A stretch of DNA of 44,526 nt from Escherichia phage vB_EcoP-101117UKE2, in the sequence record MZ234019.1, one strand, 5' to 3'. Position 1 is the first letter of the stretch. Each line of letters opens with the position of its first letter. The position numbers and the translations under genes are program-made. Under the pieces are notes generated by a model, which was not told the DNA's origin, ran no database searches, and saw only the letters and a list, made by a program, of their open reading frames with translations. Positions 1 through 44,526 of this stretch are shown here, in pieces.

Positions 1-924
1 ATGACTACTGAAAACACCCTCCTGTCTGTTCGTGAAGCTGCAACCGCTGAGATCAAGCAACACTTAGACAATATCGGCACTTCTTACATCAAAGTTGGCG
101 CTTGTCTTAATGAGTTACGCGGTGACTTTGAAGGTCAAAAAGACTTTTTGGCTTATGTAGAATCAGAATTTGGAATCAAGAAAGCACAATGTTACAAGCT
201 GATGAGCGTAGCCCGTGTCTTTGAAGGCGATGATCGCTTTAAAGGCGTGGCGATGCGTGTAATGCTGGCACTTGTTCCTTTCGCTGATGAAAATATCATC
301 ATGGAGAAAGCCGCAGAACTTGCCGCAGCGGGCAAGCTGGACACTAATGCCGTAAATGCCCTGATTGATCCTAAGAAAGAGACAAAGGCCGAGACGGTAC
401 AATCTAAGGCTGAGGCGGTAAAACCGCAGGAGAATGCGACTGAGGCCGCAGAAACTATGCAAGGACATGCGACCTTTGAGGATTTCATCTTAGAGAAGGC
501 GAAAGAGGAATTACAAAGTGTGCCGCCAGTAAGTGAGTCGGGTAACGACGAATCCTCACCGTGGGAAGATGAAAGCAAGCCGGAAGCGCCAAAGGCCGCG
601 CCACTGGATAACACGGCTAACACGGAGAACGCCGCTATGTCTGGCCTACTGGCACAAATTAAGGCACTGACTGAGCAATTACAGGCAGCTAACGACCGCA
701 TCGCCGCCCTAACCAGTGCACGGGAAAGTAAGAAAGCGGCTGCGCCTATGCTTCCGCAGTTTAAATCCTCTTGCTTCTACGCTCGCTTAGGCTTGAGCGC
801 CGAGGAAGCAACGAAGAAAACAGCAGTGAATAAGGCACGCCGTGAACTGGTTAAACTAGGGTATGGTGAAGGTCATGAGGCATGGCCTTTGATCTCTGAG
901 GCAGTAGAAGAATTAACTAAGTAA
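1..924 (+). CDS. hypothetical early protein, last gene before RNAP (307 aa; globular N-terminal domain, acidic Ala/Glu/Pro-rich linker with coiled-coil, basic C-terminus)
   Basis: ATG at position 1; if the window is circularly joined, AAAGGTG at the window end sits 6 nt upstream as RBS; function not recognisable. Confidence 0.6.
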   Translation: MTTENTLLSVREAATAEIKQHLDNIGTSYIKVGACLNELRGDFEGQKDFLAYVESEFGIKKAQCYKLMSVARVFEGDDRFKGVAMRVMLALVPFADENIIMEKAAELAAAGKLDTNAVNALIDPKKETKAETVQSKAEAVKPQENATEAAETMQGHATFEDFILEKAKEELQSVPPVSESGNDESSPWEDESKPEAPKAAPLDNTANTENAAMSGLLAQIKALTEQLQAANDRIAALTSARESKKAAAPMLPQFKSSCFYARLGLSAEEATKKTAVNKARRELVKLGYGEGHEAWPLISEAVEELTK

Positions 925-987
925 CCTTATCGGTGGCATCTTCTTAGGTGTCACCTATTAAGGTTTCTTTCACTAGGAGTAAACAAG

Positions 988-3615
988 ATGCAAGATCTAC
1001 ACGCTATTCAGCTTCAGCTTGAGGAAGAAATGTTTAACGGCGGTATTCGTCGCTTTGAAGCAGACCAACAACGCCAGATTGCATCAGGTAATGAATCCGA
1101 TACGGCATGGAATCGTCGCCTGTTGTCGGAGCTTATCGCACCTATGGCGGAAGGTATTCAGGCTTATAAGGAAGCCTACGAAGGCAAGAAAGGACGCGCA
1201 CCGCGTGCACTGGCCTTCATTAACTGCGTAGAGAACGAAGTGGCAGCATATATCACGATGAAGATCGTAATGGATATGCTTAACACGGATGTAACCTTGC
1301 AAGCCATAGCAATGAATGTAGCTGATCGCATCGAAGATCAAGTACGCTTCAGCAAGCTGGAAGGCCACGCCGCCAAATACTTTGAAAAAGTTAAGAAGTC
1401 ACTCAAGGCAAGTAAGACTAAATCATATCGCCATGCGCACAACGTAGCGGTAGTGGCTGAGAAGTCAGTAGCTGACCGTGACACTGATTTCTCCCGCTGG
1501 GAGGCGTGGCCTAAAGATACCTTACTGCAAATCGGTATGACCTTGCTAGAAATACTGGAGAATAGCGTATTCTTCAATGGTCAACCTGTCTTCCTCCGCA
1601 CCTTGCGCACTAATGGTGGCAAGCATGGTGTTTACTACTTACAGACCAGTGAGCACGTAGGGGAGTGGATTACAGCATTTAAAGAACATGTAGCGCAACT
1701 TAGTCCGGCCTATGCACCTTGCGTCATTCCTCCGCGCCCTTGGGTGTCCCCTTTTAATGGTGGGTTTCATACTGAGAAGGTGGCAAGTCGCATCCGTTTG
1801 GTAAAAGGCAACCGTGAGCACGTCCGTAAGCTGACCAAAAAGCAAATGCCAGCAGTTTATAAGGCTGTTAATGCTTTACAGGCCACTAAGTGGCAAGTTA
1901 ACAAAGAAGTTTTGCAGGTAGTAGAAGACGTTATCCGTCTCGACCTTGGTTATGGTGTACCTTCCTTTAAACCACTCATCGACCGCGAGAACAAGCCGGC
2001 TAACCCAGTGCCGTTAGAATTTCAACACTTGCGAGGCCGCGAACTGAAGGAAATGTTAACGCCGGAACAATGGCAAGCCTTCATCAACTGGAAAGGTGAA
2101 TGCACCAAGCTGTATACCGCTGAGACTAAGCGCGGAAGTAAGTCGGCGGCAACCGTTCGCATGGTAGGACAAGCGCGCAAATACAGCCAGTTTGATGCGA
2201 TTTATTTCGTGTATGCACTGGATAGCCGCTCACGCGTTTATGCGCAATCTAGCACACTCTCACCGCAATCAAACGACCTAGGCAAGGCGTTACTGCGTTT
2301 TACCGAAGGGCAGCCGCTAAATAGCTCTGAGGCGCTTAAATGGTTTTTGGTGAACGGGGCGAATAACTGGGGTTGGGATAAGAAGACTTTCGACGTGCGC
2401 ACCGCTAACGTACTGGACGGCGAGTTTCAAGATATGTGCCGCGACATTGCAGCGGATCCTCTGACCTTTACTCAATGGGTAAATGCCGATTCACCTTATG
2501 GATTCCTTGCATGGTGCTTTGAGTATGCTCGTTATTTGGATGCACTGGATGAAGGAACACAAGATCAGTTTGTGACGCATTTACCTGTTCATCAAGATGG
2601 TAGCTGTTCTGGCATCCAGCACTACAGTGCTATGCTACGCGACGAAGTGGGTGCGAAGGCGGTAAACCTTAAACCATCCGACTCGCCTCAAGATATTTAT
2701 GGAGCGGTTGCGCAGGTTGTTATCCAGAAGAACTACGCCTACATGAATGCAGATGATACAGAAACTTTCACATCTGGAAGCGTAACACTTACAGGTGCAG
2801 AACTGCGTAGCATGGCTAGTGCATGGGATATGATAGGTATCACTCGCGGCTTAACCAAAAAGCCGGTAATGACCTTGCCTTACGGATCCACACGCTTAAC
2901 CTGCCGTGAGTCAGTGATTGATTATATCGTTGATTTGGAAGAAAAAGAGGCACAAAGGGCTATTGCAGAAGGGCGGACGGCTAATCCGGTGCACCCTTTT
3001 GACAATGACCGGAAAGACTATTTAACACCGGGTGCAGCTTACAACTATATGACGGCGTTAATTTGGCCTTCTATCTCTGAGGTTGTTAAAGCCCCTATAG
3101 TGGCAATGAAAATGATTCGCCAGCTTGCACGTTTCGCAGCTAAAAGGGATGAAGGATTAGAATACACCTTGCCAACTGGCTTCATCCTGCAACAAAAGAT
3201 AATGGCTACCGATATGCTTCGTGTATCCACTTGCTTGATGGGTGAAATCAAGATGAGTCTACAAATTGAAACGGATGTAGTGGATGAAACGGCAATGATG
3301 GGCGCTGCCGCTCCTAACTTTGTTCACGGTCACGATGCTAGTCACCTTATATTAACGGTATGTGACCTAGTGGATAAAGGTATTACCTCCATTGCAGTTA
3401 TCCATGACTCTTTCGGTACTCATGCAGGCCGCACCGCAGACCTGCGGGATAGCTTAAGGGCAGAAATGGTGAAGATGTATCAAGGCCGTAACGCTTTACA
3501 ACAATTGCTTGATGAGCATGAAGAGCGTTGGCTAGTAGATACTGGCATCCAAGTGCCAGAGCAAGGGGAGTTTAACCTTGAAGAGATATTAGTTTCTGAC
3601 TATTGCTTCGCATAA
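988..3615 (+). CDS. single-subunit DNA-dependent RNA polymerase, SP6 type (875 aa)
   Basis: Near-full-length similarity to recalled SP6 RNAP sequence ([32 protein letters not shown]..., [22 protein letters not shown]); AGGAG RBS. Confidence 0.97.
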
Positions 3616-3623
3616 TATTGATA

Positions 3624-3653
3624 GGCCATTCCTTCGGGAGTGGCCTTTTCTTT
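3624..3653 (+). terminator. intrinsic terminator after RNAP gene (early terminator analogue)
   Basis: 9-bp stem GGCCATTCC/GGAGTGGCC with one G-U, TTCG loop, followed by TTTTCTTT. Confidence 0.6.
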
Positions 3654-3688
3654 ACCTATTACCTGTAACATTTCATTAACATAAACGT

Positions 3689-3704
3689 GTCTCACATGTG
3701 AGAC
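3689..3704. repeat. 16-bp perfect palindrome GTCTCACATGTGAGAC (copy 1)
   Basis: Exact self-complementary 16-mer immediately upstream of phage promoter. Confidence 0.9.
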
Positions 3705-3706
3705 TT

Positions 3707-3729
3707 ATTTACCGGACACTATAGGAGAG
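3707..3729 (+). promoter_or_regulatory. phage RNAP promoter ATTTACCGGACACTATAGGAGAG
   Basis: Match to SP6-type promoter core GACACTATAG; part of the genome-wide consensus here. Confidence 0.8.
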
Positions 3730-3871
3730 CCGTCGGAGACGGGAAAGAGAAGGGAAGATAAAGGATATAAAGGAAGTAATAGGTATTAAAGGTTATATAG
3801 GTTTACCTAGGAATACCTATTACCTTCTTCCTTCCTCTTATTACCACTTAGAGGAAGGGCAGATCTAGGTT
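3730..3871. other. AT-rich non-coding element between tandem phage promoters; candidate primary replication origin or structured leader
   Basis: No ATG in about 140 bp; long imperfect inverted repeat (AGGAAGTAATAGGTAT ... ATACCTATTACCTTCTTCCT); position right after RNAP gene. Confidence 0.4.
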
Positions 3872-3887
3872 GTCTCACATGTGAGAC
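3872..3887. repeat. 16-bp perfect palindrome GTCTCACATGTGAGAC (copy 2)
   Basis: Exact copy, 5 nt upstream of next promoter. Confidence 0.9.
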
Positions 3888-3892
3888 TTCGT

Positions 3893-3915
3893 ATTTACCG
3901 GACAGTATAGATAAG
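3893..3915 (+). promoter_or_regulatory. phage RNAP promoter variant ATTTACCGGACAGTATAGATAAG
   Basis: Consensus with C to G change in the CACTATA core (CAGTATA). Confidence 0.6.
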
Positions 3916-3940
3916 ACTAACTTACTTTGGAGATTTAACT

Positions 3941-4069
3941 ATGCGTAACCTAGAAAAGATTACCCGTAAAACTAAGCGTTTCGACATGGAAGAAGGGCAG
4001 ACTAAAGGCAAGAAGCTGAATAAACCTGTCCGTGACCGTGCATCTAAACGCGCTGCGTGGGAGTTCTAA
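3941..4069 (+). CDS. small basic hypothetical protein (42 aa)
   Basis: ATG with TGGAG RBS; MRNLEKITRKTKRFDMEEGQTKGKKLNKPVRDRASKRAAWEF; below ORF-track size cutoff. Confidence 0.35.
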   Translation: MRNLEKITRKTKRFDMEEGQTKGKKLNKPVRDRASKRAAWEF

Positions 4070-4072
4070 GTT

Positions 4073-6061
4073 ATGGCTATTATTCAGAATGTACCGTGTC
4101 CTGCCTGTCAAAAGAATGGACATGATATTACTGGCAACCATCTTATGATATTTGAGGATGGCGCTGGTTACTGTAATCGTGGTCACTTCCATGATAACGG
4201 TAAGCCTTACTATCATAAGCCAGAGGGCGGCATCGAGATAACCGAATTGCCCATTACTGGCAATATCAAATACACACCTTCTCAATTCAAAGAAATGGAG
4301 AAGGAAGGGAAGATAAGCGACCCTAAGCTACGCGCCATCGCACTAGGTGGTATGCGTATGAAAGACCGTTGGGAGGTCATGAATGAGCAAGAAAGGGCAG
4401 AGCAAGAAGCAGAGTGGAAACTTGATGTTGAATGGTTCCTCACGCTTAAGCGTAAGAATCTTGTTTCCCGACACATTCGCGGCGACATTTGCGCATTGTA
4501 TGATGTACGTGTCGGACATGATGAAGAGGGTAGAGTCTCACGGCATTACTATCCACGCTTCGAGAAAGGTGAACTAGTAGGCGCTAAGTGTCGCACATTA
4601 CCTAAAGACTTTAAGTTTGGTCATTTAGGTAAACTATTTGGTATGCAAGATCTTTTCGGTATGAATACTTTGTCTCACGTGTTAGACAAGGGAAGACGAA
4701 AGGATTGCTTGCTTATTGTGGGTGGGGAACTGGATGCACTAGCAGCGCAGCAGATGCTCCTTGATTCTGCCAAGGGTACTAAGTGGGAAGGGCAGCCTTA
4801 CCATGTATGGTCTGTCAATAAGGGTGAATCTTGCCTTGAAGAAATTGTGCAGAACCGTGAGCACATCGCCCAATTCAAGAAGATTATTTGGGGCTTTGAT
4901 GGGGATGAGGTAGGACAGAAGCAGAACCAACAAGCGGCTCGCCTGTTTCCTGGCAAATCCTACATCCTTGAATACCCTTCTGGTTGCAAAGATGCCAACA
5001 AGGCATTGATGGCTGGTAAAGCCAAAGAATTTGTGGATGCTTGGTTTAATGCAAAGCCATCTGATGAAGTCTTTGGTAGCCAGATTAAATCTATCGCATC
5101 TCAAAGGGATAAGCTCAAGGCTGCACGTCCAGAACAAGGGCTGTCATGGCCTTGGCCTAAGCTAAACAAGGTAACGCTGGGTATCCGTAAGAATCAGCTT
5201 ATCATTGTAGGTGCAGGCTCTGGTGTGGGTAAGACTGAGTTCCTCCGTGAAGTAGTTAAGCATCTCATTGAAGAACACGGTGAATCTGTAGGCATCATTT
5301 CTACAGAAGACCCGATGGTTAAGGTGTCCCGTGCTTTTATCGGTAAGTGGATTGATAAGCGTATTGAGCTACCGCCAACCAATGACCCGAAAGAAGATGG
5401 ATACCGTGAGGTGTTCGACTATACCGAGGAAGAGGCTAACGCTGCCATTGACTATGTAGCTGATACAGGGAAGCTGTTTGTGGCTGACCTAGAGGGTGAC
5501 TATTCAATGGAGAAGGTAGAGCAGACCTGCCTTGAGTTTGAGGCTATGGGTATTTCTAATATCATCATTGATAACTTAACGGGGATTAAATTAGATGAGC
5601 GTGCTTTTGGTGGGAAGGTTGGTGCACTTGATGAATGCGTCAAGCGGATTGGCACTATCAAGGACAGACATGCAGTTACTATCTTCCTTGTCTCGCACCT
5701 TACTCGCCCTGCGGGAAACCGAGTCCAACACGAAGAAGGTGGCGAGGTTATCCTTTCTGACTTCCGAGGCTCAGGGGCTATCGGATTCTGGGCATCTTAC
5801 GCCTTGGGGATTGAGCGTAACACAAGAGCTGAAACGCTTGACGAAAGGACTACCACGTACATCTCATGTGTCAAAGATCGCGACCAAGGTATCTTCACCG
5901 GAACCAAGATTATGCTTAAGGGTGACATTCAAACCGGACGTTTGAGAGAACCACAGGCTAGAACAAGGTCATTTGATACAGGCGAAGCAAGGCAACAAGA
6001 AGTACCGGATTTACCGGACACTATAGAAGAGACAACCTTTGATGATGAACAGGAGTTTTGA
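4073..6061 (+). CDS. DNA primase/helicase (T7 gp4-like, 662 aa)
   Basis: N-terminal Cys4 zinc ribbon (CPACQ...CNRGHFH), helicase Walker A GAGSGVGKT, acidic C-terminus ending DDEQEF. Confidence 0.95.
   Translation: MAIIQNVPCPACQKNGHDITGNHLMIFEDGAGYCNRGHFHDNGKPYYHKPEGGIEITELPITGNIKYTPSQFKEMEKEGKISDPKLRAIALGGMRMKDRWEVMNEQERAEQEAEWKLDVEWFLTLKRKNLVSRHIRGDICALYDVRVGHDEEGRVSRHYYPRFEKGELVGAKCRTLPKDFKFGHLGKLFGMQDLFGMNTLSHVLDKGRRKDCLLIVGGELDALAAQQMLLDSAKGTKWEGQPYHVWSVNKGESCLEEIVQNREHIAQFKKIIWGFDGDEVGQKQNQQAARLFPGKSYILEYPSGCKDANKALMAGKAKEFVDAWFNAKPSDEVFGSQIKSIASQRDKLKAARPEQGLSWPWPKLNKVTLGIRKNQLIIVGAGSGVGKTEFLREVVKHLIEEHGESVGIISTEDPMVKVSRAFIGKWIDKRIELPPTNDPKEDGYREVFDYTEEEANAAIDYVADTGKLFVADLEGDYSMEKVEQTCLEFEAMGISNIIIDNLTGIKLDERAFGGKVGALDECVKRIGTIKDRHAVTIFLVSHLTRPAGNRVQHEEGGEVILSDFRGSGAIGFWASYALGIERNTRAETLDERTTTYISCVKDRDQGIFTGTKIMLKGDIQTGRLREPQARTRSFDTGEARQQEVPDLPDTIEETTFDDEQEF
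6009..6031 (+). promoter_or_regulatory. phage RNAP promoter ATTTACCGGACACTATAGAAGAG embedded in 3' end of primase gene
   Basis: Full consensus match inside coding sequence. Confidence 0.75.
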
Positions 6062-6222
6062 TGGAAATTATTAAACCAGTATTGAATATCGGTATTGACA
6101 TCCTATTCATGCTTGTGATCGCAGATTATGCTGCACGATATGGATTCAAGAAAGCTGTGAAACTTATCGTTGCATCTGGTTTTCTTATGTCAATGTTCTT
6201 TATTGTAACACGCCTTATCTAG
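6061..6222 (+). CDS. small hydrophobic protein (53 aa), probable membrane protein
   Basis: ATG overlaps primase stop (TGATG); MEIIKPVLNIGIDILFMLVIADYAARYGFKKAVKLIVASGFLMSMFFIVTRLI. Confidence 0.4.
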   Translation: MEIIKPVLNIGIDILFMLVIADYAARYGFKKAVKLIVASGFLMSMFFIVTRLI

Positions 6223-6239
6223 TGTATTTATCAGGGCTT

Positions 6240-6255
6240 GTCTCACATGTGAGAC
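6240..6255. repeat. 16-bp perfect palindrome GTCTCACATGTGAGAC (copy 3)
   Basis: Exact copy; flanking bases extend the potential stem. Confidence 0.9.
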
Positions 6256-6294
6256 AGGCTCTTATTAAGTACATTAAATAACTGGAGATTGATT

Positions 6295-6474
6295 ATGTAT
6301 AAATTAGTATTGAATGTAGGTGATTATGTTCGTAACATCAATGCAACCTCACGTAGATATCGTTGCCGTGGTACTGTGACTAATGTAAGTGAAAACAGCT
6401 ACTATGTAGAGTACAGTAATGGTATTAGACAGGCTTATCAAAAGGGAAAACAGCTACTATGTAGAGTACAGTAA
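6295..6474 (+). CDS. N-terminal fragment of hypothetical protein, truncated by frameshift from a 55-bp tandem duplication
   Basis: ATG 6295 with GGAGA RBS; ends ...ENSYYVEYSNGIRQAYQKG then out-of-frame stop. Confidence 0.5.
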   Translation: MYKLVLNVGDYVRNINATSRRYRCRGTVTNVSENSYYVEYSNGIRQAYQKGKQLLCRVQ

Positions 6475-6501
6475 TGGTATTAGACAGGCTTATCAAAAGG
6501 A
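6392..6501. repeat. perfect direct tandem duplication, 2 x 55 bp
   Basis: AAAACAGCTACTATGTAGAGTACAGTAATGGTATTAGACAGGCTTATCAAAAGG present twice back to back with period 55. Confidence 0.95.
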
Positions 6502-7072
6502 ATCAGCACATAACTACCTTGAGAAGATTGGAGAGGTAAGCAATCAATGTAAGTGCGTACACGATGAGATTTGCGATAAGTGTGCACGTCAGGCAGTTAA
6601 AGCCTTTACCTTTGCTCAACGTTATGGTTCTATGTATGGTGCTGGTCACAAGACCATTGTAGAAGCAGCTTGGAAGACATTACAGCTTGAGCGTTCAAAT
6701 GGACGACGCACCACACTTAAGAAAGAGCGCCGCAATGTAATCACTGGTAAGACTCAAAGTGAGATGGTTAAGCTGTGTGGCACGGCACTAGGTGTTACGC
6801 AGTTTAACACTCGTGCTTTAGGTAAATCCACAGGACAAGCTATGGTGAAGATTGGTGAGGCCATGATGCACCCAAATGTACCTGTGCGAATCATGGATGT
6901 TGACCATGCAATCACAGAACATGGTACAACACGGCGTGTAGTTAATAATCATTTTGCCGACACTATAGAAGATATTATCCGTAAGCAAGGATTGAAAGGT
7001 CTTCACATCTTAAATGGTGAAGAGTTGCTGTACCTTCCTATTGTTACCGAAGAAACCTACGTGAATATCTAA
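6419..7072 (+). CDS. hypothetical protein, C-terminal part of gene split by the 55-bp duplication (217-aa ORF as assembled)
   Basis: Re-encodes ENSYYVEYSNGIRQAYQK in the second repeat copy, then continues ESAHNYLEKIGEV...; intact gene about 242 aa if one copy is removed. Confidence 0.55.
   Translation: MVLDRLIKRENSYYVEYSNGIRQAYQKESAHNYLEKIGEVSNQCKCVHDEICDKCARQAVKAFTFAQRYGSMYGAGHKTIVEAAWKTLQLERSNGRRTTLKKERRNVITGKTQSEMVKLCGTALGVTQFNTRALGKSTGQAMVKIGEAMMHPNVPVRIMDVDHAITEHGTTRRVVNNHFADTIEDIIRKQGLKGLHILNGEELLYLPIVTEETYVNI
6951..6973 (+). promoter_or_regulatory. weak promoter-like site ATTTTGCCGACACTATAGAAGAT inside coding sequence
   Basis: Core CACTATAG with three upstream mismatches to consensus. 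Confidence 0.25.
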
Positions 7073-7082
7073 GGAGTTAATC

Positions 7083-7301
7083 ATGACTAAAGTATTGATT
7101 TATATGAGAGGTGCTAATAAATGCTATGCAGTTGTAGCACCTGATGGTGTCAAGCCTTACGGTACTTCAAAAGGATTAGCATTAATAGGTGCTAGTCGCA
7201 GTGCAAGTTTCCAAATGGAACTTTTTGGTCATTGGACTGAAAAAGAATTCCGTGAAGAGTTTAATGTAATTGGCAGCTTTATGGTGAAACATGCAAAATA
7301 A
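7083..7301 (+). CDS. hypothetical protein (72 aa)
   Basis: ATG with AAGGAG RBS. Confidence 0.6.
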   Translation: MTKVLIYMRGANKCYAVVAPDGVKPYGTSKGLALIGASRSASFQMELFGHWTEKEFREEFNVIGSFMVKHAK

Positions 7302-7488
7302 ACATAGCCTTAAGATGTTTGATGGTCACGAAGACCTGCAAGCACAAATTACCAACCAAGCCTTCCTGTTTGCACAGTTAACTATGGCTGAAGCAAAGAA
7401 GAACAGCCTTACTCGTGAGCAGATTATCAAGGAAGGTAGCCGTGGTGCTACTCGTCGTACCAAGAACCACAGAAGTGGTGCTCGCTAG
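7291..7488 (+). CDS. hypothetical protein (65 aa)
   Basis: ORF overlapping upstream stop; weak RBS. Confidence 0.45.
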   Translation: MQNKHSLKMFDGHEDLQAQITNQAFLFAQLTMAEAKKNSLTREQIIKEGSRGATRRTKNHRSGAR

Positions 7489-7505
7489 TCGATAAGTCAA
7501 GGGTT

Positions 7506-7521
7506 GTCTCACGTGTGAGAC
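7506..7521. repeat. 16-bp palindrome variant GTCTCACGTGTGAGAC (copy 4)
   Basis: Perfect palindrome with central CACGTG instead of CACATG. Confidence 0.9.
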
Positions 7522-7552
7522 AGCCTTTCATCATATTGATTGGAGGTGCATT

Positions 7553-7660
7553 ATGCCACGTGATTATGATTCTGATTGGGACTACTATGACTCAATGAAT
7601 CCAAAACCCGAACGTTCAGATGATTACTACGAAACAGAGGCAATGTATGAAAACTATTGA
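7553..7660 (+). CDS. small acidic hypothetical protein (35 aa)
   Basis: ATG with TGGAGG RBS; MPRDYDSDWDYYDSMNPKPERSDDYYETEAMYENY; overlaps DNA polymerase start. Confidence 0.3.
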   Translation: MPRDYDSDWDYYDSMNPKPERSDDYYETEAMYENY

Positions 7661-10193
7661 TTGGAAGAAGGAAGCAGAAGGCCGCATCCTCGTCATGGAC
7701 GCAGAAGCTAAAGGTCTGCTTGATGCTATCCGCTACGGTCATCGTGAAGATGTACACATCATTTGCTGCATGGACTTGCTCACCACTGAGGAGTTCCTCT
7801 TCTTCGACCCATATGAGATGCGTGACCCTGAAGCAAGAGAACGCCTGAAGGAGTGGGAAGGCCATCAAGATGGTGACTTGGTTGACGGTGTTAACTTCCT
7901 GAAACACTGTGAAGCTATCGTGTCACAGAACTTCCTAGGGTATGACGGCCTCCTTTTTGAGAAAGCCTTCCCTGATATCTGGAAAGGTTTTAACTATACC
8001 GAAAGGCGCGGCAAGGGCAGACTCCGTGCCGACCTGTGTCCTGTGCGAGTCATGGACACGCTGGTGATGAGCCGCCTGTTAAACCCCGATAGACGCCTTC
8101 CTCCGCAAGCATATGCCAAAGGTATGGGTAACGTCGCCCCTCATTCAATTGAGGCGCACGGCATCCGTATAGGACGCTATAAGCCGGAGAATGAGGACTG
8201 GTCTAAACTAACTGACCACATGGTTCACCGTGTCCGCGAGGACGTGGCAATCGGTCGTGACCTTTTCCTGTGGCTGTACAATGGAGAGTGGACGGAGCAT
8301 AAACGCCGTGGCGTGAATAAACGCACTGGCCTAGGCATTGAGACAGCCTTCCACATGGAGTCTATTGTGGCGCTGGAGATGAGCCGTCAGGCAGAGCGTG
8401 GATTCCGTCTGGATATTGACAAAGCACTAGCGCGATGCGAAGAACTGGACGCTAAGATTGATGAGACAGTCGCAGCGTTCCGCCCTCACATGCCTATGCG
8501 TATCAAGTCTAAACCTTTTAAACCGGAAGAAAAGAATGAAGTATGCCAACGCGCAAATGAGTATGGAGCTAGCAACAATATACCTACTGTCCTTGACCCC
8601 TCACACTTTCTTCATGCCGAGAGACGAGGAGATCGCAAGACAGTATGGAGTGTCACTACTAAGTCTGGTGATTGGTCGGCTAGCGTCAAGAAAGACTTTC
8701 CTCACCTTAGAGGAAACCGTAATGACACGCCAAGCATCAAGTGGATTGGCGCTTACTCGCCTGTTACTTTCGAAGAGATTCCCTTGGGTAACAGGGATAC
8801 AGTTAAGCAAGTGCTCTATGATTATGGATGGAAAGGTGTTGAATTTAACGATACCGAGCAAGCGCATCTCGATGAGCATGGCGTATTACCCAAACCTTGG
8901 AGTGGAAAGATAAATGAGAAATCCCTTACTTTATGGCAAGAAAGAGCCGCACGTGAAGGTAAAACAGTACCAGATTGGTGCTTGGGTATCGCTGCATGGT
9001 ACATACTCGTATCCCGTCGTGGTCAGATCCTCAACCGTGGTGACGTTGAAGCCTTCGATCAGAAGGGGGCGTGGCCTTCGCAAGCTGGTGTACGAAAGTG
9101 TCGCGGCCTTATACCTGTAGCCTTTAACAAGGAATTAGGAATCAATGCGCAACAATACTACGAGAGGTATGGGTATTGGCCTACGTCTGACAAGGATGAC
9201 GGAGAGTGGCGTGTGCCAGCTATTGCTATTAGTATTGGCACTTCTACGTTCCGTATGCGTCATCGCAATGTGGTTAATATTCCTGCCCGTGGCTTGTACC
9301 CTTTACGTGATTTATTCATAGCAGGTAAAGGTAAGCTAATCCTTGGTTGTGATGGTGCAGGTCTTGAACTACGTGTACTTTCTCACTTCATGAATGACCC
9401 TGAGTACCAAGATATTGTACTGCATGGTGATATACATACTCATAACCAGATGAAGGCGGGTCTTCCTAAGCGTGATATGGCGAAGACATTTATATATGCC
9501 TTCCTTTACGGCTCTGGTATAGCTAACCTTGCAGCAGTGTGCGGTGTTACTGAGGAAGAAATGAAGGAAGTTGTGGCAAGATTCGAGATTGAATTACCAT
9601 CCCTTGCACGTCTTCGTGAGAATGTTATCGCACAAGGCAACAAGTTTGGATACTTACAAGCACCTGACGGGCATTGGGGTCGCATCCGTATGTCTGGTGG
9701 AGAACTTAAAGAGCACACTATGCTTAATGTATTACTCCAAATGACTGGCTCTTTGTGTATGAAATACGCATTGGTCAAAGCGTTTGCAGTGATGCGCAAG
9801 GAAGGTGTGGCCTTAGATAGTATGGGACACCCTTGTGGTGTAGCTAACGTGCACGATGAAATCCAGATGGAAGTACCTGAAGAAGAGGTATTGTATCTTA
9901 ACTACGACCTACCTTTCACCTTAGAGGGGTTTGAAACAGAGAAGGCTGCTGTGAAAGCAGTATTCGATGCAGAGGAGAAACGTGTTCATGTGGATTCTGA
10001 AGGACGTATGTGGTCTGCTGCAAATCTCATTAGTGTTGATGCTGCTGCTGGTGTACTTCATTGCCAGCGTCGTTATCACCGCGCAGGGCATATCATTGCC
10101 GACGCCATGACTTGGGCTGGTCAGTATCTGAAGATGCGTTGCCCGATGGCAGGCGAGTATAAGATTGGCGCAAGCTGGAAGGAAACGCACTAG
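7647..10193 (+). CDS. DNA polymerase, family A (T7 gp5-like)
   Basis: Exo motif VMDAEAKG; pol motifs DGAGLELRVLSHF, KTFIYAFLYGSG, HDEIQMEV; start chosen at ATG 7647 (GAGG RBS), alternative in-frame ATG at 7620. Confidence 0.95.
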   Translation: MKTIDWKKEAEGRILVMDAEAKGLLDAIRYGHREDVHIICCMDLLTTEEFLFFDPYEMRDPEARERLKEWEGHQDGDLVDGVNFLKHCEAIVSQNFLGYDGLLFEKAFPDIWKGFNYTERRGKGRLRADLCPVRVMDTLVMSRLLNPDRRLPPQAYAKGMGNVAPHSIEAHGIRIGRYKPENEDWSKLTDHMVHRVREDVAIGRDLFLWLYNGEWTEHKRRGVNKRTGLGIETAFHMESIVALEMSRQAERGFRLDIDKALARCEELDAKIDETVAAFRPHMPMRIKSKPFKPEEKNEVCQRANEYGASNNIPTVLDPSHFLHAERRGDRKTVWSVTTKSGDWSASVKKDFPHLRGNRNDTPSIKWIGAYSPVTFEEIPLGNRDTVKQVLYDYGWKGVEFNDTEQAHLDEHGVLPKPWSGKINEKSLTLWQERAAREGKTVPDWCLGIAAWYILVSRRGQILNRGDVEAFDQKGAWPSQAGVRKCRGLIPVAFNKELGINAQQYYERYGYWPTSDKDDGEWRVPAIAISIGTSTFRMRHRNVVNIPARGLYPLRDLFIAGKGKLILGCDGAGLELRVLSHFMNDPEYQDIVLHGDIHTHNQMKAGLPKRDMAKTFIYAFLYGSGIANLAAVCGVTEEEMKEVVARFEIELPSLARLRENVIAQGNKFGYLQAPDGHWGRIRMSGGELKEHTMLNVLLQMTGSLCMKYALVKAFAVMRKEGVALDSMGHPCGVANVHDEIQMEVPEEEVLYLNYDLPFTLEGFETEKAAVKAVFDAEEKRVHVDSEGRMWSAANLISVDAAAGVLHCQRRYHRAGHIIADAMTWAGQYLKMRCPMAGEYKIGASWKETH

Positions 10194-10376
10194 TGGATAG
10201 ATTAGATATTGTTTGCTTGTTCTTTACCTTCTTTCTTGTCTTTCTTATGCTTGCTTGTTATGGAAGTATTCAGGTAAATATACCTGATGAAGAGGAAGGG
10301 TACGACTGAGTTATACTCAAGGTCACTTACGAGTGGCCTTTATGAATAACTTACTCCTACTTATTTTGTCTAACAT

Positions 10377-10399
10377 GATTTACTGGACACTATAGAAGG
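10377..10399 (+). promoter_or_regulatory. phage RNAP promoter ATTTACTGGACACTATAGAAGGA
   Basis: Consensus match. Confidence 0.8.
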
Positions 10400-10464
10400 A
10401 AAGCCTAGGTAATCTAGGTTTATAAGGTAGTATAGGTAATTAAGTAAATATAGGAGATATAAAT

Positions 10465-10842
10465 ATGTCTATGGTAACTACTCTGGTATTCGTAGCTCAA
10501 TACTTTCGTGGCCTGGCTAATAAGTTTAAACAGAAAGCAATCTTTGCAATTCAAGAACGTATTAATAAAATTGAAGAAGAACAAGTAGATGTAGAGGAAC
10601 ATCGTAGTTCTCAGATGATTGACCTGCATAATCGTCTGTACAAAGATCGTGATGAGATGCGTCACCGTCATGCGAAGGAAGTTGAAGACATGCTTAACCG
10701 CCATGCGGAAGAACAAGCTAAGTTGGAAACCACTTTCCATGAGGATAAACGTAGCATCGCTCTAGCACATCAAGCTGCATCGGATAGCCTGAAGAAAGAG
10801 ATTGTTATGCTGGAGATTGAGTTAGACAATCTTACCAAATAA
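10465..10842 (+). CDS. hypothetical coiled-coil protein (125 aa)
   Basis: ATG with AGGAG RBS; charged heptad-like sequence. Confidence 0.65.
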   Translation: MSMVTTLVFVAQYFRGLANKFKQKAIFAIQERINKIEEEQVDVEEHRSSQMIDLHNRLYKDRDEMRHRHAKEVEDMLNRHAEEQAKLETTFHEDKRSIALAHQAASDSLKKEIVMLEIELDNLTK

Positions 10843-10863
10843 TTACTGGACACTATAGAACAA
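10841..10863 (+). promoter_or_regulatory. phage RNAP promoter variant AATTACTGGACACTATAGAACAA
   Basis: Core match, overlaps stop of upstream gene. Confidence 0.65.
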
Positions 10864-11004
10864 TAGGTCGGCTTAGTTCGGCCTATGATTGTAAAGTGTT
10901 GAACCTTATTGTGCATCTTGCACAACCCGATACCGTATCGGGCTTTCTAGTGAGTACATGCTTGTGCTCAGTACAAAGCTAACTGACAATAGGAGACTAA
11001 ATAA

Positions 11005-11811
11005 ATGGCACGTGGTGATTTTGATTTTGGTGCTCAAGTTACTAAAGCTGAAGGTAAAGTATTTAAGAACCCAGAAGTAGGTGATCATGAAGCAGTTATC
11101 TCTGGCATCATTCATGTTGGTTCCTTCCAAGACATCTTTAAGAAAGGTAATACCACTGAAGTTAAGAAGCCAGCAAACTTTGTTCTGGTTAAGATTATCC
11201 TGATGGGTGACGATGACAAGAACGAAGATGATTCTCGCATGGAACAATGGATGGCTGTGCCTCTGAAGTCTGGTGATAAGGCAACACTGACTAAGTTCCT
11301 GAATGCAGTTGACCCTAAAGAATTGCTTGGTGGCTTCGATGACTTCATTGGTGAATGCCTGACTGCAACCATGGTTGGCTCTGGTGATAAGAATGACGAT
11401 GGCTCATTCAAGTATGTTAACTGGAAGGGCTTTGGTGGTATGCCTGACAAGCTGAAGAAACTTGTAATTGCTCAGGTTGAAGAAGAAGGTCTGTCTATGA
11501 CAGGTCACATTACCTTTGACAAGCTGACCAAAGAAATCCTTGATGACATTCCTGCTAACTTGGTACGCCAATACTTCCTGAATGAAACCCCTCGTGGTAA
11601 GAACCTGTCTGTTGCTGGTTCTCACGTAGAAGAAATCATTAAAGCTGCTCGTGAAGAAGACCCTGAGTGGAAGAAGGCTAAGAAGAAAGATGACGAGGAT
11701 GCTACTCCAGCTAATCGTAAGTCTCTGGACACTGGCGAGTCTGTTCCACAGGAAGTGCCGGAGGCAGAGGACACTCCTGCACCGGAAATGGATGAAGACG
11801 CGGAATACTAA
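11005..11811 (+). CDS. putative ssDNA-binding protein (268 aa) with acidic C-terminal tail
   Basis: AGGAG RBS; highly biased codon usage; C-terminus ...PEMDEDAEY as in phage SSB tails; function inferred only. Confidence 0.7.
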   Translation: MARGDFDFGAQVTKAEGKVFKNPEVGDHEAVISGIIHVGSFQDIFKKGNTTEVKKPANFVLVKIILMGDDDKNEDDSRMEQWMAVPLKSGDKATLTKFLNAVDPKELLGGFDDFIGECLTATMVGSGDKNDDGSFKYVNWKGFGGMPDKLKKLVIAQVEEEGLSMTGHITFDKLTKEILDDIPANLVRQYFLNETPRGKNLSVAGSHVEEIIKAAREEDPEWKKAKKKDDEDATPANRKSLDTGESVPQEVPEAEDTPAPEMDEDAEY

Positions 11812-11820
11812 GGAGGGATG

Positions 11821-12039
11821 ATGAAGGTACAAATCGTAACCCTGCACTGCAAGAGGGGTATTACAACACTTGGCGGCAATACTTTTCACTCCTTCTCTGA
11901 AGGGGAGACATACGCCGACCTGCACTACATCTGGCGCGATGGACAGCACGTGGTGAACTACAGCGACCCAGCTACGGGGAAACGCCACGGCGTATCGCTT
12001 CCGGCGCATGACATTGCTCAGGTGAACACAGTCTTATAA
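11821..12039 (+). CDS. hypothetical protein (about 72 aa)
   Basis: AGGAGGG RBS; ATG 11821 preferred over 11818 on spacing. Confidence 0.55.
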   Translation: MKVQIVTLHCKRGITTLGGNTFHSFSEGETYADLHYIWRDGQHVVNYSDPATGKRHGVSLPAHDIAQVNTVL

Positions 12040-12040
12040 A

Positions 12041-12056
12041 GTCTCACGTGTGAGAC
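12041..12056. repeat. 16-bp palindrome variant GTCTCACGTGTGAGAC (copy 5)
   Basis: Immediately after upstream stop codon and 16 nt before a promoter. Confidence 0.9.
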
Positions 12057-12071
12057 AAATAGGTGTCCGGT

Positions 12072-12094
12072 ATTTACTGGACACTATAGAAGAG
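12072..12094 (+). promoter_or_regulatory. phage RNAP promoter ATTTACTGGACACTATAGAAGAG
   Basis: Consensus match. Confidence 0.8.
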
Positions 12095-12143
12095 AAGAAT
12101 TTTAATCGGCGATAATGCCATAACTAACAAAGGAGAATTTAAT

Positions 12144-12512
12144 ATGTTCAAGATTGAAACTATCGTAAACCGTGTTGTTAAAGGTGCTGCTCTGGTGTCC
12201 GTTGAATCTTTCATTATCGTCGATGAAGCTGATCAACTGGTAGCTGGCACTAAGGCTTACGATACCCGTGAAGAAGCTCAGGCTAAGATTGACAGCATGG
12301 GTAACTTTGCTGCTGGTCTGGAGTTCGCTCGTGCTTGCTTCCCTGAGCAGGCTGACAAAGCACAGATTGGTAAGGCTAATATCGTAGCTGAATATCTGGA
12401 TTGGGTTGCTGCTGGTAAACCAGTGAAAGAAGCTAAGGCTGAAGAAGCTGAAGCTCCTGCAGTAGAAGAAACCAAAGCAGAAGAAGCTCTGTCTGCTGAA
12501 GAGGAATTTTAA
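12144..12512 (+). CDS. hypothetical abundant protein (122 aa) with acidic C-terminal tail ending EEEF
   Basis: AAGGAG RBS; high-expression codon bias; followed by phage-type terminator. Confidence 0.7.
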   Translation: MFKIETIVNRVVKGAALVSVESFIIVDEADQLVAGTKAYDTREEAQAKIDSMGNFAAGLEFARACFPEQADKAQIGKANIVAEYLDWVAAGKPVKEAKAEEAEAPAVEETKAEEALSAEEEF

Positions 12513-12518
12513 TTGATG

Positions 12519-12552
12519 CCCTGTCTGCCTTAGTGTAGGCAGGGTCTTTTGT
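12519..12552 (+). terminator. phage-type (T-phi-like) terminator hairpin
   Basis: Stem CCCTGTCTG/TAGGCAGGG, 8-nt loop, then TCTTTTGTG; near-identical in architecture to element at 21622. Confidence 0.55.
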
Positions 12553-12576
12553 GTAATAGTTATTGGAGAATGAATT

Positions 12577-12870
12577 ATGCCGACTATTGAAGAACGTTTC
12601 CTGATTCACGTAGACTTCTCACCCATACATCTTGGTTATCTTATCACTATTCTCTTAGGGGAGGAGGTTTATCTACATAATTACCTTATACCTGAATATG
12701 TATGTTTTAGGGATAAGATACACCCGCTTACTTGGGCACAAGAGTGGCTGCGTGAACATGTGCTGAAGGAGTGGCCTACATGCGACCAAACTTCGACTTC
12801 GGAGCTACAGTATCGGAAGACAATAATCTCATCCTGTGGCCGACTGAAGGTGAGAGAATCGCTCTCATAG
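12577..12870 (+). CDS. hypothetical protein (97 aa), overlaps exonuclease start
   Basis: ATG with GGAGA RBS; 3' part overlaps the next gene in another frame. Confidence 0.4.
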   Translation: MPTIEERFLIHVDFSPIHLGYLITILLGEEVYLHNYLIPEYVCFRDKIHPLTWAQEWLREHVLKEWPTCDQTSTSELQYRKTIISSCGRLKVRESLS

Positions 12871-13808
12871 ATGCTGACATGTTACCTTATATCGTAGGGT
12901 ACACAATCAGTGACATGACTTATGTACGAGCCACAACTCGTGTTAAGTCAGGACAAGTCCAATCAATCAAAGATACACCTGAGTGTAAGCAAGCATGTGA
13001 CCGTGTGAACTCCTTGCTTAACTCTTGGGTGTATGCAGCAGAGTGTGATGCAGCTAAGCTATTCATGACAAAATCAGAAGCTAACTTCCGTGTTCGCCTA
13101 GCATTCACCAAGCCTTATAAGGGTCAACGTAAGACCGAGAAGCCTCCATTCTTCTATGAATTACGAGAGCATCTCTTAGAGGTGCATGGTGCAATCTTGG
13201 CTGATGGTGAGGAAGCAGATGACCTAATGAGCATCGCACAATGGGACAGCCATCGCCGCTTCCAGCAAGATACAGGTAACGAGTTCCCTATCGGTAGTCC
13301 AGAGCATAAAGCATTCTCTGATACTTGCATCGTTTCCTTAGATAAGGATTTGATGATTGTTCCCGGTTGGCATCTACTGCCGGGAGGTGAGAAGAAATGG
13401 GTAGAGCCTATGGGTTGGCTTGAGCTACGCCGCAAGGCTAATGGTCAAGTGAAAGACCTTAAAGGTGCTGGCCTCATGTTCCATTATGCACAGATGATTA
13501 TCGGTGATGACATAGATAATTATGCTGGCATACCTGGGCGTGGAGCTAAATATGCCTATGATCTTCTCAAAGATTGCAAGACAGAGAAAGAGTTGTACAT
13601 GGCAGTGCTTGGTGCTTACAAGGCTAAGTTCGGACATGGACAAGTTAAGATTAAGAATTACCGAGGTGGTTATCGTATCGGCAAGGCTTTTGATCTCATG
13701 CTTGAATGTGGTCGCCTAGCTCACATGGCGAGATTCAAAGGTGATATATGGCGAGCCGATAAGAATGAAATCTTATGGGGAGAAGGTGATGGATGGCTAG
13801 TAAACTAA
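12780..13808 (+). CDS. 5'-3' exonuclease (T7 gp6-like, FEN family)
   Basis: Motifs IALIDADML, SLDKDLMIVPG, GDDIDNYAGIPGRG matching T7 gp6; ATG 12780 with AAGGAG RBS (track GTG 12771). Confidence 0.9.
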   Translation: MRPNFDFGATVSEDNNLILWPTEGERIALIDADMLPYIVGYTISDMTYVRATTRVKSGQVQSIKDTPECKQACDRVNSLLNSWVYAAECDAAKLFMTKSEANFRVRLAFTKPYKGQRKTEKPPFFYELREHLLEVHGAILADGEEADDLMSIAQWDSHRRFQQDTGNEFPIGSPEHKAFSDTCIVSLDKDLMIVPGWHLLPGGEKKWVEPMGWLELRRKANGQVKDLKGAGLMFHYAQMIIGDDIDNYAGIPGRGAKYAYDLLKDCKTEKELYMAVLGAYKAKFGHGQVKIKNYRGGYRIGKAFDLMLECGRLAHMARFKGDIWRADKNEILWGEGDGWLVN

Positions 13809-14203
13809 AATCTTCAGAGGTGGCAGCTTATAAGAAAGAGCTTATGGAGAAGCAAGGTTGGAAGTGTCCTCTGTGCGGAGGCAGCCTTAAGGCAGTAAGT
13901 CCTATCAACCGTGTACTTGACCATGATCATGAGACAGGTTTCTGTCGTGCTGTTGTGTGTCGTGGCTGCAACGGTGCAGAAGGAAAGATTAAGGGTGTTA
14001 TATCTGGCTACGGAAAGGCAGGTAATAACCGCTACTTCCAACTACAATGGTTAGAACGCCTGTATAACTACTGGAAGTTGCATAGTGCACCTCAGACAGA
14101 TAAGTTATATCATAATCATAAAACGGAGGCAGAGAAACGAGAGGCTAAAAATCGTAAGGCTCGCCTTGCTTATGCAAGAAAGAAGGAGGTTAAGAGTGGC
14201 TAA
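13793..14203 (+). CDS. endonuclease VII-type Holliday junction resolvase (136 aa)
   Basis: CPLCG...LDHDHETG...VCRGCNGAEG matches T4 endonuclease VII zinc/HNH-like signature. Confidence 0.85.
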   Translation: MASKLKSSEVAAYKKELMEKQGWKCPLCGGSLKAVSPINRVLDHDHETGFCRAVVCRGCNGAEGKIKGVISGYGKAGNNRYFQLQWLERLYNYWKLHSAPQTDKLYHNHKTEAEKREAKNRKARLAYARKKEVKSG

Positions 14204-15203
14204 ACTTCGTAGCCTTTATAAAGACTCCGAGGTGCTTGATGCAATCGAGCAAGCTACCGACGAGAAAGGTAATGTTAACTATAATGAGATGGCGAAGGTT
14301 CTATCTAGCCACCCTGTGGGTAAGAAGATCACCCGTCAACTTGCTCGCTACTGGCATGGTCAGTTCAAGAAGACCAAGAAGAATGGTGATTATTACCAGA
14401 CTCTTCTGCAAGAGGATAAGCGTATCAAAGAAGAGCGTAAGCTCAGGACTCCTGACCGCTACGAGGATTTGGCTATTGTACCATTGCCTGACTCGCCTCA
14501 TCGAAGTGTACTGGTGATCCCTGATACTCATGCACCTTATGAGCACCCAGATACCTTAGAATTCCTTGCAGCAGTGGCAGCACGTTATCGACCAGACACA
14601 GTGGTACATCTTGGAGATGAGGCAGATAAACATGCCCTGTCATTCCATGATTCGGATCCAAATTTGGACAGTGCTGGCATGGAGTTAGAGAAGGCTCGTG
14701 TCTTCATGCACAAGTTGCACAAGATGTTCCCTGTGATGCGCCTGTGTCATTCTAACCATGGCTCTATGCACTTCCGTAAGGCAAGCGCCAAGGGTATTCC
14801 AGTACAATATCTGCGTACCTATCGTGAAGTCTTCTTTCCGAATGGAGGTGGCGACCAGTGGGACTGGCAGCATACCCACGTTCTTGAGTTGCCGAATGGT
14901 GAACAGGTGGCATTCAAGCACCAACCTGCTGGCTCTGTCCTAGCAGATGCAGCACACGAGCGTATGAACCTTGTGTGTGGTCACTTGCATGGTAAGATGT
15001 CGGTAGAGTATGCACGTAATACACATGAACAGTATTGGGCTGTGCAGGGTGGCTGTCTGATTGATGAGTCCTCTCGTGCATTTGCCTATGGTCGTGAGTC
15101 TAAATACAAGCCAGCATTAGGTTGTGTGGTTATTCTGGAAGGTGTGCCTCATATTGTCCCGATGCAGACCAATAGTGACAATCGCTGGATTGGTAAGATT
15201 TAG
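14196..15203 (+). CDS. calcineurin-like metallophosphoesterase (about 335 aa)
   Basis: Motifs IPDTHAP, HLGDEAD, CHSNHG, CGHLHG; GTG start 14196 with AGGAGG RBS inside endo VII 3' end (track start 14085). Confidence 0.75.
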   Translation: MAKLRSLYKDSEVLDAIEQATDEKGNVNYNEMAKVLSSHPVGKKITRQLARYWHGQFKKTKKNGDYYQTLLQEDKRIKEERKLRTPDRYEDLAIVPLPDSPHRSVLVIPDTHAPYEHPDTLEFLAAVAARYRPDTVVHLGDEADKHALSFHDSDPNLDSAGMELEKARVFMHKLHKMFPVMRLCHSNHGSMHFRKASAKGIPVQYLRTYREVFFPNGGGDQWDWQHTHVLELPNGEQVAFKHQPAGSVLADAAHERMNLVCGHLHGKMSVEYARNTHEQYWAVQGGCLIDESSRAFAYGRESKYKPALGCVVILEGVPHIVPMQTNSDNRWIGKI

Positions 15204-15220
15204 TTGACACTATAGAACAA
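15198..15220 (+). promoter_or_regulatory. phage RNAP promoter variant ATTTAGTTGACACTATAGAACAA
   Basis: Closer to classical SP6 consensus ATTTAGGTGACACTATAG; overlaps upstream stop. Confidence 0.65.
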
Positions 15221-15271
15221 AGGGCAGGTAATGTCTTGCCCTTGATTGTATAGTGAATGGAGGAATTAATT

Positions 15272-15757
15272 ATGTCAGAGACTGATATTAGAAAGATTGA
15301 TATTGGAGAGTACGTCGTACGCCGTGCAGCTTACCGAGATGCCAACTGGAATAAACTGTGTGAAAGACTAAACAAGAAACCAGATGAGGTATTCAAAGTA
15401 TCCAGTGCAGAACCTAATTATAACTCTATCATGTTAGAAGGTGTTGAGAAGCGCGAATGGTATGCGCCTTACTTCCATGTTGTTGACTCATTGCAAGGTG
15501 AAGAACCTAACACGTTGGACAACAATATGGTTACTAAGCCGAAGCACTATGAGTTCTTCGAAGGTGTAGAAGCGATTACTATCATTGCCCGCAGCATGAC
15601 CGAGAAGCAATTCGCTGGCTATTGCATGGGTAATGCTTTGAAGTACCGCCTACGTGCAGGTAAGAAGTTCAACACTGAAGAAGACCTGAAGAAAGCAGAC
15701 TACTATAAGGAGTTATTCCAGAAGCATCGTCACGAATGTATTGATGAGGATATTTGA
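15272..15757 (+). CDS. conserved phage hypothetical protein (about 161 aa) with KPKHY and GNALKYRLRAG motifs
   Basis: ATG 15272 downstream of GGAGG; motif pattern resembles a widespread phage protein family of unknown function (recollection, unverified). Confidence 0.65.
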   Translation: MSETDIRKIDIGEYVVRRAAYRDANWNKLCERLNKKPDEVFKVSSAEPNYNSIMLEGVEKREWYAPYFHVVDSLQGEEPNTLDNNMVTKPKHYEFFEGVEAITIIARSMTEKQFAGYCMGNALKYRLRAGKKFNTEEDLKKADYYKELFQKHRHECIDEDI

Positions 15758-15758
15758 T

Positions 15759-15932
15759 ATGGAAGTTAAATTGTACAGAGGTTATTTTGGCAACTTGTAC
15801 AAAGTAAGTCGCAAGGGTTCTATATTAACATCCAATGATGAAGGTGCAACGTGGTATTTAAGTGCCTATGGTTCTGACTTAGCGTACTTTAAAGAGGCAA
15901 TAGTCAAAGGTGTGATGAAGGAGGTGAAATGA
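15759..15932 (+). CDS. hypothetical protein (57 aa)
   Basis: ATG 15759 with GAGGA RBS; track ORF begins at TTG 15741. Confidence 0.4.
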   Translation: MEVKLYRGYFGNLYKVSRKGSILTSNDEGATWYLSAYGSDLAYFKEAIVKGVMKEVK

Positions 15933-16876
15933 ACATCTTCCAATTCCTAGGCCTTCCAGAAGATCACCGCAATCATCCATTCATGCTGGTGAAACATCGC
16001 GGTGAAGTTCCTGAGAAGAAATTAACTTTTCCATGTTATGCACAGGTGAAACGAGATGGTATATTCAGTGCTGTTGTGGTGCGTAATGATGGTGCTGTTG
16101 CCATCTTTGGTCGTACTGGTAAGAAGCTCGCAAATGTTGAAGCCTTGGAAAAGACATTTAGTGTATTTCCTGTCGGGTTGTATCTTGGTGAGTTGCAATC
16201 TATGGCTGTTGATGTTTATCTTGAAGCTCTATCAGGAGTGGTAAACCCTAATCGTACAGAGCCACTTGATTTCATAGGCCAGCAGATTAAAGACAACCTG
16301 TATATCGACTTCTTCGATATGTTAACCATTAAGGCATTCCATGACGGATTCACTGATGTTTCTTATCTCAAACGTTACGATGCTTTATATCGTCGCATCG
16401 GCACTCATCTTAGCGGGTACAACGCTATCCTTCCTATTACTCCTTGCCATAATGAGCGAGAAGTTGAAGCATTTGCGCAAGAGCAAATAGATGCAGGCCG
16501 AGAGGGTGCTGTGTTTAAACTGGACTGCGATTACGAAGCAGGCCATAAAGGTTATCGTCAGACTAAAGAAGTCCGTAAGGTAACTTATGACCTTACTTGT
16601 ATTGGCTTTGAAGAAGGCAAAGGTAAGTACAAGGGTAAGGTAGCTAACCTCATTTTCAAATGGAAAGGAGGCAAGACAATCAAAGCTATGCTAGGTAAGG
16701 GGTGGACTCATGCAGATGCAGAACAGATGTTCCATGATATTAAACATGGCGGACGATTGAATGTCATTGGTAAAATCTTTGAAGTCAAAGGTCTTCAGGA
16801 TTCAAGCAAGGGCAACATTCGTCAGCCCAAAGCGGGAGAATTAAGACATGACAAAGATGAACCAGATTTCTTTTGA
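15929..16876 (+). CDS. ATP-dependent DNA ligase (315 aa)
   Basis: Adenylation motif AQVKRDG (KxDG), EGAVFK; GGAGG RBS. Confidence 0.9.
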   Translation: MNIFQFLGLPEDHRNHPFMLVKHRGEVPEKKLTFPCYAQVKRDGIFSAVVVRNDGAVAIFGRTGKKLANVEALEKTFSVFPVGLYLGELQSMAVDVYLEALSGVVNPNRTEPLDFIGQQIKDNLYIDFFDMLTIKAFHDGFTDVSYLKRYDALYRRIGTHLSGYNAILPITPCHNEREVEAFAQEQIDAGREGAVFKLDCDYEAGHKGYRQTKEVRKVTYDLTCIGFEEGKGKYKGKVANLIFKWKGGKTIKAMLGKGWTHADAEQMFHDIKHGGRLNVIGKIFEVKGLQDSSKGNIRQPKAGELRHDKDEPDFF

Positions 16877-17063
16877 TAGTATGAAGGCGACTCGTGCTGT
16901 TGAGGTAGCAGAAGCTATCTTTGAAACTTTATCTTGCGGCATGGAAGTGCCATATACTTTACTGGCTGATGCAGAAGAACTTGGTCTTTCTGTAGAAGCT
17001 ATCCAAGAGAAAGTTGAGGAACTCTATGGTACAGACGAAGAAGAAACCGACGATTTCATTTGA
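16848..17063 (+). CDS. hypothetical acidic protein (71 aa)
   Basis: ATG with GGAGA RBS. Confidence 0.5.
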   Translation: MTKMNQISFDSMKATRAVEVAEAIFETLSCGMEVPYTLLADAEELGLSVEAIQEKVEELYGTDEEETDDFI

Positions 17064-17067
17064 GGGG

Positions 17068-17196
17068 ATGGAGATGCTTGAGATGATTCTCAAGCCTTCT
17101 TCTCCGAAAGTAACTAAGACTCATGAAGAGTTAATCGTAGATGAAGTGAAGCGTTACATTATGGATTGTGTCAAGGCACAACTGGTAGTCCAATGA
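17068..17196 (+). CDS. small hypothetical protein (42 aa)
   Basis: ATG after GAGGGG; stop overlaps next start (ATGA). Confidence 0.3.
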   Translation: MEMLEMILKPSSPKVTKTHEELIVDEVKRYIMDCVKAQLVVQ

Positions 17197-17654
17197 TACG
17201 TCAAGCATCTTTCTTAGATATACCTGATATTATTAATCTAGGCGACAAGTATGTAGAAGAGGAAGTTAAGGTAGTAGCACACCACTCCCCTTCATGGAAT
17301 GCAGAACAAAGCGCAGCAAACCTGTGTGCATCTCTTGTCCGAGATGATTTATTCTTATGGGTTGCTGTAGATGAGGGAATCATTGTAGGATTCCTATGGG
17401 CTGGGTATCATGACTTAGCACCTTGGACACCAGTGCGTGTTGCATCTGATATTCTTTTCTACATCGTACCAGAGAAGCGTGGCACTCTCTTAGGAATGAG
17501 ACTTATCAAAGCCTATAAGCAATGGGCTTTTGAGAAGGAATGCGCTGAAGTGAGACTGTCTATTGCCTCTGGTATCAATGAAGAGCGTGTTGGGCGTATG
17601 TATGAGCGGTTAGGCTTTGAGACGTTCGGCACTGTGTATAACCTGAAACTTTAA
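17193..17654 (+). CDS. GNAT-fold acetyltransferase-like protein (153 aa)
   Basis: Pattern IVGFLWAGY...GMRLIKAYKQWAFEKECAEVRL...YERLGFE typical of GNAT fold; not verified by search. Confidence 0.55.
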   Translation: MIRQASFLDIPDIINLGDKYVEEEVKVVAHHSPSWNAEQSAANLCASLVRDDLFLWVAVDEGIIVGFLWAGYHDLAPWTPVRVASDILFYIVPEKRGTLLGMRLIKAYKQWAFEKECAEVRLSIASGINEERVGRMYERLGFETFGTVYNLKL

Positions 17655-17663
17655 GGAGGCAAT

Positions 17664-17873
17664 ATGGGTGTCGTGAAGAAGGCATTTAAAGCAATTGGTC
17701 TTGCACCTGAGACGCCGAAAATTGAGGCGGCTAAGACTCCGGCACAACAGTTAGAGCGTGAACCGGAGACTACGGCAGAGGATATTACATTAGGCCAAGA
17801 TGATAACGCAACGGCTGCGGCACGTGGTAAGCGTGGACTGATTCGTCCAGTGGCATCGAGCTTAGGGATTTAA
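17664..17873 (+). CDS. hypothetical protein (69 aa)
   Basis: ATG with AAGGAGG RBS. Confidence 0.6.
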   Translation: MGVVKKAFKAIGLAPETPKIEAAKTPAQQLEREPETTAEDITLGQDDNATAAARGKRGLIRPVASSLGI

Positions 17874-17874
17874 T

Positions 17875-19425
17875 ATGATGCAAGACACCGACCTTGAGTA
17901 TGGTGGAAAGCGGTCGAAGATACCTAAGTTGTGGGAGAAGCTATCTACTAAGCGCAATCCTTTCATGGACAGGGCAAAGCACTATGCGAGGTTGACTTTG
18001 CCATACCTCATGAATGAGGAGGGAGACAACAATACTTCTCAGAATGGGTGGCAAGGTGTAGGTGCGCAGGCCACTAACCACTTAGCTAACAAGTTAGCAC
18101 AAGTCCTCTTCCCTGCTCAACGCTCTTTCTTCCGAGTTGACTTGACGGCAAAAGGGGAGAAGATATTAAACAACAGAGGGCTTAAGAAGACCAAATTAGC
18201 TACGCTGTTTGCTCAAGTAGAGACTGCTGCTATGAAGCAACTAGAGCAGCGACAGTTCCGCCCAGCGGTGGTGGAGTGCTTCAAGCATTTGATTGTTGCT
18301 GGCAACTGTATGTTGTACAAGCCAAGCAAGGGTGCAATCAGTGCTATACCTATGCATCACTATGTAGTTAATCGAGATGCTAATGGGGAACTACTGGATA
18401 TTATCTTACTACAAGAGAAGGCACTCAAGACATTCGACCCTGCAACTCGCATGGCTATTGAAGTAGGCATGAAAGGTAAGAAGTGCAAGGATAGTGATAA
18501 TGTAAAACTCTACACACACGCCAAGTATGAAGGTGAGGGTTTTTGGGAATTAAAGCAATCAGCAGACGATATACCTATTGGTAAGTCTAGCAGAATCAAG
18601 GCTGATAAACTTCCATTTATCCCTCTTACTTGGAAGAGGTCTTATGGAGAAGATTGGGGTCGTCCTCTCGCAGAGGATTATTCTGGTGATTTATTCGTAA
18701 TCCAATTCCTATCAGAAGCAGTTGCGCGTGGGGCTGCTTTGATGGCTGACATTAAATACCTGATCCGTCCGGGTGCTCAGACAGATGTAGACCACTTTGT
18801 TAACTCAGGGACTGGTGAAGTAATCACTGGTGTGGAAGAAGATATCCACATTGTCCAACTAGGCAAGTATGCAGACCTAACACCCATAAGTGCTGTACTA
18901 GAGGTTTATACGCGCCGCATAGGGGTAGTCTTCATGATGGAGACTATGACACGACGAGATGCAGAACGTGTAACCGCTGTAGAGATACAGCGAGATGCTC
19001 TTGAGATTGAGCAGAACATGGGTGGCGTATATTCACTCTTTGCTACGACTATGCAGACACCAGTGGCTATGTGGGGTCTGCTTGATGCCGGAGACTCTTT
19101 CACTAGTGACCTAGTAGACCCTGTTATCATCACAGGTATTGAAGCATTAGGTCGCATGGCAGAGTTGGATAAGCTGGCTAACTTCGCTCAGTATATGGCA
19201 TTACCTATGAGTTGGCCTGAGCCAGTACAGGCAGCAGTGAACTGGCCTGATTATATGGATTGGGTTCGTGGTCAGATCTCCGCTGAACTTCCATTCCTAA
19301 AATCAGAAAAGCAGATGAAGCAAGAACAAGCACAGATGGCACAAGCACAGCAAGAGCAGATGCTTAATGAAGGAGTGGCTAAAGCTGTTCCGGGTGTCAT
19401 TCAACAAGAACTTAAGGAGGCGTAA
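17875..19425 (+). CDS. portal (head-tail connector) protein
   Basis: WQGVGAQATNHLANKLAQVLFP and ERVTAVEI...GGVYSLF align with T7 gp8; synteny. Confidence 0.9.
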   Translation: MMQDTDLEYGGKRSKIPKLWEKLSTKRNPFMDRAKHYARLTLPYLMNEEGDNNTSQNGWQGVGAQATNHLANKLAQVLFPAQRSFFRVDLTAKGEKILNNRGLKKTKLATLFAQVETAAMKQLEQRQFRPAVVECFKHLIVAGNCMLYKPSKGAISAIPMHHYVVNRDANGELLDIILLQEKALKTFDPATRMAIEVGMKGKKCKDSDNVKLYTHAKYEGEGFWELKQSADDIPIGKSSRIKADKLPFIPLTWKRSYGEDWGRPLAEDYSGDLFVIQFLSEAVARGAALMADIKYLIRPGAQTDVDHFVNSGTGEVITGVEEDIHIVQLGKYADLTPISAVLEVYTRRIGVVFMMETMTRRDAERVTAVEIQRDALEIEQNMGGVYSLFATTMQTPVAMWGLLDAGDSFTSDLVDPVIITGIEALGRMAELDKLANFAQYMALPMSWPEPVQAAVNWPDYMDWVRGQISAELPFLKSEKQMKQEQAQMAQAQQEQMLNEGVAKAVPGVIQQELKEA

Positions 19426-20333
19426 TGTCTTTTGAAATTATTAATGAACCTGTAAGTCAGTCTGACGTTACTGAATCTAAGGAGGCTGCTGATGTTACTA
19501 CTACCGACACTGATTCTACTGTTGATTCTTCTGGCAGCGATGTACAAGCTGACACAGGCAGTACAAATGTACAAGACACCGGAGGAGCTGATATTGGAGA
19601 AGATGCAGGACAAGGAGAAACATCTGGTGGATCGGATGATAAACCTGAGCCAGATGGTTTCTCAGACGAAGATGTACGATTCTTCTTTGGCGAACAAGAA
19701 GTAGAGATTGAAATCCCTGACGATGTCTCCTTTGCCTTGAAGGAGAAAGGCATTGATGCAATGCAGGTAGCCAAGGAGCTTTATGGTGAAGGTGGCAAGT
19801 TTGAACTTACGGAAGAGACAAAGCAGAAGCTGTATGATGCATTTGGCAAGTTCGCAGTAGACGCTTATCTGAATGGACTGAAAGCATCTAACGAGGCATT
19901 CCTAATTAAATCTGAAGCTCAAGCTAAAGAAGCTAAAGCAGCAGATGCCCAACGCTTTACCGATATTGCATCGGAAGTTGGAGGGGAAGAAGGTTGGTCA
20001 CGACTAGAAGAGTGGGCGCTAGAAACGCTGTCTGATGAAGAACTAGCAGCATTCAATGCCGTGATGGCCTCAGGTAATCAGTATCTGCAACAGTATGCTG
20101 TGCGTGAGCTGGAAGGTCGCCGTAAGCAAGCACAGGGTGATGACAAGCCATCCTTGATTGAGCCGTCAGCACCTGCTAAGGCTAATGAAGAGAATGGCCC
20201 ACTGACGCGCGATCAGTACGTTCAAGCAATCGCAACTCTTAGTCAGAAGTACGGCAATGACCGTAAAGCTATGGCAGAAGCTCAGGCTAAACTTGACGCT
20301 CGCCGTCGTGCCGGTATGGCTCGCGGACTGTAA
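19425..20333 (+). CDS. capsid scaffolding protein
   Basis: Acidic low-complexity protein between portal and capsid genes; AAGGAGG RBS. Confidence 0.8.
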   Translation: MSFEIINEPVSQSDVTESKEAADVTTTDTDSTVDSSGSDVQADTGSTNVQDTGGADIGEDAGQGETSGGSDDKPEPDGFSDEDVRFFFGEQEVEIEIPDDVSFALKEKGIDAMQVAKELYGEGGKFELTEETKQKLYDAFGKFAVDAYLNGLKASNEAFLIKSEAQAKEAKAADAQRFTDIASEVGGEEGWSRLEEWALETLSDEELAAFNAVMASGNQYLQQYAVRELEGRRKQAQGDDKPSLIEPSAPAKANEENGPLTRDQYVQAIATLSQKYGNDRKAMAEAQAKLDARRRAGMARGL

Positions 20334-20339
20334 TTCAGT

Positions 20340-20362
20340 ATTTACTGGACACTATAGAAGGG
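20340..20362 (+). promoter_or_regulatory. phage RNAP promoter ATTTACTGGACACTATAGAAGGG upstream of capsid gene
   Basis: Consensus match. Confidence 0.85.
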
Positions 20363-20412
20363 AGAAAAGTTCTCCCTAGTTATCAATTTGATTTATAAGG
20401 AGATTATAATAC

Positions 20413-21612
20413 ATGTCTACACCGAATACTCTGACTAACGTTGCTGTATCTGCGTCCGGTGAGGTTGACAGCCTTCTCATTGAGAAGTTTAATGGTAAGG
20501 TCAATGAGCAGTACCTGAAAGGTGAGAACATTCTGTCTTACTTTGATGTACAAACTGTTACTGGCACTAACACAGTGAGCAACAAATATTTGGGTGAGAC
20601 TGAGTTGCAGGTGTTAGCACCGGGTCAGTCACCTAATGCTACTCCAACTCAGGCCGATAAAAACCAGTTGGTAATTGATACCACTGTGATCGCCCGTAAC
20701 ACCGTGGCACACATCCACGACGTACAGGGTGACATCGACAGCCTTAAGCCTAAGTTGGCTATGAACCAAGCCAAGCAACTGAAGCGTCTGGAAGACCAGA
20801 TGGCAATCCAGCAGATGCTGTTAGGTGGCATCGCTAACACCAAAGCAAAGCGTAACAAACCTCGTGTAAAAGGACACGGCTTCTCTATCAACGTTAACGT
20901 GACTGAAAGTGAAGCACTGGCTAACCCGCAGTATGTCATGGCTGCTGTAGAATATGCTCTGGAGCAGCAGCTTGAACAGGAAGTGGATATCTCTGATGTA
21001 GCGATCCTGATGCCGTGGAAATTCTTCAACTCGCTGCGTGACGCAGACCGCATTGTAGATAAGACTTACACTATTAGTCAGTCCGGTGCTACTATCAGTG
21101 GCTTTGTTCTGTCTTCCTACAACTGCCCTGTTATCCCGTCTAACCGATTCCCGACATTTGTACAGAGTGCTCCACATCACTTACTGTCTAACGAAGATAA
21201 CGGTTATCGTTATGACCCTACCGCAGAGATGAACGGCGCTGTAGCTGTGCTGTTTACTGCTGATGCATTGCTGGTAGGTCGCACCATTGAAGTAACAGGT
21301 GACATCTTCTATGAGAAGAAAGAGAAGACTTACTATATTGATACCTTCATGGCTGAAGGTGCAATCCCTGACCGCTGGGAGGCTGTGTCTGTAGTTACTA
21401 CTAAACGTAATGCAGGTACTGGTGCGGCTGACGGTGCAGGCGACGATCACGCAACCGTACTGGCTCGTGCACAGCGTAAGGCTGTCTACGTCAAGACCGC
21501 AGGTGCTGCCGCATTATCCGCCGCTAGCCTGCAAGCAGAAGACTTAGTAGCCGCTGTACGTGCTGTAATGGCTAATGACGTCAAGCCGACTGCACTGAAA
21601 CCTACTGAGTAA
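20413..21612 (+). CDS. major capsid protein (399 aa)
   Basis: Own promoter, AAGGAG RBS, high-expression codon bias, followed by terminator; position as T7 gene 10. Confidence 0.85.
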   Translation: MSTPNTLTNVAVSASGEVDSLLIEKFNGKVNEQYLKGENILSYFDVQTVTGTNTVSNKYLGETELQVLAPGQSPNATPTQADKNQLVIDTTVIARNTVAHIHDVQGDIDSLKPKLAMNQAKQLKRLEDQMAIQQMLLGGIANTKAKRNKPRVKGHGFSINVNVTESEALANPQYVMAAVEYALEQQLEQEVDISDVAILMPWKFFNSLRDADRIVDKTYTISQSGATISGFVLSSYNCPVIPSNRFPTFVQSAPHHLLSNEDNGYRYDPTAEMNGAVAVLFTADALLVGRTIEVTGDIFYEKKEKTYYIDTFMAEGAIPDRWEAVSVVTTKRNAGTGAADGAGDDHATVLARAQRKAVYVKTAGAAALSAASLQAEDLVAAVRAVMANDVKPTALKPTE

Positions 21613-21621
21613 TAACCTATG

Positions 21622-21657
21622 CCCTATCTACCTTGCGTAGGTAGGGTTCTTTTGTTT
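21622..21657 (+). terminator. phage-type (T-phi-like) terminator after capsid gene
   Basis: Stem CCCTATCTA/TAGGTAGGG, 7-nt loop, then TTCTTTTGTTT. Confidence 0.6.
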
Positions 21658-21667
21658 AGGAGGGTTC

Positions 21668-22408
21668 ATGCCTTTAATTCAAAATACAAGTGATGTTGGA
21701 CGTATCATGGCTGAGGCTTCCTTCAATATCATTGATAGCAAACTGGAAGCAGTTAACCTGTGTATGCGAGCTATCGGTCGTGAGGGTGTGGATTCCCTTG
21801 ACTCTGGCGACTTAGATGCTGAAGATGCTAATAAGATTATTGATATTGTCTCACAACGTTTCCAGTACAATAAAGGTGGTGGTTGGTGGTTTAACAGGGA
21901 ACCTAATTGGCTGCTTAAACCTGATACCAACGGCGAAGTGAATATGCCAAACAATTGCCTTGCGGTACTCCAGTGTTACGCCCTAGGTGAACGTAAAGTA
22001 CCTATGACTATACGAGCAGGCAAGTTGTATTCTGTTTGGAATCACACTTTCGACATGTCAAAGTATGTGAATCAGGATGGGCGTATTAGGTTGACTCTGG
22101 TAACATTACTACCTTTTGAGCATCTACCTGCAAGTGTTATGCAAGCTATTGCCTATCAAGCTGCCGTAGAGTTTATTGTGTCTAAGGGTGCTGATAAGAC
22201 TAAGTTACAAGCACACCAGCAGATCGCAGCACAGCTTATGATTGATGTTCAGTCAGAGCAGTCTTCTCAGAAGAGACTCAATATGCTTGTACATAACCCT
22301 ACTCAGCGCAACTTCGGAATCATGGCAGGTGGCTCACAGAATGTACCAGCATTCTCCTATTCCCCTTATGATACTTACCCTGTAAGGCCGTGGGAGGTTG
22401 ATCGCTGA
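21668..22408 (+). CDS. tail tubular protein A (gp11-like)
   Basis: Synteny; N-terminal pattern resembles T7 gp11. Confidence 0.85.
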   Translation: MPLIQNTSDVGRIMAEASFNIIDSKLEAVNLCMRAIGREGVDSLDSGDLDAEDANKIIDIVSQRFQYNKGGGWWFNREPNWLLKPDTNGEVNMPNNCLAVLQCYALGERKVPMTIRAGKLYSVWNHTFDMSKYVNQDGRIRLTLVTLLPFEHLPASVMQAIAYQAAVEFIVSKGADKTKLQAHQQIAAQLMIDVQSEQSSQKRLNMLVHNPTQRNFGIMAGGSQNVPAFSYSPYDTYPVRPWEVDR

Positions 22409-24813
22409 TGGAAGTGCAAGGCTCATTAGGTCGTCAGATTCAAGGTATTAGCCAACAACCAGCAGCAGTGCGGTTAGATGGGCAATGTACCGATATGGTT
22501 AATATGGTTCCAGATGTAGTCAACGGTACACAATCTCGCATGGGGAGTGTGCACATTGCAAAGCTACTGGACTCCGGCAGTGACAATATGGCAACACATC
22601 ACTATCGAAGAGGCGATGGTGATGAGGAATACTTCTTTGTTTTAAAGAAAGGTAGTTTGCCGGAAATCTTTGACAAGCAAGGCCGTAGGTGTAATGTGAC
22701 AACAAGGGATGCTCCTTTAGATTATCTAAAAGAAGTAGTAAATCCACGAGAAGATGTACAGTTTATGACTATTGCAGATGTCACATTTATGCTGAATAGG
22801 AGAAAGGTCGTAAAGACAAGGTCTGCACGGTCGCCTAAGATCGGTAACACTGCCTTAGTTTTTAGTGCCTATGGTCAGTATGGGACTACATATCGTATAA
22901 AGATTAACAACGTTACAGCGGCAGAGTACAGAACTGCAAATGGTGGAGAGGCTAGTGACATTAGTACAATCAGAACCGAAAGGATAGCAAGGGAGTTGTA
23001 TGAGAAACTGCTCGCTTGGGAAGGTGCTGCCGATTATAAATTCAGTCGTGATGAGAATGTCATAACCATTAGTACTGTGGACGGTTCTACTGATTTTACT
23101 GTATCTACTAATGATGGTGCGAAAGGGCAAGACTTAGTTGCAATTAAATATAAGGTAACGTCTACTGACCTCCTACCTTCTAGAGCACCCGCTGGTTACA
23201 AAGTTCAAGTCTGGCCTACAGGAAGTAAACCAGAGTCCAGATATTGGCTAGAAGCAGAGAAGAAAGAAGGCAGCTTGGTTACTTGGAAAGAAACCATTGC
23301 AGCAGATGTCCTTCTAGGTTTTGATAAAGCCACAATGCCTTACCTTATAGAGCGCACAGATATTATAGATGGGATAGCGCAGTTCACTATAAGGCAGGGA
23401 GATTGGGAAGACCGCAAGGTTGGTGATGACCTCACTAACCCCATGCCGTCCTTCATTGATAAAGAGAACCCACAAACTATAGGCGGCATGTTTATGGTAC
23501 AGAATAGGCTCTGTGTAACAGCAGGAGAGGCTGTCATAGCTACTAGGACTTCTGCGTTCTTTGACTTCTTTCGCTACTCAGCAGTGGCTAGCGTTGCTAC
23601 TGACCCGTTTGATGTGTTCTCAGATGCAAGTGAAGTCTATCAGCTAAAACATGCAGTTACTCTGGATGGTGCTACGGTCTTATTTGCTAACAGGTCGCAG
23701 TTTACAATCCCTGGAGATAAAGTACTGGAGAAGTCAAACATCGTATTACAACCAGCGACCACCTTCGAAGTTGACAACAGGGTTCCTCCTGCGGCAACGG
23801 GTGAGTCTGTGATGTTTGCTACTAGTGAGGGTGCTTACTCTGGTATCCGTGAGTTTTACACAGATTCATATAGCGATACGAAGAAGGCACAGGCTATTAC
23901 TAGTCATGTGAATAAGTTGATACAAGGTAACATCACTCACATGGTTGCCAGTACCAATATTAACAGGCTACTCGTGATTACAGACAAAGACCCCAATATC
24001 GTCTATTGTTATGATTGGTTGTGGCAAGGGACAGACCGTGTACAATCCGCATGGCATAAGTGGGTGTGGCCTAAAAATACTCTGATACGATCTATGTTCT
24101 ACTCTTCGGAGGCTTTGTATCTTCTAGTAGAAAGAGGCAATACGGGTGTCTACTTAGAGGTGATGGATATGGGGGATGCCCTCACATACGGATTGGTTGA
24201 TAGGATAAGATTAGATAGGCAGGCAGAGCTTATCTTTACTTATGACTCTTACAACTCCCAGTGGGTATCAAATCCTTTACCTTGGATACCAACAGACCCT
24301 ACATTGCTAGATTGTGTACTGACCACAGGGTGGCCTGCTTATATTGGTGGGGCTTTTGGTTTCGAATATGATGCAGGTAGCAACACACTACGGACTACAT
24401 TTGATTTAGCTGATGAGCAATCTAACGCTATCGTAGTGGTCGGACAGTTGTATCAACAGGAGTTTGAACCTACGCAAGTGGTTATCAGGGATAATCAAGA
24501 TAGAGTCTCCTATATAGATGTACCTGTGGTTGGGTTAGTGCACCTTAATCTGGATAAATACCCTGACTTTGAAGTGCACATTAAGAATTTGAAAAGTGGA
24601 AAGGTGCGAAAAGCACTAGCCTCTAATCGCAAAGGTGGTGCACTGAATAACATCGTGGGATATGTTAAACCTGAAGAGGGTTCTTTTAAGTTCCCCCTTA
24701 GGTCGCTAAGTACCGACACGGTTTATAGGATAGTTGTCAAATCACCTCACACTTTTCAACTAAGAGATATTGAGTGGGAGGGTTCGTATAACCCAACTAA
24801 GAGGAGGGTATAA
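22408..24813 (+). CDS. tail tubular protein B (gp12-like, 801 aa)
   Basis: N-terminal GISQQP motif as in T7 gp12; size and synteny. Confidence 0.9.
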   Translation: MEVQGSLGRQIQGISQQPAAVRLDGQCTDMVNMVPDVVNGTQSRMGSVHIAKLLDSGSDNMATHHYRRGDGDEEYFFVLKKGSLPEIFDKQGRRCNVTTRDAPLDYLKEVVNPREDVQFMTIADVTFMLNRRKVVKTRSARSPKIGNTALVFSAYGQYGTTYRIKINNVTAAEYRTANGGEASDISTIRTERIARELYEKLLAWEGAADYKFSRDENVITISTVDGSTDFTVSTNDGAKGQDLVAIKYKVTSTDLLPSRAPAGYKVQVWPTGSKPESRYWLEAEKKEGSLVTWKETIAADVLLGFDKATMPYLIERTDIIDGIAQFTIRQGDWEDRKVGDDLTNPMPSFIDKENPQTIGGMFMVQNRLCVTAGEAVIATRTSAFFDFFRYSAVASVATDPFDVFSDASEVYQLKHAVTLDGATVLFANRSQFTIPGDKVLEKSNIVLQPATTFEVDNRVPPAATGESVMFATSEGAYSGIREFYTDSYSDTKKAQAITSHVNKLIQGNITHMVASTNINRLLVITDKDPNIVYCYDWLWQGTDRVQSAWHKWVWPKNTLIRSMFYSSEALYLLVERGNTGVYLEVMDMGDALTYGLVDRIRLDRQAELIFTYDSYNSQWVSNPLPWIPTDPTLLDCVLTTGWPAYIGGAFGFEYDAGSNTLRTTFDLADEQSNAIVVVGQLYQQEFEPTQVVIRDNQDRVSYIDVPVVGLVHLNLDKYPDFEVHIKNLKSGKVRKALASNRKGGALNNIVGYVKPEEGSFKFPLRSLSTDTVYRIVVKSPHTFQLRDIEWEGSYNPTKRRV

Positions 24814-25538
24814 TGGCGATAATGGCGACAGTAGGGTCAAGCCTAGCCAGCATGTTCTCCAGTAGTGCAGGTGCTGCGGCTGCTAGTAGTGCTGCTGGTA
24901 GTGCCGCCGCTGGAAGTGGTGGTGTACTTGGCTCTATCGGAAGTTTCTTAGGTGGAAGCTCTGCTGGCTTTTCTAATGCAGGTTTGTTGTCTGCTGGACT
25001 ACAAGGCTTAAACTTACTAGGCGGTCTATTCGGTGGACGAGATACCGCTAAGGCTATGCAGAAAGCACAAGAAGAAGAATGGAGACAAAGGCTAGAAGCC
25101 ACACGTGAAGCCTATTCTTCTGTGGCAGATGCAGAGCGGGCTGCTGCAAAGCAATATCATTCTGACTTCCTTAGTAATCAAATTTCACTGATGCAGCAAC
25201 GAGCGCAAGTTGCAGTAATGGCAGGCGCCACTGGAACAGGTGGTAGCTCCATCACATCCATGCTCAATGATTTGACGGCAGAAGGCGGTCGCAATCAGTC
25301 AACCATTATAGATAATTATGAGAATCAGCAAATCAACTTTGCCAACCAGTTGAAGTCTATTCAACGCAGTGGACAGATGCAGATGCGAACGTTTGACAAA
25401 CCTTCCGCTTTGGGTACTTTGGTGAAAGGAATACCAAGCATTGCATCTTCCTATGTCACCGGAAGTAAAGCAGGTATGGCACTTGGCAAGGCTATCACTG
25501 AGTCTCGTACTTATTCATCAGGAACTAGAGGAGTTTAA
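24813..25538 (+). CDS. internal virion protein (gp14-like), Gly/Ala/Ser-rich
   Basis: Synteny; low-complexity N-terminus. Confidence 0.7.
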   Translation: MAIMATVGSSLASMFSSSAGAAAASSAAGSAAAGSGGVLGSIGSFLGGSSAGFSNAGLLSAGLQGLNLLGGLFGGRDTAKAMQKAQEEEWRQRLEATREAYSSVADAERAAAKQYHSDFLSNQISLMQQRAQVAVMAGATGTGGSSITSMLNDLTAEGGRNQSTIIDNYENQQINFANQLKSIQRSGQMQMRTFDKPSALGTLVKGIPSIASSYVTGSKAGMALGKAITESRTYSSGTRGV

Positions 25539-28481
25539 ATGGCAATTGAACGTCAAGCTGTACAAGGACTAGAAAGAGTACAGTCAAGGGGCGCGCCAAC
25601 ACCTATGTCTTTCACACCACGACAAGTGAGTATCTCAGGGGGCGCGGATGCCTCCGGTAGTAGATTTTTGGAAGACTTAGTAAACGCTGCAAGTAGTGTG
25701 GCTGATGTCACTACTGCTATCCTTAATCAGCAAGTAGAAGACGATAAGGTTCGCCAGATGGATAGGGCTTTGTCTGGCATGATGCCTTCTGAGGATGCTA
25801 CGGTAGGTGGTGCTCGTGCGCATATGCTGGTTAGTTTACAAAATGATGTAATCGCACAGACAACTGCGCTACAAGTAGAAGCACAGCGATTTCAAGGTAG
25901 TGACGAGGATTGGGAAAACTATGTAGTCCAATCTCGTAATGAGGTACAAAATAGGTTATGGCAAAGTTATCCAGAGCTTCGTGGTGACAAAGATTCTATG
26001 AGACTTGTCACTAACGCGTTCATGGAGCAGCAACCTAGAATTACTGCAACTAGAGCAGAGGCTAAACTTCGTCAAGAAGAAGAAGCACGAATGCAATCTA
26101 TGCAGTCTCGTATTATCATGGCTACACGGGACGTAGCGCCAGATGCCACTGGTGCAGCACTCATCCAGTTACAAAAAGAAGCACTGGCGATGGGTCTTAG
26201 TAAACCTGAGTTTGATCAGATGGTTGCTAAGATTGCATCTGACAGAGCGGCAGTAGGAGACGATAGTCTTATTCAGGGAACCAAAGCACTGGTGGATGAT
26301 AAGGGTGTCTCTTTGTATGACCGTGTTGGTGCTTTGCAAACTGGAGAGATTCAAGCTAACAGAGCTTGGGCTGCGCAGAATCAGGTTGCCCTCTTTGAGA
26401 AGAAGGATGCAGCTATAAAGGCATTCGATGCAGGGCAACTTACTCGTGAAGAGTTACTTCAGGTGATGCAGAATCACAATGAATTGACTGGTGGTACTGC
26501 TTGGTCTGATAGCGAGATCAAGGCTATCTTCGATAGGCAAGCTAAGGCTAATGCAGAGAAAGCAAAGCTCGAAGATCTTATTGCACGAGGTGAATCTGGG
26601 TCGCCTTTAGGTTTACAGGATATTAGTAAGGATGACAGAAAATCATATGCTGAAGCCTTAGTTAGTACCTACACTAAGTTGGCAGAAGATGAAATTGCCC
26701 GTACTGGTGCAACTGGAGAACAGGCTGAAGCTATTCGCGGTAGGTATGAGCAGATGCGTTATCTTAAGTTAGGGCAGCAACTTATTGAAGACCCAATCAT
26801 TAAGGAAAGATATTCGTCGCTTATGCAATTATCCTCTGCCAACCTTAAAGATATGAATGTTGAGCCTGAAGCATTACAGACCATCATGCGAGCGCGGGAC
26901 TCTATTCCAGAGGATGCACGTCGTGCTGTCATGGGAGACAAGGAGTATGCCTTTGTAGAGAACTACGACCTAGCAACTCGCATGGGGTATAACGCAGGTC
27001 AAGCTATTGAGTTTGCACAGAATGCCTCTCGTGGAGAGAAACTACAAGGTTCTGTACTTAAAGAACTGAATGATGATGTAGATGGAGTTGTAAGTGATGT
27101 GGCAGGAGGTAGTTGGCTTACTCATGGCGATAATATGAGTGAGATGGGTCGTGACATTATGATGGAGGAGGCAAGTACAATTGCGAGAGCAATGAAGGTT
27201 GCAGGTCATAATAATGACACGATTAAACGTCATCTTAAATCCTATTTGACGAGCCAGTATACACAGTTATCAGAGGGCTTCTTCACCCAAGGTGTTCTGG
27301 TGAAAGGTGATGTACGAACATTAGGTGACACTATAGGAGTAAACCAGAATGACCTTCCTATGGCGCTACGTCAATATATGGATAACAACAAGAAAGCACT
27401 TCTTGATGCATCAGGTGGCTTAGAAGAGGGTGATTTGTATTTTGATGTAGATGCGCAGCGGGGACTCTTTACCATACGTGCAGGGTCTGGTCGTGTACCT
27501 GTTACGCAGGCAATGCCTTTGTCTGAAATCAAAGGGCAGTCCTTGCTTAAGCAAAGATATGATGCAGAGGTTAAAGCCCGTGATGAGGGGCGTAAGAATT
27601 TTGAAGCACAGCAAATGAGGATGTGGGGCGCAGGTGGCTACCAAGCACAACCGCCTGCAAAGACTACAGCCAAAACTGTAGGCTCCCGTGGGATTGCTGA
27701 CTTCTTAATGTCACCTGCCTTTGCATCAGGCGAGAATCTACCAGCAAACTTTGAGTTTGGATATAAGAGGAATAATATGGACTTCTACAATTATGTAGCC
27801 AAGATGGAGAATAATGCCAATGTGGGCTTTGACCGAGTAGCTGGTGTTTATACACCATACAAAGATGCACATGGTCAATCTGTCGGGTACGGTCACTTCC
27901 TTACTACTGAAGAGAAGAAGAACGGATACATTATGATTGGTACAGAGAAAGTGCCATTCACTCCGGGACAATCTCAATTAACACCAGAACGAGCCATGCG
28001 CCTTCTACAGCAAGACTTGAAGAGTCATGTGCCAAACACTTCAGGGTGGGCTGTTCCATTCGAAGAGATGCACCCAGGTGTTCAGCGTGGCCTTATGGAC
28101 TTGTCCTATAATTTAGGCAAAGGAGGTATCCAGAATGCACCTAAAGCCTATGCTGCGTTTAAGGCTGGCAAGTTTACTGATGGATTTATTGAGATGTTAT
28201 CTACTGCATCTACTGAAGGTAAGCGTAGTACTGGGTTGTTGGTTCGTAGGGCAGAAGCATACAACCTTGCACAGAGTGGAGGTGCTATTCCTAAGATTAG
28301 TGAAGTAGAGACACGAGCCGATGGGTCTATGTATGTTAAGTTTGCAGGACAGATGTCAGAGGCTTTCGTAAATAAATCAATCTACAATCAGATTGGTAAG
28401 GATGGATGGCTGCAAGTGTACCCTCCAAAACAAGGTGTACTTGCACCTAACACCAAGATTGGTAGAATCAAACTAAGCTAG
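25539..28481 (+). CDS. internal virion protein with C-terminal GH24 lysozyme-like domain (980 aa)
   Basis: C-terminal VYTPYKDAHGQSVGYGH...LTPERAMRLLQQDL...YNLGKGG matches T4/P22 lysozyme signature. Confidence 0.85.
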   Translation: MAIERQAVQGLERVQSRGAPTPMSFTPRQVSISGGADASGSRFLEDLVNAASSVADVTTAILNQQVEDDKVRQMDRALSGMMPSEDATVGGARAHMLVSLQNDVIAQTTALQVEAQRFQGSDEDWENYVVQSRNEVQNRLWQSYPELRGDKDSMRLVTNAFMEQQPRITATRAEAKLRQEEEARMQSMQSRIIMATRDVAPDATGAALIQLQKEALAMGLSKPEFDQMVAKIASDRAAVGDDSLIQGTKALVDDKGVSLYDRVGALQTGEIQANRAWAAQNQVALFEKKDAAIKAFDAGQLTREELLQVMQNHNELTGGTAWSDSEIKAIFDRQAKANAEKAKLEDLIARGESGSPLGLQDISKDDRKSYAEALVSTYTKLAEDEIARTGATGEQAEAIRGRYEQMRYLKLGQQLIEDPIIKERYSSLMQLSSANLKDMNVEPEALQTIMRARDSIPEDARRAVMGDKEYAFVENYDLATRMGYNAGQAIEFAQNASRGEKLQGSVLKELNDDVDGVVSDVAGGSWLTHGDNMSEMGRDIMMEEASTIARAMKVAGHNNDTIKRHLKSYLTSQYTQLSEGFFTQGVLVKGDVRTLGDTIGVNQNDLPMALRQYMDNNKKALLDASGGLEEGDLYFDVDAQRGLFTIRAGSGRVPVTQAMPLSEIKGQSLLKQRYDAEVKARDEGRKNFEAQQMRMWGAGGYQAQPPAKTTAKTVGSRGIADFLMSPAFASGENLPANFEFGYKRNNMDFYNYVAKMENNANVGFDRVAGVYTPYKDAHGQSVGYGHFLTTEEKKNGYIMIGTEKVPFTPGQSQLTPERAMRLLQQDLKSHVPNTSGWAVPFEEMHPGVQRGLMDLSYNLGKGGIQNAPKAYAAFKAGKFTDGFIEMLSTASTEGKRSTGLLVRRAEAYNLAQSGGAIPKISEVETRADGSMYVKFAGQMSEAFVNKSIYNQIGKDGWLQVYPPKQGVLAPNTKIGRIKLS
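27320..27342 (+). promoter_or_regulatory. promoter-like site CATTAGGTGACACTATAGGAGTA inside internal virion protein gene
   Basis: AGGTGACACTATAG matches classical SP6 consensus better than this genome's own consensus. Confidence 0.3.
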
Positions 28482-28498
28482 TGGTATACTCAAGGTTT

Positions 28499-28514
28499 GT
28501 CTCACATGTGAGAC
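28499..28514. repeat. 16-bp perfect palindrome GTCTCACATGTGAGAC (copy 6)
   Basis: Exact copy in the junction between internal virion protein genes. Confidence 0.9.
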
Positions 28515-28548
28515 ATGCCTTTATGAATGACACTGACTAGGAGGTAAC

Positions 28549-31500
28549 ATGGTTGATAGTATTAACCAAAACTGGGTGGCGGTGACTCAACGCAAGTTAC
28601 CGCCTACCTTCTCTCAAATTGCTGAAGCTGAGCGTAAGGCTGAAGCCCAGAGAGCTAATGATAAAGTGTTTCAAACAGCAATAGAAAGTGAGTGGGCTTT
28701 ATATGGCGGACAACGTGCCTATGAACGCCACACTACAGAGTTTGCTGAACAAGAAGGCTATGAAGTGCCTGAGTCAACTAAGGATGAGTTATCCAAGTTG
28801 TATGGGTATGAAATAGCGCAAGACATAGTTAAGAATGTAAAGTCTCCAGAAGAGTTGCAATTCCGTATGTCTAATGCTGCTGCTGATAAAGACAGAGCAG
28901 ACATCTTAGCACGTAATGGTTTCACGGGTTTCAGCGCGCAGATTGCTGCTGGCATCCTTGACCCTGTAGGTTGGGCTGCATCCTTAGTGGCTGCGCCTGT
29001 AGCGGGTGCTGTCAAAGTAGGTAGGCTAGGTAGGATTATCAAGACGGCTGCCTTATCAGGTGCTGAAAATGCTGCATTAGAAGCTATACTTGCACAAGGT
29101 GATTACCAGCGAGGGGTTGATGATGTACTGGCTGCTGCCGGATTTGGTATGATTATGGGCGGCACTATTGGTGCTGCAACCAGAGAGCGCATAGCCAGTG
29201 CTGGTTCTCGTACAGCGGCAGAACGAGCAGATGCTGTAGTTGATGACTTGGACACTGTAGTAAAAGGTGCTGATGAATTTGACTCGTCTGCGGCTCGTGC
29301 TGTACGTGAAGCTATGGAATATGACGCGTATATGGCAGCGCGTAATTACGAACCACTTCGTGCAAGAGAGGTAGATGCAGACATGGCGATTCTGTCTCAC
29401 ACAGATAATTTGAAAGCCAATGCATCGGTAAGGATGAGTGCTAGTGAGAAAGGGCAACTGAAGAAGCAGATACGTCAGCTTGAAGCAGAAGCAGCAACAC
29501 TTAAAGGGAAGAAGATAGACACTGTAGCGGAAGCTGCGGCTGCTAAGGGTGCACCTAAATCTGCTGCTGACAGATTAGATTTGGATGTTCAGAAGAAAGC
29601 ATTAGCACGTAGATTTGATGAACCACTGGCAGACTTACAAGCGCGTCTTGATGAGTTGAATGCTAAATTGTCTCGTGTAAACAATGTAGGCAAAGCCAAG
29701 GAAGAGCTTAAGAGATTCTCATCGCTATCTCGTGAAGAGCAAATAAAGGAGTTAGGTCTAGACGCACCAGTGCGCAAGGTAGAGATGACCCGTGCCGTGC
29801 GAGATGCAATTGACGCAATCCGTGCCGAGCGTAAGAAGACGCCTACCGAAATACATGCTGAACAAGTCGCAGAAGATGCAATTAAGCAAAGGGCAGACGA
29901 CTCTGTTGGTGCTAAACGTGTTGAAGGTTCAGAGATTGCAGGTGAACAGTTTGACCTATCTAAAAACATGGAAGAACTTATGGATGACTTGGCACGAGAA
30001 GCATACCAGTCAGAGGTGCGGCCTATTAATCTTAAGGGTTTAGGTTCAGTGTCTTCTGTGATTCTTAACTCAGAGAATCCTGTGTTCCGAGGCCTAGGTC
30101 TTCGTCTGCTTGAAAATGCTCAAGGTGGTGCATATCAAGGTAAGACAGCTTCTATCTTATCAGATGTGTATGGCAACCTTATTCGTCATGCAGAACGTAA
30201 CAGATACAATGATGGCTTCTCTCAGTTCATCAAAGATAATAACCTACGTGCGGTAGATTATCTTAACCCTGCAACGACAAGGGATTTCAATAATCAGATT
30301 TATACAGCAATTGTTCGTGGCATACCAGAAGATACACCTCGTGGTGTTAAACTGGCAGCCGAAGGTATTGCAGATAAGCTCAAGAAAGCACTGGAGATTC
30401 GTAAGCAAGCAGGTGAGCGAGGCTTCGAGGATGTGCAATCTGCTAAAGATTATATTCCCGTTATCTACGATGGTATCAAGATCACAGAGGCAGTTAACAA
30501 GTTAGGTAGTAGTGAAGCTGTCATTCACTTGCTATCTAAAGGGTATCAGACAGGCAAGTACAAACTTGGCAAGAAAGCTGCTGATGCACTAGCCAAAGTT
30601 CAGTATATTCGCGCATCTGACTCCACCCTCTCTAGTCGTGTTGCATTCGATAGAGTAGTATCCCAGCAGCAGCAGGCTCAATTGATTGAGGATCTGAAGA
30701 AAGCAGGAGTACCAGACCATATCATTGATAATTTCATTGAAGGTACGGAATTAGCAGAAATGGCTGAATCGGTATCCAATCGAGCTAAAGCTAGCATGGG
30801 TATTAATACGCAAGCCGAATATGGCGGTTTGAAGGTGCAGGATTTGCTTAATACAAACGTAGGCGAGCTAGCTGAGAACTACGGCAAAGAGGCAGCAGGC
30901 GGTGCTGCATTAGCTGCCATGGGTTTCCCCACTCGCCAGTCTGTGCTGAATGCGATAGATGCCGCAGAACGCGCAGGTCGTAATATGGCGGGGTCAAATG
31001 CTAAGGCAATCAAACAGCTTAGAGCTGAGGCAGAAATGCTCAGAGATGCCGTTAAGCTCATTTACGGCAACACTATTGACGCCGACCCTAACTCTGGAAT
31101 TGTCAGAGGCACTCGACGTGTCCGTGAGATTACAGGCTTGTTACGATTGGGTCAAATGGGCTTCGCTCAGATACCAGAACTGGCACGTGCAATCTCTAAG
31201 ATGGGATTAGGTACTGTGCTGAAGTCCATACCTGCCACGAAGTTCTTACGTTCAAGGGCGGCTCGTAAGGGAGGAACAGCTCAAGGTGAATTACTTGAAC
31301 CTGAACTGCGAGAAATGGAGGAACTCTTAGGCTATATCGGGGAAGATAACTGGCTTACAGGGTGGAACGTCCGTCATGATGAGTTCGGAGAAACTGCTGA
31401 TAACCTAGGTAAGCTGTCTGCTATTATTGATAACGGATTAGCTATGGGTAGTAGAATCAACACAATACTCTCTGGATTTAAAGCAGTACAAGGTGGTTCA

Positions 31501-32352
31501 GAGAAAATTGTAGCTCGCTCTATCAATAAGAGATTAAAGCAGCACTTGATGGGTGAGAGACAATTACCTAAAGCAGACCTTGAAGAAGTAGGCCTAAGTG
31601 AAGATGTCATGAAAAGACTTAAGCGTCACTTTGATGACAACCCTCTGTACGCTGAGTACAATGGAGAAAAAGTTCGTATGCTGAACTTTGATGCTATGGA
31701 GCCAGACCTGAGAGAGACAGTGGGTGTTGCTGTGCGAAGAATGTCAGGCCGTCTTATTCAACGTAACTTCATTGGCGATGAAGGTATCTGGATGAATAAA
31801 TGGTGGGGCAAGGCATTAACGCAGTTTAAGTCATTCTCTATTGTCTCTATTGAGAAACAGCTAATCCATGATTTACGAGGTGATAAGATTCAGGCTGCAC
31901 AGATACTTGCATGGTCTACTTTACTAGGTTATGCATCTTATGCACTACAGATGCAGATGCAAGCGATTGGTAGGGAGGATAGAGACAAGTTCTTGAGGGA
32001 TAAGTTTGACACACAGAACATCGCTATGGGTGTCTTTAATAAACTTCCACAAGTTGCAGGCTTTGGTTTAGCTGGTGATGCTTTGGCAACCTTTGGCCTA
32101 ATGCCAGACTCCATGATGCAAGCACCGGGACGCATGGGTTTCCGTCAGCAAGGCTTTGGGGATTTGGTAGCAGGTGCTGGTGTAATAAGTGATACAGTTA
32201 ATTTGTCACAAGCACTGGTTAAGTATGCCAGTGGAGACGATGATGTCTCTACGAGGCAGTTGGTAGACAAGGTTCGTCGCCTTGTTCCTTTGGCAAATAC
32301 TATTGGTGTGGGTCAGATGACTAAAGCCAGTGTAGATTTATTGGAGGATTGA
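28549..32352 (+). CDS. large internal virion (core) protein (gp16-like, 1267 aa)
   Basis: Size and synteny; AGGAGG RBS. Confidence 0.8.
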   Translation: MVDSINQNWVAVTQRKLPPTFSQIAEAERKAEAQRANDKVFQTAIESEWALYGGQRAYERHTTEFAEQEGYEVPESTKDELSKLYGYEIAQDIVKNVKSPEELQFRMSNAAADKDRADILARNGFTGFSAQIAAGILDPVGWAASLVAAPVAGAVKVGRLGRIIKTAALSGAENAALEAILAQGDYQRGVDDVLAAAGFGMIMGGTIGAATRERIASAGSRTAAERADAVVDDLDTVVKGADEFDSSAARAVREAMEYDAYMAARNYEPLRAREVDADMAILSHTDNLKANASVRMSASEKGQLKKQIRQLEAEAATLKGKKIDTVAEAAAAKGAPKSAADRLDLDVQKKALARRFDEPLADLQARLDELNAKLSRVNNVGKAKEELKRFSSLSREEQIKELGLDAPVRKVEMTRAVRDAIDAIRAERKKTPTEIHAEQVAEDAIKQRADDSVGAKRVEGSEIAGEQFDLSKNMEELMDDLAREAYQSEVRPINLKGLGSVSSVILNSENPVFRGLGLRLLENAQGGAYQGKTASILSDVYGNLIRHAERNRYNDGFSQFIKDNNLRAVDYLNPATTRDFNNQIYTAIVRGIPEDTPRGVKLAAEGIADKLKKALEIRKQAGERGFEDVQSAKDYIPVIYDGIKITEAVNKLGSSEAVIHLLSKGYQTGKYKLGKKAADALAKVQYIRASDSTLSSRVAFDRVVSQQQQAQLIEDLKKAGVPDHIIDNFIEGTELAEMAESVSNRAKASMGINTQAEYGGLKVQDLLNTNVGELAENYGKEAAGGAALAAMGFPTRQSVLNAIDAAERAGRNMAGSNAKAIKQLRAEAEMLRDAVKLIYGNTIDADPNSGIVRGTRRVREITGLLRLGQMGFAQIPELARAISKMGLGTVLKSIPATKFLRSRAARKGGTAQGELLEPELREMEELLGYIGEDNWLTGWNVRHDEFGETADNLGKLSAIIDNGLAMGSRINTILSGFKAVQGGSEKIVARSINKRLKQHLMGERQLPKADLEEVGLSEDVMKRLKRHFDDNPLYAEYNGEKVRMLNFDAMEPDLRETVGVAVRRMSGRLIQRNFIGDEGIWMNKWWGKALTQFKSFSIVSIEKQLIHDLRGDKIQAAQILAWSTLLGYASYALQMQMQAIGREDRDKFLRDKFDTQNIAMGVFNKLPQVAGFGLAGDALATFGLMPDSMMQAPGRMGFRQQGFGDLVAGAGVISDTVNLSQALVKYASGDDDVSTRQLVDKVRRLVPLANTIGVGQMTKASVDLLED

Positions 32353-35300
32353 TGAGTTATACATATACAGACCATGTAGCTAATGGCTCACAGGTTACAT
32401 TCCCTTTTCGTTTTGCAGGCAGAGATAAGGCATACATTAGTGCGACAGATGTCCAAGTGGGTTTTGTAGAAGCAGGCACTTGGCTGCCAGCAACAGGTTG
32501 GACGCTAAGTGGCACCAATCAGATCACTTTCTTAACCCCACCGACAGAAGGTAAACAAATACGAATCAGACGTATTGTAGATAAAATAAACCCATATGCT
32601 TACTTCGAGCGGGGTAATGTTTTAGATATTAACTCTTTAAATAACTCATTCATTAAGAACCTGCAAGTCAGTCAAGAAATCCTTGATGGCTTCTTCCCAG
32701 AAGGTTTCTACTTCAAGGCAGACTTAGACATGGGTGGTCATAAGATTATAAACCTACATGAGGGTTCTGAGTCAGGTGATGCTGTAAATTATGATCAGTT
32801 TAAAGAGTTATCAGACCGCGTTAATGAGATTGAATCAGATTTAACAGGTTTGTCTCACAGAACAGTACCTATGTACTATATCGCAACTGGTGGAGAGTCA
32901 CGTTGGGAGATCGGTCACTGGACTTTCGACGCTGCAATATTGTTTATTAATGGTGTATTCCAGAACCAAAACCTAGGGGCTTTCACCATCAGCAACAATG
33001 GTTTTAACTTTGCAGAACCATTGCAGAAAGGGGATGAAGTATATGCCCTTGTAGGCAGCCGCATTGCAGCACCCAATGAGTATGTAACAATCTCTGACTT
33101 GAAAGACCCTGATAAAGCGTGGAGGCTGATCGGACGCAAGTACCCTTTTGCGACAGATGGAACTTTTATGTCAAAGGTCGTACATGACGTAGACTACTCT
33201 AATCTCTTCACTGGAGCGACAGGTCTTAGTCAAGGCTTCTGTATCGTAGACACGCCGCAAGGTGCGCGCATGTTCTTCCACCAACCTATCCCAAGCACTA
33301 CTAAGGTTCGTTTCGTTGAAACAACCTTTAACCCTGAAGGGGACAATGAAAACCCTTCTGTTATTTCATTCAGTCAGGAACTGGATGATATTGGACACCA
33401 GACTGTGTGTGGTGTATATGAGGATGGGGCGGTGCGTTTATACACCTTAAGTGCAGATGAAAAATCTTATTATATCATAGATTGGCAAGGTAATAATACG
33501 TCTAATGTACATATGCGTAAGGTGCAGGTTCCTACGGAAGGTGTGTATTCTAAGGACTTATTTGTCTCAGTGGGTATGTCAGAAGATACTAAAACGCTGG
33601 TATTCCATGCAACCACCAATACTCAGGCTTTTGGTAACAAGGATGATGCGAGGGCTATTTACCTCTTCGATAGAAAAACATTGGATTCAACCTTAACTAG
33701 AGGTCTTAAGCGTAGATTCGAAGTAGGAGCACCTGCTGCACCAGATATGGCCTTCCAAGGGGTTGCTTGTGATGATTACTTCTTGTATATATATCATGGA
33801 TATAATGGTGTCCTGTTGTCTCACAAGATCTTCGTCTTCACCCTCTCAGGGGAGCATGTACGGGATATTCCCGTTGATAGTGTGCGTGTAAAATATGGAG
33901 AAAGGATGTATGGTGACGAGACTTTAGGGTATCCTGTATTGCAGGAACCGGAAGGTTTGGCAATGTATAAAGGCAAACTTTATATGTTGTGTATGGATTT
34001 CTGGTACAAGAATGCAAGTGTAGTTACTTTCGCTGGCAGGACTTTTGCTACAAGGAAATCTTCAGCGTTTTCTGGGTACAGCCCATTACAAGCATCATAT
34101 TGGACACCTACTAAACTAATACCACCCACGGGTGCACCTGATTATAGCAAGACAGCCACCTACTCCTGCTCTAATGCTACTAAGCTCAGTAAAGCTGTTG
34201 TCAGTTTAGAAATAGATGATGGCACAGGCTTCCCTGCAAGTATTGGGTGTTCATTGCCAGAGAGTAGCGCCAGTGTATACCTAAACAACCGAGCGATGAA
34301 TATGGCTATCGGGCCAAATGAAAACTTCCAGTTTGGGGTATTTCACCAGAACCTACAGTCATACAAAAACCTGTTACAGCTCAACAGAGAGAACCCAAAT
34401 ACGGATGGATCAGCGGCTGTGTGGAGGTTGTTCGGAGGTGCGTTCACAGATGACATTCAGAATGAAAGATTTGTTCAGATTAAGCATAGACTTAATCCCA
34501 CACAAGATGCCATGGAGCTTCGTGCGGATGTTGACCTTACGAGCGGTGGTGGGATTAACTTGTATTCTATGAACGACTCTGCCTCTCCTGGTCGAGTAAG
34601 GCTATATTGTACTGACGGGTATTCTTATTGGTCAGCTCTACTGAGTCCTGCATCCCCATCTTTTCACCCTGATCAAGATAAGACTCTAAACTTAGGTACA
34701 GCAAACAACCGTTGGAACCTAGTCCATTGTCAAGGTATCCGTATCATCTCTAACGACGAGTTACAGAAGCAAGTCTTTCTTGAAACTACCCGTAAAAAAG
34801 GTGCACTACAGATCTCCACTTCCGGCAATCTAGGGGTGTGGGATAGTAGCGCAGGTACTTATGTTGTGGCAACCAGACCTGATGGTACAGGCTTTTCACA
34901 GGTAGAGATGAGCTTCAAAGGTGATGTTTTTCCTGAAATAAATAATACTTACAATTTAGGTCGTGAGAATAAGGCATGGGCTAATGCCTACTTTCAAAAC
35001 GCACCGACTGTTGTCTGTGATGCCAGACTTAAAACAGATGCTAGGGAGTTAACAGCCGCAGAGAAATCCGCATTCTTAGAGATCTCTAAACTTCCGGCAG
35101 TTTGGCAATGGCTTGCTAAACTGGAAGTAGAAGGAGAGGATGCCCGCTTACACTCTGGATGTACTGTCCAAGCTGCTATCTCGGTTATGGAGAAACATGG
35201 CCTAGATTGGACTAAGTATAGTGCTTTCTGTTATGACAAATGGGATGCCAAGGAGGCTGTCTATGATATAGTGGATGGTAAGGCTATCCTTGTTGAAGAG

Positions 35301-35435
35301 GCAGTTGAGGCTGGCGACCGTTATCGTCTTCGTAGAGAAGAGCTGATGTGGTGGTGCATGAAGGCACAGAATGCTTGGATTGAATCTATTGAGGGGAGGC
35401 TGGCGAAATTAGAAGATAAACTCAAGGAGGTGTAA
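32352..35435 (+). CDS. tail fiber protein with C-terminal intramolecular-chaperone-like domain
   Basis: N-terminus resembles T7 gp17 attachment region; C-terminal CDARLK...HSGCTVQAAISVMEKHGL resembles S74-type chaperone domain; ATG 32352 overlaps upstream stop. Confidence 0.8.
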   Translation: MSYTYTDHVANGSQVTFPFRFAGRDKAYISATDVQVGFVEAGTWLPATGWTLSGTNQITFLTPPTEGKQIRIRRIVDKINPYAYFERGNVLDINSLNNSFIKNLQVSQEILDGFFPEGFYFKADLDMGGHKIINLHEGSESGDAVNYDQFKELSDRVNEIESDLTGLSHRTVPMYYIATGGESRWEIGHWTFDAAILFINGVFQNQNLGAFTISNNGFNFAEPLQKGDEVYALVGSRIAAPNEYVTISDLKDPDKAWRLIGRKYPFATDGTFMSKVVHDVDYSNLFTGATGLSQGFCIVDTPQGARMFFHQPIPSTTKVRFVETTFNPEGDNENPSVISFSQELDDIGHQTVCGVYEDGAVRLYTLSADEKSYYIIDWQGNNTSNVHMRKVQVPTEGVYSKDLFVSVGMSEDTKTLVFHATTNTQAFGNKDDARAIYLFDRKTLDSTLTRGLKRRFEVGAPAAPDMAFQGVACDDYFLYIYHGYNGVLLSHKIFVFTLSGEHVRDIPVDSVRVKYGERMYGDETLGYPVLQEPEGLAMYKGKLYMLCMDFWYKNASVVTFAGRTFATRKSSAFSGYSPLQASYWTPTKLIPPTGAPDYSKTATYSCSNATKLSKAVVSLEIDDGTGFPASIGCSLPESSASVYLNNRAMNMAIGPNENFQFGVFHQNLQSYKNLLQLNRENPNTDGSAAVWRLFGGAFTDDIQNERFVQIKHRLNPTQDAMELRADVDLTSGGGINLYSMNDSASPGRVRLYCTDGYSYWSALLSPASPSFHPDQDKTLNLGTANNRWNLVHCQGIRIISNDELQKQVFLETTRKKGALQISTSGNLGVWDSSAGTYVVATRPDGTGFSQVEMSFKGDVFPEINNTYNLGRENKAWANAYFQNAPTVVCDARLKTDARELTAAEKSAFLEISKLPAVWQWLAKLEVEGEDARLHSGCTVQAAISVMEKHGLDWTKYSAFCYDKWDAKEAVYDIVDGKAILVEEAVEAGDRYRLRREELMWWCMKAQNAWIESIEGRLAKLEDKLKEV

Positions 35436-35629
35436 TGATAAACTCCGAACTGGTAGATAATGGTGTGAAGCTGGCGCCACCTGCATTAGTCTCAGGTGGG
35501 TACTTCCTCGGTATCAGTTGGGACAATTGGGTACTGATAGCAACATTCATTTATACAGTGTTGCAGATTGGCGATTGGTTCTATACTAAATATACAATAT
35601 GGAGGAATAAGCATGAGCGTGCACAATAA
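35435..35629 (+). CDS. class II holin (T7 gp17.5-like, 64 aa)
   Basis: LGISWDNWVLIATFIYTVLQIG matches T7 gp17.5 FGLSLNEWFYVAAIAYTVVQIG; same position between fiber and terminase. Confidence 0.8.
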   Translation: MINSELVDNGVKLAPPALVSGGYFLGISWDNWVLIATFIYTVLQIGDWFYTKYTIWRNKHERAQ

Positions 35630-35912
35630 ACATGCAGCCACAGAGGATGAAGTAGGCATCCTTCATGGCGCTATTACGAAGATGTTTAATAAGAAAGCAC
35701 AGGCTATACTGGACACTATAGAAGAAGACCCTGATTCTGCTATGCACTTAGTGTCAGGTAAGGATATTGGAGCCATGTGTAAGTGGGTTTTAGATAATGG
35801 CATTACTGCAACCCCTGCTGCACAGCAGGAAGAATCTAAGTTGTCTAAGCGTCTCAAGGCTATCCGAGAGGCGTCCAGTGGTAAGATCATTCAGTTTACT
35901 AAGGAGGATTAA
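35613..35912 (+). CDS. terminase small subunit (putative)
   Basis: Synteny with T7 gene 18; ATG 35613 with GGAGG RBS (track start 35568 overlaps holin). Confidence 0.6.
   Translation: MSVHNKHAATEDEVGILHGAITKMFNKKAQAILDTIEEDPDSAMHLVSGKDIGAMCKWVLDNGITATPAAQQEESKLSKRLKAIREASSGKIIQFTKED
35704..35726 (+). promoter_or_regulatory. promoter-like site CTATACTGGACACTATAGAAGAA inside small terminase gene
   Basis: 15 of 17 upstream positions plus initiating region match consensus. Confidence 0.35.
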
Positions 35913-37807
35913 TGGCTAAGGCAAGAGAATCACAAGCGGAGGCTCTTGCCAGATGGGAGATGCTACACGAGTTACAGCAGACCTTCCCTTATACGGCAGA
36001 AGGTTTGCTTCTCTTTGCTGATACAGTTATTCATAATTTAATTGCAGGTAGTCCTCATCTGATTCGTATGCAGGCAGACATCTTGAAGTTCCTATTCTAT
36101 GGGCACAAGTATCGCCTCATCGAAGCGCCCCGTGGTATCGCTAAAACTACGCTGGCAGCAATCTATACGGTGTTCCGTATCATTCATGATCCTCATAAGC
36201 GTATCATGGTTGTATCCCAAAACGCCAAGCGAGCAGAGGAAATTGCAGGTTGGGTGGTCAAAATCTTCCGAGGATTGGACTTCCTAGAGTTTATGCTGCC
36301 AGACATCTACGCTGGCGACCGTGCATCCGTTAAGGCATTCGAGATTCACTATACACTGCGTGGAAGCGACAAGTCCCCTTCTGTATCCTGCTACTCTATT
36401 GAAGCAGGTATGCAGGGTGCTCGTGCAGACATCATTCTAGCAGATGACGTTGAATCTATGCAGAATGCGCGTACCGCAGCAGGCCGTGCATTGCTTGAGG
36501 AATTGACCAAGGAGTTTGAATCTATCAACCAGTTTGGTGATATAATCTACCTTGGTACACCTCAGAACGTCAACTCAATCTATAATAACCTTCCGGCTCG
36601 TGGTTATTCTGTTCGCATCTGGACAGCTCGATACCCTTCTGTAGAGCAGGAGCAATGCTATGGTGGTTTCCTTGCACCTATGATTGTGCAAGATATGAAG
36701 GATAACCCAGCATTGCGAACAGGTTATGGTCTGGATGGCAACAGCGGCGCCCCTTGTGCACCTGAAATGTACGATGATGATGTCCTGATTGAGAAGGAAA
36801 TTTCACAGGGTGCTGCTAAGTTCCAGCTTCAGTTCATGCTTAACACTCGCATGATGGATGCTGACAGATACCCATTACGCCTAAACAATCTAATCTTCAC
36901 CTCATTTGGTACAGAGGAAGTCCCTGTGATGCCTACGTGGAGTAATGACTCCATTAACATCATTGGGGATGCACCTAAGTATGGCAACAAGCCTACAGAT
37001 TTCATGTATCGACCTGTGGCACGTCCATACGAATGGGGTGCTGTTACACGCAAGATTATGTATATTGACCCCGCTGGTGGCGGTAAGAACGGAGATGAGA
37101 CTGGTGTAGCCATCGTATTCCTGCACGGCACATTCATTTATGTGTATCAGTGCTTTGGTGTACCGGGCGGATACCGAGAATCTTCCCTGAATCGCATTGT
37201 GCAGGTCGCAAAGCAGGCAGGGGTTAAAGAGGTATTCATAGAGAAAAACTTTGGTCATGGCGCGTTTGAGGCGGTAATTAAGCCATACTTTGAACGAGAG
37301 TGGCCTGTGACACTTGAAGAGGATTACGCAACTGGTCAAAAAGAACTCCGCATCATTGAGACACTAGAGCCATTGATGACCGCGCATAGGCTCATCTTCA
37401 ATGCGGAAATGGTTAAGTCAGATTTCTCTTCAGTACAGAACTACCCGCTTGAACTGCGGATGTCTTATAGTCTGTTCCATCAAATGTCGAACATCACTAT
37501 TGAGAAGAACAGCCTCAGGCACGATGACCGCTTAGACGCTCTGTATGGCGCTGTGCGTCAATTAACTTCTCAGATAGACTATGACGAGGTTACTCGAATT
37601 AATCGCCTCAGAGCGCAGGAGATGCGCGAGTATATACAGGCGATGAACACACCTAAACTTCGTCGGGCTATGCTGTACGGAGATTATGGTGATGAGCGAA
37701 GAACAACCAACACATCACTAGCGATGCAGCAGAGGATTTACGGGCAGAATTGGAGGAACCGCTCTGGGTATAGAAATACACTTTCCTCAAGAATTTCAAG
37801 GATTTAG
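35912..37807 (+). CDS. terminase large subunit (631 aa)
   Basis: ATPase and nuclease domains by pattern, size and synteny with T7 gp19. Confidence 0.92.
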   Translation: MAKARESQAEALARWEMLHELQQTFPYTAEGLLLFADTVIHNLIAGSPHLIRMQADILKFLFYGHKYRLIEAPRGIAKTTLAAIYTVFRIIHDPHKRIMVVSQNAKRAEEIAGWVVKIFRGLDFLEFMLPDIYAGDRASVKAFEIHYTLRGSDKSPSVSCYSIEAGMQGARADIILADDVESMQNARTAAGRALLEELTKEFESINQFGDIIYLGTPQNVNSIYNNLPARGYSVRIWTARYPSVEQEQCYGGFLAPMIVQDMKDNPALRTGYGLDGNSGAPCAPEMYDDDVLIEKEISQGAAKFQLQFMLNTRMMDADRYPLRLNNLIFTSFGTEEVPVMPTWSNDSINIIGDAPKYGNKPTDFMYRPVARPYEWGAVTRKIMYIDPAGGGKNGDETGVAIVFLHGTFIYVYQCFGVPGGYRESSLNRIVQVAKQAGVKEVFIEKNFGHGAFEAVIKPYFEREWPVTLEEDYATGQKELRIIETLEPLMTAHRLIFNAEMVKSDFSSVQNYPLELRMSYSLFHQMSNITIEKNSLRHDDRLDALYGAVRQLTSQIDYDEVTRINRLRAQEMREYIQAMNTPKLRRAMLYGDYGDERRTTNTSLAMQQRIYGQNWRNRSGYRNTLSSRISRI

Positions 37808-37808
37808 T

Positions 37809-37831
37809 ATTTACTGGACACTATAGGAGGA
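37809..37831 (+). promoter_or_regulatory. phage RNAP promoter ATTTACTGGACACTATAGGAGGA with AT-rich structured leader
   Basis: Consensus match; followed by about 130-nt AT-rich leader sharing motifs with 3730-3871. Confidence 0.8.
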
Positions 37832-37965
37832 AGACCAAGAGAATAAAGGAATATTATAGGATAATATAGGATTACCTAGGTTATATAGGTATACCTTAGT
37901 ATGGGGTGTACTCCTGTACACCCTATTCCTACTTACTATTTACTTATACGTATAAGGAGTATTAG

Positions 37966-38247
37966 ATGGCTAATGATTATAGTAATCAGCCCTTAACTGG
38001 TCGCTATGACCGTAAACAGATTACACCAACTAGTGAAGCGTTAATGCTCCCTGTTGTTACAGAGGAGTCTATTAAGAAGAAAGCCAATGTTATCAATGAT
38101 GCAACCAAATCTGGTAAACAGAAAGCAGCAATGGTGTGTCGTCCTGTAGGTGGCACTCTTGAGATTGCCATTGCTACTGGCAGCAAAGAGGATGCAGATT
38201 GGTTGTCTGTTAAAATGGATGGCGTTGGTCTTATTACACCGGCTTAA
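37966..38247 (+). CDS. hypothetical protein, tandem paralog 1 of 3 (93 aa)
   Basis: AAGGAG RBS; shared motif SGKQKAAMV...IAIATGSKEDADW. Confidence 0.65.
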   Translation: MANDYSNQPLTGRYDRKQITPTSEALMLPVVTEESIKKKANVINDATKSGKQKAAMVCRPVGGTLEIAIATGSKEDADWLSVKMDGVGLITPA

Positions 38248-38264
38248 TAAAAGGAGAAGATAAT

Positions 38265-38552
38265 ATGTCTAAGTATGGCGATGCAGGTACTACTACTGGT
38301 CAGGCTTTTCGTGTAAAAGCAGTACAAACTATTGCAACTGCAATCCCTATGCCTATCGTGGCAGAAGTTGACCTTAAAAAGAAAGATCATCCAATTAATA
38401 TTGAACACCTATCTGGTAAGCAGAAAGGTGCTATGGTGGTTGTAGATAAAGGAGATAATAGCCTTTATATTGCTATTGCACGTGGTTCTGCACCAACTGA
38501 CCAGTGGGATGTAACTACTATGGAAGCTGTACCTGTAACACCAGGAGCTTAA
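38265..38552 (+). CDS. hypothetical protein, tandem paralog 2 of 3 (95 aa)
   Basis: AAGGAG RBS; shared motif SGKQKGAMV...IAIARGSAPTDQW. Confidence 0.65.
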   Translation: MSKYGDAGTTTGQAFRVKAVQTIATAIPMPIVAEVDLKKKDHPINIEHLSGKQKGAMVVVDKGDNSLYIAIARGSAPTDQWDVTTMEAVPVTPGA

Positions 38553-38553
38553 T

Positions 38554-39243
38554 ATGCTGGGAGTAACAGGACAACGCAATAAGAATGTAGCCACCAAAGT
38601 AGTGGCTGATTTAGCTACTGCTGCTACTGTCGAGGGATTACGAGACACACATAGCTCTATTAACCGTGCTGACCTTTCTGGTAAACAAGAAGGTTCCGCT
38701 GTTATTGTTAAGAAAGAAGATGGGAATTATTCTATCTTTGTAGCAACAGGAAGCAAGCCGACTGATGTGTGGAAAGAGTTGTCTCCAACAATACCAGAGC
38801 AAGAGATGCCTGCTGAATATATTGATATGATTGATGTTCAAATTCATCAAGATTCTGCAAGCAACTTACGTATAGACTCTTCTCGCACTAGTTTAATACA
38901 AACACCAATGTGGGATACTGAAGGTGAGTTGTTATTCCGTAATACACTAAGTGCAACATGTTCTTGTACTATTCTTGTTGATGGTGCGTCTGGTGTTCGT
39001 CAGGATTTTACTTTTAAGATTAATGGACTTTTAGAGCAGGAAGAGCAGTATTATGATATTGACACACTTATGTGCTCTATTCACTCTGCAACAACAACTA
39101 ATGGCCTTACCTTGTGTATGCCAGATGCTAAAAGTGCAAAGACTAATAAAGTGGTAGTTAAGATCGACACTATGCAGTCATTAGCTATGAGCTTTGATCT
39201 TAACTTCCTTGTAGAATGGACGTCACCAACGAGGTTACTATAA
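38554..39243 (+). CDS. hypothetical protein, tandem paralog 3 of 3 with extra C-terminal domain (229 aa)
   Basis: AGGAG RBS; shared motif SGKQEGSAVIV...IFVATGSKPTDVW. Confidence 0.65.
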   Translation: MLGVTGQRNKNVATKVVADLATAATVEGLRDTHSSINRADLSGKQEGSAVIVKKEDGNYSIFVATGSKPTDVWKELSPTIPEQEMPAEYIDMIDVQIHQDSASNLRIDSSRTSLIQTPMWDTEGELLFRNTLSATCSCTILVDGASGVRQDFTFKINGLLEQEEQYYDIDTLMCSIHSATTTNGLTLCMPDAKSAKTNKVVVKIDTMQSLAMSFDLNFLVEWTSPTRLL

Positions 39244-39587
39244 TGCTAAATCAATACTTCAAGCGTAAAGAATTTGCTTGCCGTTGTGGGTGCGGTACAT
39301 CCACTGTTGATGCTGAATTACTACAGGTAGTCACAGATGTGCGTGAGCACTTTGGTTCCCCTGTAGTTATCACTTCGGGGCATCGCTGTGCTAAGCACAA
39401 TGCTAATGTAGGAGGAGCTAAGAACTCCATGCATCTTACTGGTAAGGCTGCTGACATTAAGGTACGAGGCATCTTACCTTCTGATGTACATAAGTATCTT
39501 ACTGATAAGTACCAAGGCAAGTATGGTATTGGTAAATATACCTCCTTTACTCATATTGATGTACGTGACGGGTGTGCACGATGGTAG
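39243..39587 (+). CDS. endolysin, peptidase M15 family zinc peptidase (114 aa)
   Basis: FKRKEFACRCGCG and SGHRC..HN..VGG..S.H..GKAADI signature; ATG overlaps upstream stop (TAATG). Confidence 0.8.
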   Translation: MLNQYFKRKEFACRCGCGTSTVDAELLQVVTDVREHFGSPVVITSGHRCAKHNANVGGAKNSMHLTGKAADIKVRGILPSDVHKYLTDKYQGKYGIGKYTSFTHIDVRDGCARW

Positions 39588-39695
39588 GTTGTGTTGCATG
39601 GTGTGAACGCATGGTTGCTAAGGCTTCAGAGGAAGGTAACTATGAAGATTGGCAGAACTATTCAACTTTATTAGCTCAATGGAAAGGGAGATGCA

Positions 39696-39845
39696 ATGAA
39701 AAAGCTGTTCAAGTCTAAGAAGGTTGTAGGTGCACTAGTTGCATTGGCAATTGCTCTTGTTTCTGTAGGTCTTGGTGTAGACCTTGGCTCTGGCACGGAA
39801 TCCTCTGTGACAGATGTGGTCTGCCAAGTGATCACCTGTGAATAA
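39696..39845 (+). CDS. small membrane protein (49 aa), lysis-associated candidate
   Basis: GGGAG RBS; N-terminal basic plus hydrophobic segment. Confidence 0.4.
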   Translation: MKKLFKSKKVVGALVALAIALVSVGLGVDLGSGTESSVTDVVCQVITCE

Positions 39846-40059
39846 GTTTCTAGAAGTGCTGGCAGGTCTTATTGGCCTGCTTGTCTCTGCTAAGAAGAAA
39901 CAAGAAGAGAAGGAGGCACAAAGTGAAGCGAATCATGTTAGCGATGACCCTGCTGGTTGGTTCGCTGATCACTTCCGGGTGTCAGCAGGCGCTACCAGAG
40001 AAGAAGGGTGTGAAGCCGCTGAAGCCGACGCTGACGGCAGTTTACGAAGTGGACGATAA
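39838..40059 (+). CDS. i-spanin-like protein (putative)
   Basis: GTG start coupled to upstream stop; N-terminal TM segment FLEVLAGLIGLLVSA then charged region; contains o-spanin candidate in another frame. Confidence 0.35.
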   Translation: MNKFLEVLAGLIGLLVSAKKKQEEKEAQSEANHVSDDPAGWFADHFRVSAGATREEGCEAAEADADGSLRSGR

Positions 40060-40132
40060 GGTCTGCTTCAGTAAGCCTGACGCTACACAATTAGGTTTGT
40101 ATATTCTTTCGCTAGAACGCGGGTATAATTAA
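39923..40132 (+). CDS. o-spanin-like outer-membrane lipoprotein (putative)
   Basis: GTG 39923 with AGGAGG RBS; signal peptide KRIMLAMTLLVGSLITSGC with lipobox-like TSGC, Pro-rich mature region. Confidence 0.5.
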   Translation: MKRIMLAMTLLVGSLITSGCQQALPEKKGVKPLKPTLTAVYEVDDKVCFSKPDATQLGLYILSLERGYN

Positions 40133-40161
40133 TACATATCTTTATGTATCAATGTCCTACG

Positions 40162-40184
40162 ATTTACTGGACACTATAGAAGGA
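40162..40184 (+). promoter_or_regulatory. phage RNAP promoter ATTTACTGGACACTATAGAAGGA upstream of tailspike
   Basis: Consensus match. Confidence 0.85.
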
Positions 40185-40261
40185 TAGATAGTGCCGTTCA
40201 TTTGAGCGGCCTATTACTAGCCAATCTTCATAGGGAGGGTTGGGAAGTAATAGGAGAATTT

Positions 40262-41785
40262 ATGGCTAAACTAACGAGAGTCACTGACTGGCTTGTTAAG
40301 GTGAAGTCTAGACTCACTGGTGCAGTAGAGCGACTGCTTGAAGATAAGTTAAATGACACGGTTAGTGTTAAGGACTTCGGTGCTAAGGGTGACGGTGTGA
40401 CAGACGACACACAAGCATTTGCTGCCGCCTCAGCCGCATCGCCTCAAGGTGTTTATGTGCCTGACGGAACATATTTATTACCAGAAGATATTAATGGCAG
40501 GTTCTATGGTTCTGGTAAACGCATCAAGGCTGTAGGTGATGGTGGTATTCCTTTTACCAATGTAGCTCAGTCACATAGTAACCTAATATTAGGATATGAT
40601 GCTGCAAAGGATTACACGGACGAAGGGAAAGGCAACCAATTAGTATTACTTGGCCCAAGCTCCGGTCGTAACCTTACCACTGGTACTAACTCCATTGTGG
40701 TAGGTGTTGGTGGCCTATCGGGTGATACATTAGAAGATGCACTAACAGATAAATCACCTTTCACTGGTACAGAGATTATTAGCATTGGTATCAATGCTCT
40801 TAAGAAAACTACCACTGGCAACAACATGATTGGTATTGGTCGTGATGCCTTGAACGAGTGTAAAGATGGAAGATTTAACGTAGCTGTAGGTATGTCTGCT
40901 TTGCAGCAGCTACACTCTGGTGAGGCTAACGTAGCAATAGGGCGTTCAGCCGGTATGCGTACTGGCATCTTCACTAACGAAGAGGGTGTACGATTAGGCT
41001 ATACAAAATGTAGCGGTAATACCTTAATAGGTAACGCGGCTGGTCGTGAATTGAAGTCAGGTAATCATAACACCGCCGTAGGCAATGGTGCTATGCGAGG
41101 TGTCAGTTCTGATATTAATCCATATACTGGCACTCTAGAGGGTAATTTTAATACAGCTATTGGTGTTGATACATTAAACTCCTTAGCATCTGGTGAGTTG
41201 AACACCATGATTGGCGCAAGGGCTGGACGTAAATTACCTAGTGGCTCTGGTAACATCTTCATAGGTGCGGATGCAGGTGCAGGTATTAACGTTGAAAAGT
41301 CTAACACTCTCATTATTAACAACCACACTGGCTTACCTTTCGTAGAAGGTATTATGGGTGGTGCTCAGAGTGGGAATAACTACTTACGTGTTGATGGCAG
41401 TGTAGCACCTCAGATTGATAACACAAGAACTTGTGGTCAGTCTAGCCGTAGATGGCAGACTGTCTTTGCTACCAATGGTGTTATCCAGACATCGGATGGA
41501 CGATGCAAGGATGTCTACGATATTGCCAAGAAGGAGTACATGGCTGGTCTAGAGTTAGCCTCTAGTATGATTAAGTTCAAATGGACAGATACTGAAGAAG
41601 ATAAGTATCACTTCGGTTGTCTGGCACAAGAGGTCATGCTGATTATGGAGAAACATGGGTTAAACCCTCTGGATTATTCCCTCGTTACCTATGATGCTGA
41701 AGCAGATATGTATGGTGTTAACTATGCAGAATTGTCTTGCTTCTGTATCGCAGCAATGTCCAATCATGTACTAGGCAGTGCGTAA
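40262..41785 (+). CDS. tailspike with beta-helix depolymerase-like domain and C-terminal chaperone-like domain
   Basis: VKDFGAKGDGVTDDTQAF motif; repeated N-x-A-x-G units; C-terminal SDGRCKD...YHFGCLAQEV...EKHGL; ATG 40262 with AGGAG RBS. Confidence 0.85.
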   Translation: MAKLTRVTDWLVKVKSRLTGAVERLLEDKLNDTVSVKDFGAKGDGVTDDTQAFAAASAASPQGVYVPDGTYLLPEDINGRFYGSGKRIKAVGDGGIPFTNVAQSHSNLILGYDAAKDYTDEGKGNQLVLLGPSSGRNLTTGTNSIVVGVGGLSGDTLEDALTDKSPFTGTEIISIGINALKKTTTGNNMIGIGRDALNECKDGRFNVAVGMSALQQLHSGEANVAIGRSAGMRTGIFTNEEGVRLGYTKCSGNTLIGNAAGRELKSGNHNTAVGNGAMRGVSSDINPYTGTLEGNFNTAIGVDTLNSLASGELNTMIGARAGRKLPSGSGNIFIGADAGAGINVEKSNTLIINNHTGLPFVEGIMGGAQSGNNYLRVDGSVAPQIDNTRTCGQSSRRWQTVFATNGVIQTSDGRCKDVYDIAKKEYMAGLELASSMIKFKWTDTEEDKYHFGCLAQEVMLIMEKHGLNPLDYSLVTYDAEADMYGVNYAELSCFCIAAMSNHVLGSA

Positions 41786-41799
41786 GCACTGCTTTTCTC
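41773..41799 (+). terminator. intrinsic terminator spanning tailspike stop codon
   Basis: Stem GCAGTGC/GCACTGC, GTAA loop, then TTTTCTC. Confidence 0.6.
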
Positions 41800-41865
41800 G
41801 CAACTTCCCTTGAAGCAATCTAGCGATACCTTCAAGGGAATAGCTCAAGAAAGCAAGGAGGTTTG

Positions 41866-42015
41866 ATGCCGTTAATCAAATCGGTTAAGCAAAGTGCTGT
41901 ACGCCAGAACACAGAAGAACTTATTCAATCAGGACGTGACCCTAAGCAGGCCTATGCCATTGCCAAGGATGTACAGCGTCGTGCCATGAAGAAACCTTCT
42001 GCATCTTCTGCGTAA
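41866..42015 (+). CDS. small basic hypothetical protein (49 aa), last gene before genome end
   Basis: ATG with AAGGAGG RBS. Confidence 0.35.
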   Translation: MPLIKSVKQSAVRQNTEELIQSGRDPKQAYAIAKDVQRRAMKKPSASSA

Positions 42016-42127
42016 GCAGGTTAATATCTTAGTGTACACAAGGGCAGACTTAGGTTTGCTCTTAGTGTATTCACAAGGATGATCACAAAGTAACCAAGTC
42101 AAAATTTTGATGTAGGCGTGTGTCAGC

Positions 42128-42300
42128 TCTCTCGCCCTCGCCCTCGCCGGGTTGTCCCCATAGGGTGGCCTGAGGGAATCCGTCTTCGACGGGCAGGGCT
42201 GATGTACTCCTTGTACTAGCTTAGTAGTACACAAGGGCTGGCCTTTTGTTTTGCCGTGTACTAGCAAGGTGGAACGCTGGAGAGCGCCTAGGACGGCCTA
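42128..42300. other. probable physical genome terminus and terminal-repeat region
   Basis: TCTCTCGCCCTCGCCCTCGCCGGGTTGTCCCCATAGGGTGG resembles the recalled T7 left-end sequence; lies between last late gene and early promoters. Confidence 0.5.
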
Positions 42301-42386
42301 GGGATGGGCTTAGTGGTGGACAAGGTGATTGCCTTAGTGAAGCCGCTTAGTGCATTCCTGAGGCCATTCAGGGCGTTTATGAGGTA

Positions 42387-42416
42387 TTGACAGGGTGGGC
42401 GGGCGTGGGCTATCTG
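42387..42416 (+). promoter_or_regulatory. candidate host sigma70 early promoter
   Basis: -35 TTGACA at 42387; weak -10 TATCTG after 18-bp GC-rich spacer. Confidence 0.3.
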
Positions 42417-42790
42417 TTCGTTTCGCTAACGCTCCACTCACAAGCCTGACGTGTACCTTAGTTATTACCTTAGGTTATTCCTTGATGGATAGCTTAGGTT
42501 AACCTGAGTGGATTACCTTAGTTAAAGCCTTAGTGCTTAGCTTAGTATCAGCTTAGTAGTGTACCTTAGTCAGACTTAGTGTCTTCTCTTAGTGATTGCA
42601 CATGCAAGCATGTAAGATGCCATTAGGTCGCGGTCGGTAGACCGCTAAGAAGAAATAATAGTAATAAGATGCAGTAGGAGGAACACCAGAAACCTGGCCA
42701 ACCTAGCCTATCCTAGCTCTGTATCTATTGCTTTTCCTTAGTCTAACACGTTAGACAACCTATCTTATTCTTAGTGATGGTAACTTAGTG

Positions 42791-42820
42791 TTGACAAGAT
42801 AATCTTAGTGTAATACTATG
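42791..42820 (+). promoter_or_regulatory. candidate host sigma70 early promoter
   Basis: -35 TTGACA at 42791, 17-bp spacer, -10 TACTAT. Confidence 0.5.
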
Positions 42821-42962
42821 CATCACGTAGGCGGTGCTGAGGCACCTAGTAGCCAGCTAGTAAGGCATACGAAGAGACTAGTGCCTACATTGTTCTTTAA
42901 CAATTTGCTTAGTGTAACCTATGTATGCCGTGGTTAATTACTTATTGAATGAGGGATTAACT

Positions 42963-43142
42963 ATGACATTAAACAACCGTGAACTGTCCGTTCTCTTCAC
43001 TATGTTGTGCTACATGATTCGTAACAACGAATTACTTACAGACGATGAGTTAGCCTTGTATCACCGCTTTCTTAACGAAGGTTGGACTGATACAGTTAAT
43101 CAATACCGTAACATGATAGATGAGTTGAGGGAGGGTAAATAA
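42963..43142 (+). CDS. early hypothetical protein (59 aa)
   Basis: ATG 42963 with GAGGG RBS (track start 42921 lacks RBS); stop overlaps next start (TAATG). Confidence 0.55.
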   Translation: MTLNNRELSVLFTMLCYMIRNNELLTDDELALYHRFLNEGWTDTVNQYRNMIDELREGK

Positions 43143-43366
43143 TGTATCAACATGAGGTATTCTTTGAATCAGCTAGCGAAGCTATTCGCTTCCGTGATGA
43201 TATGATGCAAGCTGGTGTAGGCGTTGATGTGTATCACTATTTGATAGATTACGACACTGAATATCACCGAGTTACCTTAGTATCTGAGTATGACAACCAA
43301 GTCATTACTGAGTATCTAGGTAGTGAAGATTATGATTACGATGAAGTAATCACGACAAATCTCTAA
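43142..43366 (+). CDS. early, strongly acidic protein (74 aa); candidate DNA-mimic or anti-defence protein
   Basis: GAGGG RBS; Asp/Glu/Tyr-rich composition; leading-end position next to ocr. Confidence 0.6.
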   Translation: MYQHEVFFESASEAIRFRDDMMQAGVGVDVYHYLIDYDTEYHRVTLVSEYDNQVITEYLGSEDYDYDEVITTNL

Positions 43367-43374
43367 ATTAACTA

Positions 43375-43404
43375 TTGACAGCCACGGCATACAAGGTTAC
43401 ATTA
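43375..43404 (+). promoter_or_regulatory. candidate host sigma70 promoter
   Basis: -35 TTGACA at 43375, 17-bp spacer, -10 TACATT. Confidence 0.4.
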
Positions 43405-43480
43405 AGCACATAGCCGATAGGCAACGCTCTTTAACAATCTGGTTTGTGTCTTGATAGGCTAACTAACTAAGGTAATTATT

Positions 43481-43591
43481 ATGAAAGGTTTAATTTGTGT
43501 AGAACGTATGGTCAATGGTAAACTTGAAATATTACCACTGGAAAACCAATCTAGCTTCAAAGAGTGGTATGGCTGTTTCTCACTGATTTAA
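43481..43591 (+). CDS. small hypothetical protein (36 aa)
   Basis: ATG preceded by AACTAACTAAGG; weak support. Confidence 0.25.
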   Translation: MKGLICVERMVNGKLEILPLENQSSFKEWYGCFSLI

Positions 43592-43742
43592 GGTAAAGGC
43601 TGGCACTAGTCAGCCTATCAAGGCGCAAACCAAGCTCTTTAACAATTTGGATGGTAGCTTCTTAGTCTGGATAGGTTAAACCTAGGAGATTCTCTTGAGT
43701 CTCCTATAATGTAACCTAACTAACTAAATGAGGATTAATAAC

Positions 43743-44096
43743 ATGGCTATGTCTAATATGACTTACTCTCAGGTTTACAACACCGCTCATGCTGCATTAG
43801 TTGAACGTATCTGGAATGATGCTATTGATTGTATCGATAACGCACATGATGCAATCCATGAGGTAGCGGACAGTGCTGTACCAATCTATTATGCTGACAT
43901 CTTCTCAGTGATGGCGAGTGAAGGTATTGATCACTTCTTCGAAGACTCCGGCCTGATGCCAGATACTAAGGATGTAACGGTCGTACTACAAGCCCGTATC
44001 TATGAACAACTCACCATTGATTTATGGGAACGTGTTCAAGATATGATTGTTGCGTACACCACTTACGCTGATTATTCAGAAGAAGAGGAAGAATAA
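43743..44096 (+). CDS. ocr: Ocr-like anti-restriction DNA-mimic protein (117 aa)
   Basis: MAMSNMTY start and [52 protein letters not shown] match recalled T7 gp0.3; acidic C-terminus; GAGG RBS. Confidence 0.9.
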
Positions 44097-44098
44097 GG

Positions 44099-44212
44099 AT
44101 GGAAAAGCAATATAACTTTATCTTTTCAGACGGTGTGACCCTGAAGTGTTCCCTGCGTTTCGCGCAGATTCGCGAGGAAGTGCTAGGAACTACATACAAA
44201 CTATTTAGCTGA
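44099..44212 (+). CDS. small hypothetical protein (37 aa)
   Basis: ATG just after ocr stop; overlaps downstream promoter; weak. Confidence 0.25.
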   Translation: MEKQYNFIFSDGVTLKCSLRFAQIREEVLGTTYKLFS

Positions 44213-44225
44213 CACTATAAGAGAG
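44203..44225 (+). promoter_or_regulatory. phage RNAP promoter variant ATTTAGCTGACACTATAAGAGAG
   Basis: SP6-consensus-like upstream half; altered initiation region TATAAGAG. Confidence 0.55.
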
Positions 44226-44285
44226 GGTTTAACAGGGCGCTCTTGCGAGAGTGCCCGATTAAATCAACTTAACGAGATATTAAAT

Positions 44286-44462
44286 ATGAAATACATACTG
44301 ATTGCTATGTTTTCTGGCTTCATTGGCTATGCTGGTGCTTCTTATGACAACTACAGAAGTAAGCAATTGGCTGCTGAAAAGTGGGATAAAACCTATTTTG
44401 CTTGTATGAAACAAGGTAATTTGATGCAAGATTGCATACTTAAAGCGCGCAGCGAAGAGTGA
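44286..44462 (+). CDS. small protein with signal-peptide-like N-terminus (58 aa)
   Basis: MKYILIAMFSGFIGYAGA hydrophobic N-terminus, two Cys; weak RBS. Confidence 0.4.
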   Translation: MKYILIAMFSGFIGYAGASYDNYRSKQLAAEKWDKTYFACMKQGNLMQDCILKARSEE

Positions 44463-44526
44463 TGAGCCTATAGCCTACTTAAGTGGGCTATGTGAACACC
44501 ATTCATTAACTCAAAAGGTGACTATT

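Follow-up and report, generated by a model that had tools for sequence, protein, structure and literature searches.

The class I early region of an Escherichia phage of the K1-5 type: a T7-type Ocr and a coupled gene pair within a boxA and long-range stem cassette

In the ribosomal RNA operons of Escherichia coli, boxA antitermination is combined with long-range RNase III processing stems that surround the 16S and 23S rRNAs. The early region of phage T7 is organized differently, with local RNase III hairpins as its early RNA signals and a single boxA that has no long-range pairing partner and lies upstream of gene 0.3, the ocr gene. Accessory genes of phages related to the one described here were included in the screen of Silas et al., in which ~200 such genes were assayed in 20 wild E. 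coli strains with 8 phages, and one of these, orf24 of phage VEc3 (AUE22229.1), located in an accessory region containing ocr, was found to trigger prophage-encoded cell death in strain ECOR61.

Here we describe the leading end of Escherichia phage vB_EcoP-101117UKE2 (MZ234019.1), in which ocr lies downstream of two small genes that are the same as genes 1 and 2 of K1-5 and SP6. The window is the whole 44,526-nucleotide sequence of this phage, and all features given below lie on its plus strand.

The class I early region and its ocr gene

The source phage is a Vectrevirus of the K1-5/SP6 group, and the window is a permuted form of its genome. Base 1 of K1-5 corresponds to window position 42132, such that the left terminal region at 42132-42219 (blastn, K1-5 positions 1-87, 98.9% identity) is the physical start of the genome; the records of the relatives H3, H12 and H14 begin at the point matching 42132. 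Gene 1 starts ~830 bp inward from this end, and the leading-end location claimed in an earlier note on this DNA is thus borne out. The closest match to a sigma-70 consensus upstream of gene 1 is TTGACA-17-TACTAT at 42791-42819 (10 of 12 consensus positions), which is kept in K1-5-type relatives and which we infer to be the early promoter. The first phage-RNA-polymerase-type promoter, ATTTAGCTGACACTATAAGAGAG at 44203-44225, is one of 12 plus-strand matches counted to TTAGNTGACACTATA, a motif that we take to resemble the SP6 promoter consensus. It lies downstream of gene 4, is followed by a strong local hairpin at 44221-44270 (-25.1 kcal/mol, z = -3.8), and marks the end of the stretch read by the host RNA polymerase alone. 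Genes 1 and 2 lie upstream of all phage-type promoters and are early genes, as had been proposed; together with ocr they make up the class I early region of a Vectrevirus like K1-5, which the host RNA polymerase transcribes before it reaches any of the phage promoters.

The open reading frame at 43743-44096 encodes a 117-residue homologue of T7 gp0.3, and its assignment as Ocr in the earlier note was correct. It matches Pfam PF08684 with 144 bits (cut-off 25) over profile positions 1-100 of 101, phrog_2568 ('ocr-like anti-restriction') with E = 9e-47, and T7 gp0.3 itself (1S7Z) with E = 7.7e-40 in an ungapped alignment of residues 1-117 to 1-117, in which 75 of the 117 (64%) are identical. By these sequence comparisons it is a genuine T7-type Ocr, and one that is already known and annotated. 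The two proteins are of equal length, share their N-terminus (MAMSNMTY) and residue F54, and are encoded in both phages by an early-region gene downstream of a boxA. We place the start at 43743, behind GAGGA, whereas the GenBank 'protein Ocr' starts at 43728. The phage protein has a pI of 4.05, a net charge of -20 and a charge density of -0.17 per residue, with 24 acidic residues compared to 34 in T7 gp0.3; 22 of the 34 acidic positions of T7 are retained, and most of the 12 that are lost belong to the N-terminal helix or the C-terminal tail.

The three open reading frames reported in the earlier note are all present at the coordinates given there, but the two small ones do not flank ocr as stated, since both lie upstream of it. 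All genes of the cluster are already in GenBank, where ocr is named. We note that three further small reading frames did not appear in the earlier note. A 36-residue frame at 43481-43591 occupies a variable cassette slot within the second of the two stems described below, and unrelated frames fill this slot in other phages. Gene 4 (44099-44212; 37 residues; phrog_11746), whose translation is coupled to that of ocr, is highly conserved (dN/dS = 0.04), and a 58-residue variable accessory frame is present in the gene 5 slot at 44286-44462. Searches of Pfam and NCBIfam gave no matches to gp1, to gp2 or to the remaining small frames.

Genes 1 and 2 form a coupled pair under purifying selection

Gene 1 (orfA, 42963-43142) encodes a 59-residue protein that is 98% identical to K1-5 gp1 and, like SP6 gp1, belongs to phrog_9275 (E = 2.5e-40, residues 1-58 to profile positions 1-58 of 59). 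Its start at 42963, behind GAGGGA, is shared by most homologues and agrees with the 59-position length of the profile; the start given in GenBank, 42921, falls within a conserved RNA stem. Gene 2 (orfB, 43142-43366) encodes a 74-residue protein that is 100% identical to K1-5 gp2 and matches phrog_6403, the SP6 gp2-like family, over residues 1-74 (E = 2e-29). The TAA of gene 1 (43140-43142) and the ATG of gene 2 at 43142 overlap by one base in TAATG, with the Shine-Dalgarno sequence GAGGGAGGG closely upstream of the ATG, and in all 19 K1-5/SP6-type loci compared the start of gene 2 overlaps or abuts the stop of gene 1 (at -14, -8, -1 or +3 nt, the 14-nt overlap being that of loci L012 and L013). 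The translational coupling suggested previously is thereby upheld.

Both genes evolve under constraint, with dN/dS values of 0.16 for gene 1 and 0.06 for gene 2 within the K1-5-type allele, and with invariant columns in the alignments of their homologues. Homologues of gp1 are present in 101 phage records, at a constant position where examined, and are 58-98% identical among the Escherichia, Salmonella, Klebsiella and Citrobacter phages sampled; homologues of gp2 are present in 64 records, likewise at the same position where examined, and an exhaustive profile search recovered just four genuine representative clusters. No homologues of either protein were found in plasmids or complete E. coli genomes, and the pair is restricted to lytic Molineuxvirinae. 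In gene order and coupling there is no substantive difference from the pair in K1-5 and SP6; these are the same genes, and their products are labelled hypothetical in every record examined. Genes 1 and 2 are genuine genes, coupled in translation and held under purifying selection.

The earlier note had described both products as small acidic proteins, which is apt for gp2 and much less so for gp1, whose net charge of -4 makes it only mildly acidic. The description of gp2 as extremely acidic and Tyr-rich is accurate: it has 17 Asp and Glu residues, three Lys and Arg residues, a net charge of -14, nine Tyr residues (12.2%) and a pI of 4.05, and its charge density of -0.19 per residue is the third most negative among the 53 annotated proteins. 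Structure prediction from shallow alignments (35 and 27 close relatives) yields a confident three-helix bundle for gp1 and, for gp2, a beta-alpha-beta-beta-alpha-beta arrangement (pLDDT 86). The structural check proposed for gp2 therefore points to a compact domain of a generic ferredoxin-like type, and no known anti-defence protein matches its predicted fold. Neither protein is in the EVADES anti-defence catalogue supplements searched, and a comparison of gp1 with the sequences of solved structures gave nothing below E = 0.7. Apparently strong matches of gp2 to pentatricopeptide repeat (PPR) proteins of designer type, with E-values as low as 3e-21, were rejected, as no single stretch is significant and the scores are sums of weak matches between a 22-residue motif (profile positions 12-33) and repeat arrays; long repetitive matches in the exhaustive gp2 search reflect the same artefact and were rejected as homology too.

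A boxA and a covarying stem enclose genes 1 and 2

Three copies of the rrn boxA core GCUCUUUAACAA (reference sequence from PMC2724277), two exact and one with a single mismatch, are present downstream of the early promoter, all on the plus strand, where 0.35 would be expected by chance. Copy 1, GTTCTTTAACAA at 42892-42903, has the one mismatch, at a site where K1-5 has the exact core; copy 2, GCTCTTTAACAA at 43426-43437, is exact, as is copy 3 at 43634-43645, which lies directly upstream of the ocr unit and has no long-range pairing partner. Two or three copies are found in every related locus.

Each of the first two copies is followed by a long-range stem. The arms of stem 1, at 42906-42935 and 43380-43408, enclose genes 1 and 2 and can form a duplex of 29-30 bp with a predicted energy of -48 kcal/mol, compared to -17.7 +/- 3.5 for controls. 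The stem is present in all 21 related loci examined, and across its 30 pairs 97.8% of cells are paired, as against 24-41% in slid controls. Eight pairs are changed on both sides, compared to 1.7 +/- 1.0 in shuffled alignments (0 of 500 reaching this value), and the excess of G-U cells (27, versus nine non-standard cells) favours pairing in a plus-strand RNA. A second sigma-70-type promoter, TTGACA-17-TACATT at 43375-43403, was identified by consensus scan, and its spacer and -10 element overlap the 3' arm of this stem. Stem 2 pairs a 26-nt arm at 43440-43465 with 43607-43632, to which it is 88% complementary (-43.5 kcal/mol), and its arms also covary in relatives. The arms are 445 nt apart in the first stem and 141 nt apart in the second, with whole genes inside. 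The intergenic regions show no significant local folding (z from +0.1 to -1.65); it is the long-range pairs that carry the signal, and a search of Rfam found nothing.

The gene 1-2 pair sits in a discrete RNA cassette, in which an rrn-type boxA precedes a covarying long-range stem with both genes enclosed between its arms. The resemblance to the E. coli rrn operons extends to the boxA, whose core agrees at 12 of 12 positions, to the ~30 bp stem whose 5' arm comes directly after it, and to the 3' arm beyond the cargo; the cargo itself differs, being protein-coding in the phage and 16S and 23S rRNA in the host. T7 shares the boxA core before ocr and transcription by the host RNA polymerase, but it has one boxA where this phage has three. 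From sequence and covariation, stem 1 is a candidate long-range RNase III processing stem and the boxA a putative NusB/NusE site. This layout was not described for these phages in the literature searched, which did not include Dobbins et al. 2004 and Scholl et al. 2004, and it could explain how the earliest transcripts of these phages are modularised and processed.

The gp2 slot and possible functions of the pair

Gene 2 occupies a slot in which alleles are exchanged between otherwise similar phages. At locus L016, for example, gp1, Ocr and gp4 are 76%, 94% and 100% identical to those of the window, whereas gp2 is only 19% identical; across such comparisons gp2 alleles share 18-32% identity. 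All of the alleles tested nonetheless match phrog_6403, including SP6 gp2, orf24, P0160, P0163 and P0168, and gp2 alleles share an N-terminal M-[FY]-x-H-E-[VI]-[FY] and a C-terminal [YFW]-[DE]-[DE]-V. In Foldseek comparisons the gp2 model resembles the gene-2-slot proteins of other SP6-like phages (TM 0.78-0.86), although alignment of a narrow gp2 profile with the single sequences of orf24 and SP6 gp2 by hhalign is weak (probability 8-23%). The common PHROG match together with the structural similarity places the alleles in a single gp2 family. Its acidic character is not conserved among homologues of the same PHROG and slot: the net charge of -14 and the nine Tyr residues are limited to the K1-5 allele, and the other phrog_6403 alleles in the slot range from -1 to -9. 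The composition is that of one allele, and the DNA mimicry that the earlier note had read from it does not follow.

The plating screen that had been proposed as a test has largely been performed. The library of Silas et al. included orf96, which is 97% identical to gp2, and orf172, an SP6-type gp1, and neither is on the list of phenotypes over 45 phage-host combinations, in which BREX and many other systems were not specifically tested; nor do the screen papers report strain-specific lethality for either one. In the EcoKI/lambda arm of that study, in MG1655, ardA, ral and ocr were the sole positives, and orf96 was not among them. The cell-death trigger orf24 is the only functional lead for the gp2 family. 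Both orf24 and gp2 are encoded directly after gene 1, in the accessory region of ocr; orf24 matches phrog_6403 with E = 1.6e-27, and both begin MFKHE. They differ in being only ~18% identical, with net charges of about -2 and -14 respectively, in the absence from orf24 of the EDYDYDE loop, and in that no phenotype is reported for the window-type allele orf96. The death response to orf24 shows that the gp2 family is seen by host immunity, and does not show that the family inhibits it.

The account that we prefer combines the early-region identity, the reality of genes 1 and 2 and the RNA cassette with the proposal that gp2 is a host-interaction effector in an exchanged slot; as a whole we hold it tentatively, at somewhat short of an even chance. 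Under this proposal gp2 would act early by binding a host or immune protein through a conserved acidic and aromatic pole made up of the beta2-beta3 hairpin and the alpha2-beta4 loop, which in this allele would contribute residues D36-Y41 and E62-E68. This pole is the likely contact surface, judging from the predicted fold topology and secondary-structure string. The alleles would then turn over in an arms race with variable host factors, part of which would be the evasion of immune sensors, and gp1 would be either the constant partner of gp2 or an effector whose target is conserved. An anti-defence role for gp1 and gp2 is plausible but unproven.

A different and less probable possibility is that gp1 and gp2 are host-takeover factors whose target is a conserved housekeeping function, in the style of T7 gp0.4, gp2 and gp5.7, rather than at host defences. 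The small early and middle genes of T7 do include host-takeover factors, genes 1 and 2 are expressed early, and the strong conservation of gp1 across phages of four host genera is what such a role would predict. The hypervariability of gp2 is a poor fit with a conserved target, however, and the lack of reported strain-specific lethality for orf96 and orf172 also weighs against it, so that we regard it as unlikely, if still a serious contender.

It is rather unlikely that the immune connection extends further, with genes 1 and 2 forming a first-strike cassette expressed in an rRNA-like manner, the gp2 slot holding a hypervariable family of early effectors that interact with immunity, and the K1-5 allele being a new ferredoxin-fold mimic of the nucleic-acid backbone. 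The target of gp2 would then be a defence or host nucleic-acid-binding protein outside the published screens; the boxA-tethered leader would meet the distal arm to form the RNase III stem, and this rRNA-like device would allow early counter-defence genes to be exchanged between the phages and kept insulated.

The proposal closest to that of the earlier note, that gp2 is an Ocr-like DNA mimic that blocks DNA-binding defences such as type I restriction-modification or BREX and gp1 a second small anti-defence protein, we consider quite unlikely. Small alpha/beta DNA mimics do exist, the charge density of gp2 is comparable to that of Ocr, and gp2 belongs to the accessory region containing ocr and is expressed before it, from the leading end. 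Against this, the phage already has Ocr, acidity varies widely within the family, and two of the three acidic and Tyr clusters would, by the predicted fold topology, lie at one pole of a 74-residue globule, whereas the charge of Ocr runs along an elongated surface. The absence of a listed phenotype for orf96 and orf172, including in the EcoKI/lambda arm in which ocr, ardA and ral were positive, and the behaviour of orf24 as a cell-death trigger disfavour such a mimic, and the K1-5 allele of gp2 probably does not inhibit type I restriction in the way that Ocr does.

A role for gp1 and gp2 in the early programme of the phage itself, through modulation of the host RNA polymerase or of Nus-dependent read-through, RNase III processing or transcription-coupled genome entry, would accord with their tight coupling and their expression first of all, inside the boxA and stem cassette. 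Both proteins are acidic, however, and neither resembles nucleic-acid- or polymerase-binding proteins, while a hypervariable gp2 is unexpected in core regulation; we think this very unlikely. That genes 1 and 2 are chance or decaying frames without function is suggested by nothing other than the lack of a match to families of known function, and can be all but dismissed given the purifying selection on both, the many phage records that hold them at a constant position where examined, their confident structure models and the strong Shine-Dalgarno sequence of each.

As to the genes themselves, the analysis adds little, in that ocr was annotated and the small genes correspond to genes 1 and 2 of K1-5, close relatives of which have been screened without effect. 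More narrowly, the gp2 slot is a clear case of a conserved scaffold that is swapped rapidly beside anti-restriction genes and one of whose alleles trips a prophage death system; this turnover and the death trigger make it reasonable to examine the slot in assays specific to individual defences. In phage phD2B, the gp2 homologue is directly followed by an anti-restriction gene that encodes a SAM hydrolase.

Early genes and their genomic setting

Positions 42000-44526 match Escherichia phage vB_EcoP-101118B1 (MZ234020.1, 44,526 bp) at 100% by megablast, and the phage belongs to the genus Vectrevirus, in the K1-5/K1E/SP6 group of the Molineuxvirinae. The record is a circular permutation of the physical genome; K1-5 base 1 aligns to position 42132, which therefore marks the physical left end, and gene 1 starts ∼830 bp inside it. 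The phage promoter motif TTAGNTGACACTATA has 12 plus-strand matches, the first of them at 44205-44219, and all lie downstream of gene 4 apart from an overlap with its end by the first phage-polymerase-type promoter, ATTTAGCTGACACTATAAGAGAG (within 44203-44270, plus strand), which is followed by a strong hairpin (-25 kcal/mol, z = -3.8). Genes 1 and 2, a 36-aa ORF, ocr and gene 4 are thus readable by host RNA polymerase only and are class I early genes, in agreement with the early placement proposed in the earlier note.

Four short GenBank CDS (42118-42219, 42246-42350, 42395-42502 and 42818-42937) are spread over the terminal and promoter regions and the leader containing a boxA and stem, and are probably not genes. 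The full sequences of the window and MZ234020.1 are not identical, though both are 44,526 nt long. The window carries a perfect 55-nt tandem duplication (6391-6445/6446-6500) that frameshifts a hypothetical gene, and has an intact gp16 ORF (28549-32352); in MZ234020.1 a 55-nt tandem duplication lies at 30941-31050, with gp16 split into two CDS.

The three ORFs described from the sequence, gene 1 (42963-43142), gene 2 (43142-43366) and ocr (43743-44096), are all borne out. The Ocr call is secure, as the product scores 144 bits against PF08684 (cut-off 25) and matches T7 Ocr (1S7Z) from end to end (E = 8e-40, 75/117 identical, no gaps), with F54 conserved; it is already known, being annotated in GenBank as 'protein Ocr'. 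The window protein is less acidic than that of T7, with 24 acidic residues compared to 34, and 12 of the 34 acidic positions in T7 Ocr are lost. We note that Ocr comes in two allele classes among these phages, with ∼47% identity to each other, one T7/SP6-like (MAMSNMTY..., found in the window) and one K1-5-like (MERNANAYY..., for example at 1575-1907 of related locus L003), and that the class carried is independent of the flanking genes. Gene 4 (44099-44212; 37 aa, phrog_11746) is translationally coupled to ocr and encodes the most conserved of the small early proteins (71-100% identity across loci, dN/dS 0.04).

Genes 1 and 2 and the allelic slot of gp2

The gene 1 start at 42963 lies behind a GAGGGA ribosome-binding site and agrees with most homologues and with the 59-position PHROG profile; the GenBank start at 42921 is less likely. 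The gene 1 stop and gene 2 start overlap by one base (TAATG), with a GAGGGAGGG site shortly upstream. Both genes lie upstream of ocr and so do not flank it, contrary to the heading of the earlier note. The accompanying description of the small proteins as acidic holds for gp2 (17 acidic and 3 basic residues, 9 Tyr, pI 4.05) and only mildly for gp1 (net -4).

The locus is securely identified, and both genes are already in the databases. By tblastn, gp2 is 100% identical to the K1-5 gene 2 product, and gp1 matches gene 1 of K1-5 at 98% identity and that of SP6 at 71%; gp1 belongs to phrog_9275 and gp2 to phrog_6403, neither of which has a functional annotation. Homologues of the two are nearly all on phage contigs, many of them genome-sized at ∼44 kb, and searches of plasmids and of complete E. 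coli genomes found none. Only four genuine gp2 clusters emerged from an exhaustive profile search over 1.84 billion representatives. Purifying selection acts on both genes, with median dN/dS values of 0.16 for gene 1 and 0.06 for gene 2 within the K1-5 type.

Detailed comparison of 19 K1-5/SP6-type loci (the window and 18 relatives), with two more distant phages, phD2B and VLCpiA2a, compared for specific features, reveals an order fixed across the 19, in which genes 1 and 2 are followed by an optional variable ORF, then by ocr and gene 4, a variable gene 5, and last gene 6 and the RNA polymerase gene. In all 19 the gene 1 stop is overlapped or abutted by the gene 2 start. Identity of gp1 to the window protein ranges from 58 to 98%, and that of gp2 is either at least 86% or 18-32%, even where the neighboring genes are near-identical; in one relative (L016) the values are 76% for gp1, 19% for gp2, 94% for Ocr and 100% for gp4. 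All gp2 alleles tested nonetheless match one PHROG and have N- and C-terminal motifs in common, and by Foldseek the gp2 model matches proteins from the gene 2 slot in phages of Citrobacter, Pectobacterium and Proteus (TM 0.78-0.86). From these observations, gp2 is a single fold family filling a hypervariable allelic slot. Net charge among its alleles runs from -1 to -14, and the acidic, Tyr-rich composition put forward as typical of DNA mimics is limited to the K1-5 allele.

From the predicted topology, the β2-β3 hairpin (D36-Y37-D38-T39-E40-Y41) and the α2-β4 loop (E62-D63-Y64-D65-Y66-D67-E68) would lie at the same end of the gp2 domain, where the few acidic positions conserved across the family are also placed. 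We infer that gp2 may present a localized acidic and aromatic binding pole, in contrast to the extended DNA-like surface of Ocr. Residues 12-33 (43175-43240), spanning the first helix and the next strand, have the family consensus SEAxRLLEDMEQAGVxADLTTF. Homology to pentatricopeptide repeats was rejected, local motif resemblance having inflated the summed scores against PPR arrays.

Two more cassette slots (43481-43591 and 44286-44462) form accessory positions around ocr and hold unrelated small ORFs in different relatives, for example a 70-aa protein beginning MNYCDIAHELRMEREKQEKR in three loci (L010-L012). In Lelliottia phage phD2B (Tuodvirus) a gp2 homologue (1325-1543) lies a short way upstream of a putative SAM hydrolase (1720-2136), a T3-type anti-restriction gene at the place of ocr in the window. 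An uncharacterized 71-aa acidic protein (net -14) is encoded at ∼16848-17063 (record 16793-17008) in the DNA metabolism region, with a charge density slightly more negative than that of gp2.

Functional reading of gp1 and gp2

gp2 is best read as an early effector that interacts with the host and whose surface varies in step with variable host factors, and gp1 as either its constant partner or an effector directed against a conserved target. The gp2 family is visible to host immunity. The synthesized accessory-gene library of Silas et al. (bioRxiv 10.1101/2023.04.06.535777) contains three relevant genes: orf96 (AFH19829.1, phage ACG-C91), with 97% identity to the window gp2; orf172, an SP6-type gp1; and orf24 (AUE22229.1, phage VEc3), a different allele of the gene 2 slot, placed by those authors in the accessory region of ocr. 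Their screen, by heterologous expression and with model phages only, covered 20 wild E. coli isolates and eight phages in 45 combinations. The full list of genes with a phenotype includes orf24, which 'triggers PCD in ECOR61' through the Icd-like effector of a prophage locus, and lacks orf96 and orf172; in the MG1655/lambda arm, an EcoKI readout, only ardA, ral and ocr scored. The text and available supplements of the follow-up paper (PMC12373910) make no mention of the three genes, and gp1 and gp2 are absent from the available supplements of a 268-entry anti-defence catalogue.

A role for gp2 against defence systems outside the published screen is possible. The K1-5 allele probably does not block type I restriction in the manner of Ocr, given the screen result, the lack of conservation of acidity and the presence of Ocr itself. 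The observation in the earlier note is confirmed, and its interpretation partly supported. As first submitted the finding is of limited interest, since the genes are already in databases and close relatives have been screened without effect; the parts worth pursuing are the allelic behavior of gp2 and a cassette of boxA plus stem.

boxA motifs and long-range stems

The motif GCTCTTTAACAA, identical to the rrn boxA core, occurs three times on the plus strand of the window (0.35 expected by chance): at 42892-42903 with one mismatch, and at 43426-43437 and 43634-43645. T7 differs in having one copy, upstream of gene 0.3. Two or three are present in every related locus.

Immediately behind the first copy, 42906-42935 can pair with 43380-43408, just past the gene 2 stop, in a 29-pair duplex (stem 1) of -48 kcal/mol, compared to -17.7 ± 3.5 for controls; its 3' arm overlaps the next sigma-70 promoter. 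A duplex of this type (-42 to -53.5 kcal/mol) is present in 21/21 related loci, regardless of the genes enclosed. When 14 distinct sequences are aligned, 97.8% of cells pair (24-41% in slid controls), and eight pairs show compensatory changes, a count reached in none of 500 shuffles (1.7 ± 1.0). There are 27 G-U pairs and 9 other mismatches, an excess that suggests plus-strand RNA. This RNA feature, boxA plus stem 1, delimits the gene 1-2 unit. The 36-aa ORF lies inside a second stem (43440-43465 with 43607-43632), which likewise covaries in relatives.

Among the 56 boxA sites of 22 loci, 34 have a pairing partner (-40 kcal/mol or below). The last boxA, before ocr or the SAM hydrolase, has no partner at -40 kcal/mol in any locus that includes the anti-restriction gene, and the single boxA of T7 is likewise without a long-range partner.

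In rrn operons, boxA lies ahead of long-range RNase III stems. The early region of the window resembles this arrangement in layout. The first two boxA copies are each followed by a covarying 26-30 bp long-range stem around the next gene or genes, a pattern that T7 lacks and that is conserved in each of the related Molineuxvirinae loci examined.
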